DNA of 64,000 nucleotides from contig JBJDXJ010000038.1 of NCBI GenBank assembly GCA_051866635.1, positions 126,051-190,050 on the forward strand, in the 5' to 3' direction. Every line of letters starts with the position of its first letter. The stretch's first letter is position 1. A program made the position numbers and the translations under genes. This document shows positions 1 through 64,000 of the stretch, piece after piece. The notes beneath the pieces were generated by a model. It was not told the origin of the DNA, searched no databases, and saw only the letters and a list, made by a program, of their open reading frames with translations. Source of the DNA: Clostridia bacterium. Lineage in GTDB: Bacteria > Bacillota > Clostridia > UMGS1883.

Positions 1-79
1 GAAATTGAATAATTAAAAAGTGCGATTTTGAAAGCTGATAAAGCAGACAAAATTGCACTTTTTAGTTATGTAAAAATGG

Positions 80-3000
80 CTATTTTGTTATGGTTACGGT
101 TTTTGCTTTTAAATCGGTTTGCACCGAAACACCGGAAACATATTCCATAACGGCGGAAATTTCAGCAATAAGCTCCCCTGATTGGACAAAGAATTCTGCA
201 TTTGTAAGGTTTGTTTCATCACCTATGGAAATTGTTGTTTCGCCTTCCGTAAGGCTTGCACCGCTATCCATGATGGTAAGCTTTACTTTGCCTTGGGTTT
301 CATATGTGTATTGAGCACCCAATGCATCAAGTACGGGACGTACTTCGCAAAGAACACCTGTTGCCGTGTCGGGTTTGTAAGGCTTCGTGGTAAACTTAAC
401 TTCTTCTCCGTTTACAATAACCTTAAAGGTATCCTTCATATCTACCTTTATAAGTTGCCATTTCTGGTTAACGGCGCTAAGGGTATTGTCAGGTTTATTT
501 TGAATTACTTTACCCTCCGAAATTTCCATAGAAAGGTTAGAACTTTTTGAAATTAAACGTACATAGCCGTTTTCTTCACTTTGAATTATCCATTTCTGGT
601 TATCACCGCCGTTTGGTCCGTATACGATAAGTGCAGTTTTTGGTTCCTTGCTTCGTGCAGGCACATCAATTGCAAGAAGGGTTTTACCATGCTTTATTGT
701 ATATGCTTCACCGCCAACATTTTCGAAGGTCCAGATAAGGCTTTCATCATTTTCGTCAAAGTCTGTAAGCGTTAATGCACCATCTGTAACTGTAAGTGCT
801 TTGTTTGTTCCTACGTTTTTAATAATGTATTTAACAGTGTTATCTTCGTAACTTGGAATACGTGTCTTTTTAATGTTCTTTAAAACAAGGCGGTTAAAGA
901 GGGTATCTTCACGTTCAATTTTAAATGTGTTGACCTTTTCTGCCCTTTGAGGAAGCTCTGTCATTCCGTTAATTAATGAAAACTCTGTCATGGAAAGTGT
1001 AACGGAAGCACTTTCTAAGCCTTGTGCAGTTGCAGTTAATGTAAAGCTATTACCCCGTGGTACACTTTGTACAAATACACGGTTCACACCGTTTTCCGCA
1101 TAGCAGTAGTCTTTATGTATAACACTTGTTTCGTCAAATGTACCTGAGTTGTAGCCGCCTAAGAATACACCGTCGCCTTCTAATGTGAAGTCAATTCTGT
1201 CATATGCCAAGGGGCATACGTTTCCGTCCTCATCCACAATTTCAACATCAAAGTAACAAACATCGCTGCCATCGGCAATTAATCCGTCAGGTCCCGTATA
1301 TGGGGTAAGGCGGATGCTTTTTACCTCGCCTGCGGTAACAATTTTGTCCTTTGCAATTACATCACCGTCACTGTTGTAACCGATAGCTGAAATGTAACCA
1401 GACTGCGTAACGTCAATATGCGGGAATTCGTAAACGTAGTTATCATATGGTGCATCGTTTGTGCCTACCAATCCGCCGTTTACGTACAGCTCAATTTTAT
1501 CTATCATTTCACTGCCGAAAACGTAAACTGTTTTATCTGTGGGGTCACGACGGTCTGTGTTATCAGTTACCTCCCAATATGTGCCATTCCATTCCTTGGT
1601 ATGGTAGTTATAGTTTTCTTCGCTGTTTTCAGGGTAGTTCCAATGACCTACTATGTGAACCATTGCCGTGTCAGACTGCATAACCTGCATTGCGTAAAAC
1701 ACGGGTTTTTTAATTCTTACAGGGTCAACCTTACCTGATGTACGGCAGTTTTCACTGCCCGCATTTCTTCCGTGCATGTTAGAGTCGCTCCACACCATAA
1801 TGGCGGCACCTGAATAATAATCCTTACCTGTCAAGCCCCCAACACGGTTATTGTAGAAATATGAATAGCCGTCATAGCTTGATGCCTGATAAACGGAAAA
1901 CTCCTCCTGTGTCTGGTCCCATACATCATAGCCATCGGTTTTCTTGGCACCGTCACCAAGCCACTTGTTAAGATAGTCATAATGTGGTGGTGAATAGTCA
2001 TCCCACACACGCCTTGGCGATTCGTCACGCTTATATTCCGTTTCTAAAATGGGTATGAACTTGCCCACTGTTGCCATGGAGCTTTTTGCCCATTCGTCAT
2101 AGCGGTAAATCATTGTGCCTGCCCATTCTGCAGCTTTTATCTGTTCAGGGCTTGTTATGCTTCTGCAACCCATAAAACGGTAGCCTTTGGGGTCTAAAAG
2201 GTTTTTCATATCGGTCATTTCCTGCATGTGTTCTGCGGAGATTGCCGCATTTCCCGCCTCATAAAAAATAACAGATGGGGAATTACGGAAATATATAATG
2301 GCATCACGCATTGATTCCATTCGCATATCCCATGTTCGTCCGTTTGTATCCCCTTCCTTGTCGCCTGCTGGGCATACGGACACAACGCCGTATTTGTCGC
2401 ATGAACGTATTGCAACGGGCTTTGGGGTAACGTGCATCCAACGGATAAAGTTTGAACCTGACTGGCGTACAAGGTGCATATCATAATCGGTAAGCCAGTC
2501 GTTGGCAACGCCTATAACTGCCCATTCATTTGTAGAACGCTGGGCATATCCTTTAAGGTACACGCTTTCACCGTTTATTAAAAGACCACCGTTATCAATG
2601 TCGTATTCCACTTTCCTGAAGCCTGTTGTAATACATTCCGTGTCAACTTCTTCACCGTCAATTATAAGTGTGGTATATACATCGTAAAGGTGGGGGTTGT
2701 CAATACTCCAGAATGTAAGGGAAGAAACAGAGGCAGATGCACTTATGTATGTTACAGAGGAGGTTTGGGCATTTGTAGGTGAAGGTGTTTCGCTGTATGC
2801 GTCCTGCGGCACAACGGTCTTGAAAACTTCGCCCTTGTCCTTTGCCACGGGTACAGTTGTTTCTTTCGATTCAAAGTGTGCAATTACCTTGTCGCCTTCT
2901 GCAATGTAAACACCGATTTTTGCACTAACATCACTGTCAGACTCGTTTCTTACTTCTGCCTTTACATTTATTGTGGCAGTTTTACTGTTAAAGTCAAAAT

Positions 3001-3754
3001 CTGAGGGGTAAATATAATTACCTGTTGTTTTAAGGTTGTTATAAAGGGGCTTTGTCTGGTAAACAAGAGGCTTAACGTATAAATTCACGTTGCCTGTGAT
3101 ACCGCCCTGAACCTCGTTAAAATCCTTTTGGTTCCACTGGTAGCCTACGCCTGACCCATCCCCGGGAGTGTTGCCGGGAATTGTTTCAACTGTTGTGAAG
3201 GTTGAACCGCGGTAGGCGGCATTGTCGGTAATTAAAGCGATAAGGTTGTCCCCTTCTTTAACAAAAGAGGAAATGTCAAATCCCACAGGTGCCGTACCGT
3301 GTTCATAATAGCCCACAAAATTTCCGTTTATATAAAGATATATAGTCTGCCTGATAGCTTCAAACTCTATAATGAATTTCTTATTTTCAACGCTTTCAAG
3401 TGTAAAATGCTTTCGGTACATCATGTAGCCTCGGTAAAGAGAAGCTTCACCTGCATCTTTGATTACGTTGTCAAAGGAGTCGGAAGCATTTGGTGCATGA
3501 GGAACAGACACCGTTTCCCACAATGAATCGTCATAATCCACTTCGTAAAACTGCTTGCCGTCCTTTACCATGCTTTCCACGGCATCCTTTAAAGGAAACG
3601 CCACATTTGTTTTTGTAAACTTCCAGTCAAAGTTCATGTTATAGGTTTTTTCTTTAAGTTTGGGTAACATAACATCATCCTCTCCATGAATAGAAATCGG
3701 CATTGCAGACAAAAGAACCACAAGTGCCAATATACATAAAAATACTCTTTTCAT
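80..3754 (-). CDS. Secreted glycoside hydrolase, GH2-like, with C-terminal ricin-B-type lectin repeats and a copper-amine-oxidase-N-like stalk domain
   Basis: The ORF runs 80..3802. The likely start is ATG 3754: signal peptide MKRVFLCILALVVLLSAMP, with AGGGAGGT 9 nt upstream. GH2-like motifs are WSIDNPHLY, NFIRWMH and STNEW. QxW lectin repeats are DNQKWIIQ and VNQKWQLI. Confidence 0.6.
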   Translation of the reverse strand: MKRVFLCILALVVLLSAMPISIHGEDDVMLPKLKEKTYNMNFDWKFTKTNVAFPLKDAVESMVKDGKQFYEVDYDDSLWETVSVPHAPNASDSFDNVIKDAGEASLYRGYMMYRKHFTLESVENKKFIIEFEAIRQTIYLYINGNFVGYYEHGTAPVGFDISSFVKEGDNLIALITDNAAYRGSTFTTVETIPGNTPGDGSGVGYQWNQKDFNEVQGGITGNVNLYVKPLVYQTKPLYNNLKTTGNYIYPSDFDFNSKTATINVKAEVRNESDSDVSAKIGVYIAEGDKVIAHFESKETTVPVAKDKGEVFKTVVPQDAYSETPSPTNAQTSSVTYISASASVSSLTFWSIDNPHLYDVYTTLIIDGEEVDTECITTGFRKVEYDIDNGGLLINGESVYLKGYAQRSTNEWAVIGVANDWLTDYDMHLVRQSGSNFIRWMHVTPKPVAIRSCDKYGVVSVCPAGDKEGDTNGRTWDMRMESMRDAIIYFRNSPSVIFYEAGNAAISAEHMQEMTDMKNLLDPKGYRFMGCRSITSPEQIKAAEWAGTMIYRYDEWAKSSMATVGKFIPILETEYKRDESPRRVWDDYSPPHYDYLNKWLGDGAKKTDGYDVWDQTQEEFSVYQASSYDGYSYFYNNRVGGLTGKDYYSGAAIMVWSDSNMHGRNAGSENCRTSGKVDPVRIKKPVFYAMQVMQSDTAMVHIVGHWNYPENSEENYNYHTKEWNGTYWEVTDNTDRRDPTDKTVYVFGSEMIDKIELYVNGGLVGTNDAPYDNYVYEFPHIDVTQSGYISAIGYNSDGDVIAKDKIVTAGEVKSIRLTPYTGPDGLIADGSDVCYFDVEIVDEDGNVCPLAYDRIDFTLEGDGVFLGGYNSGTFDETSVIHKDYCYAENGVNRVFVQSVPRGNSFTLTATAQGLESASVTLSMTEFSLINGMTELPQRAEKVNTFKIEREDTLFNRLVLKNIKKTRIPSYEDNTVKYIIKNVGTNKALTVTDGALTLTDFDENDESLIWTFENVGGEAYTIKHGKTLLAIDVPARSKEPKTALIVYGPNGGDNQKWIIQSEENGYVRLISKSSNLSMEISEGKVIQNKPDNTLSAVNQKWQLIKVDMKDTFKVIVNGEEVKFTTKPYKPDTATGVLCEVRPVLDALGAQYTYETQGKVKLTIMDSGASLTEGETTISIGDETNLTNAEFFVQSGELIAEISAVMEYVSGVSVQTDLKAKTVTITK

Positions 3755-3867
3755 TTTCAAATACCTCCCTTTTTTTGATTGTACCATTATTGAAACGCAC
3801 ATAAAATATATTTATGGTGTATAAATATTTGAAAATGATGTTTTTTGGAGAAGAAATGCTTGAAAAC

Positions 3868-4221
3868 TCATACATCTTTAAAGGCGTTTAACATAGAATC
3901 GATAGTTAATTCAACCAATCTTAACTGGTGTTTGTCAAGTTTATCAAGCTTTTTGGAAATGTTGTTCAGTTGAGGCACGGTACTCTTTTCCAGACAATCG
4001 CAAAGCAAGCTGTCAAGACTACATTCCAAGATGTTTGCAATTTTCACAAGTGTGTCTACGCTTGGTCTTTTACTGCCGTTTTCTAAATCCCAAAGGAAAG
4101 TAGAGGATATGCCAACCATTTCACTGAATTTATCCCCTGTCATATGCTTAAGCTGTCGCATTTCTTTAATTCGTTTCCCTAAATTCTGTGGTAAATCTTT
4201 ATATTCGTCCTTCGTTTTCAT
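3868..4221 (-). CDS. XRE-family helix-turn-helix transcriptional regulator
   Basis: 117 aa. The HTH_3-like region is LGKRIKEMRQLKHMTGDKFSEMVGISSTFLWDLENGSKRPSVDTLVKIANIL. Confidence 0.8.
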   Translation of the reverse strand: MKTKDEYKDLPQNLGKRIKEMRQLKHMTGDKFSEMVGISSTFLWDLENGSKRPSVDTLVKIANILECSLDSLLCDCLEKSTVPQLNNISKKLDKLDKHQLRLVELTIDSMLNAFKDV

Positions 4222-4326
4222 GAGAAATCACCGCCAACAGTTAAAAAATTCGCTTATAGTTTATTATAGCTTAATAATTAATAAAATCATGAAAAACCAT
4301 CTATAAGAAGATATTTTAACCAACAG

Positions 4327-4355
4327 TTGACAAAAAGTAAGAGCGGTGTTATAAT
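4327..4355 (+). promoter_or_regulatory. Consensus sigma-A-type promoter (TTGACA, 17-nt spacer, TATAAT)
   Basis: TTGACA lies at 4327-4332, followed by a 17-nt spacer and TATAAT at 4350-4355. It sits about 60 nt upstream of the lipoprotein start. Confidence 0.6.
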
Positions 4356-4413
4356 CAATTTACAAATTATGGGCAAATAATTTTATAAATATTATAAAAG
4401 TGAGGTCTGACAA

Positions 4414-5007
4414 ATGAAAAAGAATATTTTGATTATTGTAGTTTTAACGGCAATATTGACAACAGGGTGTCTTAGCGGCAATAAACCTGAAAAAGAGGAA
4501 GTTTTTATTGAAACTGCAACAGAAAGTACAACAAATGAAACTTTAACAGAATCGGTTGAGATTTCTTCCGAAGAAGAAACAGTCGAAAAAGAAACTGTTT
4601 TTGAAGAAGTGAAGATAATTGAAACTGCCCCATCAGGTAAGACTGAAAAAACGAAAAATACAACCTCATCAAATACAACATCGTCAAGCACAACATCGTC
4701 AAGCACAACTTCATCAAGCACAACCCCGTCAAGTACCACTTCATCAAGTACAACTTCATCAAGCACAACCCCGTCAAGCACCACTTCATCAAGCACCACT
4801 TCATCAAGCACAACCTCATCAAATACAACCTCTTCAAATGCAACCTCCAACGAAAAGGTTAACAATCCCAACACAAACGGGCAAAAGGTTTACAGAACAC
4901 CTACAGGAAAGAAATATCACTACGACCCTGACTGCGGTGGCAAAAACTCTTATGAAACAACATATTATGCAGATCTTGACCCCTGCAAAAAGTGTGTGCT
5001 TAAATAA
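4414..5007 (+). CDS. Lipoprotein with a Ser/Thr-rich tandem repeat and a C-terminal Cys-rich (KYH..C..CxxC) motif
   Basis: Lipobox LTTGC at residues 15-19. A (TTSSS)n low-complexity linker follows. The C-terminus reads GKKYHYDPDCGGKNSYETTYYADLDPCKKC. An AGGTCTGA-type RBS region precedes the ATG. Confidence 0.75.
   Translation: MKKNILIIVVLTAILTTGCLSGNKPEKEEVFIETATESTTNETLTESVEISSEEETVEKETVFEEVKIIETAPSGKTEKTKNTTSSNTTSSSTTSSSTTSSSTTPSSTTSSSTTSSSTTPSSTTSSSTTSSSTTSSNTTSSNATSNEKVNNPNTNGQKVYRTPTGKKYHYDPDCGGKNSYETTYYADLDPCKKCVLK
4660..4848 (+). repeat. Tandem 15-nt coding repeat (ACNACNTCNTCAAGC, about 12 units)
   Basis: Read directly: acaacatcgtcaagc, acaacttcatcaagc and acaaccccgtcaagt units repeat in frame. 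The repeat also generates long spurious ORFs in other frames and on the other strand. Confidence 0.9.
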
Positions 5008-5024
5008 AAACATATTCCTTTTAC

Positions 5025-5048
5025 AAAAGTGCAGATTTCTGCACTTTT
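5025..5048 (+). terminator. Rho-independent terminator after the lipoprotein gene
   Basis: aaaagtgcagatttctgcactttt forms a perfect 9-bp stem with a T-run. Confidence 0.75.
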
Positions 5049-5052
5049 ACTA

Positions 5053-5081
5053 TTGACTTTATCGCTTTAGCATGATATAGT
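5053..5081 (+). promoter_or_regulatory. Candidate his-operon promoter (TTGACT, 17-nt spacer, TATAGT) overlapped by an imperfect 24-bp palindrome
   Basis: TTGACT lies at 5053-5058 and TATAGT at 5076-5081. The palindrome CTTTAGCATGATATAGTGTTAAAG (5065-5088, 9 of 12 positions pairing) overlaps the -10 element. Confidence 0.5.
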
Positions 5082-5109
5082 GTTAAAGTAAATTTTAGGA
5101 GGCGAGAAA

Positions 5110-5397
5110 ATGACAAATTTCTATTGCGAAGATATAAAAGAATTATTTAAAGCAATTTTACTTTTGGAAAATGAAGATGAATGTTTAAAATTTTTTGAGG
5201 ATATATGCACTGTAAAGGAAATACAGGATATGGCACAAAGGCTTAATGTGGCTAAAACATTAAAGCAGGGTAAAAGCTATCAGGAGGTTTCAAAGGAAAC
5301 AGGAGCTTCAACCGCAACAATAAGCCGTGTTAACAAATGCCTTGTATACGGCACAGGGGGATATAATACTATTTTGGAAAGGCTTGGAGAAATATGA
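5110..5397 (+). CDS. TrpR-like YerC/YecD family protein
   Basis: 95 aa. The sequence LFKAILLLENEDECLKFFEDICTVKEIQDMAQRLNVAKTL...GASTATISRV is typical of the YerC/YecD TrpR-fold family. Its stop overlaps the hisZ start (ATGA). Confidence 0.8.
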   Translation: MTNFYCEDIKELFKAILLLENEDECLKFFEDICTVKEIQDMAQRLNVAKTLKQGKSYQEVSKETGASTATISRVNKCLVYGTGGYNTILERLGEI

Positions 5398-6968
5398 TGA
5401 ATATAGATATGAGTGTTTTAAAAAATGATGAAAGGGCGATTTTTACTCTGCGTTCTTTATATAAGAAGTACGGTTACAGCCTCTTTATGATGAGCAAGTT
5501 TGAAGAGTATGATTTATATGTAAGAAACAAAGATTTCTTAGTTTCCGACAACATAATCACTTTTAACGACACCGACGGTAAACTTATGGCATTAAAGCCC
5601 GATGTTACCTTGTCAATTATTAAAAATACAAAAAGCGGTCAGGGCGGTGTAAGAAAGGTTTACTACAATGAAAACGTATACCGTGTGTCAAAGGGGACAA
5701 ATTCCTTTAAAGAAATTATGCAGGTGGGACTGGAATGTATCGGTCAGATTGACAAAAGCCATATTACCGAGGTTATTTGTCTTGCGGCGGCAAGCCTTAA
5801 AAGTATTTCGGGAAAGTTTGTGCTTGACATATCCCACCTTGGTATCGTTTCCTCTGTTTTGAACAGGATGGACATAGAAGAAGGCGACAGAAAAGAAATC
5901 ATAAAAGCAATGGGTGAAAAGAATGTTCACCGCATTGAGGAAATTTGCAAAAACAACGGAAAAAATGCAGAAATGATTAAAAAGCTGGCATCAACATACG
6001 GCGAAAGCAGTTTGGTTTTAGAAAGTTTGAAGCAAATCTGCGGCGAATATGACGAAAATGTCAGGGAATTGGAATATATAACAAAGGTTCTGGAAAAAGA
6101 AGGATATAAGGATAATATAATTATTGACTTTTCAGTTATAAATGACGTAAACTATTACAATGGTGTTGTATTTAAAGGCTATATTGAAAATGTGGCAGAA
6201 GGCGTGCTCTCAGGTGGTCAGTATGACAACCTTTTGGCAAAAATGGGAAAGAGCGATAAGGCAATTGGCTTTGCAGTATATCTTGACCGTCTTTCACGTA
6301 TTGACAGTATGGACGAAATTGCAAACGAAAAGTCGGAAGAAAAAAAGATGCTTAACATTGCCCTTCCCAAAGGCAGACTTGGGGAAAAGGTATACTCAAT
6401 GTTTGAAAAGGCAGGCTTTGAATGTCCTTCCATAAAGGAAAACAACCGCAAACTTATTTTTGAGAACCAAGAAAAGGGTGTAAGGTACTTTTGGGTAAAG
6501 CCTTCCGATGTTTCCATTTATGTTGAACGGGGTGCCGCTGACATAGGTGTTGCAGGTAAGGATATTTTGCTTGAATATGAGCCTGATGTGTACGAACTTT
6601 TAGACCTTGATATAGGCAAGTGCCGTATGGCTGTTGCCGCAAAAAAGGACTTTACGGATGATACGGAAAAGACACTTCGTGTTGCCACAAAGTTTACAAA
6701 TATTACAAAGAATTACTACGCTTCACAAGGCAGGGATATTGACATTATCCACCTTAACGGCTCTATTGAAATTGCACCTATTTTAGGCTTAAGTGATGTT
6801 ATTGTTGACATAGTTGAAACGGGAACAACCCTTCGTGAAAATAACCTTGAAGTTATTGAAACGGTTGTACCTATAAGTGCAAGGCTTATTGCAAATAAGT
6901 CGGGCTTTATGTTCAAACGTGAAATGATTGAAAAGCTGACAGAAAGCATCAAAAATTTGGAGGAATAA
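5394..6968 (+). CDS. hisZG: In-frame fusion of the ATP phosphoribosyltransferase regulatory subunit (HisZ-like) and short-form catalytic HisG
   Basis: The first 318 aa are HisRS-paralog-like (YYNGVVFKGY, SGGQYDNLL, AIGFAVYLD). From ATG 6348 the sequence is HisG-like (MLNIALPKGRLGEKV ... VETGTTLRENNLEVIE). No stop codon separates the two halves. Confidence 0.85.
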   Translation: MMNIDMSVLKNDERAIFTLRSLYKKYGYSLFMMSKFEEYDLYVRNKDFLVSDNIITFNDTDGKLMALKPDVTLSIIKNTKSGQGGVRKVYYNENVYRVSKGTNSFKEIMQVGLECIGQIDKSHITEVICLAAASLKSISGKFVLDISHLGIVSSVLNRMDIEEGDRKEIIKAMGEKNVHRIEEICKNNGKNAEMIKKLASTYGESSLVLESLKQICGEYDENVRELEYITKVLEKEGYKDNIIIDFSVINDVNYYNGVVFKGYIENVAEGVLSGGQYDNLLAKMGKSDKAIGFAVYLDRLSRIDSMDEIANEKSEEKKMLNIALPKGRLGEKVYSMFEKAGFECPSIKENNRKLIFENQEKGVRYFWVKPSDVSIYVERGAADIGVAGKDILLEYEPDVYELLDLDIGKCRMAVAAKKDFTDDTEKTLRVATKFTNITKNYYASQGRDIDIIHLNGSIEIAPILGLSDVIVDIVETGTTLRENNLEVIETVVPISARLIANKSGFMFKREMIEKLTESIKNLEE

Positions 6969-6970
6969 GT

Positions 6971-8245
6971 ATGATTAAAATATTGGAATATTCATCTGTT
7001 AATAAAAATGATATATTTGCAAGAAGCGAAGCAAAGGTTAATGTGGCAGAAATCGTTTCCGACATTATTTCAAACGTGAGAGAGCGTGGCGATGAAGCGG
7101 TAAAGGAATACTGCAAAAAGTTCGACAAGGCGGACCTTACGAGCCTTCTTGTAACAGAAGAAGAAATTGACCGTGCATTTGAAGAAGTGGATGAAAAGTT
7201 TATTGAGATACTTAAAAAGGCAAGTGCCAACATACGTAAATTCCACCAAAAGCAAGTGAGGAACAGTTTTATCATAAACGACGAAAAAGGTATTGTAACA
7301 GGGCAGAAGGTAATCCCCGTTGACCGTGCAGGGCTTTATGTGCCCGGGGGAACTGCCGCATATCCTTCAACGGTTTTGATGGATGCTATCCCTGCCTTCA
7401 TTGCGGGGGTAAAGGAAATTGTCATGGTAACACCCCCTGACAAAAACGGAAATATAAACCCCGTAATACTTGCGGCGGCAAAGATTGCAGGGGTAACTAA
7501 AATATTTAAAACAGGCGGTGCACAGGCAATTGCGGCACTTGCCTACGGTACGGAAAGCATACCTAAGGTTGACAAAATTGTGGGCCCCGGTAACGCATTT
7601 GTTGCCGAAGCAAAAAAACAGGTTTTCGGTGTTGTTTCAATTGATATGATTGCAGGCCCCAGTGAAATACTTGTTGTAGCCGATAAAACCTGTAACCCCA
7701 AATATGTTGCGGCTGATTTGTTAAGCCAGGCGGAACACGATAAAATGGCAAGTGCCGTCCTTGTAACCGACAGTATGGAGCTTGCGAAAAATGTACAAAA
7801 GGAAATTGAAATACAGCTTGAAAGCCTTGAAAGGTACGAAATTGCCCGTGAATCTATTGACAACAACGGTAAAATCATTGTGGCAGATACACTTTATGCG
7901 GCTATAGATATTGCAAACGAATTGGCACCTGAACATTTAGAGCTTTGTGTGGACAATCCCTTTGACTATATTGACTCTGTCCGTCATGCAGGCAGTGTTT
8001 TCATGGGTAAGTATTGCCCCGAAGCCTTGGGCGATTATTTTGCAGGTGCTAACCACACCCTTCCCACAAGCGGTACTGCCAAATTTGCAAGTCCTCTTTC
8101 CGTTGATGACTTTGTAAAGAAAATGCAGTACACCTATTATACAAAGGACGCACTTGAAAGTGTTGCCCGTGACGTTGAATATTTTGCAAAAAAAGAAGGA
8201 CTTACGGCACACGCTAAAAGTGCTGTTATACGCTTGGAGGACTGA
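6971..8245 (+). CDS. hisD: Histidinol dehydrogenase
   Basis: 424 aa. Motifs: LYVPGGTAAYPSTVLM, QAEHD, GDYFAGANHTLPT. Sits within the his operon. Confidence 0.95.
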   Translation: MIKILEYSSVNKNDIFARSEAKVNVAEIVSDIISNVRERGDEAVKEYCKKFDKADLTSLLVTEEEIDRAFEEVDEKFIEILKKASANIRKFHQKQVRNSFIINDEKGIVTGQKVIPVDRAGLYVPGGTAAYPSTVLMDAIPAFIAGVKEIVMVTPPDKNGNINPVILAAAKIAGVTKIFKTGGAQAIAALAYGTESIPKVDKIVGPGNAFVAEAKKQVFGVVSIDMIAGPSEILVVADKTCNPKYVAADLLSQAEHDKMASAVLVTDSMELAKNVQKEIEIQLESLERYEIARESIDNNGKIIVADTLYAAIDIANELAPEHLELCVDNPFDYIDSVRHAGSVFMGKYCPEALGDYFAGANHTLPTSGTAKFASPLSVDDFVKKMQYTYYTKDALESVARDVEYFAKKEGLTAHAKSAVIRLED

Positions 8246-8250
8246 TTTCA

Positions 8251-9324
8251 TTGAGCAGATTTTTTTCGGATAAATATAAAAAACTTATTCCATACACCCC
8301 GGGTGAACAGCCAAAGGATATGGAATACATAAAACTTAATACAAACGAGTCACCCTTTCCGCCCTCTGAAAGGTCAGCGGAATATGCCTTGAAAGAGGCA
8401 AGGATGCTTCACTTATATCCCGACCCTGAATGTAGCCGTCTTACAAAAAAGCTCGCTGAAACATTGGGCGTTTCACCTGACTGCGTTCTTTGCACAAACG
8501 GGTCCGACGAAATTTTAAACTTTGCATTTATGGCATATTGCGACAGTAAAACACCTGCCGTATTTCCCGACATAACATACGGATTTTATTCGGTCTTTGC
8601 CGATATTAACAATGTAGAATATGAAACTGTTCCCTTAAAGGACAACTTTACAATTGACATATCAGACTACTTTGACAAAAATGCTACAATATTTATAGCA
8701 AACCCCAATGCACCTACAGGCATCGCCTTATCTTTAGAGGAAATTGAAGAAATTCTGAAACATAACAAAAATAACATTGTTGTAATTGATGAGGCATATG
8801 TGGACTTTGGCAATCAAAGTGCGGTAAGTCTTATACATAAATACGATAATTTGCTTGTGACGCAAACATTTTCAAAGTCACGCTCATTAGCCGGGGGAAG
8901 ATTGGGTTTCGGGGTAGGATGCCGTGAACTTATACAGGATTTGAACACAATAAAATATTCCACAAACCCCTATAATATTAACCGTATGACTATGGCATCT
9001 GCCTTAGGTATGCTGGAGGACGAAAAATACACCCGTGATAACTGTAAAAAGATTATTGAAAACAGGGAATATGCAGCAGGCGAGCTTGGAAAGTTAGGCT
9101 TTGAAATGACAAATTCAACTGCAAACTTTATTTTTGCAAAGCATAACAGGATGGACGGTGAAGAGCTTTATAAAATGCTTAAGGAAAAAGGTATTCTCAT
9201 CCGCCATTTTAACACAGAGAGGATTAAGGACTATAACCGCATAACCATAGGCACAAAGGAGCAGATGGAAAAGCTTATAGATACTGTAAGAGAAATACTG
9301 GAGGTAAGTTATGAGAGAGATTGA
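8251..9324 (+). CDS. hisC: Histidinol-phosphate aminotransferase
   Basis: 357 aa with a TTG start. Motifs: LNTNESPFPP and TQTFSKSRSLAGGRLGF (PLP lysine). Confidence 0.92.
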   Translation: MSRFFSDKYKKLIPYTPGEQPKDMEYIKLNTNESPFPPSERSAEYALKEARMLHLYPDPECSRLTKKLAETLGVSPDCVLCTNGSDEILNFAFMAYCDSKTPAVFPDITYGFYSVFADINNVEYETVPLKDNFTIDISDYFDKNATIFIANPNAPTGIALSLEEIEEILKHNKNNIVVIDEAYVDFGNQSAVSLIHKYDNLLVTQTFSKSRSLAGGRLGFGVGCRELIQDLNTIKYSTNPYNINRMTMASALGMLEDEKYTRDNCKKIIENREYAAGELGKLGFEMTNSTANFIFAKHNRMDGEELYKMLKEKGILIRHFNTERIKDYNRITIGTKEQMEKLIDTVREILEVSYERD

Positions 9325-9901
9325 AATTGTAAGAGAAACGGGAGAAACACAGATAAAAGCGGTTTTAAAAATTGACGGGAAAGGCGAAAGCCGTGTACAG
9401 TCAGGTTGTGGATTTTTAGACCATATGCTGACACTTTTTGCAAAGCACGGAAGGTTTGATCTTAATCTTCAGTGTAAGGGCGATGTGGAGGTTGACTATC
9501 ACCACAGTGTTGAGGATATCGGCATTGTTTTAGGGGACGCATTTAATAAAGCCCTTGGGGATAAGAAGGGCATTACCCGTTACGGCAGTACTATCCTTCC
9601 AATGGACGAAGCACTTATAATGACGGCAGTTGACCTTTCGGGCAGAAGCTATCTTGGATATAACGTAAATATTCCCACTGAAAAGGTAGGGGACTTTGAT
9701 ACCGAGCTTGTGGAGGAATTTTTCTTAGCGTTTACCCGTCAGTGCCGTTGTAATCTTCATATCAATATGCTTTCGGGAACAAATTCACATCATATTATTG
9801 AGGGCATATTTAAATCAGTTGCACGGAGCTTAAAGGCGGCAGTTAAAATTGAAGAAGGCTTCGAGAATGAAATTCCTTCTACTAAGGGAGTGTTAGAATG
9901 A
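9311..9901 (+). CDS. hisB: Imidazoleglycerol-phosphate dehydratase
   Basis: 196 aa. Motifs: GFLDHML, DYHHSVEDIGI, NSHHIIEGIFKS. Confidence 0.95.
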   Translation: MREIEIVRETGETQIKAVLKIDGKGESRVQSGCGFLDHMLTLFAKHGRFDLNLQCKGDVEVDYHHSVEDIGIVLGDAFNKALGDKKGITRYGSTILPMDEALIMTAVDLSGRSYLGYNVNIPTEKVGDFDTELVEEFFLAFTRQCRCNLHINMLSGTNSHHIIEGIFKSVARSLKAAVKIEEGFENEIPSTKGVLE

Positions 9902-10515
9902 TAGCAATTGTAGATTACGGTGTGGGAAATCTCTTTTCACTTAAAAGCTCCTTTGCCGCCATCGGTCAGGATGTTGTTGTGACAGGTGATAAAGAAGAGA
10001 TAAGAAAAGCGGACAAAATTATCCTCCCCGGTGTAGGTGCATTTGAAGATGCGGCAAAAAAACTTAATGATACAGGCTTGGGAGACGTTGTACGGGAAGA
10101 AGCAAAGAAAGGCAAGTGGGTAATGGGCATATGCCTTGGTATGCAGCTTTTGTTTGAAAAAAGCTATGAATACGGCGAACATAAGGGTCTGGGTCTTATT
10201 GAAGGGGAAATTGTTGCCATTGAAAATGTTATTCCAAAGGGCTATAAAATCCCACATATAGGATGGAATTCATTAAAGTTCACAGACAAAAAAAGTGAAA
10301 TTTTCAAATATATAAAAGACGGGGACTATGTGTACTTTGTTCACTCTTACTATGGTGCAAATTGCGACAAGTACGTAACAGCCACAAGTGAATACGGATA
10401 CCCCCTTACAGCATCCGTACAAAAGGGCAATGTGTTCGGCTGTCAGTTCCACCCCGAAAAAAGCGGCGAAGTGGGGCTTAAAATCCTGAAGGCGTTTTCG
10501 GAAGGTGAGGGATAA
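9898..10515 (+). CDS. hisH: Imidazole glycerol phosphate synthase, glutaminase subunit
   Basis: 205 aa. Motifs: LPGVGAF, GICLGMQLL, QFHPEKS. Confidence 0.95.
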   Translation: MIAIVDYGVGNLFSLKSSFAAIGQDVVVTGDKEEIRKADKIILPGVGAFEDAAKKLNDTGLGDVVREEAKKGKWVMGICLGMQLLFEKSYEYGEHKGLGLIEGEIVAIENVIPKGYKIPHIGWNSLKFTDKKSEIFKYIKDGDYVYFVHSYYGANCDKYVTATSEYGYPLTASVQKGNVFGCQFHPEKSGEVGLKILKAFSEGEG

Positions 10516-10517
10516 TC

Positions 10518-11231
10518 ATGTATATATTTCCTGCTATTGATTTATACGAAAAAAAGGCGGTCCGTCTTTTAAAGGGCGAATATGACCGCATGGATATTTA
10601 CAGCGAAAATCCCTTGGAAATTGCTGAGGATTTTAAAAATCAAGGGGCAAAGCATATTCACATAGTTGACCTTGAAGGTGCAAAGGACGGCACAACACCT
10701 AATATTGACGTGATTAAGTCAATATGCGAAAAAAGCGGTCTTTTCTGTGAAGTGGGCGGCGGCATAAGAAGCATGGAGGTTATTGAAAAGTATGTAGAAG
10801 CAGGGGTTGGCCGTGTTATTTTGGGAACTGCCGCAGTAAACGACGAGGATTTTTTAAGAAAAGCACTTGATAAATACGGAGACAAAATTGCGGTAGGCGT
10901 TGACATTAAAGACGGATTTGTGGCAATAAAGGGATGGACCGAAAAATCACAGTATAGCTTTATGGACTTTTGCAAAAAGATGGAACAAATGGGTGTAAAA
11001 GTCATTATCTGTACTGACATTTCAAAGGACGGAGCCATGGAGGGTACAAACCATGCTCTGTATAAAGAGCTTTCGGAAAAGCTGAATGTGAAAATTACGG
11101 CGTCAGGCGGCGTAAGCAGTATTGAAGATGTGAAGAAGCTCCGCACTCTTAATATATACGGTGCAATTATCGGTAAGGCTTACTACATCGGAGCTATAAA
11201 TCTTAAAGAAGCAATTGAGGTGGCAGAATGA
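10518..11231 (+). CDS. hisA: ProFAR isomerase
   Basis: 237 aa. Motifs: IFPAIDL, VGGGIRS, ASGGVSS. Confidence 0.93.
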   Translation: MYIFPAIDLYEKKAVRLLKGEYDRMDIYSENPLEIAEDFKNQGAKHIHIVDLEGAKDGTTPNIDVIKSICEKSGLFCEVGGGIRSMEVIEKYVEAGVGRVILGTAAVNDEDFLRKALDKYGDKIAVGVDIKDGFVAIKGWTEKSQYSFMDFCKKMEQMGVKVIICTDISKDGAMEGTNHALYKELSEKLNVKITASGGVSSIEDVKKLRTLNIYGAIIGKAYYIGAINLKEAIEVAE

Positions 11232-11986
11232 TTACAAAAAGAATTATCCCCTGCCTTGACATAAGAGACGGGCGTGTTGTAAAGGGCGTTAACTTTGAAG
11301 GGTTAAACGATGTTTCAAACCCTGTTGAGCTTGCAAAATTCTACAGCGATAACGGTGCAGACGAATTAGTGTTTTATGATATAACTGCATCTGCCGAGGG
11401 CAGAGGGCTTTTCACCGATATACTTTGCCTTGTTGCAAAAACAATCTTTATCCCGCTAACTGTTGGCGGAGGAATCAATACAGTGGAGGACTTTGACCGT
11501 GTTTTAAAATGTGGTGCCGATAAAGTCAGCGTCAATTCAGGTGCCATTAAAAATCCCGACCTTATTTATAATGCGGCAAAGCTTTATGGTGACCAGTGCG
11601 TTGTTATAAGTGCCGATGTGAAAAGGGTTGATGGTGTGTTCCGTGTATTTGCCAAAGGTGGCCGTGAAAATACAGGTATGGAAGCTATCGAGTGGATAAA
11701 AAGGTGCGTAGGTAACGGAGCAGGCGAGGTTGTGTTAAACTCCATAGATACCGATGGTGTAAAGGAAGGCTTTGACCTTGAAATGTTAGATAAGGTTTGT
11801 AATGCTGTTAACGTACCTGTTATTGCATCGGGCGGTGCCGGCAAAATGGAAGATTTTGAAATTCTGTTTAAATCAATCCCAAAGGTAGATGCAGGGCTTG
11901 CGGCATCTATATTCCATTTTGGTGAAGTGGATATTAAAGAGCTTAAACAATTTCTTAAATCAAAAGATATTCAGATGAGAATTTGA
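11228..11986 (+). CDS. hisF: Imidazole glycerol phosphate synthase, cyclase subunit
   Basis: 252 aa. Motifs: [20 protein letters not shown]. Confidence 0.95.
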
Positions 11987-12000
11987 AAGAGGTAATTAGA

Positions 12001-12648
12001 ATGATAAATATAGATGAACTTAAGTTTGACGAAAAGGGCTTAATCCCTGCAATTGTGGTGGATAGTATTTCAAAAAAGGTTTTGACATTAGCTTACATGA
12101 ACCGTGAAAGCCTTGAAATTTCAATGGAAAAGGGGCTTACCTGTTTTTACAGCCGTTCAAGGCAGGAGCTGTGGTTAAAGGGCGAAACAAGCGGAAATTA
12201 TCAGCACATTGTGTCAATCACGGCAGATTGCGACTGCGATGCTTTGGTAGTTGAGGTTGAAAAGGACGGCCCTGCGTGCCATAAGGGAACAGACAGCTGT
12301 TTTACTAATGAAGTGTGGGAAAGCGAAAGTTTGCAGTCCTTTTCTCTTGAAAGCCTTATGACATTAATCAAAGGCAGAAAGACAGAAAAAAAAGAAGGCA
12401 GTTATACAACATACCTTTTTGAAAAGGGTATTGATAAAATTCTCAAAAAAGTTGGCGAGGAATGTACCGAGGTTATTATCGGTGCAAAAAGTAACGACAA
12501 AAAGGAAACAATATACGAAATTGCGGACCTTACATACCATGTAATGGTTCTTATGATAGAAATGGGCATCAGCTTAGAGGATATCCATAATGAGCTTAAG
12601 TCCCGTCATGTTATTGACAAAAAGGTTAAGCAGGAGAAAATGGTGTAA
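12001..12648 (+). CDS. hisIE: Bifunctional phosphoribosyl-AMP cyclohydrolase / phosphoribosyl-ATP pyrophosphatase
   Basis: The ORF runs 11983..12648. The likely start is ATG 12001, with AAAGAGGT 7 nt upstream. HisI motif: [20 protein letters not shown]. HisE-like tail: [21 protein letters not shown]. Confidence 0.9.
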
Positions 12649-13364
12649 TGAAGGATTTACATGTGCACACAACCTTCTGTGACGGGAAAAATACACCTGA
12701 AGAAATGGTAATTCAGGCAATTGAAAAAGGCATTGAAACAATCGGTTTTTCCGCACATTCTTATACCTTTTTTGATGAAAGCTATTGCATGAAAAAGGAA
12801 AGGTATAAGGAATATAAAGCTGAAATTAAAAGATTGCAGGAAAAATACCGTGGTAAAATAGAAATCCTTTTAGGCATTGAACAGGACTTTTATTCCGATG
12901 CATCTACAGAAGGCTTTGACTATGTGATAGGGTCGGTCCATTATTTAAAGAAAAACGGCAAGTATCTGCCCATAGATGAAAGCGAAGAAATATTTATAGA
13001 TATTGTAAAGAATTATTACAATAATGACTTTTATCTTTTGGCAGAGGATTATTTTGACACGGTTTCCTCTGTTGTGGAAAAGACAGGTGCCGATATTATA
13101 GGCCATTTTGACCTTATAACAAAGTTTAACGAAAAAAACCGCCTTTTTGACGAAGGCGATGAAAGGTATGTAAAAGCATATAAAAAAGCGGTGGACAAAC
13201 TTATTGAAACGGGAAAGGTTTTTGAAATAAATACAGGTGCTATTTCCCGTGGGTACAGAACAACACCTTACCCTTCTGAAGATATATTAAAATATATCTT
13301 ACAAAAGGGCGGCAGGACAATGGTAAACAGCGACAGCCATAGTGTGGATGGATTGGGCATGTAA
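12648..13364 (+). CDS. PHP-family histidinol phosphatase
   Basis: 238 aa. Motifs: DLHVHTTFCDG, SAHS, GSVHY, IGHFD. It is the last gene of the his operon and completes the pathway. Confidence 0.85.
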   Translation: MKDLHVHTTFCDGKNTPEEMVIQAIEKGIETIGFSAHSYTFFDESYCMKKERYKEYKAEIKRLQEKYRGKIEILLGIEQDFYSDASTEGFDYVIGSVHYLKKNGKYLPIDESEEIFIDIVKNYYNNDFYLLAEDYFDTVSSVVEKTGADIIGHFDLITKFNEKNRLFDEGDERYVKAYKKAVDKLIETGKVFEINTGAISRGYRTTPYPSEDILKYILQKGGRTMVNSDSHSVDGLGM

Positions 13365-13400
13365 AAGGCTATGACAAAATGAAATGGAGGAAAATATAAT

Positions 13401-16400
13401 ATGCTTAAGAAAATTGTTTCACTTATTACAGCACTTTCAATGCTGTGTGGAATTATACCAATTGTGACGGTTATGGCAGACGAAGAAGTTACTTCAAACA
13501 AATATCAGGTAATTGAAGATATGTTTGTAGTTGACAATACGGTTTGGGGAATTAATACAACCAATGCAAACAATATCTTTGTTGCAGCGGGGCCTGATGA
13601 GAACAGAGCACCTGTTACAGACAATAAGGGTGACCCCTTGAGAGGGGAAGCAGACCCTTCTACACTGGGAAAATCACGAGTTGGATTTTTCCAATTCCCT
13701 GTAGCAGAAGTAGGAAACAATCAGAGGGCTTTTGCGAGATTTTATGTAAGGCAATGGCATTCAAACACATTCTCTAACGGCAATAGTTCCATACGTTTTG
13801 CAGTATATGCTGTCAATGATGATAGTTGGACAACTCTTTCGGACGGCGGATATTATGACAGTGCAAATGCACCGCTGTTAGAGTCCTACAGCGACCCTTT
13901 ATTTTCTTATGCAGCAACAAAAGAAGATGAATATATAACTTTTGATGTTACGGAAATTATGCGTGCGGCACAAAAAGAAAACCTTTCAACAATTACATTA
14001 AGACTTAATGCTGCGTGGGGTGCGGCATTTATTGTTGAAAGAGAAGCTTGTACTGGTGGCACGACATACGAAGGAAAGGAAGCTTGTATTTTAGTTAGCG
14101 ACAATGTGATGATAAACGGTTCTTTTGAGGATGAGGATGGAAACTTTTCTCTTGAAGGATGGAATAGTGCCAGTACAGGAGAAACACTTGGAAGTCCCTT
14201 TTCTACTGACCATTTTTATGCCGTTAATTCAACCTCTGTAATTTTAAACAATGTTGAAACTTCATACTCTACAACAATTCCTGATGGGAAATGGGCGTTA
14301 GGCACTCATTATAATCATGGTGCAAATGGATTATGTTCCATTAAACGCTATGTTCCTGTTAAAAGCGGAAGAACATATTTGATTACATATAAGGTAAAAT
14401 CCGGTGTTGGAAGTAATGGCGAATATATAAAAACCAGTTTGGTTGCAGATACAGATTCAGGTGAATCAAACACTACAGCTGCAGGTTCGATTGGTACACA
14501 ATGGAAAGAAGTAACACGAATATTTGAAGCTACAGATGATACCGACAATGTTCTTTTTTGGTTTCGCTGGTTAGGCGGAGGATCTAATTCCGGAGATGGA
14601 CCATACTACATCTTTGATGATTTTGGAATTTATGAGATAACAGCAGAAACAGCTAGTACTATAGAAACGCCCAGTGTCATAGAATCATTGGGAGGAGAAG
14701 TTCTTTGGGCTTGCCCAGAAGGAAGCTTCAACGACACCGCTATCGGTACTGCATTTCCCGGTTGGTCATCCAGCGTTACAAGCGGTTATGTTAACGTTAA
14801 AACGTATGACGTGGGCAATACAATTCAGTATTATACAAACGGAAGTACAGAAAATGTTACAACAATTACATCTCCCGGATACGGCGGTGATGGCGAGGAT
14901 GCCATAATTATCGAGTGGAAGATGAAGAGGCAAAATCCTTCCGATTTGTACTTTGACTTCTCCTTCACAGATAAAAACGGCGAAGAAATTGCCTTTTTAA
15001 AGTTCGATAAAAACTATACATCTGTTACAGATGAATATTACATGGGCTATCCTAAAGAAGGTACAGACTGTGCGATTGTTGCAACAAATAATGGTGATGG
15101 CACACATAATGTGGAGTATTATGTAGCCGGTTCTGTTGTATCTGCACTTGCAAATAAAGAGGGTGAAATCTCCGGATTCGGCGGTATCACGTCTTCCGGC
15201 GGTCGTTATTCGAATGCTTGGCAGCATATCGGTTTTGCAAACCTTAGAATAGGAATGGTAAATGATGCTGAGATTCTTTCTGTTGAAGTCATTGACGAAG
15301 ATGGTAATATAGTTAAAGACGGTTACAGTATCAATTGGTATGAAAAAGACAGTTATGATTTGATTGCCACAGGAAAAACCTTTGTGGTGCCAAATGATGA
15401 GAAAGAATATGAATATGTAGTGATTCTTGATAAAGATACAAGCTTTTTGTATTATCAGCCTGTAAGGGCAGCAGCGGAGGAAGCCAATACAGTTGTACTT
15501 GAAAAGTTAGATACAGTCACTGTATATGGTAAGGTTACAAATGAAGCTGATGAAGCGATAAGTGATGCAGAGATTTTATTTGAACAAACTTCAAATGGCT
15601 ACATAAGAGAAACTTCCGTAACTACAGGTGCAGATGGTAGGTTCAGCTGTGAAATATTAAAAGCTTCGGCAACTGTCAGATATTCTGCCACAGGGTACTA
15701 TTCGTCAAAAAGACTTATTAAGAGCGAAGCTATAGAGAGCAATGATGTTAACCTCGGAACAGAAGTGATGGAGCTTTTGCCTGACAATAAAATATTGCTT
15801 TCTCTTTACGAAAAGAGAGTGGAGTCAGATATTAAAACAAGTATTGCTGCAAGTGCAAACATAAACTTTGAAATATATAATGCTACACAAAATTGTAGCG
15901 TAACTGACTTTGAGGTGCAGCATCAGTATATTTATCTTACGGATGAAAAAGTAAACGCTTATGATACGCTTACAATAACTGCAACAGATGACTTTGGCAA
16001 AAACAAAGCAGAAAGTGTTACAATTACCTTAACCGATACAAAGAGCGGATCTGTTGAAATAACATTTATACAGCGAGGTAAATTCAAGGCGGAAACAGTT
16101 ACAGGCAACGATGAAAATATTGTAATGATTTTTGACCAGGCAGGGAAATTTGTTTCATCCCACACGGTTAAAGATAAATATACAAGTGACAGCTTGAATG
16201 ACGGCATTTACACCCTTGTGTTTATGAAGAAAACGAACCTTTTGAGAAGTGTTGCAACTATTGAAAAGCTTAATGAAATTGGCTTGACGGAAGGCGAAGA
16301 TTACAACGTCTATACCGTGGATATTACCCATGACAATGTAAGCGTGATTGAGTTGGTTGAAGTTCCTGAGATAGACGAAGAAAAGCTCTATTATACATCC

Positions 16401-19181
16401 GAGGCACAGGTTTCATCTTCTTACAGTAAATTGGCTGTGGGTAGGTTAACTCAGATTAAGGCGACATATACCATTGATGAAAAACACAGTGCATACGGAC
16501 AGAAGGTTAGTGTTGATTTGCCGGAGGGTGTTGTCCTTGTAGAAGGTAGTATAGCTACGGACGGTAAGAGGTCTGCATATACATATGAAAACAATACTGT
16601 TATTGTAAGCACAAATAAGAGAAGCAGTGTTGTGCGGTTTTATGTATTTGCCACAGAAGGCGGAGATTATGCCGTAGAAGCGTATTTGTCCTGCACGGCT
16701 GACGGAAATGATATACTTCAGCCTTTAGGCTCAGCAAGCTTTACCGCTACTGCCTCTGAAATTGTCATGAAAGAATATACCTCAAGCAAACATGTTCCTA
16801 TATCAGGTGTAGTGACACCTAACAGTACAGTTGTGATATATGATAATAACGAGCCTGTAGGCGAAACAACGGCAAATTCCGTTGGCAGCTGGAGATTCTT
16901 GCTTGAACTAAATGATACAGAAGAGTTAGGATACCATGAGGTTTATGCAACCGTGTCAAATAATTACGGCGGTATACCGATTAAAACTGAAACAAATGTG
17001 CTTATATATGTTAATGATTACGCTGAGCCAGTGAATATGGAGATGATATATAGAAGAAATGTTTTAAAATATAATTTTTCTGATTTTGAAGATAACATAC
17101 CTTACTATAGTTATGTCCCCGGGAGCTCTTCATTTACATTCAAGGTGGAATTTGAAGGCAATAACTCTTTGGTGAAAGAAGCGGGTGTGGTTACTACAGG
17201 TAAAGACGGTGAAAAAACCTATGTTTCACTTGCTTTTGATGAGGAAACAGGTTTGTGGGTAGGTACGCATAATTATAGAAATTATAATGATACCCCGTCC
17301 GCATGTTATGTTACATGGAAAACCAATGAAAAATGGTGGGAAAAATATGTAGAACAAGAAGCGTCGGATGCTGATGAGGCTGATTTATTCGGCGAAAAGG
17401 GACTGATAAAATCTTTTATGGATTTCTTTACCCATAAGGAGGATTATGATAAAGAAGTTCTGAAATATGAGGAATGTACAAATGAAACCAAACGCTATTA
17501 TGTTGAAGCTGCAAATGCTGTAAGAGCTTATTATAACAACTGCTGTTGTGTATGTGCACAAGCAAATATAAAAGAAGAGATAGATCAAGCACTGATAGCA
17601 GTTGAGTGCTCAGGTCATCCGGAGCAAATTTTAAATAAGTATAAAAATAAGCAATCTCCTACTTGTGACAAAACATGTACATGCAAACACGGCTGTCACT
17701 CAAGCACACCTGAGAAAAAAACAAAAAGCAGTCTTGACCCTGCAGGATATGTATGCGAAGCAGTACCCTCCAACCGTCTTGAAGGTGTAACAGCTACCGC
17801 ATATTGGCTGACGGAAATTTATGATGAGTATGGCGAGCCTACCGGTGAAACAGAGCTTACAAAGTGGGACGCCGGAAGTTATGACCAGGCAAATCCCCTT
17901 GTAACAAACGTAAACGGAGAATACTCATGGTTTGTACCGGAGGGAAGTTGGCTTGTAAAGTATTCAAAGGAGGGCTATTTTGATACGGACAGTACTCTTA
18001 ACTCTGCAGCTGATGAAGACGGATTCTTGCCTGTCCCACCACCGCAGACAGAAGTGAACGTAGCGATGGTTTCCATGCTGGCACCCGAGGTTAAGAACAT
18101 AAATGCGTATAACGACGGTATACGAATCGAGTTTACGCAGTATATGGATACGGACAGTGTAAATACTGATAATATAACGGTGAAGATTGACGGTGCGGAA
18201 GTTTTGGGAAGTATAGAACCTGTTAATAATGAAACTTCTTTTGATGATGAGGGTATTGAGTATGCGAGCATATTCAATTTTGTACCCGATAGTAATATCA
18301 AAGGTTCTGTTACAGTTGATATAAGAAATGTTATAAACTATGCGGGAAAGAAAATTGAAAAAATATACAGCGGAGTGCACAACATAGTTGTAAAGCCTGA
18401 AAGTATTGAAGCAATTGAAAATATAAGCATTAAGTACAACTCAACTGTATCTTTGGAGGCATTTATACTGCCTGTGGGAGCGAAAGGTACAATTAATGTG
18501 ACAAGCTCATCTCCAAGCGTGGCAGAAGCTGTGGAAAGCACTGTTACAACAGATGGAAACGGCAAAGCAGTAATAGTGATTAAGGGAAAGCTTCCCGGAA
18601 CTGCTGAAATTCTGCTTGAATTGGAAGGTACAGACATTTCCGCTACTGTTAATGCAGTGGTTGAGAATGTAATTTCCGGCGTTGATAGATGTGGCAGAGT
18701 TGCGGCGGATATAGAAAGTGGCAATGCTGTGGAAAAAAGAAGTGTTGTTACCCTTTCTACAACTACGGAAGGTGCGAATATTTATTACACCCTTGATAAG
18801 TCAGACCCGTCCGATGAAGGAAATGCAAAAAGAATAAAGTATACCGATCCTATAACAATTACAGAAGATACTTTTATAATTGCATATGCAACAAAGGATG
18901 GTTTTGAAGACAGTGCAATGACAAGCTTTATATATACAATAGACCGCAAGGTAGCTATTGTTAAGATAGAGGACTTTGCAGACAGTGAAAACACTGTTGT
19001 TGTGGCAGCATTCTCGAAAGACGGAGAGCTTTTGGAATATGCTGTTATAGGACAGTCTGATAAGGAATTCGGTGAAGTAAGGCTTGAAGCGGAAAAAGAA
19101 ATTAATCTTATTAAGATTATGGAGTGGAGCAGCTTTGAACAGATGATTCCGACAAGAGAAAGTACAGTTATTGAAAACTAA
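13401..19181 (+). CDS. Giant secreted multidomain surface protein (CBM-like, carboxypeptidase-regulatory-like, Big_2-like and chitobiase/Fn3-associated-like modules)
   Basis: 1926 aa with a signal peptide (MLKKIVSLITALSMLCGIIPIVTVMA). Repeated beta-sandwich-like modules include GKVTNEADEAISDAEILFEQ...GADGRFS. There is a Big_2-like stretch (GTINVTSSSPSVAEAV...GTAEILLEL) and an NIYYTLDKSDPS module. No catalytic motif was recognised. Confidence 0.6.
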   Translation: MLKKIVSLITALSMLCGIIPIVTVMADEEVTSNKYQVIEDMFVVDNTVWGINTTNANNIFVAAGPDENRAPVTDNKGDPLRGEADPSTLGKSRVGFFQFPVAEVGNNQRAFARFYVRQWHSNTFSNGNSSIRFAVYAVNDDSWTTLSDGGYYDSANAPLLESYSDPLFSYAATKEDEYITFDVTEIMRAAQKENLSTITLRLNAAWGAAFIVEREACTGGTTYEGKEACILVSDNVMINGSFEDEDGNFSLEGWNSASTGETLGSPFSTDHFYAVNSTSVILNNVETSYSTTIPDGKWALGTHYNHGANGLCSIKRYVPVKSGRTYLITYKVKSGVGSNGEYIKTSLVADTDSGESNTTAAGSIGTQWKEVTRIFEATDDTDNVLFWFRWLGGGSNSGDGPYYIFDDFGIYEITAETASTIETPSVIESLGGEVLWACPEGSFNDTAIGTAFPGWSSSVTSGYVNVKTYDVGNTIQYYTNGSTENVTTITSPGYGGDGEDAIIIEWKMKRQNPSDLYFDFSFTDKNGEEIAFLKFDKNYTSVTDEYYMGYPKEGTDCAIVATNNGDGTHNVEYYVAGSVVSALANKEGEISGFGGITSSGGRYSNAWQHIGFANLRIGMVNDAEILSVEVIDEDGNIVKDGYSINWYEKDSYDLIATGKTFVVPNDEKEYEYVVILDKDTSFLYYQPVRAAAEEANTVVLEKLDTVTVYGKVTNEADEAISDAEILFEQTSNGYIRETSVTTGADGRFSCEILKASATVRYSATGYYSSKRLIKSEAIESNDVNLGTEVMELLPDNKILLSLYEKRVESDIKTSIAASANINFEIYNATQNCSVTDFEVQHQYIYLTDEKVNAYDTLTITATDDFGKNKAESVTITLTDTKSGSVEITFIQRGKFKAETVTGNDENIVMIFDQAGKFVSSHTVKDKYTSDSLNDGIYTLVFMKKTNLLRSVATIEKLNEIGLTEGEDYNVYTVDITHDNVSVIELVEVPEIDEEKLYYTSEAQVSSSYSKLAVGRLTQIKATYTIDEKHSAYGQKVSVDLPEGVVLVEGSIATDGKRSAYTYENNTVIVSTNKRSSVVRFYVFATEGGDYAVEAYLSCTADGNDILQPLGSASFTATASEIVMKEYTSSKHVPISGVVTPNSTVVIYDNNEPVGETTANSVGSWRFLLELNDTEELGYHEVYATVSNNYGGIPIKTETNVLIYVNDYAEPVNMEMIYRRNVLKYNFSDFEDNIPYYSYVPGSSSFTFKVEFEGNNSLVKEAGVVTTGKDGEKTYVSLAFDEETGLWVGTHNYRNYNDTPSACYVTWKTNEKWWEKYVEQEASDADEADLFGEKGLIKSFMDFFTHKEDYDKEVLKYEECTNETKRYYVEAANAVRAYYNNCCCVCAQANIKEEIDQALIAVECSGHPEQILNKYKNKQSPTCDKTCTCKHGCHSSTPEKKTKSSLDPAGYVCEAVPSNRLEGVTATAYWLTEIYDEYGEPTGETELTKWDAGSYDQANPLVTNVNGEYSWFVPEGSWLVKYSKEGYFDTDSTLNSAADEDGFLPVPPPQTEVNVAMVSMLAPEVKNINAYNDGIRIEFTQYMDTDSVNTDNITVKIDGAEVLGSIEPVNNETSFDDEGIEYASIFNFVPDSNIKGSVTVDIRNVINYAGKKIEKIYSGVHNIVVKPESIEAIENISIKYNSTVSLEAFILPVGAKGTINVTSSSPSVAEAVESTVTTDGNGKAVIVIKGKLPGTAEILLELEGTDISATVNAVVENVISGVDRCGRVAADIESGNAVEKRSVVTLSTTTEGANIYYTLDKSDPSDEGNAKRIKYTDPITITEDTFIIAYATKDGFEDSAMTSFIYTIDRKVAIVKIEDFADSENTVVVAAFSKDGELLEYAVIGQSDKEFGEVRLEAEKEINLIKIMEWSSFEQMIPTRESTVIEN

Positions 19182-19211
19182 AAAGATAAATCTTTGTAAT
19201 TAACCAGAAAT

Positions 19212-19281
19212 CAAAAATCCGTATTTCTGAAAAGGCTAATTTTATCATACATTTTAGCCTTTACAGGGATACGGATTTTTG
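19212..19281. terminator. Nested bidirectional hairpin between convergent genes
   Basis: The outer 13-bp stem is caaaaatccgtat / atacggatttttg. It encloses an inner stem aaaggctaa / ttagccttt. Confidence 0.6.
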
Positions 19282-19349
19282 TATAATTTTATAAAAGGTT
19301 TATGTAAACCAAAATGAAGTTTACCCAAAATCGGGGATTTTTTAATTTT

Positions 19350-19829
19350 TTACTTATGGTAATTTTCATTTGCATTAATCTTAAAACTGCGGTAAATTTG
19401 CTCGGTCAGCATAAGGCGTGCAAGGTTATGTGGGAAGGTCATTTGAGACATACTCAGTTTTAAGTTGCTTCTTTCTTTAACCTTACTGTCTAAACCTAAA
19501 CTTCCACCTATTACAAATACAATTGATGATGTTGTCATAAAAATATCGGACAGCTTTTTTGCAAAGTCACAGCTTCCCATTTGTTTGCCTTCAATACACA
19601 TTGAAATAACATAGTCGCCTTTGTCAATTTTAGATAAAATATCATTTCCCTCTTTGGCTAAAACTGCCGCTTCCTCTGAGGGTGATGGGTTGTCGGGGAT
19701 AGGGCGGTCGTTTATTTCAACAGTTTTAAATTTGCAAAAACGAGAAAGACGCTTCTCATATTCAACCAAAGCGTCTTTAATAAACTTTTCTTTAATTTTA
19801 CCTACATAAATAACAGTAACATCAGCCAT
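19350..19829 (-). CDS. rlmH: 23S rRNA (pseudouridine1915-N3)-methyltransferase
   Basis: The ORF runs 19350..19880. The likely start is the Met of MADVTVIYVGKIKEKF, giving 159 aa. It has a SPOUT fold tail (FVIGGSLGL ... MTFPHNLARLMLTEQIYR). Confidence 0.9.
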   Translation of the reverse strand: MADVTVIYVGKIKEKFIKDALVEYEKRLSRFCKFKTVEINDRPIPDNPSPSEEAAVLAKEGNDILSKIDKGDYVISMCIEGKQMGSCDFAKKLSDIFMTTSSIVFVIGGSLGLDSKVKERSNLKLSMSQMTFPHNLARLMLTEQIYRSFKINANENYHK

Positions 19830-19833
19830 TTGT

Positions 19834-20625
19834 CTACTCCCTGTATCTTTTTGAGGGGGCATATCTTCCTGCAACCTCAAGGGTAATATCGCTATCTATT
19901 TTTGCACCCTGATTTAAAAGTGCACTTTCAGTTGTGTTATACGCTATTTCCACCGTGTTGTTGTCGTTACTTAAATGAGCTAAAATAAGGTGCTTTACCC
20001 CTTGCTCGAGAAGATGAATGCACGTTGTGGCACAATCATCGTTTGACAGATGACCAACACTGCTACGAATTCGCTTTTTTAAGTCGTAAGAATAGGGTCC
20101 GTTTAAAAGCATGTCAACATCGTGGTTAGATTCTAACAAAACGATGTCACTGTTCTTTATATTTTCGTACACCGTTTTATTCATTACACCGATATCCGTT
20201 GCAATAGACACCCTTTTATCATTATGCTCAATAGTAAAGCCTACGCTTTCCATGCTGTCATGTGGGGTGGAAAAGGGGGTTACAACGCTGTCAAAAGCTG
20301 CAAAGGGAACGCCCCCTTGTATGTAACGGACGTTGTCAAACTTTATCTGACCTATCCTGCCTATCATTTTTTGCCATGTGCCGTATGTAGCATATATGGG
20401 TATATTATATCTGCGGCTTAACACCCCGGCACCTTTAATGTGGTCAGTGTGTTCATGTGTTATAAAAATACAGTCAATACAATCAGGTGCTACGCCGATA
20501 GATTTAAGGGCATTTTCAACGTATACCCCACTGTCACCGCAGTCAACAAGTATATTTGTGTTTCCTGCCTTAACAAAGGTTGCGTTGCCGCTACTGCCCG
20601 AAAAAAGGCTCTGAAGTTCAACCAT
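19834..20625 (-). CDS. MBL-fold metallo-hydrolase (YycJ/WalJ-like)
   Basis: 263 aa. It carries the HEHTDH motif, and the N-terminus LFSGSSGNATFV is typical of YycJ. Confidence 0.8.
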   Translation of the reverse strand: MVELQSLFSGSSGNATFVKAGNTNILVDCGDSGVYVENALKSIGVAPDCIDCIFITHEHTDHIKGAGVLSRRYNIPIYATYGTWQKMIGRIGQIKFDNVRYIQGGVPFAAFDSVVTPFSTPHDSMESVGFTIEHNDKRVSIATDIGVMNKTVYENIKNSDIVLLESNHDVDMLLNGPYSYDLKKRIRSSVGHLSNDDCATTCIHLLEQGVKHLILAHLSNDNNTVEIAYNTTESALLNQGAKIDSDITLEVAGRYAPSKRYRE

Positions 20626-21883
20626 TGGACACGTACACTCTTTCTATCTTAGCACCTATTGCACTAAGCCGCTCTTCTATACATTCATAACCACGGTCAA
20701 TATGGATAGGCTCGTTGATTGTTGTTGTTCCGTCAGCGGCTAACCCTGCTATGATAAGGGCGGCACCGGCACGTAAATCAGTGGCCTTTACAGGAGCACC
20801 GTAAAGACGGTCCACACCTTCAATAATAGCTGTGGGACCTGAAATTGATATATCTGCACCAAGACGCTTTAATTCGCCTACATACTGGAAGCGGTTGTCC
20901 CACACGTCTTCCGTTACCTTGCTGGAACCCTTTGCCAAAGAAAGAAGTGCCACAATCTGGGGCTGAAGGTCTGTGGGGAAACCGGGGTAAGGCATAGTTT
21001 TTACATTACAGGGCTTTAATGGCTTACTGCGTTGTACACGAATAGCATCGTCATATTCTGTAATTGAAACACCCATTTCCTCAAGCTTTGAAACAAGAGA
21101 CTCCATATGCTTGGGGATTACGTTTTTAACAAGCACATCACCGCCTGCCGCCGCCGCCATAATCATAAAAGTACCTGCTTCAATCTGGTCGGGAATAATG
21201 GAATAGTTGCCGCCTGTCAGCTTTTTAACGCCTGTTATACGGATAACGTCTGTACCTGCACCACGAATTTGGGCACCCATAGCGTTAAGGAAGTTTGCCA
21301 AATCTACAATATGAGGTTCCTTTGCGGCATTTTCAATAACTGTTCTGCCATCAGCCAATGTGGCGGCTAAGATAATATTCATGGTTGCACCTACACTTAC
21401 AGTGTCAAGATACACGTTGGCACCTGTAAGGTGGTCAGCTCTTGCAGTTACTTGACCACGGACAGTCTCAACCTCAGCACCCATGGCACGGAAGCCTTTT
21501 TCGTGCAGGTCAATAGGACGTTGACCGAAATTACAGCCACCGGGAAGAGCAACTTCTGCCTTGCCGAACCTGCCTAAAAGTGCACCTAAAAGATAGTAGG
21601 ACGCACGCATACGGCTTGCAAGGTCATAAGGTGCTTTAAAGGTAGAAACACATGAAGAATCAATCTCAACAGTGTTGGGATAAATCTTTGTAACCTTTGC
21701 ACCAAGGTAAGTAAGCATTTCCAATATAAGATTAACATCACGGATGTCGGGAACATGTTCAATGCGGCAAACGCCGTCAATTAAAAGAGCAGCGGGTATT
21801 ATTGCAACAGCGGCATTCTTTGCACCGCCTGTTGTTATTTCCCCATAAAGAGGGTTACCGCCGGAAATACGTAAGGTTTCCAT
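20618..21883 (-). CDS. murA: UDP-N-acetylglucosamine 1-carboxyvinyltransferase
   Basis: 421 aa. Motifs: GGAKNAA, LPGGCNFGQRPIDLH (catalytic Cys) and FPTDLQ. Confidence 0.95.
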   Translation of the reverse strand: METLRISGGNPLYGEITTGGAKNAAVAIIPAALLIDGVCRIEHVPDIRDVNLILEMLTYLGAKVTKIYPNTVEIDSSCVSTFKAPYDLASRMRASYYLLGALLGRFGKAEVALPGGCNFGQRPIDLHEKGFRAMGAEVETVRGQVTARADHLTGANVYLDTVSVGATMNIILAATLADGRTVIENAAKEPHIVDLANFLNAMGAQIRGAGTDVIRITGVKKLTGGNYSIIPDQIEAGTFMIMAAAAGGDVLVKNVIPKHMESLVSKLEEMGVSITEYDDAIRVQRSKPLKPCNVKTMPYPGFPTDLQPQIVALLSLAKGSSKVTEDVWDNRFQYVGELKRLGADISISGPTAIIEGVDRLYGAPVKATDLRAGAALIIAGLAADGTTTINEPIHIDRGYECIEERLSAIGAKIERVYVSNG

Positions 21884-22043
21884 TTATATAAAAACACCAC
21901 TTTCTGAAAAAAGTTGGATACACGCACATATGCAACCTATATTATAACCCGAAAATGCACAAAATGTCAATATAAAGCATGGAAGATAAGGAATATTTTT
22001 TTTGGATATGTTAACAATACATTTAAAGAAAGAGGGATGAGTA

Positions 22044-22670
22044 ATGGGGCTTTCCTTTATAAGGACAATAATTTTATACAGCTGTGTAATTTGTGCTATG
22101 CGTATTATGGGAAAACGGACCATAGGCGAAATGAACCCCACGGATATGGTTGTGACGATTATGATATCCGACTTAGCGTGCGTACCTATGCAGTCAAAAT
22201 CCACCCCATTGTGGGAGGGAATTATCCCCATATTTACCCTTGTTGTAATGGAGGTTTTCTTTGCCTTCTTAAATGTTAAAAGCCGTTGTATAAGAAGAAT
22301 TCTTGTGGGAAGAAGCTGTGTGGTGGTAAAAGGGGGGAAACTGCTCAGTAAAGAAATGGAAAAGTTAAGGGTCAGTGTAGATGATTTGGAGGAGCAAATC
22401 AGAATTCAAGGCTACACTGACCTGTCAGATGTAAGTGAAGTTATACTGGAAACAAGCGGCAAGATAAGCGTTATACCAAAAGAGTCAGGGAAGGAAGTTC
22501 CATATATAATTATTGCAGACGGCAAAATACGAGAAAATGAGCTGAAAAAGTCGGGACTAAGTATGGATAAAATCAAAGGAGAAATGGAAAAGAAAAATAT
22601 TAAATCCCTTGAGGATATTCTGTATATGAGTGGAATAAATTCCCGCATTGTATATATGCAAAAAAGGTGA
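22044..22670 (+). CDS. DUF421 (YetF-like) membrane protein
   Basis: 208 aa. The sequence RIMGKRTIGEMNPTDMVVTIMISDLA is typical of DUF421. Confidence 0.75.
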   Translation: MGLSFIRTIILYSCVICAMRIMGKRTIGEMNPTDMVVTIMISDLACVPMQSKSTPLWEGIIPIFTLVVMEVFFAFLNVKSRCIRRILVGRSCVVVKGGKLLSKEMEKLRVSVDDLEEQIRIQGYTDLSDVSEVILETSGKISVIPKESGKEVPYIIIADGKIRENELKKSGLSMDKIKGEMEKKNIKSLEDILYMSGINSRIVYMQKR

Positions 22671-22675
22671 TGTAA

Positions 22676-23086
22676 ATGCGAAGAACGTTATCGGCAGTTG
22701 TTATTCTTCTTTTGATTTTCACAATGTGGTTTTTTGAGGTGAAAACATTAAGTAATATATGCCAAGGATTAATAGAAAAAAGTGAAAGCCTTGAAAAAGC
22801 ATTAAATGAAAACGAAAATATCCAAAAGGCACAAGAGGATTTTTTTGTCCAATGGGAAAAAAGCAAAAATATACTTAATCTTATTACAAGCCACGACGAT
22901 ACAGAAGAAATTAACCTTTTATCCGTAAGGCTTAAGATATATATGGATAAACACGATGTAAAAGAAGCACTGGTGATTATGGAAGAAATAAAGGAGCATG
23001 CAAAAGAAATTACAGAAAAATCCAAAGTGGATATTTCCACAGTTTTTTACATTTCAAAGGGTGGTTTATATGCAAGCAGTAATTAA
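22676..23086 (+). CDS. DUF4363-like small membrane-anchored protein
   Basis: 136 aa with an N-terminal TM helix. It is the usual partner gene downstream of DUF421; the family assignment is from memory. Confidence 0.5.
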   Translation: MRRTLSAVVILLLIFTMWFFEVKTLSNICQGLIEKSESLEKALNENENIQKAQEDFFVQWEKSKNILNLITSHDDTEEINLLSVRLKIYMDKHDVKEALVIMEEIKEHAKEITEKSKVDISTVFYISKGGLYASSN

Positions 23087-25451
23087 TCTTACAGGCGAGG
23101 GCACAAAGTTAAGACCGTTAAACTGTGAAAAGTGCGGTGCTATGCTGAAAATGACAGCAAATACCGTCATAGGTGAAAATATCAGGCACCTTAGAAAACA
23201 TAACATTAAAAATATCCTTATTTTAGCCAGGTATATGGGAAAGGATTTAAAAAAGTACCTTGAGAAATACGAAAAAAACTCTGTTACGGTAAAAATTTTA
23301 ACTGAAGATTTAGGTGACGGTGCACTGGTGGAATGTTATGATTTTCTTGAAGAAGATTTTGTTTATTTTTCAAGTGATTTGTACACCGTATGCGATTTAA
23401 CCGCCCTTATAGAGTACCACAGGGAAAAGGATGCCTTTGCAACAGTGTTTTTACGATGCCCTGAAGGCGGCAACTTGCAGGGAAGAAGTGACGGAAGAAT
23501 TACAAAGGTACCTGAAAAACGCCTTTGGAACAGTTTTGGGGAGGATAAAAACGGGACAGGTATATATGTTTTGAAAAAAGATATTGTTAAGTATATGCCA
23601 CCTCACTCCCATTGCGACATTAAGAACAATGTGCTTCCTTCACTTATACGAAGCGGTAAAAATGTTTATGTATCCTTTGATAAGGATTGGGGGGAGAGCA
23701 TAACAGATTTTGCCTCATATATGCGTGCCAACTTTTTGCTTTTAGACAGCTACAAAAATATACACCACAAGGGAATTTTTGTGGAGGACGGTGCTGTAGT
23801 TGAAAAGGGTGCCCTTTTGGAGGGCCCTTGTTATGTGGGTTCGGGTGCTCATATAAAAAAGGGGGCAAGTATAGGTGCATACAGTATTATTCAAAAACAC
23901 GCAATTATCAGTGAAGGGGCAAATATTAAACGAAGCATAATAGGAGAAGAGTGTAAAATAGGCAAAAATTCTGCCCTTCGTGGCTGTATAATTGACGAAA
24001 AGGTTGTTTGTGGCGAAAACAGCTCTGTTTTTGAACAGGCAGTAATCGGAAAGGGATGTGTAATTGAAAAGGATTGCACAATCCGTTCCTTTGTAAGGAT
24101 ATGGCCTGAAAAAACCATTGAAAAAGGTATGAATGTAACTGAAAATATAATGTGGGGACAGAAAAAGAGGAAACGACTTTTTGAAAAAGGGGAAATATCG
24201 GGTATTGTAAATTCGGACATAACTGCATCTTTTTCTTTGAAATTGGGCGAATGTATCGGCACCGTTACAGATATGGGCGATGTGGGAGTAAGCTGTGACG
24301 GAAAAAGCAGTTCCATGATGCTTCGTGACAGCCTTATATCAGGGCTTCTTTCAACAGGTTGCTCTGTTAAGGACTTTGGCGAACAGCCCAAGGCAATAAC
24401 AAGACGTGCGGTAGGCTTTTATATGCTTTCCTGCGGTGTTGTTATAAGTGTTACCGATAAAGACGGTGAGGACTGTGCTGAAATTTCTCTTATATGGAAA
24501 AAGGGCATGGATTTGGATGATGCTACAAAAAAAAGGATGGAGGATGTATTTTCAAACGGTGATGTTGTGTACACCGAATCAAAAAACATAAAGGAATGTG
24601 AGTACCTTTTCGAGTATAAGCTATACTATCTTAAAAATATTTTAAATAAAATTGCCGAAAAAAGCGGAGCGGGAAAAGTTCTCATAAGCTGCCCTGCAAC
24701 ATGGGGCAGACGCCTTATAGCATCAGCCCTTTCAGACTTGGGCTATGGTGTGAATATGTATTCTCCGCCCGTTTCAAAAAGTGTTTCGGAAAGCGAAAAG
24801 TTTGAAAAAGCACTTAAACAGGAAGGCTTTTATCTTGGTTTTATAATAGATTCGGAATGTGAAAACCTTACCATTGTCACACCGAAGCACGGTGTTGTTG
24901 AAAAGGAAATTTACGATGCCATCTGTGCCTATATCATTATGAAAAAATATCCTGACAAAGAGGTTTATATTCCCCTTACCGCAAGCCGTATTATTGAAGA
25001 TGCAGGTAAAAAGGAGCATAGAAACGTAGTTCGTGTGGCAGACGAAAGGAAAGAGCTTTTAGAAAAACTAAGCCAAGGGGAAAAAAGCTGTGAGGAGCAG
25101 TACGTTTTAAAGTTTGACGCTGTTGGTGCAATTGTGAAAATACTTGACTTTATTTCTAAGGAAAACACCACCTTGGACAATATAATAGACGGCTTTCCCA
25201 AAATAAACATGGCACGGGCATATGTTGAAATGACAAAGGAGGAAATGGAGGGTGCAATTGAACGCATAAAAGATATTGACGGATATTATAAAAGTAACCC
25301 AGACGGTGTAAAAATCACCTTTGACAAAGGCTGGGTACTTGTTATGGAGGATAAATACCGTGACCTTTGCAGTGTGATAAGCGAAGGTGTAAGTGCAGAA
25401 ACGGCACGGGAGCTTTGTGATTTCTGCGTTGAAAAATTAATGGGAGAATAA
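23070..25451 (+). CDS. Sugar-phosphate nucleotidyltransferase / LbH / phosphohexomutase-like fusion protein
   Basis: The ORF runs 22998..25451. The likely start is ATG 23070 (MQAVINLTGEGTKLRPL). Left-handed beta-helix repeats occur around GSGAHIKKGASIGAYSII. A PGM/PMM-like C-terminal half follows. The N-terminal G-loop is degenerate (TGEGTKL instead of GGxGTRL). Confidence 0.6.
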   Translation: MQAVINLTGEGTKLRPLNCEKCGAMLKMTANTVIGENIRHLRKHNIKNILILARYMGKDLKKYLEKYEKNSVTVKILTEDLGDGALVECYDFLEEDFVYFSSDLYTVCDLTALIEYHREKDAFATVFLRCPEGGNLQGRSDGRITKVPEKRLWNSFGEDKNGTGIYVLKKDIVKYMPPHSHCDIKNNVLPSLIRSGKNVYVSFDKDWGESITDFASYMRANFLLLDSYKNIHHKGIFVEDGAVVEKGALLEGPCYVGSGAHIKKGASIGAYSIIQKHAIISEGANIKRSIIGEECKIGKNSALRGCIIDEKVVCGENSSVFEQAVIGKGCVIEKDCTIRSFVRIWPEKTIEKGMNVTENIMWGQKKRKRLFEKGEISGIVNSDITASFSLKLGECIGTVTDMGDVGVSCDGKSSSMMLRDSLISGLLSTGCSVKDFGEQPKAITRRAVGFYMLSCGVVISVTDKDGEDCAEISLIWKKGMDLDDATKKRMEDVFSNGDVVYTESKNIKECEYLFEYKLYYLKNILNKIAEKSGAGKVLISCPATWGRRLIASALSDLGYGVNMYSPPVSKSVSESEKFEKALKQEGFYLGFIIDSECENLTIVTPKHGVVEKEIYDAICAYIIMKKYPDKEVYIPLTASRIIEDAGKKEHRNVVRVADERKELLEKLSQGEKSCEEQYVLKFDAVGAIVKILDFISKENTTLDNIIDGFPKINMARAYVEMTKEEMEGAIERIKDIDGYYKSNPDGVKITFDKGWVLVMEDKYRDLCSVISEGVSAETARELCDFCVEKLMGE

Positions 25452-25581
25452 CAAAGTGTCTCCGACACTCTTTTGCAATAGTTGCCTCTAAAGCCAATAG
25501 CGGAGAAAACACTTTGTTACGCCATGTGCGTTTTCCGAGTTTGCGAGGAAATTCTCGCACGGCAATAAAATCAAAATTTAT

Positions 25582-25625
25582 TTTTTACATTATAGGAAAT
25601 GAGGAATTTCCTATAATGTAAAAAA
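25582..25625. terminator. 19-bp perfect-stem bidirectional terminator between convergent genes
   Basis: tttttacattataggaaat-gagg-aatttcctataatgtaaaaa. A second hairpin follows (acacaccgca...tgcggtgtgt, 25624-25667). Confidence 0.75.
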
Positions 25626-25676
25626 CACACCGCATTGAAGTTTAATGCTTCTTTGCGGTGTGTTTTTGTAGAGAAA

Positions 25677-26699
25677 CTACAAAAGCTCAATCAGCTTTTG
25701 CACATCTTCTGTGCTTGTTGCCCAGCTTGTGGCAAAGCGTACAACGGTATTATTGTCGTCATACTTTTCCCAATAGCTTATGGCAACTTTTTCTTTTATC
25801 TTTTTCATTTTTTCGTTTTCAAGTATAATGAAAATCTGATTTGTAGGTGAATTTATGAAAAATCGGTAACCCTTTTGGGTAAATGCCTTTTTTAACATAT
25901 TGGCAGTTTCAATTGCGTTCTTTGAAATCTCCATATACAGATTGTCTGTAAAAAGTGCATCAAACTGAACACCTAAAAGTCTGCCTTTTGCCAGCATTGC
26001 ACCATGTTGTTTTGTCAGTGTGGAAAAATGCTTTGGTGCATTGCTTTTTGTAAAAACAACAGCCTCTCCGCAAAGGGCACCGCACTTCGTGCCGCCTATG
26101 TAAAATACATCGCAAAGAGAGGCGATAACAGGCAGTGTAACAGAGGAATCGGAGGCTAATGCATAACCTAAACGGGCACCGTCTAAAAACAGGGGAATTT
26201 CATACTCACGGCACACCCGGCTTATAGCTGTAAGCTCATCTAATGTATACAATGTGCCGTATTCTGTAGGGTGGGAAATATATACCATTCCGGGATAAAC
26301 CATGTGAGAATGGCTTTCGTCAGCGTAAAATGTGTCAATATGGTTTTTTATGTCCTTTGCACTTATTTTCCCCTCTTTTTGAGGAAGGGTTATAACCTTA
26401 TGACCTGTGTATTCAATTGCACCTGCCTCATGTAAAGCAATATGACCTGTGGAACATGCAATTACGCCCTGATGCCTTCTTAGCATAGTTGCAATAACTG
26501 TCTGATTTGTCTGTGTGCCGCCTGATATGAAGAAAACTTCTCCCTCGGGACAGTTACAGGCTTTTTTTATTTTCTCCTTTGCAATAAGGGAATATTTGTC
26601 TTCGCCGTAGCCCTCAAGTTTTTCACTGTTTGTTTTGATAAGATGCTCTAAAACCTTAGGGTGTGCACCTTCAGAATAGTCATTTTTAAAATATAACAT
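25677..26699 (-). CDS. Low-specificity threonine aldolase / beta-eliminating-lyase-family PLP enzyme
   Basis: 340 aa. Motifs: NDYSEGAHPKVL, SGGTQTN, GGTKCGA (PLP lysine). Confidence 0.75.
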   Translation of the reverse strand: MLYFKNDYSEGAHPKVLEHLIKTNSEKLEGYGEDKYSLIAKEKIKKACNCPEGEVFFISGGTQTNQTVIATMLRRHQGVIACSTGHIALHEAGAIEYTGHKVITLPQKEGKISAKDIKNHIDTFYADESHSHMVYPGMVYISHPTEYGTLYTLDELTAISRVCREYEIPLFLDGARLGYALASDSSVTLPVIASLCDVFYIGGTKCGALCGEAVVFTKSNAPKHFSTLTKQHGAMLAKGRLLGVQFDALFTDNLYMEISKNAIETANMLKKAFTQKGYRFFINSPTNQIFIILENEKMKKIKEKVAISYWEKYDDNNTVVRFATSWATSTEDVQKLIELL

Positions 26700-26714
26700 A
26701 TTTTAAATCCTCAA

Positions 26715-28895
26715 TTATTCATTAAATAATGTAAGCTGTTTTTTTCCGCTGTCCTCGTCCTTAAGGTAGTAGCCTGCCGAGGGAAGTGAACGTGCCTTGT
26801 AGCCCATTGGGTCTGCCAAAAGCTCTGTTGCGGGGACAATGGATTTAAGAGTTGCCTTTTTACGAAGTGTCATTATTTGAACACCCTGAGAAGTTCTTGA
26901 AGTTTTTGTAAGAACATCTTTTGTGTCAAATACAACGCACTTTCCGTTGTCGCTGAATGCGGCAACAGATGTGTCCTCTTTAATATACAACACTGCGGCT
27001 AAAGGTGCCTTGTCGGAAAATGCACCTGTCAGGCGTTTTCTGTTAGTTTTTGTTGCATAACTCTTCATATCGATTTTTGCAATTTTTCCGTTTGTGAATG
27101 CGAAAAGCATAAAACCTTCATAGTTATTTGTGGGGACACAGTAAACAACCTTTTCCCCATTTTCCATTGAGAGAAGGTTCGGCAGATAATCACCCATGGC
27201 ACTTGCCTTTGTGTCCTTAATGTCATAAAGACGCATTTTGTAGGCATTTTGCATATCAGAGAAAAACAGCACATCCATCTTATTGGAAGCATCCCATTCA
27301 AAGACTGTTTCGTCTCCCTCTTTGAATTTATGCTCACTACTTGCACGAAGGGAAATAAGTGTTATCTTCTTGAAATAATTTTCCCGTGTCATGAATAATT
27401 TAACATTGTAGTCGGGGATATCTTCTTTGACGTCCTCAACTTCTGTATCAACAGCATCAATTAAAACTGTTTTTCTGTCCTTGCCGTACTTTTTCTCAAT
27501 TTCCGTAAGCTCATCGGATATAATCTTTTTGATTTTACGTGTGCTTTCACTTGTTTCACGAAGGTCTGCAATGTCTTTTTTCAGCATATCGATTTCCTCA
27601 ATACGCTTTATAATGTAGTCACGGTTAAGATTACGAAGCTTTATTTCAGCCACATATTCAGCCTGAATACGGTCGATATTAAAGCCCTCCATAAGGTTGG
27701 GAACAACCATGGAGTCATCGGGTGTATTACGCACAATGGCAATGGCTTTGTCAATATCAAGAAGGATTTTTTCAAGGCCTAACAATAAGTGAAGCCTTGC
27801 CTCCTTCTTTTCGGCGTCATAAATAACCCTTCTTTTTGTGCAGTTAATGCGAAAATCAATCCAGTGGGAAAGGATGCCGCGTACGCCTAAAACCATAGGC
27901 TCTCCGTCAATCAAAACGTTGAAATTACAGCTGAATGCATCCTCTAACGGGGTGGAACGGTACAGCTTTGCCATAAGTTTTTCAACGTCTGTGTTCCGCT
28001 TTAACTCTATAGCAAGCTTTAAGCCCATCTTATCGGTTTCGTCACGTACATCGTTAATTTCACGCAGCTTGCCCGCCTTTACAAGCTCGGCAATTTTATC
28101 AATAATAGCCTCGGTGGAAGCAGTATAGGGGATTTCCGTCACTTCGATAAGGTTGTTCTTTTTATCGTAGGAATATTTTGCCCTTAGTCTTACACTGCCG
28201 CGACCTGTTTCATATATCTGGTTAAAAGTATCTTCGTCACGGATTAAAAATGCACCTGTTGAAAAATCGGGCCCTGTAATGTAATCGGAAAGATTAATTT
28301 TATCATCTTTCATTAAAGCCTTTGCCGCAAGGCAGATTTCTCTTAAATTAAATGAGGCTATGTTTGATGCCATACCTACCGCAATACCTTGATTGGGATT
28401 TACCAGAATGTTGGGAAATGCCGAGGGTAAAAGTGCAGGCTCCTTCTTTGTGGAATCGTAGTTGTCCACAAAGTCAACAGTGTTTTTGTCAATATCACGG
28501 AAAACCTCTGCCGCAATGGGAGAAAGCTTTACCTCTGTATAACGTGATGCGGCAAATGCCATATCACGGCTGTACTGCTTGCCAAAGTTACCCTTAGAAT
28601 CAACAAAAGGATGTAAAAGTGCTTCGTGCCCTTCTGTAAGACGAACCATTGTTTCGTATATTGCCATATCACCGTGAGGGTTAAGACGCATTGTCTGACC
28701 TACAACGTTGGCACTTTTTGTCCTGCCGCCTTTAAGCAGTCCCATATCGTACATAGTGTAAAGTAACTTCCTGTGTGAAGGCTTGAAGCCGTCAATCTCC
28801 GGGATGGCACGTGATACAATTACACTCATGGCATAGGGCATATAATTTTCTTCCAGTGTTTTTGTAATCTGCTGTCTGCTGATTTCATTTTCCAT
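26715..28895 (-). CDS. Type IIA topoisomerase A subunit (ParC/GyrA-like)
   Basis: 726 aa. Motifs: YAMSVIVSRAIPEIDGFKPSHRKLLY and AASRYTE (catalytic Tyr). A beta-pinwheel C-terminal domain is present. No B subunit is adjacent. Confidence 0.85.
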   Translation of the reverse strand: MENEISRQQITKTLEENYMPYAMSVIVSRAIPEIDGFKPSHRKLLYTMYDMGLLKGGRTKSANVVGQTMRLNPHGDMAIYETMVRLTEGHEALLHPFVDSKGNFGKQYSRDMAFAASRYTEVKLSPIAAEVFRDIDKNTVDFVDNYDSTKKEPALLPSAFPNILVNPNQGIAVGMASNIASFNLREICLAAKALMKDDKINLSDYITGPDFSTGAFLIRDEDTFNQIYETGRGSVRLRAKYSYDKKNNLIEVTEIPYTASTEAIIDKIAELVKAGKLREINDVRDETDKMGLKLAIELKRNTDVEKLMAKLYRSTPLEDAFSCNFNVLIDGEPMVLGVRGILSHWIDFRINCTKRRVIYDAEKKEARLHLLLGLEKILLDIDKAIAIVRNTPDDSMVVPNLMEGFNIDRIQAEYVAEIKLRNLNRDYIIKRIEEIDMLKKDIADLRETSESTRKIKKIISDELTEIEKKYGKDRKTVLIDAVDTEVEDVKEDIPDYNVKLFMTRENYFKKITLISLRASSEHKFKEGDETVFEWDASNKMDVLFFSDMQNAYKMRLYDIKDTKASAMGDYLPNLLSMENGEKVVYCVPTNNYEGFMLFAFTNGKIAKIDMKSYATKTNRKRLTGAFSDKAPLAAVLYIKEDTSVAAFSDNGKCVVFDTKDVLTKTSRTSQGVQIMTLRKKATLKSIVPATELLADPMGYKARSLPSAGYYLKDEDSGKKQLTLFNE

Positions 28896-29093
28896 CAGTT
28901 ACACCACTCCTTTTAAGCTGTTACAGTATATCATATTTTTGCATTTTGGTCAAGTTTTGGGCAAATTGAGCCAAAATTTTGTTAACAAAATGAAAATAAT
29001 TACATAATTGTTAAAAAAGTTTTACAAAAAGGGTTTACAAATTGGAATTTTTATGTATAATAGGTAACGGTAAAAGAAAAAAGAGGTGTTTAC

Positions 29094-30281
29094 GTGAAAC
29101 ATACAAAAAACATTGCAAAAGATATTTTCAAAGTTATTAAGAATACAGATACAAAAGTAGTTTCAGTAGTAGTTGCTCTTGCAATTCTCCTTAGTTCAGC
29201 GGGAATTGTTACAAATTATTATACAGTAGGCTATAATGTTTACTACGGCGAAACAAATGTGGGAACTATTTTGTCCAAGGATGATGCATTAAAGGTTTAT
29301 GACGAAGTCAACAGCGATATTGAACATCGTAAAGGCAGAGGGTTGTCTGACGAGCTTAGCTTTGTTTTGACAATTGCACCTGCATCAGACGTAACAGGAA
29401 CAGACATTTACCGTAACATTGTTATTGCGGAAGATGGCGAAAACAAATGTTACAGCTTGAGTGCGGGATCTGTTACAATTGCAAAGCTTAAAACACGTGA
29501 AGAAGCACAAGAAGCTATAGCACAGTATGTTGACAGCTTTGAACGTGAAGATGCTGAAATTTACAGCGAATATACCATTTCTCCCGATGTGGATATCGTT
29601 ACTGCACTGTCGAGCGTTGAAGAAACAGTTGATGCACTTAAGGAATGTGGTCTTGTTAAGGTTTCCTACAGTGATGTGTTTGAAGAAGAAATAAGTGTTG
29701 AATTTGAAGAAATTATTGAAGAAACAGATACTTTGCCCAAAGGCTTGGAATATTGTAAGCAGGAAGGTATAGAGGGTGTTGCGGTAAAAAGATATATCAC
29801 CTTTTATGAAAACGGAAAGCAGAAGCATGACATTGCACCTGTAATTGAAATTATAGAGGAACCTGTTGACTGTATTGTATATGTGGGTACAGGTGAAGGC
29901 GGCATTAAAAAGAATTCTATTCCCTGGCCTTGCGAAGGCACATTTACATCTAAATTCGGCAAAAGATGGGGCAGAAACCATAACGGTATTGATATTGCCG
30001 CATCTATAGGGACAGCCGTATATGCTCCTGCGGCAGGTGTTGTAACATTTTCTTCAACAAAGAACGGTTACGGTAACTATATAATTATTGACCACGGTAA
30101 CGGCTTTGAAACAACATATGCACATCTTGATTCCCGTGGGGTGGAAGAAGGGGATATTGTTACGTCAGGTGACTATATCGGTGCTGTAGGCGTAACGGGC
30201 AACGTGACAGGTTCTCACCTTCATTTTGAAGTTTTATATAACGGAAATTTCGTTGACCCAATGAACTATATTGCAGGTTGA
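29094..30281 (+). CDS. M23-family peptidoglycan DD-metalloendopeptidase with a G5-like domain
   Basis: 395 aa with a GTG start and a TM anchor. Motifs: HNGIDIAA and GSHLHFEV. An extended -10 (TGtTATAAT) lies upstream. Confidence 0.85.
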   Translation: MKHTKNIAKDIFKVIKNTDTKVVSVVVALAILLSSAGIVTNYYTVGYNVYYGETNVGTILSKDDALKVYDEVNSDIEHRKGRGLSDELSFVLTIAPASDVTGTDIYRNIVIAEDGENKCYSLSAGSVTIAKLKTREEAQEAIAQYVDSFEREDAEIYSEYTISPDVDIVTALSSVEETVDALKECGLVKVSYSDVFEEEISVEFEEIIEETDTLPKGLEYCKQEGIEGVAVKRYITFYENGKQKHDIAPVIEIIEEPVDCIVYVGTGEGGIKKNSIPWPCEGTFTSKFGKRWGRNHNGIDIAASIGTAVYAPAAGVVTFSSTKNGYGNYIIIDHGNGFETTYAHLDSRGVEEGDIVTSGDYIGAVGVTGNVTGSHLHFEVLYNGNFVDPMNYIAG

Positions 30282-30354
30282 CAAAACAGGTTACGGATTA
30301 TATAATAGAGGTTGCAGGTATTCTGCAACCTTTTTGTTTTCAGAGGTGGGGTTT

Positions 30355-30771
30355 ATGGATAAAATCAGGCGGTTTATATATTTGCCGGTTATATATCACA
30401 GTGCCGTTTTTCTGGCAATGATAGTGGTCCTGGCAATGAAAATTAATGTTTCCTTGTTGGTTTTGTTGGATTGGTGCGGCGTTTTGTTATCACCCATACT
30501 TCTTGCCATATTATCCGTAGCACATGCGATTGTCCATGAAGGTAAGGTTTTTGATTATCTTAAGGACTGTGTTATCTCTCTTTGTGCAGTAAGCATTGTA
30601 AGAGTTGTTTTGTATTCTGTATTTTCATTGGGTATTTTGCCTGTTGCGGCAATGTGTGCACTTATTAGCTTTGGCGTGTTCTTTATATGGGATTGTGTTT
30701 TTGCTTTGACAGATAAAATTATGAAGAAAAAGCCACTTCAAAGAAATATGTACAAAAAGAATAAAAAATGA
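30355..30771 (+). CDS. Hypothetical polytopic membrane protein
   Basis: The ORF runs 30271..30771. The likely start is ATG 30355 (GAGGTGGGG RBS), downstream of a hairpin (ggttgcaggtattctgcaacc). About four hydrophobic helices are visible. Confidence 0.5.
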   Translation: MDKIRRFIYLPVIYHSAVFLAMIVVLAMKINVSLLVLLDWCGVLLSPILLAILSVAHAIVHEGKVFDYLKDCVISLCAVSIVRVVLYSVFSLGILPVAAMCALISFGVFFIWDCVFALTDKIMKKKPLQRNMYKKNKK

Positions 30772-30820
30772 TACACAAAGTCTTCTCCTTAAGAGAAGAT
30801 TTTGTGTGTTGAGAAAAATA

Positions 30821-30849
30821 TTGAAATAGACACCAATATGTGTTATAAT
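30821..30849 (+). promoter_or_regulatory. Candidate cysK promoter (TTGAAA, 17-nt spacer, TATAAT)
   Basis: TTGAAA lies at 30821-30826 and TATAAT at 30844-30849. It follows the terminator hairpin at 30773-30807. Confidence 0.55.
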
Positions 30850-30923
30850 TTTTTCACTAAAAGTACAATTTGTAGAAAACGTAGTATAATGTTATTGCAA
30901 ATTGTAAAAAGGATTGGTAATGT

Positions 30924-31850
30924 ATGATTTGTAATAATATTTTGGAAGCTATGGGGAATACCCCCATAATAAGACTTAACCATCTCACTGACGAAAACTC
31001 TGCCGAAATTCTGGTGAAGTTCGAGGGCTTGAATGTGGGTGGCTCCATTAAAACAAGAACGGCTTTTAACATGATAAAAAAAGCTGAAGAAGATGGCAAA
31101 ATTAATAAAAATACAATTATCGTTGAGCCTACAAGCGGTAATCAGGGCATAGGACTTGCCTTGGTTGGTGCAGTGCGTGGGTATAAGACTAAAATAATTA
31201 TGCCTGACAGTGTCAGCGAAGAAAGAAGAAAGTTAGTAGAGCATTACGGTGCAGAAGTAATACTCATTCATGATGCAGGCAATATCGGCGAATGTATTGA
31301 AGAATGTTTGCAGACTGCTCTTAAAATGCAGAGGGAGGATGAAAACGTGTTTGTCCCTCAGCAATTTGAAAACCCTGCAAATCCTGCCGTTCAGCGTTCT
31401 GTTACAGGATGGGAAATCCTTTCACAAGTGGCAAAGCCTATCCACGGCTTCTGCTCAGGTATTGGAACTGGCGGCACAATAACAGGTATCGGTGAAGCCT
31501 TGAAAAAGGAAAACCCCGATATCGAAATTTGGGCGGTAGAGCCTGAACATGCGGCGATACTTTCAGGCGGCTCAATAGGCACTCATTTGCAGATGGGCAT
31601 TGGTGACGGGCTTATACCCGATATTTTGAACCGTGAAATCTATGACGACATCTGCATTGTAAAAGATGATGAAGCTATTTTGACTGCGAAACTTCTTGCA
31701 TCTAAAGAAGGCATCATGTGCGGTATATCTTCAGGCACAAATGTTGCCGCCGCCATAAAAATGGCTAAAAAGTTAGGTCGGGGTAAAACTGTTGTAACGG
31801 TGCTTCCTGACACTGCGGAGAGATATTTCTCAACACCTTTGTTTGAATAA
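30924..31850 (+). CDS. cysK: Cysteine synthase A (O-acetylserine sulfhydrylase)
   Basis: 308 aa. Motifs: GNTPIIRL, GGSIKTR (PLP lysine), TSGNQGIGLA, GIGTGGTITG. Confidence 0.92.
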   Translation: MICNNILEAMGNTPIIRLNHLTDENSAEILVKFEGLNVGGSIKTRTAFNMIKKAEEDGKINKNTIIVEPTSGNQGIGLALVGAVRGYKTKIIMPDSVSEERRKLVEHYGAEVILIHDAGNIGECIEECLQTALKMQREDENVFVPQQFENPANPAVQRSVTGWEILSQVAKPIHGFCSGIGTGGTITGIGEALKKENPDIEIWAVEPEHAAILSGGSIGTHLQMGIGDGLIPDILNREIYDDICIVKDDEAILTAKLLASKEGIMCGISSGTNVAAAIKMAKKLGRGKTVVTVLPDTAERYFSTPLFE

Positions 31851-31856
31851 CGCATT

Positions 31857-32882
31857 ATGCGTATTAATAAAATTATTACATCGGAGGAAATGGAAATGGA
31901 TTGGAATTCAAATGTAAGACCTGAAACAATGGAAAGGATTACAACTAAGGAACAGGCTGATGCTTATATTAATGAGCTTGTTGAGTTTACCCGTAAACAG
32001 GTAGGCGACAAAAAGGTGCTTTTGGCTCTTTCAGGCGGCGTTGACTCATCTGTTGTTGCCGCACTTTTGATTAAGGCTATAGGCAAACAGCTTGTATGCG
32101 TTCATGTAAACCATGGACTTATGCGTAAGGGCGAAAGTGAACAGGTTATTGAAGTGTTCAAGCATCAGATGGACGCAAACCTTATTTATATTGATGCAAC
32201 AGACCGCTTCTTGGATAAACTTGCAGGCGTTGCCGAACCTGAAAAGAAAAGAAAGATTATCGGCGGCGAATTTATCGAAGTGTTTAACGAAGAAGCTAAG
32301 AAGCTTGAGGGTATCAAGTTCCTTGCACAGGGTACAATTTACCCCGATATTTTGGAATCTGACGGCGTAAAGGCACACCACAATGTGGGCGGTCTTCCCG
32401 AAGAAATGGAACTTGGTCTTGTTGAACCTGTTAAGCTTCTCTTTAAGGATGAAGTAAGGGTTGTGGGAAGTGCTTTGGGTCTTCCTAATGAAATGGTTTA
32501 CCGTCAGCCATTCCCCGGTCCCGGTTTGGGCGTAAGATGCTTGGGTGCTATTACACGTGACAGACTTCATGCCCTCAGGGAAGCTGATGCAATACTCCGC
32601 GAAGAATTTGCAAAGAACGGCTTAGAAGGTAAAGTTTGGCAGTACTTTATATCCGTGCCCGATATGAAGAGCGTGGGCGTAAAGGAAGGCAAGCGTTACG
32701 AGGGCTGGGCGGCAATTATCCGTGCAGTCAATACTGTTGACGCAATGACTGCCACAGTTCCCGAAATTGACTGGGCACTTTTAAAGCATATTACAGACAG
32801 AATACTTTCCGAAGTTGAAGGTATTAACCGTGTACTTTACGATTTGTCACCTAAGCCTGTGGCAACAATCGAGTGGGAATAA
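31857..32882 (+). CDS. GMP synthase ATP-pyrophosphatase plus dimerisation domains only (no GATase domain)
   Basis: 341 aa. Motifs: PP-loop LSGGVDSSV, KRKIIGGEFI, FLAQGTIYPDILES, HHNVGGLP, RQPFPGPGLGVR, and the C-terminal TIEWE. Only about 55 residues precede the PP-loop. Confidence 0.85.
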   Translation: MRINKIITSEEMEMDWNSNVRPETMERITTKEQADAYINELVEFTRKQVGDKKVLLALSGGVDSSVVAALLIKAIGKQLVCVHVNHGLMRKGESEQVIEVFKHQMDANLIYIDATDRFLDKLAGVAEPEKKRKIIGGEFIEVFNEEAKKLEGIKFLAQGTIYPDILESDGVKAHHNVGGLPEEMELGLVEPVKLLFKDEVRVVGSALGLPNEMVYRQPFPGPGLGVRCLGAITRDRLHALREADAILREEFAKNGLEGKVWQYFISVPDMKSVGVKEGKRYEGWAAIIRAVNTVDAMTATVPEIDWALLKHITDRILSEVEGINRVLYDLSPKPVATIEWE

Positions 32883-32899
32883 TATAATGTGGTTTTAAA

Positions 32900-32935
32900 G
32901 TGGTTTGAAATCAAGTGATTTCAAACCACTTTTTT
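32900..32935 (+). terminator. Rho-independent terminator after the guaA-like gene
   Basis: gtggtttgaaatca-ag-tgatttcaaaccac forms a 14-bp stem followed by TTTTTT. Confidence 0.85.
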
Positions 32936-33173
32936 GCGTCAACTATAAAACAAATCACATCAAAAACAGAGGAAATACTAAGAATGAAATTGAGAAAATC
33001 AACAAAGCACTGCATGAGCTGCGGAGTGCTGTGAAAACCTGTAACAATATTTTTAAGGATGCCGAGCGTATCAGAGAACATACAAACTATGTTTCTCGAC
33101 TTGAGCAAGAGGCAAAGGAACAAAACAAAAGTAAAAATAAAAATTATATTATTCGATAGAATGGAGGAACTTA

Positions 33174-33376
33174 TGAAAACGATAAAATCAATTATTATTT
33201 TAATTATGGTAATGATATTTACAACAACTACATATGCAGCAGAGGTGCCGAGAGAGTCGGCATCCTGCTATACTACAAATGACAGTATTACCGTGGCAGA
33301 AAACCTTATAGGCGATATTTTGACTGAAGTACAAAATGGTTTAGGCTACGCCGATGCAAGAGCAAGTCGAATGTGA
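33174..33376 (+). CDS. Small secreted hypothetical protein (possibly the 5' part of a frameshifted gene)
   Basis: ATG 33174 follows GGAGGAAC. The signal peptide is MKTIKSIIILIMVMIFTTTTYAAE. The ORF overlaps the next one by 23 nt in another frame. Confidence 0.4.
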
Positions 33377-33728
33377 TTTCAATGCATGGCTTAACGGACA
33401 GACTTGCGATTTTAGTTATGGAGAGCTTGTTAATATAGCAAATAATGCGATATGGCAATATCGAGATATGTATTTGCGACCTGATTTTTATGCAAATAAT
33501 CTTGAAAAGGTAAGAGTTATTATTGCTCCTGTAATTGAAGATTATAAATCCGGCAAAAGCACTTATGCAGAAGCAGAATTCAATGCACAAACAAAGATTT
33601 ATCAATCCGTAAAGTCTGATTTCAATCCCGATGTAGAATATATGAAAGATCCTCTTTCGAGGGATATTCCGTCAGTTGATAATAGCTTGTTTATACTTGC
33701 AAGAAAGCTGATTTTAGAAAACAAATAA
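33354..33728 (+). CDS. Hypothetical protein
   Basis: 124-aa ORF with no recognisable motif. A hairpin follows at 33735-33766. Confidence 0.4.
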   Translation: MQEQVECDFNAWLNGQTCDFSYGELVNIANNAIWQYRDMYLRPDFYANNLEKVRVIIAPVIEDYKSGKSTYAEAEFNAQTKIYQSVKSDFNPDVEYMKDPLSRDIPSVDNSLFILARKLILENK

Positions 33729-33868
33729 CTTTTGGTGCGGTAGTGGGTGTGTTTCCACTATCGCACTAATAAATCTTTGTATAAAACGTAGAAAAGTTAA
33801 AAATAGTATTGCTTTTATTCGAGTTTTAGAATATAATATAATTTGTAATAGACAAGGAGTGTAGAAAT

Positions 33869-34939
33869 ATGGAAGTTATGTCTGCAAGAGAAGCTGCTGA
33901 TAAGTGGGGCATATCCCAAAGACGTGTAGCGGTCCTCTGTTCTGAAAATAGAATAGCAAATGTTCAAATGTTAGGTAATATGTGGCTTATACCTACAAAT
34001 GCAGAAAAACCTATTGACGCAAGAAGTACAAGATATAACACTACAGACGAAAAGACAGTAAAACCTTTTCTTAAATGGGCAGGTGGCAAAGGACAACTAT
34101 TAAAAGAAATTGAAAGATATTACCCTTTTAACAATGGTAATATTACAAAGTATGCGGAGCCATTTGTCGGAGGAGGTGCTGTTCTTTTTGATATTCTCAG
34201 TAAATATGATTTGGAACAGATTTATATAAGTGATATAAATGCTGAGCTTATAAACACTTATGTTATCATAAGAGAACATATTGAGGAACTGATAGGATTA
34301 TTAAGCAAATATCAAAGTGAGTATGTGCCTCTTGAAACAGAAGATAGAAAGTCATACTATATGGCAAAAAGAGTTAGATTTAATGATTTGAAAGTTAACG
34401 GCAACGAGGCTGAAAACATTGAAAAAGCAGCATTGATGATTTTTCTTAATAAAACTTGCTTCAATGGTCTGTTTAGAGTAAACAAAAAAGGTCTGTTTAA
34501 TGTTCCTATGGGAGCATACAAAAATCCGCTTATCTGTGATGAAAAAAACCTTCGTGCGGTATCGGACAAACTTCAAAATGTTGAAATTGTATGTGGTGAT
34601 TACAGAGAGTCGGCTGACTTTATTGATAAAAATACATTTGTTTATTTTGATCCGCCATACAGACCTATTACTGATACCGCAAGTTTTACTGCATATACTG
34701 AGAATTTATTTAATGACGAAGAACAAATTGAACTTGCTGAATTTGTTGAATGTATGCACAAAAAAGGAGCAAAAGTAGTTGTAAGCAATTCCGATCCGAA
34801 GAATTCTAATACAGAAGATGATTTCTTTGATAATATATATTCTGCTCATAAAATTAAGCGAGTTGAGGCTACACGAATGATTAATTGCAACAGCGAAGCA
34901 AGAGGAAAAATCAAAGAACTGCTTATATCAAATTTTTAA
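33869..34939 (+). CDS. Dam-family (alpha-class) N6-adenine DNA methyltransferase with an N-terminal HTH, DpnM/M.MboIA-like (GATC expected)
   Basis: 356 aa. Motifs: FLKWAGGKGQLL, EPFVGGGAVLFD, FNGLFRVNKKGLFNVP, FDPPY. The N-terminal 45 aa (AREAADKWGISQRRVAVLCSENRI) look like a DNA-binding HTH. Confidence 0.88.
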   Translation: MEVMSAREAADKWGISQRRVAVLCSENRIANVQMLGNMWLIPTNAEKPIDARSTRYNTTDEKTVKPFLKWAGGKGQLLKEIERYYPFNNGNITKYAEPFVGGGAVLFDILSKYDLEQIYISDINAELINTYVIIREHIEELIGLLSKYQSEYVPLETEDRKSYYMAKRVRFNDLKVNGNEAENIEKAALMIFLNKTCFNGLFRVNKKGLFNVPMGAYKNPLICDEKNLRAVSDKLQNVEIVCGDYRESADFIDKNTFVYFDPPYRPITDTASFTAYTENLFNDEEQIELAEFVECMHKKGAKVVVSNSDPKNSNTEDDFFDNIYSAHKIKRVEATRMINCNSEARGKIKELLISNF

Positions 34940-34954
34940 GGAGATTTTGGACTT

Positions 34955-35491
34955 ATGATAAAGAACGGAAAAGGCTGCGGCAATACCAAAACCGGACTTG
35001 TATTTGAGGGAAAAACTGATTTGGCAACTTTCTTAAACAAACAAAAGGGGTATCGTGTTACAGATAACATTGTGTTTTATAACGATGAAAAAGTTGCTCG
35101 CATTTTTAAAAAGCATGGATTTTATAAGTTCTTGGAAGAAGTTGGGGTTGATTGGACAAAAATCATATCAAAAAAACTTCTGCCGGATGACAGTATCTAT
35201 GTAATCGTGAATAATACGCTTTTTATTATCGAATGTAAGTATCAACAAGTGGCAGGCTCCGTTGATGAAAAATTACAAACTTGCGATTTTAAAAGAAAAC
35301 AATATCAAAAATTGATGGCACAACTAAATATTGATGTGGAATACATATATTTATTGTCAAATTGGTTTAAAAATCCTAAGTACAAAGATGTATTAGACTA
35401 TATTATAAGTGTGCGTTGTCAGTATTACTTTGAATATATACCGCTTACAAAATTAGGTTTGCCTGTACCCAATAATGCAGAGGAGGAGTAA
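34955..35491 (+). CDS. Uncharacterised protein with a PD-(D/E)xK nuclease signature
   Basis: 178 aa. LPDDSIYVIVNNTLFIIECKYQ gives P-D, then 14 residues, then E-C-K, preceded by a possible helix-1 acid (LVFEG). I recognised no family. Confidence 0.5.
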   Translation: MIKNGKGCGNTKTGLVFEGKTDLATFLNKQKGYRVTDNIVFYNDEKVARIFKKHGFYKFLEEVGVDWTKIISKKLLPDDSIYVIVNNTLFIIECKYQQVAGSVDEKLQTCDFKRKQYQKLMAQLNIDVEYIYLLSNWFKNPKYKDVLDYIISVRCQYYFEYIPLTKLGLPVPNNAEEE

Positions 35492-35494
35492 TTG

Positions 35495-36355
35495 ATGTCA
35501 AGGGAGTTTAATACTTGGTTATCCGAATTTCGTGACAGTATCGCAGATTACGGATATTATATAGATTTTGAAAAGGTACATAGAAATGTCGGAAATATAA
35601 AGGTTGAGCTTAATATTCTGAACTCACTTATTGGTTCTGACAATATTGAAGATGATTTTGAAAATTTAATTAAAAAATATCCCGAAGTGTTAAAATGTAT
35701 TCCATTGCTTTTGGCTGTACGGGCGAATGAGATATATGCTATTGATGGTGATGGAGCGTTTACATATAATTTTAAGAAAGCTAATCTCGACTCAGAACAG
35801 TATAAGGTGTTTATGCGTAAAACAGGTTTGTTTGATTTAATAGCTAATCATATTGTGAACAATTTGGTTGACTATGCTACGGGCGTTGAAACAGGACTTG
35901 ATTCTAATGGTCGCAAAAATCGAGGTGGACATTTAATGGAAAACTTGGTTGAAAGTTTTATTAAAAAAGCGGGATTTGTAAAAGATGAAACATACTTTAA
36001 GGAAATGTATATTCATCAGATTACCGAGAAGTGGGGCATTGATTTATCTGCAATTTCAAATCAAGGCAAAATGGAAAAACGCTTTGATTATGTAGTTAAG
36101 ACACCAAATATGATTTACGGTATTGAAACTAATTTTTACGGCAGCGGCGGCTCAAAACTCAATGAAACTGCTCGCAGCTATAAAACACTTGCTCTTGAAA
36201 CCGATACAATAGACGGATTTACTTTTATTTGGTTTACGGACGGCAAAGGTTGGACAAATGCAAGGCACAACCTTGAAGAAACATTTGATGTTATGGAACA
36301 CATTTATAATATTAATGATATGGAAAACGAGATAATTCAAGAGGTTTTTAAATAA
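35495..36355 (+). CDS. DpnII/MboI-family type II restriction endonuclease (GATC expected)
   Basis: About 286 aa. It looks collinear with R.DpnII as I recall it (NILNSLIGSDNIEDDF, GRKNRGGHLMEN, NFYGSGGSKLNETARSYK, YNINDME). AGGAGGAG lies 6 nt upstream of ATG 35495. Confidence 0.8.
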   Translation: MSREFNTWLSEFRDSIADYGYYIDFEKVHRNVGNIKVELNILNSLIGSDNIEDDFENLIKKYPEVLKCIPLLLAVRANEIYAIDGDGAFTYNFKKANLDSEQYKVFMRKTGLFDLIANHIVNNLVDYATGVETGLDSNGRKNRGGHLMENLVESFIKKAGFVKDETYFKEMYIHQITEKWGIDLSAISNQGKMEKRFDYVVKTPNMIYGIETNFYGSGGSKLNETARSYKTLALETDTIDGFTFIWFTDGKGWTNARHNLEETFDVMEHIYNINDMENEIIQEVFK

Positions 36356-37104
36356 TGGCAGAGAAAAAAATTAAAAAATGGGAGCCTGAAGATTTTGAGC
36401 TTGAAATGACTACGCATTGGTCATTTCCAAAGCGTGGCGATTGGGCAACTCACGATGCTAAATGGCGTGGCAATTGGTCTCCATACATACCAAGAAATAT
36501 TATATTAAGATATTCTCAAGAGGGAGATTTAGTTCTTGACCAATTTGCCGGGGGTGGTACTACTCTTGTTGAAGCAAAACTTTTGAATCGAGACATAATT
36601 GGTGTAGATATAAATGATGTTGCACTTGAACGCTGCAGAGAAAAAACAACATTTGATTATGAACCTGCAAAAGGTAAAGTGTATATCAAAAAAGGCGATG
36701 CAAGAAATCTTGATTTTGTACCCGATGATAGTATTGACTTGATATGCACCCATCCACCTTATGCAGATATTATTAAGTATAGCGATGGCATAGAGGAAGA
36801 TTTATCTCAATTAAAAGTTAAAGACTTTCTTGAAGAAATGAAAAAGGTTGCAACAGAGAGTTATCGTGTGCTTAAAAAGGACAGGTTTTGTGCTGTTCTT
36901 ATGGGCGATACAAGGCAAAAAGGATGTATGATACCGATGTCGTTTGAGGTTATGAAAATTTTTCAAGACGCAGGATTTAGACTTAAAGAACTTATAATAA
37001 AAGAACAGCATAATTGCAGGGCAACAGGATATTGGAAAACAAATAGTGTGAAATATAATTTTTTGCTGATTGCACACGAGTATTTGTTTGTATTTAGAAA
37101 GTAA
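36355..37104 (+). CDS. Amino-DNA methyltransferase with atypical motif order and an HPPY catalytic tetrad
   Basis: 249 aa. Motif I (GDLVLDQFAGGGTTLVEA) precedes motif IV (DLICTHPPYADII). This is not the beta-class order of DpnA/M.MboIC. Confidence 0.7.
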   Translation: MAEKKIKKWEPEDFELEMTTHWSFPKRGDWATHDAKWRGNWSPYIPRNIILRYSQEGDLVLDQFAGGGTTLVEAKLLNRDIIGVDINDVALERCREKTTFDYEPAKGKVYIKKGDARNLDFVPDDSIDLICTHPPYADIIKYSDGIEEDLSQLKVKDFLEEMKKVATESYRVLKKDRFCAVLMGDTRQKGCMIPMSFEVMKIFQDAGFRLKELIIKEQHNCRATGYWKTNSVKYNFLLIAHEYLFVFRK

Positions 37105-37116
37105 GGAGGATTTTGA

Positions 37117-38103
37117 ATGGGAGCAACAGAAATTGTTCAAGCATTAGTGTCTCCAACAGAAAAATTAATAGATGCTGTATCAGGAGCTATAGGGAAAGCA
37201 TATGAACCTCGCCATGTCAGAAAAATGGCGGAAGCAAAATCTTATGAACTAAAATTAATTGCAGATACAGTTCGTAATAATAGCGATGTACCAATAGTAT
37301 ACGATTCAACTGGTGTTGTTATTGACACAAGCAATTATGAGGAAATTGCAAAAAGAGCTTCATGTCGCTTGGCATTTCAAGAAATTACAAAGCAGCAAAA
37401 TATTGAATCAATTGCCGACAAAGCTTATGAAGAACTAGAAAATTCTGATTCTGTAAGCAATGTACCCGTGAGTCAAGATTGGATGTCTCGTTTCTTTAAC
37501 TCAGTCGAAGATATTAGTGACGATAAGATGCAAGAAGTTTGGGCACATATTTTAGCGAGTGAAATCAAGACACCTAATACATATTCATATCGAACTATTG
37601 ACAAACTTAAGAATATGACTCGAAATGAAGCAGAATTATTTCAAAGAGTTGCGGGACTTTCAATGCGAGGCGGTAGTGTATATTTCATACTTTCCGATAA
37701 AGAACTTCTTAATAGTTATGGTGTTTACTTCAGTGAGCTTCTTTCGCTTGAAGAGTGCGGTCTAATCTCTACACAAAGTTTGACTTTTAAGATTGAAGCA
37801 TCAGAAAAACAACCAGGACATTTAATGACTGATAAATATATAGGTTTTATTCGTGGCCGAGAAACAGATAAGATACAAGAATTTAAGTTAAATATATATG
37901 TGTTTACAGAGAGTGGTAAACAGCTAATTAATGCAATACACCCACAAACGGACGATAAGTATTTTATTGACTGCATGCAAAAAATTCACCAAGAGCACAG
38001 TAGTTTCTCTGTTGCAGTTCACAGAATCAATTATATTACTGACGATGGTAGAATAAATTATAATGATGTCGATATTCTTTCTACAATAAATAATGTTGGT
38101 TAA
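37117..38103 (+). CDS. DUF2806-like protein
   Basis: 328 aa. KLIDAVSGAIGKAYEP..RKMAEAK and DWMSRFFNSVEDISDDKMQEVWAHILASEI..YSYRTIDKLKNMTRNEAELFQRV match my memory of the DUF2806 signature. AAGGAGGA lies 7 nt upstream, and the gene follows the methylase by 12 nt. Confidence 0.55.
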   Translation: MGATEIVQALVSPTEKLIDAVSGAIGKAYEPRHVRKMAEAKSYELKLIADTVRNNSDVPIVYDSTGVVIDTSNYEEIAKRASCRLAFQEITKQQNIESIADKAYEELENSDSVSNVPVSQDWMSRFFNSVEDISDDKMQEVWAHILASEIKTPNTYSYRTIDKLKNMTRNEAELFQRVAGLSMRGGSVYFILSDKELLNSYGVYFSELLSLEECGLISTQSLTFKIEASEKQPGHLMTDKYIGFIRGRETDKIQEFKLNIYVFTESGKQLINAIHPQTDDKYFIDCMQKIHQEHSSFSVAVHRINYITDDGRINYNDVDILSTINNVG

Positions 38104-38304
38104 ATCAAAATTGCTATGATTAAATACTTTGATTAGCATTTCATTTAAAAATTTTTTGAGTACATTTTGAGTACAAAAACTTTCGCAAAAGAAATCACGA
38201 CACAGGAATTCGTAAAATTTAAGGAATGTAATTATGCAAAATCAAGGAAAAACACCTTGATTAACTTCCCATAAATCGAGTGGGTATAATATAATGGGGT
38301 TTTA

Positions 38305-38467
38305 AAGAGGCTGTAAAATGTCTCTTAGTAAATAAGTTAAGACCATTTGGGACAGTCCCCCTTATGGCAAATTGGGCGACAATTTGCCAAAGAAACCTTG
38401 CGAGGTTTTGTTGGGACAGTCCCGAAATGGTCTTTTTGTTATCTCAGTGTGGACTTTTTTTACAGCC
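38305..38467 (+). repeat. Structured repeat of about 165 nt, copy 1 (MITE-like or ncRNA)
   Basis: Near-identical to 53214-53378, with 2 mismatches over the roughly 135-nt core. It has terminal inverted repeats (ggctgtaaaa...ttttacagcc) and an internal 15-bp stem (aagaccatttgggac / gtcccgaaatggtctt). Two hairpins are present (ggcaaattg/caatttgcc and aaacct/aggttt), and the motif tgggacagtccc occurs twice. Confidence 0.85.
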
Positions 38468-38622
38468 ACTTTTTATGTTTAGTTTTCTTTGAAACCTAAC
38501 GTGTTTAAAACTGTTGTCGCATTTTCCCATTGTTATGGGAATGTTTTACGCATTTGAAATCGGTAGGATTTGTTTAGGAACAGCACAATGAAAATAAATG
38601 TAAAGATTTTTTCATTTTTCTG

Positions 38623-38651
38623 TTGACAAGATAAAAAATTGGTGCTACAAT
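38623..38651 (+). promoter_or_regulatory. Consensus promoter (TTGACA, 17-nt spacer, TGcTACAAT) driving the Met/Cys leader and metQNI
   Basis: TTGACA lies at 38623-38628, followed by a 17-nt spacer. The extended -10 is TGC-TACAAT at 38643-38651. Confidence 0.65.
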
Positions 38652-38699
38652 ACAACCAATCTAAACAGTAGGTAAATAATAAGAAAGGGGAGAGCGTGC

Positions 38700-38840
38700 A
38701 TGACAAGATTTTATAGAAACGGCACAATGATAATGATGTGTATGTGTATCTGTATGTGTTCTTGGTGTATGCATATGGCTTTTTTGTATATTTATACGAT
38801 ATGTTCTCCCTTTAGGATAAAACATTGTGTCACATTGTAA
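38700..38840 (+). CDS. 46-codon Met/Cys-rich leader peptide ORF (MTRFYRNGTMIMMCMCICMCSWCMHMAFLYIYTICSPFRIKHCVTL)
   Basis: I translated this by hand; it is not in the ORF track because it is under 60 aa. AAAGGGGAG lies 7 nt upstream of the ATG. The peptide has 8 Met and 7 Cys, and the core MIMMCMCICMCSWCMHM has 7 Met and 5 Cys in 17 residues. Confidence 0.5.
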   Translation: MTRFYRNGTMIMMCMCICMCSWCMHMAFLYIYTICSPFRIKHCVTL

Positions 38841-38860
38841 AAATGTGGAATAACGCTTTT

Positions 38861-38900
38861 AAACCGGGAAACTTATCGAAAGTTTTCCGGTTTATTATAT
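38861..38900 (+). terminator. Intrinsic terminator (candidate attenuator) between the leader ORF and metQ
   Basis: aaaccgggaaact-tatcgaa-agttttccggttt forms a stem of about 10 bp with one G-U pair, followed by the U-rich tract tttattatatt. Confidence 0.6.
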
Positions 38901-39030
38901 TAAGAGGTGAAAGGCATGAAATTGTATTTTGAAAAGCTCGTCAGAGCAAATTACAGGTTCGGGCGAATGTGACAGTAATATTTTAAGGAAAAAATATTAT
39001 AAATTTATAAATTAAAGGAGATTTACTGTC

Positions 39031-39885
39031 ATGAAAAAAATAACATCAACTATACTTAAATTATTACTTACACTTGCCATTGCAATTTCCTTTGCAGGTT
39101 GCGGAAAAAATTCAGACAAAATTACAATTGCAGTACCAAACGACACAACAAACGAAGCGAGAGCGTTGCTCCTTCTGGAGGATTTGGGCTACATAAAGCT
39201 TAAAGAAGGCGCCACTATTACAGCTACAATTCTTGATGTGGAAGAAAATCCCTATAACATAAACTTTAAAGAAGTAGAGGCCGCACAGCTTCCAAATACA
39301 CTTAAGGATGTTGACTATGCCGTAATAAATTCAAACTATGCCATTGAAGCAGGACTTAATCCCACGAAAGATGCTCTTGGTATTGAAGGTTCATCATCAT
39401 CTTACAGCAATATCCTTGCTGTAAAACAGGGAAACGAAAACACCGATATTGTGAAAGCTCTTGTTGCGGCTCTTGAAAGTGAAGACGTAACAAATTTCAT
39501 TAGAAATGAATATGATGGTGCAGTGGTATCTGTAGTTGATAATCCCACTGACGGTTATGACACATCTGTAGACTATGATTTATTGGCAGGAAAAACAGTT
39601 AAGGTTGCCGCATCGCCTACACCTCATGCGGAAATATTGTCAGTTGTGAAGAACATTCTGGCAAAGAAAGAAATTAATCTTGAAATTATCGAATTCACCG
39701 ACTATGTTCAGCCCAACAACGTGGTAGAAAGCGGCGAGGTTGACGCAAATTACTTCCAGCATGTGCCGTATCTTGATGATTTTAATAAGGAAAACGGAAC
39801 CCATATTGTATCTGTGGCGGCTATCCATGTGGAGCCTATCGGAATTTATGGGGGAAAACAAAAAGCCCTCGATGAAATAAAATAA
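39031..39885 (+). CDS. metQ: Methionine ABC transporter substrate-binding lipoprotein (NlpA/MetQ family)
   Basis: 284 aa with lipobox FAGCG. MetQ-like motifs: NDTTNEARALLLLE and NYFQHVPYL. Confidence 0.88.
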   Translation: MKKITSTILKLLLTLAIAISFAGCGKNSDKITIAVPNDTTNEARALLLLEDLGYIKLKEGATITATILDVEENPYNINFKEVEAAQLPNTLKDVDYAVINSNYAIEAGLNPTKDALGIEGSSSSYSNILAVKQGNENTDIVKALVAALESEDVTNFIRNEYDGAVVSVVDNPTDGYDTSVDYDLLAGKTVKVAASPTPHAEILSVVKNILAKKEINLEIIEFTDYVQPNNVVESGEVDANYFQHVPYLDDFNKENGTHIVSVAAIHVEPIGIYGGKQKALDEIK

Positions 39886-39899
39886 TACCGGAGATAAGT

Positions 39900-40913
39900 A
39901 TGATTGAAATAAAAAATGTATCCAAAACTTTTAACACCGCAGAAGGAAAGGTTGAGGCTTTAAAAAATGTGTCTCTGACCATTCCCGACGGAGATATCTT
40001 TGGAATTATAGGCATGAGTGGAGCCGGGAAAAGCACCCTTGTGCGGTGTATAAATATGCTGGAGCGACCGACTGAAGGCAGCTGTATAATAGACGGATGC
40101 GACATAGGGAAGCTGAATGAAAAAGAGCTTAGAAATGTTCGCCGCGAAATTACAATGATATTTCAGGGATTCAATCTTTTAATGCAGAAAAACTGTCTTA
40201 AAAATGTGTGCTTTCCCTTGGAATTGGCAGGTGTAAAAAAAGCAGAAGCCAAAAAGAGGGCACTTGAACTTTTGGAAATTGTAGGTCTTAGCGATAAAGC
40301 CAAGGCGTACCCCTCCGAGCTTTCAGGCGGTCAACAGCAGAGAGTTGCCATTGCACGTGCTCTTGCCACAAACCCAAAGGTTTTACTTTGTGATGAAGCT
40401 ACCAGTGCACTTGACCCTCAAACCACAAATTCAATTCTGGATTTAATCCGCAGTATTAACCAAAAGCTTGGTATTACGGTAATTATTATAACCCACCAGA
40501 TGAGCGTTGTGGAAAATATATGTAAGCATGTGGCTATTTTAGACGGGGGATGTGTTGTGGAGCAAGGTGAGGTTACAGAGGTTTTTACACACCCCAAATC
40601 AAAGGCGGCACAAAGTCTTGTTTTCCCTGAGGGAGATATAAATTCCACTTTGGTGAAAAATCCGGGCGAAAGGTTTATCCGTGTTGTTTTTAGCGGAACT
40701 GATGCAACCGGGACACCGCTTATTGCCCATATGGCAACAAAAAAAGGCATAGAGGCAAATATTGCTTATGCTTCAACAAAAAGCATTAACGGAAAGGCTT
40801 ACGGGTCTATGCTGTTGGGCATTTCGGGAGATGACAGCAAGGTAAATGAGGCGATTGATTATTTAACCAAAGCTTCCGGAGTTATTGCAGAGGAGGTGCA
40901 AAAGGATGAATAA
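39900..40913 (+). CDS. metN: Methionine ABC transporter ATP-binding protein
   Basis: 337 aa. Walker A GMSGAGKST, signature LSGGQQQR and an NIL-type C-terminal domain. Confidence 0.9.
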   Translation: MIEIKNVSKTFNTAEGKVEALKNVSLTIPDGDIFGIIGMSGAGKSTLVRCINMLERPTEGSCIIDGCDIGKLNEKELRNVRREITMIFQGFNLLMQKNCLKNVCFPLELAGVKKAEAKKRALELLEIVGLSDKAKAYPSELSGGQQQRVAIARALATNPKVLLCDEATSALDPQTTNSILDLIRSINQKLGITVIIITHQMSVVENICKHVAILDGGCVVEQGEVTEVFTHPKSKAAQSLVFPEGDINSTLVKNPGERFIRVVFSGTDATGTPLIAHMATKKGIEANIAYASTKSINGKAYGSMLLGISGDDSKVNEAIDYLTKASGVIAEEVQKDE

Positions 40914-41619
40914 CGGTATTTTCTCTGCTGAAGTATTGGCAGAAACATGGCAGATTTTAAAGATGCAGTTTCCCCTTGCAATATGGGAGACAGTTTATGT
41001 AACTGTTCTGGCAACTTTATTTGCTGTTATCATTGGGCTTCCCTTGGGCATTTTACTTGTTGTAGGCGAGAAAAAGGGCGTTTTGCCCCTTCCTTCTTGG
41101 ATTATGCAAGCTTTGAATGCTATTATAAACCTCTTAAGGTCTGTTCCGTTTCTAATTTTGATGATTTTGGTTTTTCCCCTTACCAGGCTAATTGTGGGAA
41201 CGGTTGTGGGTACCGTGGCATCTATTGTCCCCCTTGTTATAGCGGCATTTCCATTTGTGGCGAGACTTGCGGAAAGCAGTTTAAGAGAGGTTAACCCCAA
41301 CACCATCGAAATGGCACAAAGCATGGGTGCATCACCGTTACAGATTATTGTAAAAGTAATGATACCTGAGAGTATGCCCTCACTTATATCAAACGGTGCA
41401 ATTGCAATTACCACCATTTTGGGCTACAGTGCAATGAGTGGTATCATAGGCGGCGGTGGACTTGGAAAAATTGCCATAAACTACGGTTATTACAGATATA
41501 AATATCTGATTATGCTCATAGCGGTTGCTTTGCTGATTGTTATTGTACAGATATTCCAGAGCATAGGAACCTCTCTGGCGGCAAAGTCAGATAAGAGACT
41601 GAAAAACAAATCGACATAA
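40906..41619 (+). CDS. metI: Methionine ABC transporter permease
   Basis: The ORF runs 40885..41619. The likely start is ATG 40906, which overlaps the metN stop. MetI-like motifs: RSVPFLILM and EAAQSMGASP-like (EMAQSMGASPLQ). Confidence 0.88.
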   Translation: MNNGIFSAEVLAETWQILKMQFPLAIWETVYVTVLATLFAVIIGLPLGILLVVGEKKGVLPLPSWIMQALNAIINLLRSVPFLILMILVFPLTRLIVGTVVGTVASIVPLVIAAFPFVARLAESSLREVNPNTIEMAQSMGASPLQIIVKVMIPESMPSLISNGAIAITTILGYSAMSGIIGGGGLGKIAINYGYYRYKYLIMLIAVALLIVIVQIFQSIGTSLAAKSDKRLKNKST

Positions 41620-41637
41620 GGAGATGCTTAGGAAGGT

Positions 41638-42303
41638 ATGCAGCTGAATTTGGATTTTTGCATGAAGTATTTACCCTTGTATATTGACGGGGCAAAATTG
41701 ACTGTGCGGATTGCTTTTTTTGGAATTGCCATAGCTTTGGTTATAGGTATAATTTGTGCCATAGCGAAATATTACCGTGTACCTGCTTTGGAAAAAGTTA
41801 TTTCTGTCTATATTGAGTTAAGCCGCAACACACCCCTTCTGGTTCAGCTGTTCTTTTTATACTTTGGTCTTCCGAAAGCCGGGATTTGTTTAAGTGCGGA
41901 AACCTGTGCCGTGGTGGGGTTGGCATTTTTAGGCGGCAGTTATATGGCAGAGAGTGTAAGAAGCGGATTGGAGTCTGTTGACAAAGTACAGCTTGAATCG
42001 GCACAAAGTCTTGGATTGTCACCTTATCTTACAATGAAAGAAGTAATTCTCCCTCAGGCGTTGGCTGTATCTGTTCCCGGCATATGTGCAAATGTGATTT
42101 TTTTAATTAAGGAAACCTCGGTTGTAAGTGCAATTGCCCTTGCAGACCTTATGTATGTGACAAAAGATTTAATCGGCTTATATTATGAAACAGACGAAGC
42201 TTTAATTATGCTTGTTATTTTTTACCTGATTATTCTTCTGCCTGTTTCGGCTATAGCCTTGCTTTTGGAGAGGAGGTTTAGGTATGCCGGATTTGGGCAT
42301 TAA
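41638..42303 (+). CDS. Polar amino-acid ABC transporter permease (HEQRo family)
   Basis: 221 aa. Motifs: ELSRNTPLLVQLFFLYFGLP and ESAQSLGLS. Confidence 0.85.
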   Translation: MQLNLDFCMKYLPLYIDGAKLTVRIAFFGIAIALVIGIICAIAKYYRVPALEKVISVYIELSRNTPLLVQLFFLYFGLPKAGICLSAETCAVVGLAFLGGSYMAESVRSGLESVDKVQLESAQSLGLSPYLTMKEVILPQALAVSVPGICANVIFLIKETSVVSAIALADLMYVTKDLIGLYYETDEALIMLVIFYLIILLPVSAIALLLERRFRYAGFGH

Positions 42304-42958
42304 TGTAATTTTCATGGGAAATAATTTTTTGAGGTTACTGGGCGGACTTTGGGTAACTGTGAAAATAAGCCTTCTGGCTGTTATTATATCTGTTCCTTTA
42401 GGCATACTTTTTGGAATGTTTATGACACTTAAAAACCCGCTTTGCAAAGCTGTAAGCAGATTTTATCTGGAGTTTATACGCATTATGCCACAACTTGTTT
42501 TACTCTTTATAGCCTATTTTGGTGTTACGAGGGCATTTGGAATAAACCTTTCAGCAGAATTCAGTGCAATTTTAGTGTTTACCCTTTGGGGAACGGCTGA
42601 AATGGGAGATTTGGTACGCGGTGCCCTTATAAGCATACCAAAGCACCAATATGACAGTGCTTTTGCCCTTGGTATGACTTCGGTGCAGACATTTGTATAT
42701 ATAGTTATTCCTCAGACAATAAGGCGTCTTATTCCCCTTACCATTAACCTTACAACAAGAATGATTAAAACAACGAGCCTTGTTGTTTTGATAGGTATAA
42801 CGGAGGTTTTAAAGGTGGGAAAGCAGATTATAGACGCAAATCGTTTTGAATACCCTACAGCGGTATTGTGGGTATACGGCGTGATATTTCTTTTATATTT
42901 TCTTGCCTGTTGGCCCATTTCTGTTCTGGCAAAGAAATTGGAAAAAATCTGGGGGTGA
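42284..42958 (+). CDS. Polar amino-acid ABC transporter permease, second subunit
   Basis: 224 aa. Motifs: EFIRIMPQLVLLF and DSAFALGMT. Confidence 0.85.
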   Translation: MPDLGINVIFMGNNFLRLLGGLWVTVKISLLAVIISVPLGILFGMFMTLKNPLCKAVSRFYLEFIRIMPQLVLLFIAYFGVTRAFGINLSAEFSAILVFTLWGTAEMGDLVRGALISIPKHQYDSAFALGMTSVQTFVYIVIPQTIRRLIPLTINLTTRMIKTTSLVVLIGITEVLKVGKQIIDANRFEYPTAVLWVYGVIFLLYFLACWPISVLAKKLEKIWG

Positions 42959-42964
42959 TTGTAG

Positions 42965-43729
42965 GTGGAGAATAAAATTCAGCTTAAAATAACAAACCTT
43001 ATTAAACGCTTTGGTGAAGAAACAGTCCTTGACGGCATTGATTTAACTGTTCATAAAGGTGAAGTTGTGGTTGTTTTAGGCCCGTCGGGCTGTGGCAAAA
43101 GCACACTTTTACGCTGTATAAACGGCTTAGAGAAATTAAGCGAGGGGGAAATCTTTCTGGGCGGTGAAAAGGTTAATGCAGAAAGCAAAGAAATAACAAG
43201 ACTCAGACAAAAAATAGGCATGGTTTTTCAAAGCTACGAGTTATTTCCCCATAAAAATATTATGGATAACATAACATTGGCACCTATAAAGGTCCAGAAA
43301 CGCTCACGTGCAGATGCGGAAAAAGAGGCGGAAATCCTTTTAAAGCGGGTGGGTTTATGGGAAAAGAGAAAAGCCTATCCAAGAGAATTGTCAGGGGGAC
43401 AAAAACAGCGTGCGGCAATTGTAAGGGCACTTTGTATGAACCCTGAGGTTATGCTCTTTGATGAAGTGACAGCCGCCCTTGACCCGGCAATGGTACATGA
43501 GGTTTTAGAGGTTATGATAGAGCTGGCAAAAAAGGGTATGACAATGGTAATTGTAACCCATGAAATGCAGTTTGCAAGGGCCATTGCTGACAGAATTGTT
43601 TTTCTGGAAAACGGAAAAATTGCCGAAGAAGCAGACCCTGAAGAATTTTTTACAAACCCGAAAACAGAGCTTGCAAAGGATTTTCTCTATACCTTTGCAT
43701 ATGAAAACCGCAGAATTAATAAGAATTAA
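42965..43729 (+). CDS. Polar amino-acid ABC transporter ATP-binding protein
   Basis: 254 aa with a GTG start. Walker [10 protein letters not shown], signature LSGGQKQR and Walker [12 protein letters not shown]. Confidence 0.9.
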
Positions 43730-43758
43730 TACTAATCTTAAGAAAGAAGGAATTTTTT

Positions 43759-44616
43759 ATGAAAACGAGAAAGGGTATTATAGGATTAATTGCCTTAGCA
43801 CTGACTGCCATAGTTTTAATATTCACTATTTCAGGGTGCGGAAAAAATGAGAAAAGTGCAGCTTCTTTTCGTTCTGTTGATGAAATTAAAGAAAGCGGAA
43901 AAATTGTAATTGGCGTATTCAGCGATAAAGCACCCTTCGGCTACGTTGATGAAAACGGAAAGTATCAGGGATATGATATTTATTTTGCAGAACGCATTGC
44001 AAAGGATTTGGGAGTTAGGGTTGAATATGTTTCCACAGACCCTGCCAGCCGTGTTGAATATGTGGCAACAGGTAAGGTTGATATCATCCTTGCAAACTTT
44101 ACCGTAACGGAGGAGAGAGCAAAGCAAGTGGATTTTGCCCTTCCTTACATGAAGGTAATGCTTGGTGTCGTTTCTCCTGAGGACAATATTGTCAGAAATG
44201 TAAATGACCTTGTGGGCAAGAAACTTATTGTTGTTAAGGGTACAACGGCTGAAACATATTTTGAAAAAAATCACCCGGAGATAGAGCTTCAGAAATATGA
44301 CGAATATGCAGATGCTTACAACGCACTTCTTGACGGACGAGGAGACGCATTCTCAACAGATAATACAGAGGTGCTTGCGTGGGCACTTTCAAATCCCGGC
44401 TTTACTGTAGGCATTGATGCACTTGGCAACGCCGATACAATTGCACCTGCTGTCCAAAAGGGAAATACAACACTTCTTGAATGGATAAATGCCGAAATTG
44501 AAAGGCTTGGTGAAGAAAATTTCTTCCACGAAGACTATGAAGAAACCTTAAAACCCGTATACGGCGATGCGGCAGACCCCGAAGCTTTGGTTGTAGAAGG
44601 CGGAAATGTAGATTAA
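43759..44616 (+). CDS. Family-3 solute-binding lipoprotein for the amino-acid ABC transporter
   Basis: 285 aa with lipobox ISGCG. SBP_bac_3-like motifs: GVFSDKAPFGYVDENG and DIILANFTVTEER. Confidence 0.85.
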   Translation: MKTRKGIIGLIALALTAIVLIFTISGCGKNEKSAASFRSVDEIKESGKIVIGVFSDKAPFGYVDENGKYQGYDIYFAERIAKDLGVRVEYVSTDPASRVEYVATGKVDIILANFTVTEERAKQVDFALPYMKVMLGVVSPEDNIVRNVNDLVGKKLIVVKGTTAETYFEKNHPEIELQKYDEYADAYNALLDGRGDAFSTDNTEVLAWALSNPGFTVGIDALGNADTIAPAVQKGNTTLLEWINAEIERLGEENFFHEDYEETLKPVYGDAADPEALVVEGGNVD

Positions 44617-44619
44617 AAT

Positions 44620-44655
44620 AAAAGACTCCTGTGCAAAAATTGCACGGGAGTTTTT
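44620..44655 (+). terminator. Rho-independent terminator ending the seven-gene uptake operon
   Basis: aaaagactcctgtgca-aaaat-tgcacgggagttttt. Confidence 0.8.
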
Positions 44656-44681
44656 GTGGAATTTAAATGGAGGACAAGACA

Positions 44682-45599
44682 ATGACCGTTCGTGAAGTTC
44701 AGGAGGAAATTCTGAGAATAAAGAAGGAAAAAAATATTTGTATTCTTGCCCATGCGTATCAAAGTCAGGATATATGGGATGTTGCCGATTATGTGGGGGA
44801 TTCCTTTGGGTTAAGCCAACAAGCGGCTTTGACAAAAGCTTCGGTGGTTATTATGTGCGGTGTGCGGTTTATGGCAGAAACAGTGAAAATTCTATCCCCT
44901 GAAAAGAAGGTTATTCTGGCAAATGGCACAGCAGGCTGTCCTATGGCAGAGCAGATGGACACAGATTTGATTTTACAGCTTAAACAAAGCTTCCCCGACT
45001 ACACGGTGGTAGGGTATATAAATACAACCGCAGAGCTGAAAACAATATGCGATGTTTGTGTAACAAGTTCATCTGCACTTAAGATTATAAAAAACATTGA
45101 AAACGATAAAATACTTTTTATACCTGACTGCAATTTAGGGCATTGGATTTCAAAACAAGTCCCCGAAAAAACAATAAAGCTTATAAGCGGTGGATGTCCA
45201 ACCCATTTAAGAATTACAAAACATGATGTGGAAAAGGCACGAAATCTTTATCCTAAAGCACTTATGCTTGTGCATCCGGAATGTCACCCTACTGTTGTTG
45301 AAAAGGCGGATTTTGTGGGCAGTACAACGGAAATAACAGACTTTGCGGTAAACAGCCTTGGCACGGAATTTATTATCGGCACAGAAAACAGTATTGTGGA
45401 GCATTTGCAGTTTTTGTGCGAGGACAAGAAGTTTGTGCCCTTGTCTAAGGACTGTGTATGCCACAATATGAAAGCCACAACACTGGTGGATGTATATAAT
45501 TCTGTTAAAGGCTTAGGTGGCGAAGAAATAAATCTTTCGGAGGATGTTATCAGCAAGGCAGTTAGGTGTATAGATGAAATGATGAGGTTGGGAAAATGA
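44682..45599 (+). CDS. nadA: Quinolinate synthase
   Basis: The ORF runs 44667..45599. The likely start is ATG 44682, with GGAGGA 7 nt upstream. Motifs: ILAHAYQ, VRFMAET and CPMA / CPTH / CHNM cluster cysteines. Confidence 0.9.
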   Translation: MTVREVQEEILRIKKEKNICILAHAYQSQDIWDVADYVGDSFGLSQQAALTKASVVIMCGVRFMAETVKILSPEKKVILANGTAGCPMAEQMDTDLILQLKQSFPDYTVVGYINTTAELKTICDVCVTSSSALKIIKNIENDKILFIPDCNLGHWISKQVPEKTIKLISGGCPTHLRITKHDVEKARNLYPKALMLVHPECHPTVVEKADFVGSTTEITDFAVNSLGTEFIIGTENSIVEHLQFLCEDKKFVPLSKDCVCHNMKATTLVDVYNSVKGLGGEEINLSEDVISKAVRCIDEMMRLGK

Positions 45600-46666
45600 G
45601 TAAAGCTTTGATTGCAATGAGTGGAGGAGTGGACTCCAGTGTTGCATCTTGCCTGATGGCAGAAAAAGGGTTTGATTGTATGGGCGTGACAATGAAACTG
45701 TTTCACAATGAGGATATAGGTCTGTCAAGGGAACATAGTTGCTGTTCTTTGGAGGATGTGGAAGACGCAAGAAGTGTGGCATATAGCTTGGGCATGCCAT
45801 ATTATGTCTTTAACTTTACCAATCGCTTTCGTGAATGTGTAATAGATAAATTTGTACAGGCATATGAAAACGGTATTACGCCAAATCCCTGTATCGACTG
45901 TAACAGATATCTGAAATTTGACAAGCTTTTTTGGCGTATGAAGGAGCTTGATTATGATTATGTTGTAACAGGTCATTATGCCCGTATTGAATATGATTCT
46001 GCTACGGACAGGTATTTGTTAAAGAAGGCCATTGACAATGATAAAGACCAAAGCTATGTGCTTTATACAATGACACAGGAACAGTTAAAACATACTTTGT
46101 TCCCTCTCGGAGAATTGACAAAGCCAAAGGTTCGGGAAATAGCAAAAAAACACAGATTTATCAATGCCGATAAGCGCGACAGCCAGGATATTTGTTTTGT
46201 GACAAATGGAAAATACACTGATTTTATAAAACAATATACTTCAAAAGATTATCCCGAAGGTGACTTTGTGGATATGAACGGGAAAATTTTAGGTACGCAT
46301 AAAGGGATAATCCATTATACAATCGGACAACGCAAAGGATTGAATATTTCAGCCGGCGTTCCTCTGTATGTTTGTGACATCAACGCAAAAGAGAACAAAG
46401 TCATACTTGGCACAGAAAATGAACTGTATCGAAAAGAACTTGTTGCAAAAGATATAAATATGATTTCTGTTCCTTGTATAGAAAAGCCTGTAAGACTGCA
46501 AGTAAAAGTGCGTTACCGCCATCCTATGCAGTGGGCGACTGTGACACAAATGGATAGCGATGTTTTAAAAATTGAATTTGATGAACCTCAAAAGGCTATT
46601 ACAAAAGGGCAATCTGTTGTTCTGTACGATAACGACATTGTCGTTGGCGGTGGAATAATACAGTAA
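45596..46666 (+). CDS. mnmA: tRNA 2-thiouridine(34) synthase
   Basis: 356 aa. Motifs: MSGGVDSSVA, NPCIDCN, DQSY, SQDICF. Confidence 0.92.
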   Translation: MSKALIAMSGGVDSSVASCLMAEKGFDCMGVTMKLFHNEDIGLSREHSCCSLEDVEDARSVAYSLGMPYYVFNFTNRFRECVIDKFVQAYENGITPNPCIDCNRYLKFDKLFWRMKELDYDYVVTGHYARIEYDSATDRYLLKKAIDNDKDQSYVLYTMTQEQLKHTLFPLGELTKPKVREIAKKHRFINADKRDSQDICFVTNGKYTDFIKQYTSKDYPEGDFVDMNGKILGTHKGIIHYTIGQRKGLNISAGVPLYVCDINAKENKVILGTENELYRKELVAKDINMISVPCIEKPVRLQVKVRYRHPMQWATVTQMDSDVLKIEFDEPQKAITKGQSVVLYDNDIVVGGGIIQ

Positions 46667-46770
46667 GCTTTAACCTGCCTGAAATGGGATAATACTAAAC
46701 AGAGATTGCTTTTTCTATGTGGCAGATGTGCCGGGAAAGATGATTGAAAGCGATTGGGTATAACGGTTGA

Positions 46771-46897
46771 AAAAAGGCAGTACAACACTTCTGGAATGGC
46801 TAAATGACGAAATTGACCGTTCATGAAGTTCATAAGAAATTCTGAGAATAAAGAAGGAAAAAATATTTATATTCTTGCCCATGCTTATCAAAGCAAG
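46771..46897 (+). pseudogene. Recombination scar: a diverged copy of the SBP 3' end fused directly to a diverged copy of the nadA 5' end
   Basis: 46771-46816 resembles 44455-44508 (TTLLEW.N.EI). 46817-46897 resembles 44684-44768 (gaccgttc.tgaagttca...attctgagaataaagaaggaaaaa.atattt.tattcttgcccatgc.tatcaaag). It has no intact frame. Confidence 0.75.
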
Positions 46898-47547
46898 GTA
46901 AATTTGTTTTTTTCAAACCTGATAAAACCTTCATCACGCATTTTGCACAGCTCTTTTGACATTGCACTTCTATCTACGGACAAAAAATCCGCAAGCTGCT
47001 GGCGGTTGAAGGGAATAGTAAAACTATTGCTTTTTTGTCTGTTTGCTTCTTCGGAAAGGTAAGATATAAGTTTTTCTCTTGTTGAACGTTTTGACATATG
47101 CCCCAGCTTTCTTACCAGTTTTCTGTTTTTTTCGGATATTTCAAAAAACAGATTTTGTACAACTGCGGAATGAAATCTGCAAGCGGATGGACAGGTTGTC
47201 AATATTTTATTAATATCAAGGAAAAGCACTGTACAGTCATCAGATGCAATAACATCATTTAAAAGTGTGCAGCTTTCAGCTGCGGCGTACGCTTCGCCGA
47301 ACAGCTCGCCTGCACCTACAATATTTATAATACTTAAATTACCCCAGTAATCCTCTCTTTGAATTAGAAGAGAGCCTTCCGCCAAAAGGGTGATATGGCT
47401 TATATGGTCGCCTTGCCTGAACACATATTCACCTTTCTTATAATGGCACATCTTTGCTCCGAGGCAGTTCAGCATTGTCAGGATTTCATCTTCACTTATT
47501 CCTAAAAACAGTTTTGTATGTTTTAATATTGGGATATATTTTTTCAT
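46888..47547 (-). CDS. Crp/Fnr-family transcriptional regulator
   Basis: The ORF runs 46888..47574. The likely start is the Met of MKKYIPILK. It has a cNMP-binding fold (GELFGEAYA) and a C-terminal HTH (TIPFNRQQLADFLSVDRSAMSKEL). Confidence 0.85.
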   Translation of the reverse strand: MKKYIPILKHTKLFLGISEDEILTMLNCLGAKMCHYKKGEYVFRQGDHISHITLLAEGSLLIQREDYWGNLSIINIVGAGELFGEAYAAAESCTLLNDVIASDDCTVLFLDINKILTTCPSACRFHSAVVQNLFFEISEKNRKLVRKLGHMSKRSTREKLISYLSEEANRQKSNSFTIPFNRQQLADFLSVDRSAMSKELCKMRDEGFIRFEKNKFTLL

Positions 47548-47634
47548 AAAGACCTCATTTCGTTGCAAAAACAACAGACTTGTTTTATTTATTGTAATAT
47601 AATTGTGTCATAAAAACAACAGGAGGACACAAAA

Positions 47635-48327
47635 ATGATAAGAAAAATAATAAGAATTGATGAATCAAGGTGCAACGGATGCGGTGCGTGTGCTTTAGCC
47701 TGCCATGAAGGTGCAATTGAAATGATAAACGGTAAAGCTAAACTGACCAGGGAGGATTACTGCGATGGGCTTGGCGACTGCCTACCTGCTTGTCCGAAAA
47801 ATGCTATAAGCTTTGAAGAAAGAGAAACCCCTCAATACGATGAAGCGGCAGTTAAAAAAGCTCAAATGCAAAAGAAGGATGCGACTTTGCCCTGCGGATG
47901 CCCGGGAACACAGTCAAAAGCCATAGTCCGCAAGGAGAAATGCATAGAAAATAAATCCGTGGAAAGTGAGCTTTGTCAGTGGCCGGTACAAATAAAGCTG
48001 GTGCCTGTAAACGCACCTTATTTTGAAAATGCAAATCTTTTGATTGCGGCAGACTGCACCGCCTATGCTTACGGAAATTTTCATTATGAATTTATAAGAA
48101 ACCATATAACCCTCATTGGATGCCCAAAACTTGACGAGGGAGACTATACCGAGAAATTGACAGAGATTATTTCAAACAATGAAGTTAAAAGTGTGACTGT
48201 TGTCCGCATGGAGGTACCCTGTTGCGGCGGAATAGAAAATGCGGCAAAAAATGCAATTAAAGAAAGCGGCAAATTTATACCCTGGAGAGTTGTTACAATT
48301 TCCACAGACGGAAGGATAATAGATTAA
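47635..48327 (+). CDS. 4Fe-4S dicluster domain protein
   Basis: 230 aa. Cluster motifs: CNGCGACALAC and CDGLGDCLPACP. Confidence 0.8.
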   Translation: MIRKIIRIDESRCNGCGACALACHEGAIEMINGKAKLTREDYCDGLGDCLPACPKNAISFEERETPQYDEAAVKKAQMQKKDATLPCGCPGTQSKAIVRKEKCIENKSVESELCQWPVQIKLVPVNAPYFENANLLIAADCTAYAYGNFHYEFIRNHITLIGCPKLDEGDYTEKLTEIISNNEVKSVTVVRMEVPCCGGIENAAKNAIKESGKFIPWRVVTISTDGRIID

Positions 48328-48530
48328 TATAAAGGTGCGATGCCCCCTGTAAGTTGGATTTATTAATTCTGATTTACGGGGGGCATTATATGTGTTATGG
48401 TGCTGCACGACAGGCAGACAAAATATTTATGGAAACATAAGCCCGCTTATAAAGCCGAGAAAAAGATGAATTCTCTCTTGAATTTAACAGAAACGTGCAA
48501 TAAAGGTAAGTATATTTACAATTTATAAAT

Positions 48531-48571
48531 AAAAAATGCCTTGTAACCGTAAAAAGTTGCAGGGCATTTTT
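48531..48571. terminator. Bidirectional terminator hairpin to the left of the invertible segment
   Basis: aaaaaatgccttg-...-cagggcattttt forms a 12-bp stem with one G-U pair. A/T runs lie on both sides. Confidence 0.65.
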
Positions 48572-48755
48572 ATGCATTCAGGTATAATTCAATTCATAAT
48601 CAATGGAAATAAACACTTTATCTGATATAGTTACAATACAAGTTTGCAAACTTATTAAGTCCGTAAACTAAATATTTTCGGACAGCGTAAAAATCTGCAT
48701 TATTACTGAATTTTACGGCTTTTTATATCTAATGACAGCATAAGATGTTAAAATG

Positions 48756-48784
48756 ATTGTAGCACACAAACTGCGGTAAATCAA
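48756..48784 (-). promoter_or_regulatory. Outward-facing near-consensus promoter inside the segment (TTGATT, 17-nt spacer, TGcTACAAT on the minus strand)
   Basis: The reverse complement of 48756-48784 reads TTGATT taccgcagtttgtgtgc TACAAT. TG lies at -15/-14. Transcription would run toward the left repeat. Confidence 0.55.
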
Positions 48785-48871
48785 GTGTTTTGTCAAGTTT
48801 CTCCATTTTGTACAAAAATATTTTGTTTTATTCTCAGTCAGTATTGTAGTCAGATGAAAGGAAGTGTTGTT

Positions 48872-49924
48872 ATGGCTCGCAGAGGTGAAAATATTTATAA
48901 GCGTAAAGACGGTCGTTACGAGGGCAGATATATAAAATATTACGATATGTCCGGCAAGGCTGTTTACGGATATATTTATTCAAAAAGCTATATGGAAATC
49001 AAAGAAAGACTCGCAAAGTGTAAAACGGAAAGACAATCAGAAATTAAGGATTCAAACACTTTGCTTTGCGATTGGCTTGAAATATGGATGATGTCGCAAG
49101 GACTTTTAAAACCTACTACCAAAAGAGTTTATAAAAGCCATATTAAAAACCATATCAATCCGCAAATTGGTAATATTCCGCTAAAAAAGCTAAATGCCGA
49201 AATTTTGCAGAATTTTATAAACAGTTTGGAGTTGTCTGCTTCAACGATAAAAACAGTATTCAGTACATTAAAATCTGCATTATCAGAAGCAGAAGATAAA
49301 GGATTTATAACAAATGTATGGAGTAAGGTTAAATTACCCAAAAAGGATATATCAATAGTTCGGGTTTTATCGGCAGCAGAACAGCAACGGCTTGAAAAAG
49401 TATTAATAGACGGTGTCGATATGGGTATTTTAATTTGTTTATATACAGGGCTTCGTATAGGGGAATTGTGTGCGTTAAAATGGTCGGATATTAACTTTGA
49501 ATTGTCAATACTGACTGTAAACGGAACACAGGCAAGAACAGAAAACGGTGTTGAAATTATATCTCCAAAGAGCAAGAGCTCAAAAAGAGAAATTCCTATA
49601 CCGCCGTTTCTTCTTGATAAAATCAAGTCACTACCACGAAAAGGTAAGTTTGTTGTTTCAAAATACGGAAAGCCTTTTGATGTCCGCACTTACAGGAGGC
49701 ATTTCAAAAAAATATTGAAAAAAGCGAATTTGCCGGATATAAAATTTCATTCCCTGAGGCACACATTTTCAACCCGTGCTTTAGAGGTGGGTATGGATTA
49801 TAAAACCTTGTCGGAAATTCTCGGTCATTCATCGGTAGCAATTACTCTTGATTTGTATGCACATTCTCTTAAAGAGCATAAGAAAAATCAGATGTGCAAG
49901 CTCGTCGAAATTTATAATTCATAG
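48872..49924 (+). CDS. Tyrosine site-specific recombinase/integrase with an N-terminal arm-type DNA-binding domain
   Basis: The ORF runs 48785..49924. The likely start is ATG 48872 (GAAAGGAAG RBS). The N-terminus is MARRGENIYKRKDGRYEGRY. Catalytic motifs: TGLRIGEL, HSLRHTF and LGHSSVAITLDLYAH. Confidence 0.9.
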   Translation: MARRGENIYKRKDGRYEGRYIKYYDMSGKAVYGYIYSKSYMEIKERLAKCKTERQSEIKDSNTLLCDWLEIWMMSQGLLKPTTKRVYKSHIKNHINPQIGNIPLKKLNAEILQNFINSLELSASTIKTVFSTLKSALSEAEDKGFITNVWSKVKLPKKDISIVRVLSAAEQQRLEKVLIDGVDMGILICLYTGLRIGELCALKWSDINFELSILTVNGTQARTENGVEIISPKSKSSKREIPIPPFLLDKIKSLPRKGKFVVSKYGKPFDVRTYRRHFKKILKKANLPDIKFHSLRHTFSTRALEVGMDYKTLSEILGHSSVAITLDLYAHSLKEHKKNQMCKLVEIYNS

Positions 49925-50198
49925 TCAAAGTTTATAGTCAGAAAGGCGTAAAGGCTGATTAAATCACAGTCTTTACGCTTTTTGTCCGAAAATATTTAGT
50001 TTACGGACAAATGGTAAATAAATCAAGTTATTATTACTATTTTTATAGTTATTATGTGTTATTGACGGAAAATTTAATACAAGAAGGTGAGAAAATGTTT
50101 TTAAACAAAGAGTTAAAAGTGTTAATGCCACCTTAGTTATGAGGGAATTAACTTTAATATCAAAATACAATAATGATTAACTGAAAGGATTTACAAAT

Positions 50199-53153
50199 AT
50201 GAAAAAAATAATTACAGCATTGTTGGCATTTGTAATGCTCGTGTCTAGTACAGTGTCATTTGCAGCAAATGAAATGTTTTTTTACAAAGACGAAACAAAA
50301 GTATATTTCAATAATGAATTTGTTGATATTTTAGATGGAGAAGGTATAGCACCAACAGTCAAAGATGGTGTATTTTATGTGCCAATCAGACCATTCGTAG
50401 AATTGAAAAATGGATATATTACATGGAAAGTTAATGGCGAAAAACTCCAAGCCGATTTTGCAGTAGGAAGTTATTATACAATCCAGGATAATTCTAATGA
50501 AATAGTAGAATATACAGGTGTAAATGAAACATTAAGTGCAGAAGTTTTTCTAAACACAAATTACAATCGTTTAATGGTTCCCGCAGATACATTTGAGAAG
50601 TTAGGATACAAAATAATTCAAGGCGATGACTATTTAGGAATATTCTCAATATCCAAACATGAAGATGTTCAAGCTATTGCATTTGATAGGAATTCTACCA
50701 TTTCCGAAGCTACTGTTAAATATACTCTTTTAAATGATAAGGGTGATGTATTTATAAGAGATTTATCAAATACTGGTGATATTGTTAATACAGTAGTTGG
50801 TGGTTTGGGAGCTTCTATTGACATTACAGTAAATAATGGTAGTGTGGACAGTGCAACAATTTCATTTGCATATGATGAATCAAAATTAGGCACAACAAAC
50901 GAGTCTGATTTAAAAATTGTATGGTATAATGAAATTTTAGGACGCATGGAATTGTTGGAAAATTCTGTTGTAGACACAAACAATAATGTTGTATTAGTTC
51001 AGTCATCTCATTTTAGTAAATACAGTGTAGTAGATTCCAAACAATGGTATGCAGCATGGGCAGAAACACAGTTAATAAAAAGAGATGATACTAAAGGAAA
51101 TGGCTTATTTAATGTTAATTTAGTATTGGATACATCAGGAAGTATGAACGGTTCAGTTGCTTTATTAAAAGAAACCGTTATTAAGTTTATAGACGGATTA
51201 AATGATAATGATATTATAAATGTAATAACTTTCTCAAACGGTGCAGAAACATTAATAGACAGCAATTCAAAATCAAATTCAAACTATGAAAATATTATCA
51301 ACCGTATATCTGCAAACGGTGGAACAGATATGATTTCCGGATTAAATGAGGTTCTTTATGGCAATATACTTATAGAGCCTGTAAATCCCACAGAAGAAGA
51401 AAAACTACAATATGAACAACACAAGCAAATTCAAGATTTGAAAAACAATGCAACGACTGTTACTATTTTATTATCCGACGGTGTGCCGGATTCAGATAAT
51501 AATACTGATGATATCATATCATCATGCAAAACTATTGCATTAAGAGGAAAATTTATTTCTGTAGCATTAGGCTCAGGTTCTCATTCGGCACTAATGGAAA
51601 AAATAGCAAAGGAAACAAACGGATTATATAAATATATAAGTGATTCTAATGGATTATTAGAAATGTTTATGCAAATAAGTGGTGAAGTTATTGGTCTTGA
51701 GCAGGATACAGATGGTGATGGAATCCCCGATTTAATTGAGACAACAGGCATGAGAGATCAAGCCGGAAATATATTTACAACTGATCCAAACAAAGCTGAC
51801 ACAGATGGAGATATGTTGTCTGATGGTGATGAAATGGGTGTGTTTGTAAATGAAAATGGAGGTTATTTTATAAGGGAATCTAATCCTAATATATTTACTA
51901 CGTTCCAAAGTATTGCACAATTAGGAGATAATTCAATAGATGCTTTGTTCTCAGACTATAATGGTAATTTTAAGATTAAGTTAAATATGAATGTATTGTC
52001 AGAGAAAATTATGGAAAAAACTGTATTTTCATCTTCTGGAAATGCTGTAAACCATTCAGCAATGGAAACTCTTTATGCAAGTGTACAAAACTTGAAGATT
52101 TCTTTTTCAAAATTACCAGATTGCATAGAAAATCCTCAATTAGCACCATATCAGGTTGCTGTTGCTGAATCAGGACATTCATATAATTATATCGTCGTTG
52201 CAAAATGCAAAAATGGTGGAGTAAATTGTAAAAACAATCATACAATAGAAATTACTATTAGTGGAGATAACCTTGATCCAGTAGTAGTTAAACAAGATGT
52301 TGATTTAAATCAGATTATGTTAGAACAAGCAAGAAAAGATGTTTCTTCAATTCAAACTGAAATATCAAATCAAACCAAACGAAAAGCAACTGAGTATGTA
52401 ACATCGGAAAATACAAAGGTATACAATAGCTCTAACGAATTGCTGAATAGTATAAATTTAATTCAAACCAATATACCAAATGATGCACAAATTGCTATAA
52501 AAAATGTAATTATGAATTTGGTTGCTGAGAAAAAGGGATTGGAAAAAATTAGTATAAATCCATCACAGCAAATTAAGGATTGTGCCGAATTAATCGGTAT
52601 GGTAAATGATGAAACATTTTATCCTGTAATTAACGGAGTTCAATACGAAGTACATATCACAGGAAGTTTTATTCCTAAAATTAATTTATTTTCGTTGCCC
52701 TATATAAACGGTACTTGCAATGTGAAAAATAAACCTAATGAAAAATATAGTTTTTCATATATTCCTACCGACAGGGATGAAGTTAATAAATTTTTAGACG
52801 CATACAATAAGGCATTGGATGATTCAAAACAAGAGGCTATTGAAGAAATAGATAAACAAGGAAAAGCAGCAATAAAATCTATTTTAAATGAAACCTTTAA
52901 GGCGTGGGGCGTTACTGAAATAATGAATAAGTTAGAAGCAGATGCACTAAAGGAAGTTGGAATTTATGAGGAAGTGCAGATGTATAAAACAGGTTTAGAC
53001 CTATTAGAAAAAGTTTCGTCTACTGAAGGGTTTTCACCTAAAGATGCTGTTGATACTTGTAAAGAATATAAGGATTATGGAACGAAAAGCAGTATAATAA
53101 GTGATTGGGCAACAGATAAAATAACAGATTTAATAAAATTTCTTTCAAAATAA
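50199..53153 (+). CDS. Secreted multidomain protein: copper-amine-oxidase-N-like domain, vWA domain (MIDAS), thrombospondin-type-3-like Ca-binding repeats and an unknown C-terminal half
   Basis: 984 aa with signal peptide MKKIITALLAFVMLVSSTVSFA. It has a FYVPIRPFVELKNG stalk-like domain and VNLVLDTSGSMNGS (DxSxS MIDAS). Ca-binding repeats: DTDGDGIPDLIE and DTDGDMLSDGDE. Confidence 0.75.
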   Translation: MKKIITALLAFVMLVSSTVSFAANEMFFYKDETKVYFNNEFVDILDGEGIAPTVKDGVFYVPIRPFVELKNGYITWKVNGEKLQADFAVGSYYTIQDNSNEIVEYTGVNETLSAEVFLNTNYNRLMVPADTFEKLGYKIIQGDDYLGIFSISKHEDVQAIAFDRNSTISEATVKYTLLNDKGDVFIRDLSNTGDIVNTVVGGLGASIDITVNNGSVDSATISFAYDESKLGTTNESDLKIVWYNEILGRMELLENSVVDTNNNVVLVQSSHFSKYSVVDSKQWYAAWAETQLIKRDDTKGNGLFNVNLVLDTSGSMNGSVALLKETVIKFIDGLNDNDIINVITFSNGAETLIDSNSKSNSNYENIINRISANGGTDMISGLNEVLYGNILIEPVNPTEEEKLQYEQHKQIQDLKNNATTVTILLSDGVPDSDNNTDDIISSCKTIALRGKFISVALGSGSHSALMEKIAKETNGLYKYISDSNGLLEMFMQISGEVIGLEQDTDGDGIPDLIETTGMRDQAGNIFTTDPNKADTDGDMLSDGDEMGVFVNENGGYFIRESNPNIFTTFQSIAQLGDNSIDALFSDYNGNFKIKLNMNVLSEKIMEKTVFSSSGNAVNHSAMETLYASVQNLKISFSKLPDCIENPQLAPYQVAVAESGHSYNYIVVAKCKNGGVNCKNNHTIEITISGDNLDPVVVKQDVDLNQIMLEQARKDVSSIQTEISNQTKRKATEYVTSENTKVYNSSNELLNSINLIQTNIPNDAQIAIKNVIMNLVAEKKGLEKISINPSQQIKDCAELIGMVNDETFYPVINGVQYEVHITGSFIPKINLFSLPYINGTCNVKNKPNEKYSFSYIPTDRDEVNKFLDAYNKALDDSKQEAIEEIDKQGKAAIKSILNETFKAWGVTEIMNKLEADALKEVGIYEEVQMYKTGLDLLEKVSSTEGFSPKDAVDTCKEYKDYGTKSSIISDWATDKITDLIKFLSK

Positions 53154-53213
53154 GCAATAATGTATATAGGATCAAAATAGGATACAATCCAAAATTTGGT
53201 GTAAAGTCCATAC

Positions 53214-53378
53214 AAGAGACTGTAAAAAAAGTCTCTAAAGAAATAAGTTAAGACCATTTGGGACAGTCCCCCTTATGGCAAATTGGGAGACAATTTGCCA
53301 AAGAAACCTTGCGAGGTTTTGTTGGGACAGTCCCGAAATGGTCTTTTTGTTATCTCAGTGTTGACTTTTTTTACAGCC
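53214..53378 (+). repeat. Structured repeat of about 165 nt, copy 2
   Basis: Same orientation and architecture as 38305-38467. The terminal inverted repeats are gactgtaaaaaaagtc and gactttttttacagcc. Confidence 0.85.
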
Positions 53379-53553
53379 CCTTAATTATGCCAAGGAAATT
53401 TTAAGAAACATGAAAGGTCCTGATGTAAAGAATTTTGATGACCTGAAACTTGTCACCAAAAAAGACTTTAAAGACAAGTTTTGGATAATATGCAGTCGCC
53501 TGCTTTTAGATTTTATTTTAAAATGCTGTATAATAAAAGATAAGGGAGTGTGA

Positions 53554-56500
53554 ATGTATATGAAAAAAGTGGCGTTTATATTAGCTTTAATAATGTTGTT
53601 ATCTTTTTGCCCGTGCATAAGCTTTGCTGATACGGAATATAAGCTCCGCAACGTTAATGACGGGGCATATACGGAAGTCAGTATGAGCGAGTATCAGACA
53701 TATGAAACGGAGCACTTTCAGATTTTTTGGGATACTGACGGCGCAAACAGTGCTAAGGTGACGGACACGTTTTTGAAAAAGTGCGAAACTGTACTGGAAA
53801 ACTGCTGGGATTTATATATTGACAAAATGGGAATGGAACCCACAAGCACGTCTGTAAATTGGGATGGAGATAAAATAACCCAGTACAAAACAAACGTAAT
53901 TTTAATGGGTACAGGCGTTACGCATTATGATTTAGGTGCAAATGACTGGGGCGCTTACGGCTCGGTTGATTCCTGCGGTTACCCGTATTTTATGTGCTGC
54001 TTAGCGGCAATGGATGCACCTACGGTTGTGGCACATGAGTTTGGTCACGCAGTGCATTACGCCCAGGGCGACAACGCATGGAAGGATAATATTTTCCTCG
54101 GCCCTTGGTTTGAGGCGGTGGCAAACTGGTTTGCAGAGCAGTATATTTACGAATATATGCCCGGTACGACACAAATGTCCCATCTGTATCTGAGGGAAAC
54201 ATCTCTTACAAAAATGAACGGCAGAGGCTATTACGAAGCCTGGCCCATCCTTCAGTATTTAACGGAGGACCCCGACAACACGGAAGTATACGGCGAAAAC
54301 TTTGTGCAGAAGCTCCTTAGCTATAACTCCGGCAGTACATCGACCCTTTTCTGGGAGGTGCTGGAGGCTTGTAACGGCAATTTAACAACTGCCGATACTG
54401 TTGGTATGTATGCTTCACACATTGCCACAATGGATTTTAAAAATAAGGATTTATATAACCGCTATATAAATAACTTTTATAACGGTCATTATTTCTACTG
54501 GCAACAGCGATACACAATGCTTGAAAAGTTAGGCAAAGAGGCAAATACATATGCCGTGCCCTTTGAGAGAGCTCCTCAGGCGATGGGATATAATATTACG
54601 CCGCTTAACTTTACACCCGGCGAGGTAACGGTTAAGCTCAATGCTTTAACAGATGTTTACGGCGCAGACTGGAGAGCAAGACTTGTCAAGGAGTCAAACG
54701 GTGTGACAAGTTATTCAAACCTTTTCTCCGACGGCGAAGAGGTGACAATGAATGTGACAAGTGGGGATGAATTATACCTTTCCGTTGCGGCAACACCTTC
54801 CCTTGACACAATGCCCCGTCATACTATTACAGGTTGGGCGGAGCACAGCAAGGAATCAAACTATCCTTATGAAAATAAAACACAGTACCCCTACAGCGTT
54901 ACCCTTACAAATGCAACACCTATGTCACGTCCCGTCTATAGCGGATTGAAACAGCATCCTAACGGTGGGGGATGGATTTCATATAACGCAAACGTGGCAC
55001 CTACTGCATATGTTGGTCCCAACGCGTTGGTGCTTGACCGTGCAACAGTAAGTGACAATGCGGTAATTGACGGTTACGCAATCGTTGCACAAAATGCAAA
55101 GGTAAGCGGCAATGCATATGTTGGCGACACGGCAGTGCTTTTTGACCGTGCCCAGGTCAGCGGAAATGCAAGAGTGATTGAAAACGCCTGCCTCTATGTT
55201 GACTATAAGGTTTCCGGCAATGCTGTTGTAAAGGGACAGGCGTTAGGATTATACAATGGTACAGCAACCGGAGAAACAATCCTCTACGGCGACTGGTTTG
55301 AGGATGAGGGCCACGATTTGAACGGCGGAAGATTTTCGGGCTGGCACTCTATTTCAACGGATGACAAGTATGCAACAAATAATGGCGACTATTATACACG
55401 CGACTATATAGCAGGTCTCCGCACAAGATATGAATTTAATTCTAACTTAAAAGACACCTACGGTTATACCGACCTTTACAGCGTGGGAAACCCTGTGGTG
55501 GATAACGATACCGTGACCTTTGACGGCAAAAACTATGCAGTTCTTGACGATTCTGTCCTTTATTATGACAATATGAAAATTGCCCTCAAAGCAAAAGGCG
55601 AGGGCGAAGTTTTAAATATCGGCGACTGTATTGTACTTACTTTGAATGACAAAGCCATATTGAATGTTGGCGGTAAAACAGTTTCTGTTAATGCCAATGA
55701 CGGTTGGAACGATATTGAAATCGACTTTAACGATGGTGCTGTAACACTCTCCGTAAACGGCAGTGAAAAGAGCCAAAATAGTACTGTCACACCTCTTGAA
55801 GCAACACGAAGCGGTGAAAACTATATAGGCAAAGGCTTTACGGGCAGTGTGGACTATATGCGTATTTTTGATTTGGCAACCTATGTTGAAAGTGACAGCA
55901 TAGATTATACCAGACTGTACCTTGTATTAAATCCTGAAAATAAGAATGCTTTTTATGGGTGGAGGACAGACAGTTCAAACGTAACCTTTAATAAAGGGCT
56001 ACATATTGCGGGTAATACCACGGCAACTGTTACAAGTCCTTCCTGCAAGGCAAACAAGTTTATACTTGAATTTTCACCCTCGGGCGGCAGTACATACCCC
56101 GACCACGGCATTATGGACACAGACGGAGATGTTTTATTCGCACACCGTTATGCAACCGATGCAAAAACGGTATATGTTGGAAGAGGCGAGGTTAATTCCT
56201 ACGTAAGAGGCAACAGCTATATTACGGATGCTGCCGCACAGCAGAGGCTTACTAATTTTGTTGCCGAAAAGATTGAGAATGCAAGTGCAAGAAGTGACCG
56301 TGGTGCGGTGAATTATGCTGAAGGCGATACGGTACGCATAATCGCAGAAAACACAATATGGACAGAGAAAATGGCTGAAAAATTTGCAAACAGTGAAAAC
56401 TATACAGACAATCTTTCTGCTATGACAGATGGAGAAGATGTTTACACTGTAACATACTACTTGATTGACGATGGTTTAACAATGAAGGTCAGCGAAAGTG

Positions 56501-56880
56501 TATACAAGGGCCATTTTAAAGGCTTTGGAGGGTTTAAGGCTGCAGGCGGTACAAAAGGTGTAACGGTTTCGTACAATGACTTGAGGATTTATACAGACAA
56601 TGCTGAGCCCAAGATAATATGTGAAGATATGATGATTAAGTCTGAAGGCTTTGAAGGCGAAGCTTTAGCCGTTTTTGCAGTGTATGATGAAAGATTTGAT
56701 GTTTACACCGAAAAAGTAAAGGGAGATTTTGAAATACCTATCCCCGAAGGCTTTGAAAACAGCAAGTTTATGCTTTTTACAAATCTTGAAGATTTATATC
56801 CTTTAGTAAAATCATTTGATGTGCAGGGGGAAAATATTTATACTGCTTCTGCAGGACAGAATGAGGATACGTTTTTTTGA
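53554..56880 (+). CDS. Secreted HExxH zinc-metallopeptidase-like protein with LbH-type repeats and LamG/concanavalin-like modules
   Basis: 1108 aa. The start is ATG 53554 or 53560 (MKKVAFILALIML). Motifs: HEFGHAVH at 54040-54063 and TEHFQIFWD. A hexapeptide-like run reads VSDNAVIDGYAIVAQNAKVSGNAYVGDTAVLFDRAQVSGNARV. Confidence 0.6.
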   Translation: MYMKKVAFILALIMLLSFCPCISFADTEYKLRNVNDGAYTEVSMSEYQTYETEHFQIFWDTDGANSAKVTDTFLKKCETVLENCWDLYIDKMGMEPTSTSVNWDGDKITQYKTNVILMGTGVTHYDLGANDWGAYGSVDSCGYPYFMCCLAAMDAPTVVAHEFGHAVHYAQGDNAWKDNIFLGPWFEAVANWFAEQYIYEYMPGTTQMSHLYLRETSLTKMNGRGYYEAWPILQYLTEDPDNTEVYGENFVQKLLSYNSGSTSTLFWEVLEACNGNLTTADTVGMYASHIATMDFKNKDLYNRYINNFYNGHYFYWQQRYTMLEKLGKEANTYAVPFERAPQAMGYNITPLNFTPGEVTVKLNALTDVYGADWRARLVKESNGVTSYSNLFSDGEEVTMNVTSGDELYLSVAATPSLDTMPRHTITGWAEHSKESNYPYENKTQYPYSVTLTNATPMSRPVYSGLKQHPNGGGWISYNANVAPTAYVGPNALVLDRATVSDNAVIDGYAIVAQNAKVSGNAYVGDTAVLFDRAQVSGNARVIENACLYVDYKVSGNAVVKGQALGLYNGTATGETILYGDWFEDEGHDLNGGRFSGWHSISTDDKYATNNGDYYTRDYIAGLRTRYEFNSNLKDTYGYTDLYSVGNPVVDNDTVTFDGKNYAVLDDSVLYYDNMKIALKAKGEGEVLNIGDCIVLTLNDKAILNVGGKTVSVNANDGWNDIEIDFNDGAVTLSVNGSEKSQNSTVTPLEATRSGENYIGKGFTGSVDYMRIFDLATYVESDSIDYTRLYLVLNPENKNAFYGWRTDSSNVTFNKGLHIAGNTTATVTSPSCKANKFILEFSPSGGSTYPDHGIMDTDGDVLFAHRYATDAKTVYVGRGEVNSYVRGNSYITDAAAQQRLTNFVAEKIENASARSDRGAVNYAEGDTVRIIAENTIWTEKMAEKFANSENYTDNLSAMTDGEDVYTVTYYLIDDGLTMKVSESVYKGHFKGFGGFKAAGGTKGVTVSYNDLRIYTDNAEPKIICEDMMIKSEGFEGEALAVFAVYDERFDVYTEKVKGDFEIPIPEGFENSKFMLFTNLEDLYPLVKSFDVQGENIYTASAGQNEDTFF

Positions 56881-56977
56881 TATTACTCCAAGGACTCCGT
56901 TGCGGACTGTAAGCGTCAGCTTACATCCCGGTTTTGGTATTGTGAAAATCCGTTTAAATCAGTATGAATAAAAAAGT

Positions 56978-57121
56978 AAAACGCAGACCGACAAAAACGG
57001 TCTGCGTTTAAGTTTAGCGGAAGTTCATTCCATTAATTTTGGTGGGCTTGCCTTGGTAGGTGACACGGCGTAAGGCTTCACCGATATTACTCTTTAAAAC
57101 TAATTGAATTTTGGTCGGTAA
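56978..57121 (-). repeat. Hairpin plus C-terminal gene-remnant repeat, copy 1
   Basis: A 12-bp stem (aaacgcagaccg/cggtctgcgttt) is followed on the minus strand by a start-less frame ...KSNIGEALRRVTYQGKPTKINGMNFR*. Confidence 0.8.
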
Positions 57122-57296
57122 TTAAGGTGTAAAATGGAATTTGTGAGTTTTGTAATAGGGGAAACTGCGTTTAATATATAGTTATTTTAGCATGTAGAAA
57201 AGGGGTCGTTGTTTTGATAAAACACCTCTGCATAAAAACTATTGAATAATTAATAAAATACAGGTATAATCAAAACAAGAGATTTATCGTAAAAAG

Positions 57297-57902
57297 GTGA
57301 TGGGAATGGCTGAAGTTTATAAATTTAAAGTAAAATTAAGAGAGCCGGAAGATAAAATCTGGCGTGATATTGAGCTTACCTCCACATCAAGTGTGGCGAA
57401 ATTAGGGTATGCCATTCTTGCCTCTTTCGAGGCAGAGGGAATTCATTTGTTTTGCATAAAATTCAAAGGAGACAGATATGAAATCGTTAACGATGATTTT
57501 TATGATAAATTGGGAATAAAAACGATGGATCCGATTTTTATAAAGTTATCCTCTTTAAAAATGGAAATTGGCGATACAATGGAACTGGAATATGATTACG
57601 GTGTAGGCTGGTTTTTTGATATTGAGCTTATTTGTGTAAAACCGATGGCAAAAGGAACGGGAAATTACTATCCTTACGTTACAGATGGTGCGGGTTTGGG
57701 AATTATAGAAGGTCTTTATGCCGATGAATGGGCAGAGTACATAAAAACGGTTGATGAAACGGGCGTGCCTCCGATTTACTATGATGTGTTCGATAAAGAA
57801 GTTACTTGGGACTATCGGAAATTTGATATAGATATAACCAATGCTTTGTTGAAAGGGACTGTTAAGCGAATGAAAAGAATCTACGAGGACCTTTTTGAGT
57901 AA
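57297..57902 (+). CDS. pRiA4b ORF-3-like (IS1096 passenger TnpR-like) family protein
   Basis: About 198-201 aa; the start is ambiguous (GTG 57297, ATG 57300 or ATG 57306). VYKFKVKL...KIWRDIEL and ELEYDYGVGWFFDIELI match the PRiA4_ORF3 pattern as I recall it. Confidence 0.65.
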   Translation: MMGMAEVYKFKVKLREPEDKIWRDIELTSTSSVAKLGYAILASFEAEGIHLFCIKFKGDRYEIVNDDFYDKLGIKTMDPIFIKLSSLKMEIGDTMELEYDYGVGWFFDIELICVKPMAKGTGNYYPYVTDGAGLGIIEGLYADEWAEYIKTVDETGVPPIYYDVFDKEVTWDYRKFDIDITNALLKGTVKRMKRIYEDLFE

Positions 57903-57932
57903 TAACTGAAATAGTAGAGGAGAGATGGAAAA

Positions 57933-58028
57933 ATGGCAACAGAATTAGAAATGTTAGAGCGAGCAAAGATATATATGGAAAAGCTGGCATACAAAAAGAC
58001 AACGAGACCGAATTTTGGTCTCGTTTAA
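57933..58028 (+). pseudogene. Internally deleted copy of the 59839-60405 gene (5' 57 nt joined to the 3' end and terminator)
   Basis: 57933-57990 is near-identical to 59839-59896 (MATELEMLERAK.YMEKLA). The sequence then jumps to aagacaacgagaccg, which is the region just after the stop of the full-length gene. Confidence 0.8.
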
Positions 58029-58111
58029 GTTTAGCGGAAGTTCATTCCGTTGATTTTTACAGGTTTTCCCAGGTCAGTGATGCGGCGGAGCGCTTCACCG
58101 AAATTACTCTT
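58001..58111 (-). repeat. Hairpin plus C-terminal gene-remnant repeat, copy 2
   Basis: The hairpin is aacgagaccg-aattt-tggtctcgtt. The minus-strand frame is KSNFGEALRRITDLGKPVKINGMNFR*, and a stop codon lies immediately upstream of the K. Confidence 0.8.
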
Positions 58112-58290
58112 TTAAAAAAATCTCTGAAAGCATTGGGGAGACTGGATTTGAGGCGTGTTAACAGTTTTGGGATTTTGGAAAGGTTTGAAATTTTATAATA
58201 AAAGCCTTGATATTCTTGTATTATTTGATTATAATAATAATTATTATTAGAGAGTTATTAGATAATTATTAGAAAGATGAGGGATAACAC

Positions 58291-59598
58291 ATGCTTGCAG
58301 AAGGTAAGGGTATTGAACTAAAAAGAGAATATGTAGATGATATTAAAAAGACGGTTATAGCTTTTGCTAATTGTGATGGAGGAAATATTTATATTGGAGT
58401 TAATAATGACGGAACTGTATGTGGAATAGAAGATACTGATGAAATTATGTTAAAGGTTACTAATGCAATTCGTGATGCTATTCGGCCTGATGTTACGATG
58501 TTTGTGGACTGCAGGGCAGAACAGTTAGACGAGAAGGCTGTTTTGTGCATTTCAGTTCAGCGAGGTACTGCGAGACCCTACTATCTTCAAGGAAAAGGGA
58601 TAAGACCCGAAGGTGTGTTTGTAAGACAGGGAGCATCTACAGTTCCGGCAACAGAATCTGCAATTTTAAATATGATAAAAGATACCAGTGGCGACAGCTA
58701 TGAAAAAGCAAGAAGCATTAACCAGGAATTGACTTTTGAAAAAACCACGGATTTCTTTAAAAAGAGAAACATAGAATTTGGCAATGCACAAATGAGAACA
58801 TTGCATTTTATTGGAGAAGATGGTATGTACACAAATCTTGCATTTCTTCTTTCTGATCAGTGTTCACATAATGTCAAGCTGGCGGTATTTGAAGGTAGTG
58901 TAAAAACCGTGTTCAAGGACAGAAAAGAGTTGTCGGGATCACTTCTTTCACAATTAGAAGAAGCGTATGAATATATTGAGCGTTACAATCGCACGAGGGC
59001 GGAATTTTCCGGACTTGATAGGATAGATAGCAGAGATTATCCTACGGAAGCTGTCAGAGAAGCCCTTCTTAATGCAATTGTGCATAGAGATTATGCATTC
59101 AGCGGACCTACATTGATAAGTATTTTTGACGACAGAATTGAGTTTGTGACAATTGGCGGCTTAGTAAAAGGGATAAGTCTTGATGATGTTTTTCTGGGAG
59201 TATCTGTTTTGAGAAATCAAAATCTTGCCAATGTTTTTTATAGGCTGAACTTAATTGAAGCATATGGTACAGGTGTTTTAAAAATTAACGGCAGTTATGC
59301 TGACTGCAATATGAAACCGGTGATAGAAGCAACAGATAATGCATTTAAAATAACTCTCCCGAACTTAAACTATAATACCGATTTAAAGCCAAGAAAAACA
59401 AAGGCTACAAATAAAAGAGAAACTATTATATTGGAATACTGCAAAGAAAATAACGGAATAACCCGTCATGAGATTCAGGAACTTTTAGATGTATCACAGG
59501 CAACGGCTATCCTTATCATTAAGGAAATGATAAAAAACAAGATGCTTATTAAGGTCGGTCAGGGTAGAAATGTGAGCTATATTACTAATGAAAGATAG
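58291..59598 (+). CDS. AlbA_2 (Schlafen-like) / HATPase_c_4 / winged-HTH putative DNA-binding protein
   Basis: 435 aa. The N-terminus EGKGIELKREYVDDIKKTVIAFANCDGGNIYIGVNNDGTVCGI is AlbA_2-like. EALLNAIVHRDY is typical of the HATPase_c_4 region. A C-terminal HTH is present (ITRHEIQELLDVSQATAILIIKEM). Confidence 0.7.
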   Translation: MLAEGKGIELKREYVDDIKKTVIAFANCDGGNIYIGVNNDGTVCGIEDTDEIMLKVTNAIRDAIRPDVTMFVDCRAEQLDEKAVLCISVQRGTARPYYLQGKGIRPEGVFVRQGASTVPATESAILNMIKDTSGDSYEKARSINQELTFEKTTDFFKKRNIEFGNAQMRTLHFIGEDGMYTNLAFLLSDQCSHNVKLAVFEGSVKTVFKDRKELSGSLLSQLEEAYEYIERYNRTRAEFSGLDRIDSRDYPTEAVREALLNAIVHRDYAFSGPTLISIFDDRIEFVTIGGLVKGISLDDVFLGVSVLRNQNLANVFYRLNLIEAYGTGVLKINGSYADCNMKPVIEATDNAFKITLPNLNYNTDLKPRKTKATNKRETIILEYCKENNGITRHEIQELLDVSQATAILIIKEMIKNKMLIKVGQGRNVSYITNER

Positions 59599-59838
59599 GT
59601 GATAAAATAAGCTCTATTTCATTGGTAAGCGGACAATCAGCAAAGTTAAAGGCTGTGGCAGCAATTATGACGTTTGTATAGATTTTACACTCTTCCCTGA
59701 CGAAGCAGAAGAATATATATGAGAAGTAGAAAAAAGCGAAGAAGGAAGATAATTTGTGTCAATTAATTAATTCTCGTCCTGAGTGTATGAAAAATATATT
59801 ATTGAGAAAATAATCTATACTGAAAGAAGTGAAGATAC

Positions 59839-60405
59839 GTGGCAACAGAATTAGAAATGTTAGAGCGAGCAAAGATGTATATGGAAAAGCTGGCAAACGG
59901 AATTAATCCCATTGATGATACGGAAGTTAAAGATGATGACTGTATTAACAATGTGAGGCTGTCCAGGTGCTTTTTCTATGTGGCAGATGTGCTTGGAAAG
60001 ATTATAGCAAACGGAGGAACAGTGCCGGTTAGGAAGAAAGCCGGTACTATGCCTTTTTCGATAACAGATGAACAACTTAAAAATTATGAGTTTTCAGATA
60101 ATCCTATTGTACTTAGTGAAATTGCAAAAAGATTAAATGCATTGAAAACTGACACAAATATGAAAAATATTACATATAACCATCTGGCGGATTGGCTTAT
60201 GAGCGTTAATATGTTAGAGTATGCAACAAAAAGTAACGGCACTACTACCAAATATCCAACCGAGGCGGGGAAGCGTATGGGAATGACAGTTGAGAAAAGG
60301 CAAAGTGTGCGAGGGGAATATTTGGTTGTGGTATATAATAAACAGGCACAGCAGTTTATTATTGATAATATGGATGCTGTTTTGGACAGCATAAGTAAGA
60401 AATAA
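59839..60405 (+). CDS. Hypothetical protein, conserved cassette-end gene
   Basis: 188 aa with a GTG start. No confident family call was possible. It ends at the copy-3 hairpin, and a deleted copy lies at 57933-58028. Confidence 0.5.
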   Translation: MATELEMLERAKMYMEKLANGINPIDDTEVKDDDCINNVRLSRCFFYVADVLGKIIANGGTVPVRKKAGTMPFSITDEQLKNYEFSDNPIVLSEIAKRLNALKTDTNMKNITYNHLADWLMSVNMLEYATKSNGTTTKYPTEAGKRMGMTVEKRQSVRGEYLVVVYNKQAQQFIIDNMDAVLDSISKK

Positions 60406-60408
60406 GAC

Positions 60409-60519
60409 AACGAGACCGAATTTCGGTCTCGTTTAAGTTTATCGGAAGTTCATTCCGTTTGTCTTGACGGGTTTGCCTAAATCGGTTACACGACGGAGCG
60501 CTTCACCGAAATTACTCTT
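60409..60519 (-). repeat. Hairpin plus C-terminal gene-remnant repeat, copy 3
   Basis: The hairpin is aacgagaccg-aattt-cggtctcgtt. The minus-strand frame is KSNFGEALRRVTDLGKPVKTNGMNFR*, preceded by a stop. Confidence 0.8.
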
Positions 60520-60844
60520 TTAAAAAAATTTCTGAAACGCCCGGATAGACTTGGGCTCATCGAGGTTTTATTTTTTTTGTAAAAATTGGAATAAAAGTGG
60601 AGAAATCGGATGATGTGCAGATAACTTTCCTCACATCCGGCTTACGTACAGGAAACTGTATGTGAGTCTTTTTATATATAATCGGAGTATATTTATTCTT
60701 TAATAAAAACCTTCAAAATATTAGAAATTAAAGATTTCGTATGTTTATATGGTCATTCGTCCTGAATTATTGATTTAAATAAAGGCACATGCTATAATAG
60801 CTTTGATGGTATAATATACCATATTAAAGGGAAGTGATCTAAAG

Positions 60845-61654
60845 ATGAGAAATCAGGAAGCGGAGTTCATTCGCTTAACACAGCAATGCTGGCAGCATTA
60901 CTGGCAGCTTGATATGGATTTTATGCTTAGCTATTGCGATGAAAAGGTTACATGGATAGGTGCCGAACAAAATGAATTTATAAGAGGCATAGAAAATGTG
61001 AAACAAAATTTTTCCGAGCTTCTTCTTCATCTTCGCACCTGCCATCTGCTTAATCAGGAATTCTACGCACAGCAATGCGTAAAAAATACCTGCACCGTTA
61101 TAGGGCGGTATTTGGTTGCGACTGACGAAACAAACGATTACTTCTTGCAGGCACAGCAAAGATGCACATTCGTATGGGAAGTTAAAAACAAAGAATATAA
61201 AATAATTCATATTCATGTGTCAAACCCCATGGGGGAGTTAAAGGTTGCAAAGGGGGAACGCTTTGTAAATACCGTAGGATATATGGCAAACAAATATCTT
61301 GAAGAGAACTTCAAGAAAAGATTTCTTGGAAAACGAATCACTACAACGGACGTAAACGGTGCGGTTCGGTTTATACATTTATCTGAAATAATGTATGTAA
61401 TAGCACACCGCAACGATTTGGTTATTGTAACTATCGGCGGAAACATAGAGGTAAAAATGAACATTTCTGAATTTATGGAGCTGGCGGACAGCAAATTTCT
61501 GAAGGTTCACCGTAGCTACGCAATAAATATAGACTTTATGGTGAAGCTGGAAAGGTACGCAGTTACAATGAAAAACGGCGAGCAAATACCCATTCCCGTA
61601 AAAAAATATAACGGCTTGCGTGACGAGATAATTAAAATGAATAACTGCAAATAA
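60845..61654 (+). CDS. LytTR-domain DNA-binding protein with an N-terminal NTF2/SnoaL-like domain
   Basis: 269 aa. The C-terminal IHLSEIMYVIAHRNDLVIVT...FLKVHRSYAINIDFM is LytTR-like. Two extended -10 elements (tgctataat, tggtataat) lie upstream. Confidence 0.7.
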   Translation: MRNQEAEFIRLTQQCWQHYWQLDMDFMLSYCDEKVTWIGAEQNEFIRGIENVKQNFSELLLHLRTCHLLNQEFYAQQCVKNTCTVIGRYLVATDETNDYFLQAQQRCTFVWEVKNKEYKIIHIHVSNPMGELKVAKGERFVNTVGYMANKYLEENFKKRFLGKRITTTDVNGAVRFIHLSEIMYVIAHRNDLVIVTIGGNIEVKMNISEFMELADSKFLKVHRSYAINIDFMVKLERYAVTMKNGEQIPIPVKKYNGLRDEIIKMNNCK

Positions 61655-61672
61655 AAGAAAGGAAAGATAACA

Positions 61673-64000
61673 TTGAAAACAAAAAAAATAATTGCACTGC
61701 TTATTGCCGCAATGACTGCAATATCGGCATCATATACTGCGGCCGCCACCGGCGGAGATTACGTCACGCGTGGCGAGGCAGCCGAGATGCTTCAAATTGC
61801 CGCGGATGATTATAATCCGCAGATTAAAAAATCCGACATCATTAAAGGTTACGAAGACGGAGAACTCCACGAGGATGAAACCGTCACCCGTGCTCAGGCA
61901 CTGGTAATGTTAAAGCGTGCCTTCGGCGATTTGCCCGAGCTTAAAGGCAACAATCTAAGGATTGCCATACCGAAGGAGAGCTTTTCCGATATTCCCGAAT
62001 GGGCGGAAACGGAGCTTACGCCCATATTTGACGCCGGCATTGCCGCAGGGACGGGAGATGGAAAATTTTCACCGGATGACCCTGTTACGACAGAACAGAT
62101 GAAAACTTTTATAAACCGCGTTTATACTCTGTACGGTTCAAACCTTAAGGACAGCTTTTATGCGACTGTAAACAAAACCGATCTCGAAAATCTCGAAATA
62201 CCTGCCGGCAACAGTATTGCCGGAACCATTTACAGTATTAGAGACCAAAGCAACATTCAGGTTTCGGAGCTTATCAAAGAAATCTCCGTTTCTAATCCCA
62301 AATCGGGCTCAGCACAGGAGAAAATTAAAATTCTCTACGACTGCTTTATGGATGTCAAGGCACGCAACGAAGCAGGATATACACCGATTGCAGAGGATTT
62401 AAAGACGATTGAAAAAATCCAAAGCGTGTCGGAATTAAGTGAAATTCTGATAATGGATGGCAGTGCCTCCGCACTGTCGATAATGACCGAATTTACCTTG
62501 GGAATTGACAATTTTGACAGCGGAAAATACATAACTATCCTTTCTCCTGCATCCGCAGATCAGACAAAGCAGGTATACGAGGGAAAAGCGGAAACCCAAA
62601 AAAATGCGTATCTTAAATATCTGGCAGCACTGCTTACTCTGTGCGGCGAGGACGAAAAAAGTGCAGAAAAGGACGCTAAGGCGTTTTTTGAGTTTGAAAA
62701 ACAGCTCTCGGACGCTTCGCTTACAATTGCGGAGCAGTACGATTTGGAAAAAACCTACAACATTTACACCCTTGACGAATTAAAAGACATCTTTTCCACT
62801 GTGGATTTGGAGACGGAATTTTTGCGGACCGGTCTTAAGGACAGCGGACGGGTTCTCGTATCCGATAAGGGAAAAATGACTCAGCTTGCTAAAATGCTGA
62901 CGGACGAAAATATCGATGAAATCAAAAATTATCTGAAAATGAAACTGATTATAACATGCTCGAAATATTTCGGCGAGGATTTCAGAAATGTCCGTATTAC
63001 CTACTATAAGGAAGCCTACGGCATAGTCGGAGAAAAAACCATGGAGGAGGATGCCGCCGGAATAATTGCAGAAATTCTGCCGGATTATGTAGGGCAGGCT
63101 TACGCCGAAAAATATTGCACCGAAGAGATAATTTACGATGTTAGAAAAATGGTTAACGACATCATAGAGGTGTATCGCAAAAGAATTTCCGCACTGGATT
63201 GGATGAGCGAAAAAACTAAAAGCAAGGCTATTTTAAAGCTCGATTCCATGCGTATTCACATAGGCGCTCCCGATTACGGCAAGATTGCCTCACCGCTGGA
63301 TACCGCCGTATTTAAAAGCAGTGAGGACGGCGGCAGCTATTTTTACAACGCAATGGAGATTAAAAAGGCAATCCAAAGGAACGACGCCCGCCTTTCGGGA
63401 GAGAGTGTGGATAAGGATCAGTGGATTACCACGCCGCAGACCGTAAACGCCTTCTATTTTCCAAGTTTTAATTCGATTACCTTCCCGATGGCATTTTTAC
63501 AGTATCCGGTTTACGATAAAAACGCCTCCTATGAAGAAAATCTCGGTGCCTTGGGTTCTGTAATCAGTCATGAAATTACACACGCGTTTGATTCCGAAGG
63601 CTCGCAGTACGATGAAAACGGAAACGCCGTAAATTGGTGGAGCGAGGAGGATAAAATAGCTTTCGCGAAGCTGTGCGAGAATGTGGTATCTTTCTTTGAC
63701 GGTCAGGAATCCGCACCGGGCATCGCCATTGACGGGACGCTGACACTCACCGAAAACATCGCCGATTTGGGCGCGCTCTCCTGCATTACGGAAATCGGCA
63801 GTCAGACGGAAAATTTCGATTTTAAGAAAATGTACGCTTCGTACGCAAGGCTTTGGCTTTCGACCGCCTCGAGAGAATATCTGCAAAGTATGGCGTATGA
63901 AGATGTGCACAGCTCCAACAAGGTACGCACCGACAGAGTGCTGCAAAGTTTGGATAAATTTTATGAGGTATACGAAATCGGTGAAAACGACGGAATGTAC
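61673..64000 (+). CDS. SLH-domain-anchored M13-family zinc metallopeptidase (PepO/neprilysin-like), 3' end outside the window
   Basis: I hand-traced an open frame from TTG 61673 (LKTKKIIALLIAAMTAISASYTAAA signal). Two SLH-like repeats are present (YVTRGEAAEMLQ and FSPDDPVTTEQMKTFINRVY). HEITHAFD lies at 63569-63592 in the same frame. The ORF is absent from the track because no stop occurs in the window. Confidence 0.75.
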   Translation, partial: MKTKKIIALLIAAMTAISASYTAAATGGDYVTRGEAAEMLQIAADDYNPQIKKSDIIKGYEDGELHEDETVTRAQALVMLKRAFGDLPELKGNNLRIAIPKESFSDIPEWAETELTPIFDAGIAAGTGDGKFSPDDPVTTEQMKTFINRVYTLYGSNLKDSFYATVNKTDLENLEIPAGNSIAGTIYSIRDQSNIQVSELIKEISVSNPKSGSAQEKIKILYDCFMDVKARNEAGYTPIAEDLKTIEKIQSVSELSEILIMDGSASALSIMTEFTLGIDNFDSGKYITILSPASADQTKQVYEGKAETQKNAYLKYLAALLTLCGEDEKSAEKDAKAFFEFEKQLSDASLTIAEQYDLEKTYNIYTLDELKDIFSTVDLETEFLRTGLKDSGRVLVSDKGKMTQLAKMLTDENIDEIKNYLKMKLIITCSKYFGEDFRNVRITYYKEAYGIVGEKTMEEDAAGIIAEILPDYVGQAYAEKYCTEEIIYDVRKMVNDIIEVYRKRISALDWMSEKTKSKAILKLDSMRIHIGAPDYGKIASPLDTAVFKSSEDGGSYFYNAMEIKKAIQRNDARLSGESVDKDQWITTPQTVNAFYFPSFNSITFPMAFLQYPVYDKNASYEENLGALGSVISHEITHAFDSEGSQYDENGNAVNWWSEEDKIAFAKLCENVVSFFDGQESAPGIAIDGTLTLTENIADLGALSCITEIGSQTENFDFKKMYASYARLWLSTASREYLQSMAYEDVHSSNKVRTDRVLQSLDKFYEVYEIGENDGMY

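Follow-up and report, generated by a model that had tools for sequence, protein, structure and literature searches.

A candidate tandem of Met/Cys-sensing upstream ORFs in the leader of the metQNI operon of a Clostridia bacterium

Leader-peptide attenuators such as trpL, hisL, leuL, pheL, thrL, and ilvL of Proteobacteria and the leu/phe leader of Lactococcus contain a short open reading frame (ORF) with a run of regulatory codons and four RNA regions, in which 1:2 and 3:4 pairing leads to termination or 2:3 pairing leads to read-through, with the terminator placed before the first structural gene. To our knowledge, no leader-peptide attenuator has been described for methionine; a sequence-only reading of the DNA studied here had likewise known of no such mechanism in Clostridia, and our search of the open-access literature found none either. 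The met genes of Firmicutes are thought to be under the control of S-box riboswitches, T-boxes, or LysR-type regulators. Very short ORFs in which the C-terminal peptide is conserved and one critical codon is fixed are found in TnaC, SpeFL, SecM/MifM, and the Erm and Cat leaders; strict C-terminal conservation, a fixed length, and a stop after the critical codon are the hallmarks of TnaC, SpeFL, and SecM. In Actinobacteria, candidate cys leaders contain upstream ORFs with Cys codons that couple Cys supply to sulfur amino-acid genes (PMC1262725), and polycysteine leaderless short ORFs are found in mycobacteria (bioRxiv 10.1101/834739).

Here we describe the 5′ leader of a metQNI operon, located at positions 38623-39030 of a 64,000-nucleotide stretch of DNA from a Clostridia bacterium (the window; all features are given on its plus strand). 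We consider it probable that this leader acts as a tandem translation-sensing switch for Met/Cys supply. It shares with the classical attenuators the short ORF with its codon run, the four regions with their alternative pairings, and the position of the terminator. Unlike in those systems, the regulatory codons of the first ORF (uORF1) are those for Met, which has a single codon that also serves as start codon, interleaved with those for Cys, and region 1 consists of the ORF's own Shine-Dalgarno sequence and start rather than of regulatory codons. The setting differs as well, the genes concerned being those of an uptake operon and metY of gut Firmicutes, with a second conserved upstream ORF (uORF2) and no Rfam match. 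A short upstream ORF, Cys codons, and sulfur amino-acid genes are shared with the actinobacterial cys leaders, but those of Actinobacteria either are leaderless or have no conserved terminator hairpin, and they contain runs of Cys only, whereas uORF1 is Shine-Dalgarno-led, contains mainly Met codons, is associated with a terminator and an antiterminator, and resides in a Firmicutes host. Classification of uORF1 as a polycysteine leaderless short ORF was rejected because it starts ∼45 nt 3′ of the -10 element behind a strong Shine-Dalgarno sequence and interleaves Met with Cys. With the SAM-I (S-box) and Met T-box leaders of Firmicutes, the leader would share feedback control of met genes from the 5′ leader; unlike in these, sensing would rely on translation of short ORFs rather than on an RNA aptamer or on binding of uncharged tRNA. 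It would represent a third, translation-based solution, widespread among uncultured Clostridia of the gut and rumen and related bacteria, and its sequence may serve as a signature by which the methionine regulon can be annotated in metagenomes.

The metQNI operon and its Met/Cys-rich leader peptide

The leader begins with a sigma-70-type promoter at 38623-38651 (TTGACA, 17 nt, TG-n-TACAAT), which agrees with the consensus at 11 of 12 positions and also has the TG. In the interval 38000-45000 it is the joint best promoter at 11/12, and the TG is unique to it; comparably strong promoters are found upstream of the leader in 80 related loci. Directly 3′ of the -10 element lies a palindrome, CCAATCTA-aacag-TAGGTAA (38656-38675), which may be either a 5′-terminal hairpin or an operator half of a conserved CCTA...TAGG motif that occupies the equivalent position in most related leaders. 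Most related promoters have palindromes that flank the -35 element and trail the -10 element; the window promoter has none at its -35 element. The retention of CCTA...TAGG palindromes around the promoters suggests an additional regulator. Downstream, metQ (39031-39885), metN (39900-40913), and metI (ending at 41619) give domain matches to NlpA lipoprotein, to ABC_tran plus NIL, and to BPD_transp_1, respectively. After a gap of 18 nt, the operon continues with a polar amino-acid ABC transporter, comprising two permeases, an ATPase, and a family-3 binding protein, and it ends in a hairpin with a T-run at 44620-44655 (41638-44655 in all).

uORF1 (38700-38840) has 46 codons and encodes MTRFYRNGTMIMMCMCICMCSWCMHMAFLYIYTICSPFRIKHCVTL. 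Its Shine-Dalgarno sequence, AAAGGGGAG (38685-38693), and its start codon make up region 1 of the pairing scheme described below (38684-38702). The peptide contains 8 Met and 7 Cys residues, and 12 of the 17 residues of the core, encoded by 38727-38777, are Met or Cys. Much of this anatomy had been picked out in the sequence-only reading. The promoter (TTGACA/17 nt/TGcTACAAT) is present as described there, the Shine-Dalgarno sequence, the 46-codon ORF, and the Met/Cys counts match the window sequence exactly, and metQNI, the 18-nt gap, the amino-acid ABC genes, and the operon-end terminator are all seen by domain search and in the sequence. That reading had also failed to find SAM-I or T-box elements, in agreement with our search of the whole window, in which neither the S-box, nor the T-box, nor any other Rfam family gives a match at the gathering score; relaxing the threshold to E ≤ 10 in 38200-39150 yields nothing meaningful.

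Rfam riboswitches are likewise absent from 16 related leader loci. We suggest that no riboswitch is present at these met genes because a translation-based leader does that job. Among a set of 16 loci in which the first pattern searches found no leader, there is one T-box, and three of these loci (L025, L026, and L037) were later found to carry Met-rich upstream ORFs; at L045, a T-box occupies the position equivalent to the leader. Neither the uORF1 nor the uORF2 peptide matches any family in Pfam or NCBIfam, and a search of the open-access literature that included the peptide motifs found no description of either element. A profile search of 5.8 billion proteins with uORF1 matched 34 short proteins, all unnamed.

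When the leader is used as a blastn query, the matches adjoin met genes in related genomes. Homologous Met/Cys-rich ORFs are present at 43 of 80 MetQ loci from Clostridia, Erysipelotrichaceae, Peptoniphilaceae, and Anaerovoracaceae, or at 45 of 80 when L001 and L007, where the leader is placed further upstream, are counted. Dozens of genomes of Clostridia, Erysipelotrichaceae, and Peptoniphilaceae have uORF1 together with a U-tract hairpin ahead of metQ or metY. The homologues keep a GGAG-type Shine-Dalgarno sequence, the position, the frame, and the Met/Cys codons, while the remaining residues drift. Every homologue has an MCMCM-type or MMM-type core, with Met only in some lineages, and merely four alignment columns are invariant or nearly so, all of them Met. 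As judged from these comparisons, uORF1 is not a chance low-complexity ORF.

uORF1 could in principle be an independent small gene, for either a membrane peptide resembling type I toxins or a Met/Cys-rich peptide that binds metal, and be unrelated to metQ control. The window peptide has a hydrophobic core between charged residues, its Shine-Dalgarno sequence is sequestered by a long-range helix, a terminator lies behind it, and weak antisense promoter-like sites (9/12) occur at 38863-38834, all of which would suit such a gene. However, the homologues are mostly not hydrophobic (e.g., MAAVFTATYTTGMCMCMRTSCHALFSMRSQF), and conservation is limited to the Met/Cys codons and to region 2, the latter at the RNA level. 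In addition, the element lies on the coding strand, co-oriented with and upstream of metQ, metY, or metN, without exception, and is single in the window, where no second copy of the leader was found. A type I toxin-like gene was rejected because hydrophobicity is not conserved and linkage to met genes is strict, and we regard an independent small gene of any of these kinds as exceedingly improbable.

Terminator and competing RNA pairings

The intrinsic terminator that follows uORF1 (38860-38904) consists of a hairpin at 38860-38894, which forms regions 3 and 4, and the U-rich tail TTATATTAAG; it corresponds to a hairpin previously noted before metQ at 38861-38900. The hairpin has 15 pairs, 5 of which are G-C, and is present in the minimum-free-energy fold; the U-tract is broken up in the window (TTATATT). 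The same fold contains a small hairpin, CACAU/AUGUG, across the uORF1 stop codon (38823-38853), at which relatives have GCCGC/GCGG. uORF1 is invariably trailed by a U-tract hairpin in relatives, as found in 38 non-identical leaders. The terminator hairpin shows many compensatory changes among relatives, and in a column test, 0.81 of cells are paired, with 3.6 pair types per position.

Region 2, ACGATATGTTCTCCCTTT (38796-38813), pairs with region 1 or with 38863-38879. The 1:2 pairing is part of the minimum-free-energy fold, with an RNAduplex energy of -20.6 kcal/mol and a z of -3.0 in the window, where the best 1:2 and 2:3 duplexes share 15 nt and start 18-19 nt past the codon core. Across leaders, the median energies are -18.7 kcal/mol for 1:2 and -13.0 kcal/mol for 2:3, the median overlap in region 2 is again 15 nt, and region 2 starts a median of 13-16.5 nt past the codon core. 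A distance of ∼13-17 nt from the last regulatory codon is roughly that to the leading edge of the ribosome. Region 2 and the terminator loop or arm co-vary (CGAUG:CAUCG, UCAGAUG:CAUUUGA, UCCAAUG:CAUGGA, UUUCGA:UCGAAA, and AUACG:CGUAU), and the column test for this pairing finds 0.74-0.78 of cells paired versus 0.29-0.65 in slid controls. We note that RNAalifold applied to the whole leader recovered the terminator alone because the spacers do not align; per-sequence duplex and column tests were used instead.

The uORF1 leader thus combines a ribosome-binding site and conserved ORF, a cluster of cognate codons, a terminator, and an exclusive antiterminator. The statistics are moderate, with z < -2 against shuffles in 45% of leaders for 1:2 and 39% for 2:3, and these counts are not independent, the leaders compared being phylogenetically related. 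The segment gttctcccttt, previously noted as partly complementary to the 5′ arm of the terminator, falls within region 2, and complementarity of region 2 to the 5′ arm and loop is kept among relatives despite their differing terminators. The mutually exclusive structures that the sequence-only reading had anticipated are found as well, in that 1:2 and 2:3 compete for the same region 2 nucleotides.

Taken with the gene context, these pairings suggest to us the following first stage of control. Transcription from the strong promoter would be followed by translation of uORF1, in whose core 12 of 17 codons specify Met or Cys. When Met-tRNA or Cys-tRNA is scarce, we infer that the ribosome stalls in this core. 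Region 2 would then remain open for base pairing with the terminator's loop and 5′ arm (38863-38879), and this 2:3 pairing would block the terminator and allow RNA polymerase to read through. When supply is good, the ribosome would move across region 2 until it meets the stop codon; the hairpin at 38860-38894 would then form, ending transcription. In the absence of translation, region 2, which is an anti-Shine-Dalgarno sequence, would pair with region 1, and the terminator would again form.

One observation weighs against this scheme. A ribosome at the stop codon had been thought to mask the segment that competes with the terminator, but the last nucleotide of region 2 lies 29 nt short of the end of the stop codon in the window, as also in some relatives, and a stop-bound ribosome would leave it uncovered; therefore, either timing or the 1:2 pairing must mask it. 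The central claim of the earlier proposal, an attenuator keyed to Met and Cys codons, is supported by the comparative data; the proposal was incomplete but not mistaken. Three features had been missed: uORF2, the pairing of the Shine-Dalgarno sequence with region 2, and a helix at the metQ start codon.

The second conserved ORF and the metQ start site

The read-through RNA carries uORF2 (38916-38972), 18 codons encoding MKLYFEKLVRANYRFGRM followed by a stop, with a Shine-Dalgarno sequence, AAGAGGTG (38902-38909), that lies directly 3′ of the U-tract here and in relatives. Its motif is L-[VL]-R-x-N-[FY]-R-F-G-R-M. Arg at position 10 never varies, and conservation is strong at positions 5, 8, and 9, although all four were left free in the search pattern. 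The Met is codon 18 in 70 of 78 variants, and it is preceded by the rare Arg codon CGA (the two codons lie at 38964-38969 in the window) in 23 of 23 cases, versus 6-8% of Arg codons in the background. A stop codon often follows the Met directly; tails that extend past it are often Cys-rich and vary in length, with 26% Cys among residues 2-8. A metagenome search yielded 120 uORF2 loci, of which 119 have a downstream ORF, and the gene that follows is metY-like in 85, metQ in 22, metN in 3, and cysK-like in 1. uORF2 is also found within operons, between metI and metQ, without a promoter.

uORF2 is conserved at the protein level, with synonymous third-position changes at 9 of 11 core codons, a pattern from which we take it to be under protein-level selection. 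The same pattern argues against the possibility that the conserved elements act only as RNA or DNA, as an unrecognized riboswitch or a protein site, with the ORFs as by-products and control exerted mainly by a transcription factor at CCTA...TAGG. Such a scheme would account for the palindromes around -35 and after -10 in most related promoters, and for the conservation of an 8-nt string, CGAAUGUG, and of the region 2 string at the nucleotide level. It does not fit with the start codon, Shine-Dalgarno sequence, frame, and length that both uORF1 and uORF2 keep in relatives, with the copies of uORF2 that lie inside operons without a promoter, with the window promoter that has no -35 palindrome, or with the lack of an Rfam match, and we judge it very unlikely. 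The comparative evidence indicates that the tandem leader is real and widespread; it is apparently undescribed and probably senses Met and Cys.

For the second stage, we propose that the conserved nascent peptide and the rare CGA placed directly before the Met codon render the decoding of Met unusually responsive to charged tRNA; Cys codons come after the Met codon in many relatives. A tentative generalization, to which we give somewhat less than even weight, is that uORF2 represents a new class of nascent-peptide sensor for Met and Cys, whose stall turns on metY, metQ, metN, and cysK-like genes in gut Firmicutes. With a 17-residue peptide (M-x3-F-x2-L-[VL]-R-x-N-[FY]-R-F-G-R) in the exit tunnel and CGA in the P site, decoding of AUG (and UGY) would become hypersensitive to the supply of charged tRNA or else to SAM or free Met, and the element could work by itself, within operons, or together with a Met/Cys leader-peptide terminator.

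uORF2 shares with TnaC, SpeFL, SecM/MifM, and the Erm and Cat leaders its very short length, conserved C-terminal peptide, and fixed critical codon, and it might instead be a ligand-sensing arrest peptide of the TnaC/SpeFL type, with uORF1 still an ordinary attenuator. Free methionine or S-adenosylmethionine, together with L-x-R-x-N-F/Y-R-F-G-R in the tunnel, would then cause a stall at the Met or stop codon that alters expression of the downstream gene. The strict conservation of the last ∼10 residues, the length fixed at 18 codons, and the frequent stop after the Met are in keeping with this, as is the near absence of a terminator 3′ of uORF2. However, the Cys-enriched tails of variable length are easier to reconcile with sensing of charged tRNA than with a fixed ligand pocket, and a ligand-induced stall would need to repress the gene, a route for which no conserved counterpart was found in the leaders. 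Compared with the known arrest peptides, uORF2 has no sequence similarity, and its arrest is putative. Its critical codon context, a rare CGA and then Met and Cys codons, is different as well and points to sensing of charged tRNA and not of a drug or free ligand. We consider a ligand-sensing arrest peptide unlikely. As a compact and conserved ORF with a rare codon, uORF2 should be promising for studies of stalling by nascent chains and codon context.

Several routes by which charged-tRNA sensing at uORF2 could act on the downstream gene were considered. A second intrinsic-terminator attenuator was rejected, as a hairpin with a T-run is found 3′ of uORF2 in 2 of 107 leaders. A Rho-loading (C-rich, G-poor) spacer 3′ of uORF2 is not general either; the spacer is rich in A (45%) and contains similar proportions of C and G. 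A helix that hides the ribosome-binding site is not supported as a general feature 3′ of uORF2 (mean z -0.57) and holds only for the window and a small share of leaders; uORF2 must therefore have another output route in most leaders.

In the window, a 10-bp helix pairs GTGACAGTAA (38969-38978), which starts at the final uORF2 codons, with TTACTGTCAT (39023-39032) in the metQ ribosome-binding site (39014-39032, with AAAGGAG at 39014-39020), and so extends into the metQ start codon. This helix is present in both the minimum-free-energy and centroid folds (z -3.1), with a duplex energy of -14.9 kcal/mol (z -3.75). A ribosome held at the Met codon of uORF2 would melt the helix and free the start codon so that metQ is translated. 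This predicted opening of a downstream ribosome-binding site by a ribosome at the end of uORF2 resembles ermC-type translational attenuation. In the folding model, the unpaired probability of the metQ site rises from 0.26 to 0.54 when the uORF2 Met codon and 15 nt on either side of it are blocked. A modeled ribosome at the Met codon increases accessibility of the site by >0.2 in 26 of 102 leaders, including that of the window, versus 1 of 102 with a control block.

Conservation of a Met/Cys-Rich Leader ORF

The region upstream of metQNI carries, on the + strand, a promoter at 38623-38651 (TTGACA, a 17-nt spacer, and TG-n-TACAAT; 11 of 12 positions agree with the consensus, and the TG is present), followed by a Shine-Dalgarno sequence, AAAGGGGAG, and the 46-codon uORF1 (38700-38840), whose peptide contains 8 Met and 7 Cys, with Met or Cys at 12 of the 17 core residues. 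Hairpin search and folding located a 15-bp hairpin at 38860-38894 (+) with a T-rich tail behind it, and downstream lie metQ, metN, and metI and, after an 18-nt gap, a four-gene polar amino-acid ABC system, all on the + strand and closed by a terminator at 44620-44655 (+). All of these elements had been listed in a sequence-only reading of the region, which proposed a Met/Cys leader-peptide attenuator and saw no S-box or T-box. Rfam agrees on the latter point, as no family reached gathering score across the whole 64 kb and, at E<=10, 38200-39150 gave three chance-level matches only.

Because the Met/Cys core is made of ATGTGY repeats, a chance low-complexity ORF was a real possibility. A MetQ-based scan with one genome per species yielded 80 loci, none above 81% identity and all from uncultured Clostridia or their relatives, and blastn with the leader gave matches upstream of met genes in many of them. 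Translation revealed a homologous short Met/Cys-rich ORF on the coding strand 5' of metQ in 43 of the 80 loci (45 if L001 and L007 are counted, where another gene separates the uORF1-type ORF from metQ), and these homologues rule out a chance ORF. Their cores read MM-x-MCM-xx-C-x-MCM or MCMCM, or contain Met only (MMMRMMSMYMNM, or VMMMAMAMDMRMCM in Erysipelotrichaceae). When 20 sequences are aligned, only four Met columns are invariant or nearly so, a pattern expected for regulatory codons and not for a folded peptide.

A Candidate Four-Region Attenuator

Pairing was assessed in 38 non-identical leaders, each with a uORF1 followed by a hairpin and U-tract. The terminator hairpins diverge widely in sequence (CCGGGAGAC, GAGAGGGGCC, AGGAGAGCUC, GCGGAAAGCA, CGGAAGCC) with pairing kept; a MAFFT alignment has 0.81 of its cells paired and 3.6 pair types at each position. 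Region 2 (ACGATATGTTCTCCCTTT, 38796-38813, +) lies near the 3' end of uORF1, starting a median of 13-16.5 nt past the last core codon. Its best duplexes with region 1, the uORF1 Shine-Dalgarno/start, and with region 3, the terminator 5' arm and loop, have medians of -18.7 and -13.0 kcal/mol, respectively, across the 38 leaders, and the two duplexes have a median of 15 nt in common. The segment gttctcccttt, guessed earlier to compete with the terminator, is part of region 2, which bears the guess out. Regions 2 and 3 co-vary between lineages: CGAUG:CAUCG; UCAGAUG:CAUUUGA in L050 and UCCAAUG:CAUGGA in L024; UUUCGA:UCGAAA with GUUCUC:GGGAAC in the Ruminococcus sp. CAG:488 group; and AUACG:CGUAU with UUUCCG:CGGAAG in L077 and L078. 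By a column test, the antiterminator pairing is present in 0.74-0.78 of cells versus 0.29-0.65 for slid controls. Shuffle z-scores for the region duplexes are moderate only and the leader sequences are mutually related, so the four-region architecture predicted from these alignments is well supported but not proven.

The uORF1 module matches every defining feature of the trp, his, leu, phe, thr, and ilv attenuators that could be tested, but differs from them in its Met and Cys codons, in the use of its own Shine-Dalgarno as region 1, and in its Firmicutes hosts. Leader ORFs with Cys codons have been described in Actinobacteria (PMC1262725; bioRxiv 10.1101/834739); unlike uORF1, they are either leaderless or devoid of a terminator hairpin. 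A small hairpin also spans the uORF1 stop codon (CACAU/AUGUG, 38823-38853, +; GCCGC/GCGG at the same place in relatives) and could serve the attenuator for pausing or timing.

A Second Leader ORF and Its Possible Action

Directly after the terminator U-tract, a further Shine-Dalgarno precedes the 18-codon uORF2 (MKLYFEKLVRANYRFGRM, 38916-38972, +), which the earlier reading overlooked; by blastn, 38941-38971 within it is the best-conserved stretch of the leader. The core L-[VL]-R-x-N-[FY]-R-F-G-R-M persists in the window and in 22 genome loci, with its codons differing among them at third positions (e.g., Leu CTT/CTC/CTG/TTA, Val GTC/GTA/GTT/GTG, Arg AGA/CGG/CGT/CGA, Gly GGA/GGG/GGT), so that selection acts on the peptide. 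The Arg codon preceding the Met is CGA in 23 of 23 cases, against a CGA share among Arg codons of just 6.2% for long ORFs of the window and 8.4% for relatives.

Searching with a degenerate DNA pattern of this core turned up at least 120 metagenome loci. Among the matches listed, every one falls in a uORF2-type ORF, and the 78 distinct peptides have the Met at codon 18 in 70 cases, an invariant Arg10, and strongly conserved F5 and L8, none of them fixed by the pattern. A stop directly follows the Met in 26 of these 78; the others have tails such as CRC, CRCCI, CDRCC, or YCCSKMCCCC, with 26% Cys at tail residues 2-8. More distant variants (NIKNQ-R-M, ANYHGK-R-MCR) still have the CGA-ATG-TG string. 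CGA is read via inosine:adenosine wobble and is poorly decoded, and in yeast it disturbs decoding of the following codon. These properties would be compatible with a mechanism whereby the nascent peptide, together with CGA in the P site, makes AUG and UGY decoding more sensitive; the tails, being rich in Cys, speak for charged-tRNA sensing rather than free-ligand sensing. The likeness to arrest peptides is in form only.

As for output, GTGACAGTAA (38969-38978), which begins within the last uORF2 codons, is predicted to pair with TTACTGTCAT (39023-39032), which runs into the metQ ATG, in both minimum-free-energy and centroid folds (z -3.1; duplex z -3.75). When the 30 nt surrounding the uORF2 Met codon are constrained to be single-stranded, the probability that the metQ ribosome-binding site is unpaired goes from 0.26 to 0.54 in the window, and a stall that unmasks this site is plausible there. 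The corresponding mean over 102 leaders goes from 0.44 to 0.53, and the gain exceeds 0.2 in 26, versus 1 with a control block at the uORF2 start; unmasking is not predicted to be the general route. The spacers after uORF2 are A-rich (45% A) and weakly structured; a stalled ribosome might instead protect the mRNA, or translation might re-initiate.

The conserved ORF, the hairpin, and the co-variation of region 2 support the attenuator reading, which uORF2 extends. We consider it probable that the region is a uORF-based, Met/Cys-responsive leader, although our confidence is much lower as to how, specifically, uORF2 exerts its output. Judged from its sequence, the region forms a tandem, translation-sensing leader of genes for sulfur amino acids, widespread in gut Firmicutes and apparently undescribed: neither peptide matched Pfam or NCBIfam, a profile search returned 34 short proteins, all without a name, and open-access full-text searches, including the motifs FRFGRM and RFGRMC, found no description of it.

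Modularity and Neighbouring Features

Each module also occurs without the other. L002 carries just uORF1 with the terminator, whereas L003, L034, L051, L060, and most leaders of metY (O-acetylhomoserine sulfhydrylase-like) have uORF2 only. A terminator-like hairpin stands just before uORF2 in 29 of 107 leaders, representing the uORF1 module, and after it in only 2. Classifying the first long downstream ORF at 119 metagenome loci among the matches listed gave metY in 85, metQ in 22, metN in 3, a cysK-like gene in 1, and other, unclustered ORF calls in 8; at L001, the complete leader, with both ORFs, stands before a metY-like gene, and metQ lies 1.9 kb beyond. At nine loci (L093, L108, L110, L122, L136, L155, L192, L167, and L182), a metNI-metQ operon carries uORF2 internally, in the metI-metQ gap, beginning ∼14 nt past the metI stop. 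From this placement, uORF2 must act after transcription initiation, and at such loci the binding-protein gene can be regulated separately from the permease and ATPase genes.

Hybrid leaders, in which a uORF2-type peptide runs into a Met/Cys-rich tail (RFGRMYCCSKMCCCC, RFGRMYCCC, GRRMCMCCCS), occur at L051 (3847-3960), L060 (417-494), and L037 (2487-2555), without uORF1 or terminator, as if the modules had fused. At L045, a T-box leader (3728-3977, 104.9 bits) occupies the site upstream of metQ held elsewhere by the uORF leader, a regulator replacement at an orthologous site.

In most related leaders (among L001-L200; e.g., L012, L083, and L094), aCCTA-TTGACA-agg-TAGGTAa surrounds the -35 element and CCAACCTA-N5-9-TAGGTAA comes immediately past the -10 element, of which the window has only the latter (38656-38675); from their sequence, the motifs could be an operator pair for a transcription factor or a 5'-terminal hairpin. 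Further upstream, a 111-nt three-way RNA structure (38331-38441, +; minimum free energy -50.8 kcal/mol, z -6.26), followed by UUUUUG, has a long closing stem (AAGACCAUUUGGGAC / GUCCCGAAAUGGUCUU) around two inner hairpins and no Rfam match; the predicted fold could represent an elaborate terminator for the genes before it or a small RNA of unknown kind. An N6/N4 DNA methylase gene (36355-37104, +) and, directly after it, a DUF2806 gene (37117-38103, +) lie just 5' of the met leader, a pair that may be a small mobile or defence islet.

Follow-up and report, generated by a model that had tools for sequence, protein, structure and literature searches.

Does the 1.3-kb segment that lies between two inverted repeats in this 64-kb window (the whole stretch of DNA that was analysed), and that encodes a recombinase next to a gene for a secreted protein, act as a switch for that neighbour? 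We consider it probable that the segment at 48659-50008 is a self-contained phase-variation switch, and inversion at this locus, switching the neighbouring secreted-protein gene, is most likely what its sequence encodes. The earlier note had proposed an invertible segment with its own recombinase and an outward promoter, at present in the OFF state, and the comparison with homologous loci described below backs this proposal.

Inverted repeats and the recombinase between them

The left inverted repeat, a core-type recombination site, occupies 48659-48684 on the + strand, and the right one (49983-50008, − strand) is its exact reverse complement. The 26-nt repeat GTCCGTAAACTAAATATTTTCGGACA is identical at 26/26 positions between the two copies, which leave 1298 nt between the arms. 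A search of the 64-kb window that tolerated three mismatches found no further copy, and 100 shuffles gave 0; the pair and its coordinates are as first reported. The window holds one copy of the cassette. Each core consists of 9-nt arms (GTCCGTAAA and TTTTCGGAC, at 48659-48667 and 48675-48683 in the left repeat), complementary at 8/9 positions, around the asymmetric 7-nt spacer CTAAATA (48668-48674). This 9-7-9 anatomy, which had been likened to lox, FRT and dif sites, is present and is also the commonest layout among related cassettes (54 of the 80 whose arms pair at at least 7/9 positions), while palindromic spacers occur in none of 107 related cassettes. No match to the exact 25-mer core was found in the metagenome collection. 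A weaker similarity continuing inward from the repeats (GCGTAAAAATCTG versus GCGTAAAGACTG) does exist in the window, as claimed, but the match is lost in a relative with 70% identity (L002); its right copy forms one stem of the terminator hairpin that follows the recombinase gene. When the segment is flipped in silico, the junctions read ...CAAACTTATTAA|GTCCGTAAACTAAATATTTTCGGACA|AAAAGCGTAAAGACTG... and ...CAGATTTTTACGC|TGTCCGAAAATATTTAGTTTACGGAC|AAATGGTAAATAAAT....

The sole gene between the repeats had been described as a tyrosine recombinase, and 48872-49924 (+ strand; 350 aa) is indeed the only credible gene there, with AAAGGAAG as ribosome-binding site. The protein matches Phage_integrase (E=3e-28) and Phage_int_SAM_3 in Pfam, and combines core-binding and catalytic domains with an N-terminal part made of a three-strand sheet and a helix. 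Its reading frame is intact, and all 16 sequences of an alignment keep the catalytic residues R195, H293, R296, H319 and Y329. Three other identities were rejected. A serine DNA invertase of the Hin/Gin/Cin/Pin kind does not fit, since of the two recombinase folds Pfam gives Phage_integrase alone, with no Resolvase domain. A small tyrosine invertase of the Fim type was discarded because the protein scores 22.5 bits against the NCBIfam model NF007370 ('tyrosine-type DNA invertase'), far below the cutoff of 221, and because it has 350 aa and an extra N-terminal domain. Nor is it a chromosome-dimer resolvase of the Xer group (XerC/D/S/A), all scores being under the curated equivalog cutoffs (XerA, 100 bits versus 220; XerC, 83 versus 335; XerD, 63 versus 330).

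The structure model places N-terminal strands at residues 8-10, 16-24 and 30-37 and a helix at 40-52 (block pLDDT 63-84). In Foldseek, the predicted fold matches that of Tn1549 Int (E=1.6e-16) and of full-length lambda Int over ~350 columns. The N-terminal 68 aa gave no Pfam sequence match and no significant match to known arm-binding domains; against PDB sequences, they returned one insignificant hit, to a Piwi protein (E=0.8). Modelled in this way, the recombinase is a three-domain lambda/Tn916-type (heterobivalent) integrase, in which the assignment of the N-terminal domain as arm-binding follows from its predicted fold. Searched for as an exact match, the recombinase of the window was not on record among public assemblies.

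Related cassettes and their orientations

Relatives of the recombinase, with 35-92% identity, gave at least 590 hits in a collection with one genome per species. The peptides NIYKRKDG and LYTG[LI]RIGE served to retrieve these loci, and the conservation of the N-terminal motif is therefore partly built into the set. A plasmid hit in Ruminococcus albus 7 was not counted as a family member because it has no flanking repeat and lies among other recombinases. Cultured bacteria with family members include Ruminococcus sp. YE282, Clostridium aminobutyricum DSM 2634 and Enterococcus raffinosus ATCC 49464. The relatives share a layout in which an inverted repeat of 14-34 nt stands ~195 nt before the gene and ~63 nt after it (median distances from repeat to start codon and from stop codon to repeat of 195 nt and 63 nt, and a median overall length of 1421 bp). 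A perfect inverted repeat of at least 14 nt was found at 105/125 loci with full flanks (84%), versus 11/400 mismatched-pair controls. Every cassette encodes an enzyme of its own and has a private core sequence, and cores differ even within one genome. We found no description of this large cassette family of gut Clostridia in the papers searched. One published pipeline drops invertible regions in which coding sequence lies or with which it overlaps (PMC8748976, Methods), so a cassette carrying its recombinase would be filtered out.

A second shared element is a set of short motifs that flank the recombinase gene. In the window, GTCA occurs at 48837-48840 and 48849-48852 (+ strand; 12 nt from start to start), just upstream of the recombinase ribosome-binding site, and a second pair in the same orientation lies at 49924-49927, overlapping the recombinase stop codon, and 49937-49940. 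Across 107 cassettes, the −40 bin ahead of the start codon contains 82 GTCA hits, compared with a background of ~5, and the 0 to +20 bins past the stop codon contain 48 and 60; the complement TGAC showed no enrichment. Tandem GTCA-N8-GTCA pairs are 10- to 15-fold enriched at both gene ends in this set, on one strand only. We regard the tandem pairs inside the segment as candidate arm-type sites for the recombinase.

The comparison of homologous loci for both orientations, which the earlier note had proposed, was carried out and yielded seven independent loci assembled both ways: the cassette aligns plus/plus, while both flanks align minus and are swapped. Homologous cassettes whose core is the same or near-identical thus occur at one chromosomal locus in both orientations, among them relatives with 79% and 70% identity, which have the same core. 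In the relative with 70% identity, the 1299-bp segment is 100% identical between the two assemblies, and the flanks match at 299/300 and 300/300 positions after the flip. A relative with 79% identity has the spacer found in the window, and its flipped copy (L102) carries a hybrid core, composed of the outer arm of one site and the inner arm of the other, which is the expected product of a crossover inside the core; the same core (GTAAACTAAATATTTTC) recombines in this relative. As read from these assembled pairs, homologous cassettes invert.

No flipped copy of the window's own locus was found among assemblies retrieved via the flanking Fer4 and vWA proteins. The only other copies of this locus (L012 and L095) are 100% identical, have the window's orientation and both come from the Logan sample SRR30616850. 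The P0044 and P0014 look-ups gave no further flips, and the three copies on Enterococcus raffinosus megaplasmids (37% relatives) all have one orientation. Short contigs bounded by the repeats had been considered as a sign of mixed orientation in the relative with 92% identity (L013/L014). Their ends have 30 nt of identical sequence in common; if Logan assemblies use 31-mers, such shared ends alone would break the graph, and these contigs were for this reason set aside. Repeat-bounded contigs also occur in two isolate assemblies (L047 and L062), where they are only suggestive of inversion.

Conservation reaches somewhat beyond the repeats. About 70 nt outside the left repeat (48589-48658, no strand assigned) are shared with L001 and partly with L015, and about 72 nt outside the right repeat (50009-50080, likewise unstranded) are shared with L001. 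The left stretch is kept between the window and L001, a relative with 90% identity, despite differing neighbour genes, and contains a promoter-like site on the + strand that reads into the cassette (TAAACA-16-TACAAT, 48610-48637). On the right, TTGACGGAAAATTTA (50062-50076) recurs at equal distance in L001, L017, L019 and L096, beside unrelated genes, and a TTGACTG variant of it is present in L015; TTGACGGAAAATTTA is complementary to CCGTCAA, the candidate arm-type half-site.

Outward promoter, terminators and predicted target

The minus-strand promoter that had been claimed just inside the left repeat was found 71 nt inside it, at 48784-48756, with the −35 element TTGATT (48784-48779), a 17-nt spacer and the extended −10 element TGcTACAAT (48764-48756). 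Transcription is predicted to start near 48749 and to be directed out through the left repeat. Promoter-like sites in the region number 9 versus 10.1 expected, and the outward promoter alone would be unremarkable; it gains significance because it is conserved across related cassettes. It aligns in close relatives and holds the same position and strand across cassettes. In 107 non-redundant cassettes, the outward promoter scores at least 10 in 93% and at least 11 in 75%, compared with 21% and 3.7% on the opposite strand of the same cassettes and with 3.9% and 0.3% in control stretches inside the recombinase reading frame. By these measures, no other non-coding feature of the cassette family is conserved as well as the predicted outward promoter. 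The window's own version (TTGATT/TACAAT) scores 10.5, below the family median of 11.5. The promoter scan identified no promoter of the recombinase gene's own, and promoters on the recombinase strand are weak.

Two terminator-like structures frame this arrangement. The bidirectional terminator proposed at 48531-48571 was confirmed on the minus strand as a hairpin (−14.5 kcal/mol, z=−2.3) followed by the U-run UUUUUUAUUU; on the + strand, it would end the upstream Fer4 gene. After the recombinase gene, directly before the right repeat, a hairpin with a T-run (49941-49983, + strand) reaches −21.9 kcal/mol (z=−5.0), and 0/200 shuffles are as stable. A comparable hairpin (z<−2) follows the recombinase gene in only 37% of related cassettes, and we therefore rejected the post-recombinase terminator as a family-wide feature; given this low share, read-through expression across the family is possible.

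The predicted regulated gene (50199-53153, + strand) encodes a protein of 984 aa with VWA and Cu_amine_oxidN1 domains. It had been described as a vWA protein with a signal peptide; the VWA domain was found, while the signal peptide is apparent by inspection only. The TSP3 repeats of the earlier description are putative, with a short sub-threshold NCBIfam match at residues 501-554 (24.7 bits versus a cutoff of 400) and Asp-rich motifs visible by eye. In line with the weak promoter matches noted earlier for this gene, the 190-nt gap before it contains no match of at least 9/12. Rfam detected no riboswitch or other known RNA in the leader at E<=1. After inversion, the leader is predicted to be ~281 nt long. 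Strong promoters (score of at least 11) occur within 120 nt outside the right repeat in 1.9% of related cassettes and in the 3' tails of 0%; the adjacent genes rarely carry a strong promoter of their own.

In 85/100 cassettes, the repeat downstream of the recombinase gene abuts the 5' end of a neighbouring gene, and certain neighbours begin 0-55 nt from the repeat, e.g. 25 nt at L002. In the close clade, 8/10 neighbour genes encode cell-surface or secreted proteins, mostly surface proteins with SLH, cohesin, Cu_amine_oxidN1, VWA or GLUG/dockerin domains. In the wider set, the genes downstream of related cassettes encode surface proteins (SLH, cohesin/dockerin, VWA, BspA-type), glycosyltransferases and regulators. 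Because about a quarter of cassettes have outward-facing genes on both sides, toggling between two genes is possible. If the outward promoter were the sole driver, ~85% of reference assemblies would be in the OFF state, which is plausible.

We consider it unlikely that the window holds a fossil or silenced switch, with the family layout but no inversion here and a vWA gene that is permanently off or driven by another weak promoter. All copies of the locus that were found have one orientation, and most relatives have stronger −10 and −35 elements; however, the missing flip means little because a single sample was available, and the identity of the two repeats over all 26 positions, the intact recombinase frame and catalytic residues, the GTCA pairs and the hairpin speak against decay. 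It is slightly less likely still that the polarity is the opposite, so that in the assembled orientation, where recombinase and vWA gene are co-directional, read-through of the recombinase transcript keeps the vWA gene ON and the outward promoter has another function, e.g. an antisense RNA or recombinase control. The recombinase is co-directional with the adjacent gene in those 85/100 reference assemblies and a clear hairpin follows it in only 37% of cassettes, which would suit such a reading, but the window has its very stable hairpin and T-run between the recombinase gene and the right repeat. The 0% of cassette tails with a promoter of at least 11 and the weak promoters on the recombinase strand also argue against it, as does the P0009 locus, where a large dockerin/GLUG gene lies on the outward-promoter side.

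Proposed mechanism and relation to known systems

In the preferred reading, that of a self-contained switch, the C-terminal domains of the recombinase would bind both cores. Recombination would take place within the spacer of inverted cores, and the 1.3-kb segment would therefore invert rather than be excised. The invariant N-terminal domain probably binds both tandem GTCA pairs and would bridge arm and core sites, as lambda Int does. Because the arm sites travel with the segment, both orientations would have equal geometry, and the reaction would be reversible without a directionality factor. The sole strong promoter of the cassette would fire away from the recombinase gene. As assembled, it would run into the terminator at 48531-48571, and the window is for this reason predicted to represent the OFF state of the vWA gene, which the hairpin at 49941-49983 would shield from recombinase transcription. 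In the ON state, after inversion, the outward promoter would read across the right repeat into the vWA gene. Arm-site binding, transcription starts and inversion activity are all predictions here.

A small transposable element, with the repeats as transposon ends and a recombinase that moves the element without flipping it, is a very unlikely alternative, even though the neighbours of related cassettes are unrelated from one genome to another, conservation between the window and L001 extends 55-70 nt beyond each repeat, the contig of L001 is plasmid-like and certain contigs stop exactly at the repeats. Against movement stand the seven loci with the same flanks in both orientations, the precise junction and the hybrid core; moreover, each repeat is a recombinase-type core with an asymmetric spacer, the window has a single copy, no target-site duplication was seen in the junction sequences inspected and the contig breaks of L013/L014 are explicable by their shared 30-nt ends if Logan uses 31-mers. 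Databases label the relatives merely 'site-specific integrase' and the closest solved structure is that of a conjugative-transposon integrase, but an ordinary integrase of a mobile element or prophage remnant, beside an incidental inverted repeat, is scarcely credible given the ordinary chromosomal genes that flank the segment, the lack of direct repeats and element-sized cargo and the recurrence of the inverted-repeat geometry in 84% of relatives.

In layout, the segment resembles the flagellar phase switch Hin/hix/fljBA of Salmonella, where recombinase and promoter likewise lie inside a ~1-kb segment and read out into a surface-protein gene. The earlier note called the architecture Hin-like; this stands for the placement of recombinase gene and promoter inside the segment, but the enzyme is a tyrosine recombinase, so the likeness is one of layout only. 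Hin itself belongs to the serine invertases and depends on a Fis-bound enhancer. In the window, by comparison, the promoter is divergent from the recombinase gene, at its 5' end, and candidate arm-type sites stand in place of the enhancer. The fimS element of Escherichia coli, with FimB/FimE, also relies on a tyrosine recombinase that inverts a promoter between short inverted repeats and controls a surface structure. Invertases of the Fim type, with ~200 aa, have no arm-binding domain, and their genes lie outside the 314-bp switch, whereas the enzyme described here has 350 aa and three domains and is encoded inside its 1.3-kb segment. The integrases of lambda, Tn916 and Tn1549 share the three-domain architecture, and the repeated motifs away from the cores resemble their arm-type sites. 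Those enzymes carry out integration and excision between directly oriented sites, with directionality factors; in the window, by contrast, the cores are inverted and the segment contains no other gene, and relatives show inversion in place.

The analogy with RecV of Clostridioides difficile, like that with Fim, is one of function only: this Firmicute tyrosine recombinase brings about promoter-type inversions for cell-wall and surface proteins (cwpV, flgB, cmrRST; PMC5903667). RecV is one enzyme that acts in trans on several small switches dispersed in the genome (PMC5903667), and it is by this description that it can be set apart from cassettes that each carry their own enzyme and core, while Fim is separated on model score and domains. 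Inversions at hsdS loci of type I restriction-modification systems (PsrA/CreX-type), with a tyrosine recombinase within or beside the locus, are widespread in Firmicutes (PMC7672463). They shuffle the coding sequence of the specificity gene, whereas the cassette in the window would move a promoter with no coding change. What is new here is the use of a lambda/Tn916-type enzyme rather than a Fim-type invertase, together with the internal tandem GTCA repeats.

We put forward more tentatively, as an idea slightly short of even odds, that these cassettes form a large Firmicutes superfamily of plug-in switches, each with its own heterobivalent integrase, private inverted cores, internal GTCA arm sites and one outward promoter. 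If this is true, an arm-site-assisted integrase would here for the first time serve as a dedicated invertase, and carrying the arm sites within the inverting segment would offer a new route to reversibility without a directionality factor. Standard searches for invertible promoters would overlook such cassettes, since invertible regions with coding sequence are discarded in them. The family would also explain the recurrent 1.3-1.4-kb contig breaks in assemblies and would be a source of numerous self-contained recombinase/site pairs, orthogonal by nature, for building genetic memory devices. For gut and rumen Clostridia, phase variation has been charted much less than for Bacteroides or C. difficile.

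Recombinase and recombination sites

The sole credible gene between the arms of the window's inverted repeat (48872-49924, + strand) encodes a tyrosine recombinase of 350 aa and is preceded by the ribosome-binding site AAAGGAAG. The protein matches Phage_integrase (E=3e-28) and Phage_int_SAM_3, and the catalytic residues R195, H293, R296, H319 and Y329 are invariant in its alignment with 15 relatives. Its nearest solved structures by sequence were Tn1549 Int (E=4e-17), archaeal Xer recombinases (~1e-16 to 4e-15) and lambda Int (E=4e-10), and relatives in database records are named just 'site-specific integrase'. It fell far under the cutoffs of the Xer models, and a small Fim-type invertase was ruled out by its score of 22.5 bits on the NCBIfam 'tyrosine-type DNA invertase' model, whose cutoff is 221. 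In the AlphaFold model (mean pLDDT 79.7) the N-terminus forms a three-strand sheet (residues 8-10, 16-24 and 30-37) and a helix (40-52), followed by the core-binding domain and the catalytic domain; Foldseek matched this model to Tn1549 Int (E=1.6e-16) and, across ~350 columns, to full-length lambda Int. The N-terminal 68 residues had no significant match by sequence in Pfam or the PDB.

The 26-mer GTCCGTAAACTAAATATTTTCGGACA forms the left repeat (48659-48684) and recurs as its exact reverse complement in the right repeat (49983-50008), 1298 nt separating the arms; no further copy was present in the window at up to 3 mismatches, and none in shuffles. The core of each repeat consists of 9-nt arms, GTCCGTAAA and TTTTCGGAC, complementary at 8/9 positions and flanking the asymmetric 7-nt spacer CTAAATA. 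An earlier note, made from the sequence alone, had described a tyrosine recombinase as the only gene between perfect 26-bp inverted repeats, each with 9-bp arms (1 mismatch) around this spacer, and all of these points were borne out. In the family, 9-7-9 is the commonest core anatomy, no spacer is palindromic, and the repeat sequence varies by clade (GTCCGTAAA.., GTCCTTAAA.., TCGCAAAAC.., TTCGTAGAG..). The sequence ATTATTACTGAATTTTACGGC (48699-48719), within the leader of the outward promoter, is kept in the window and in four related cassettes (L001, L013, L015 and L017), and its TTTTACGGC part is similar to the core arm TTTTCGGAC. CGTAAA is also present in the hairpin stems at 49945-49979 and in the inner left sequence at 48685-48697; these sequences may be extra core-like binding sites.

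Cassette family and orientation variants

Public protein records contain thousands of relatives of the recombinase, and in uncultured Clostridia and Oscillospiraceae many of them reach 60-92% identity. Scanning a single genome for each species located at least 590 places that encode a relative, and scanning metagenomes added at least 587 such places. Of the 125 loci that had the whole gene with 450 nt or more of flank to each side, 105 carry a perfect inverted repeat of at least 14 nt around it, compared with 11 of 400 mismatched left/right flank pairs. The median distances are 195 nt from left repeat to start codon and 63 nt from stop codon to right repeat, with a median total of 1421 bp. Two scanned genomes each carry two divergent family recombinase genes on separate contigs: BNUF01 (L041 and L060, whose cores differ) and JAMPDU01 (L081 and L091, the latter with no callable flanking repeat). 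A 37%-identity member with 18-25-nt flanking inverted repeats occurs on Enterococcus raffinosus megaplasmids (L185-L187), upstream of a helix-turn-helix regulator and an accessory SecA2/SecY2 secretion locus, in one orientation in three strains. L001 (1774-2154) and L192 (1965-2315) each have a small gene of the TnpV family ~0.5-1.5 kb before the left repeat; L001 also has the plasmid genes ParM-like, MobC/NikA and HicB, and L192 a large serine recombinase nearby. Some cassettes are carried on mobile DNA.

Clustering the loci at 90% nucleotide identity gave 107 cassettes, in which GTCA, mostly as (CC)GTCA-N8-GTCA, clusters strongly on the recombinase strand in two intervals. One lies 25-50 nt ahead of the start codon, where a single 10-nt bin holds 82 hits (~5 elsewhere); the other covers the 0-30 nt that follow the stop codon, with bins of 48 and 60 hits. 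TGAC, the complement, shows no such enrichment. The window's pairs, at 48837-48852 and 49924-49940, are candidate sites that look as arm-type sites of the conserved N-terminal domain would; this conservation is partly built in, because the loci were retrieved with two peptides, one of them being the recombinase N-terminal motif itself. Since both pairs lie within the segment, their relation to the cores is equal in either orientation, which would make the reaction symmetric and reversible. The sequence TTGACGGnAAATTTA (50062-50076) lies ~55-60 nt beyond the right repeat and recurs at that distance, beside unrelated genes, in the five clade members L001, L015, L017, L019 and L096 (L015 has a TTGACTG variant). 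This motif complements the arm-type half-site CCGTCAA, lacks a matching -10 element and may act as an accessory site outside the cassette.

When the fetched loci were compared all against all, seven independent loci emerged at which the same flanks hold the cassette in opposite orientations across samples. The core of P0063, a 70% relative, is TCCGTAAACTAAATCTTTTCGGACA, with one mismatch to the window core. Orientation was read at ten listed places, out of a set with 13 further similar ones: the recombinase is co-directional with a glycosyltransferase operon in seven of the ten and reversed in three. The segment of 1299 bp is 100% identical, and the flipped flanks match at 299/300 and 300/300 positions. 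P0009, a 79% relative, has the spacer and inner arm bases GTAAACTAAATATTTTC in common with the window, and its two cores differ at outer bases. The flipped contig L102 from this locus carries a hybrid site that joins the right-site outer arm to the left-site inner arm, exactly as expected for crossover within the shared 17 nt. At the remaining five inverted loci the relatives are 35-42% identical. In most assemblies the glycosyltransferase gene that immediately follows the P0063 cassette (~6159-7118) has its full length of 319-320 aa, but it is truncated or split in three (~209-213 aa, or 109+223 aa; L002, L004 and L010 compared with L003, L005-L009 and L011), which suggests frameshift variation on top of inversion in this regulated gene.

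For the window's own locus, the only two other contigs found (L012 and L095, both from Logan sample SRR30616850) are 100% identical and in the same orientation. Inversion at this locus is therefore inferred, not demonstrated. The switch model of the earlier note is supported by strong evidence from the family comparison. Given that the repeats are perfect and the recombinase gene is intact, it is improbable that the cassette is a fossil or silenced switch, locked as a relic.

Promoter, predicted switch state and putatively regulated genes

The outward promoter (TTGATT-17-TGcTACAAT, 48784-48756, - strand) is unremarkable alone, because promoter-like matches in the region are no commoner than in shuffles (9 found vs 10.1 expected). 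Across the 107 cassettes, a sigma-70-type promoter close to consensus, frequently of the extended -10 kind, lies opposite the recombinase strand between the left repeat and the recombinase start, always directed outward through the left repeat. Scores of at least 10 and at least 11 were reached there in 93% and 75%, respectively. The corresponding values were 21% and 3.7% on the recombinase strand of the same interval, 3.9% and 0.3% in equal-length stretches within the recombinase gene, 10.7% and 1.9% reading outward in the 120 nt beyond the right repeat, and 1.9% and 0% reading outward in the cassette 3' tail. The near-consensus minus-strand promoter noticed earlier belongs to a family-wide pattern. 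Its -10 end is 71 nt from the repeat (60-90 nt in the window's clade, family median 35 nt).

We consider it likely that the cassette (48659-50008) is an active invertible promoter switch that is now OFF for the vWA gene. This gene (50199-53153) encodes 984 aa with VWA and Cu_amine_oxidN1 domains and an N-terminus that is signal-peptide-like by inspection, and its 190-nt leader contains no promoter match of at least 9/12 and no Rfam match. In the assembled orientation, the promoter would fire into the terminator at 48531-48571 (hairpin and U-run, - strand); after inversion, a leader of ~281 nt would join it to the vWA start codon. The 190-nt vWA leader contains a 12-codon frame, MFLNKELKVLMPP (50095-50133), with the ribosome-binding site AAGGTGAG, not conserved in L001. 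The next downstream gene (53554-56880; 1108 aa, DUF6055 / Svx-AvrXca type, with hexapeptide-repeat matches and an N-terminus signal-peptide-like by eye) is probably not under the switch, since it is preceded by a promoter-like site of its own (53505-53534) and by a weak hairpin resembling a terminator.

Of 100 cassettes, 85 have a gene whose 5' end abuts the repeat beyond the 3' end of the recombinase; at the promoter end, 32 of 96 have one. This family-wide co-directional bias would suit the opposite polarity, with the vWA gene ON by read-through from the recombinase, as would the finding of a clear hairpin in just 37% of cassettes. We nevertheless give this polarity little credence, as a strong hairpin with a T-run (49941-49983; -21.9 kcal/mol, z=-5.0) separates the recombinase stop codon from the right repeat, and the cassette tail is without any promoter. 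In 25 of 107 cassettes, genes abut on both sides, e.g. L056, L080, L038, L097 and L093 (Ruminococcus flavefaciens, with outward-pointing genes of 819 aa, 38-nt gap, and 628 aa, 55-nt gap); here inversion could move a single promoter between two genes rather than switch one on and off. Some neighbouring genes have their start codon within 0-55 nt of the repeat (25 nt at L002), too close for a promoter of their own to fit in.

The neighbour products are diverse, including surface or secreted proteins (Cu_amine_oxidN1, SLH, VWA, BspA-type LRR, a pilus TadZ-like protein), chemoreceptors, glycosyltransferases and transcription regulators. In the window's clade, 8 of 10 belong to the cell envelope or are secreted, in keeping with the vWA protein. 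The position of cassettes beside unrelated genes would suit a transposable element, as would the 55-70 nt outside each repeat that are kept between the window and L001 though their neighbours differ; such an element is nonetheless very unlikely, given the in-place inversions, the hybrid core, the single copy in the window and the core-site anatomy of the repeats. The outer stretches (window 48589-48658 and 50009-50080; L001, a 90%-identity relative, 3628-3697 and 5050-5123) are shared in part by L015. The left one contains a + strand promoter-like site, TAAACA-16-TACAAT (48610-48637), which reads into the cassette and could make recombinase expression orientation-dependent.

Relation to known systems

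The Hin/fljBA and RecV analogies drawn in the earlier note hold for layout and for chemistry, respectively. The cassette differs from Hin/fljBA by its enzyme class and divergent promoter; its chemistry is like that of fimS and the C. difficile RecV switches, but its enzyme is larger, lies within the segment and is private to its cassette. The enzyme type is shared with the lambda and Tn916 integrases, whereas this family inverts rather than integrates, and we give practically no weight to an ordinary integrase with an incidental repeat. General statements place recombinases 'near or occasionally within' invertible segments (PMC5903667, PMC9881135), and a full-text literature search, covering a minority of subscription-journal papers, returned no description of the cassette family. 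One published pipeline drops invertible regions containing coding sequence (PMC8748976), so recombinase-carrying cassettes would be hidden from it. In two isolate genome assemblies, those of the cultured strains Ruminococcus sp. YE282 (L047, 1407 bp) and Clostridium aminobutyricum DSM 2634 (L062, 1424 bp), the whole contig is the cassette and ends exactly at the repeats, which would be consistent with a sequenced culture that had the cassette in both orientations or in more than one copy.
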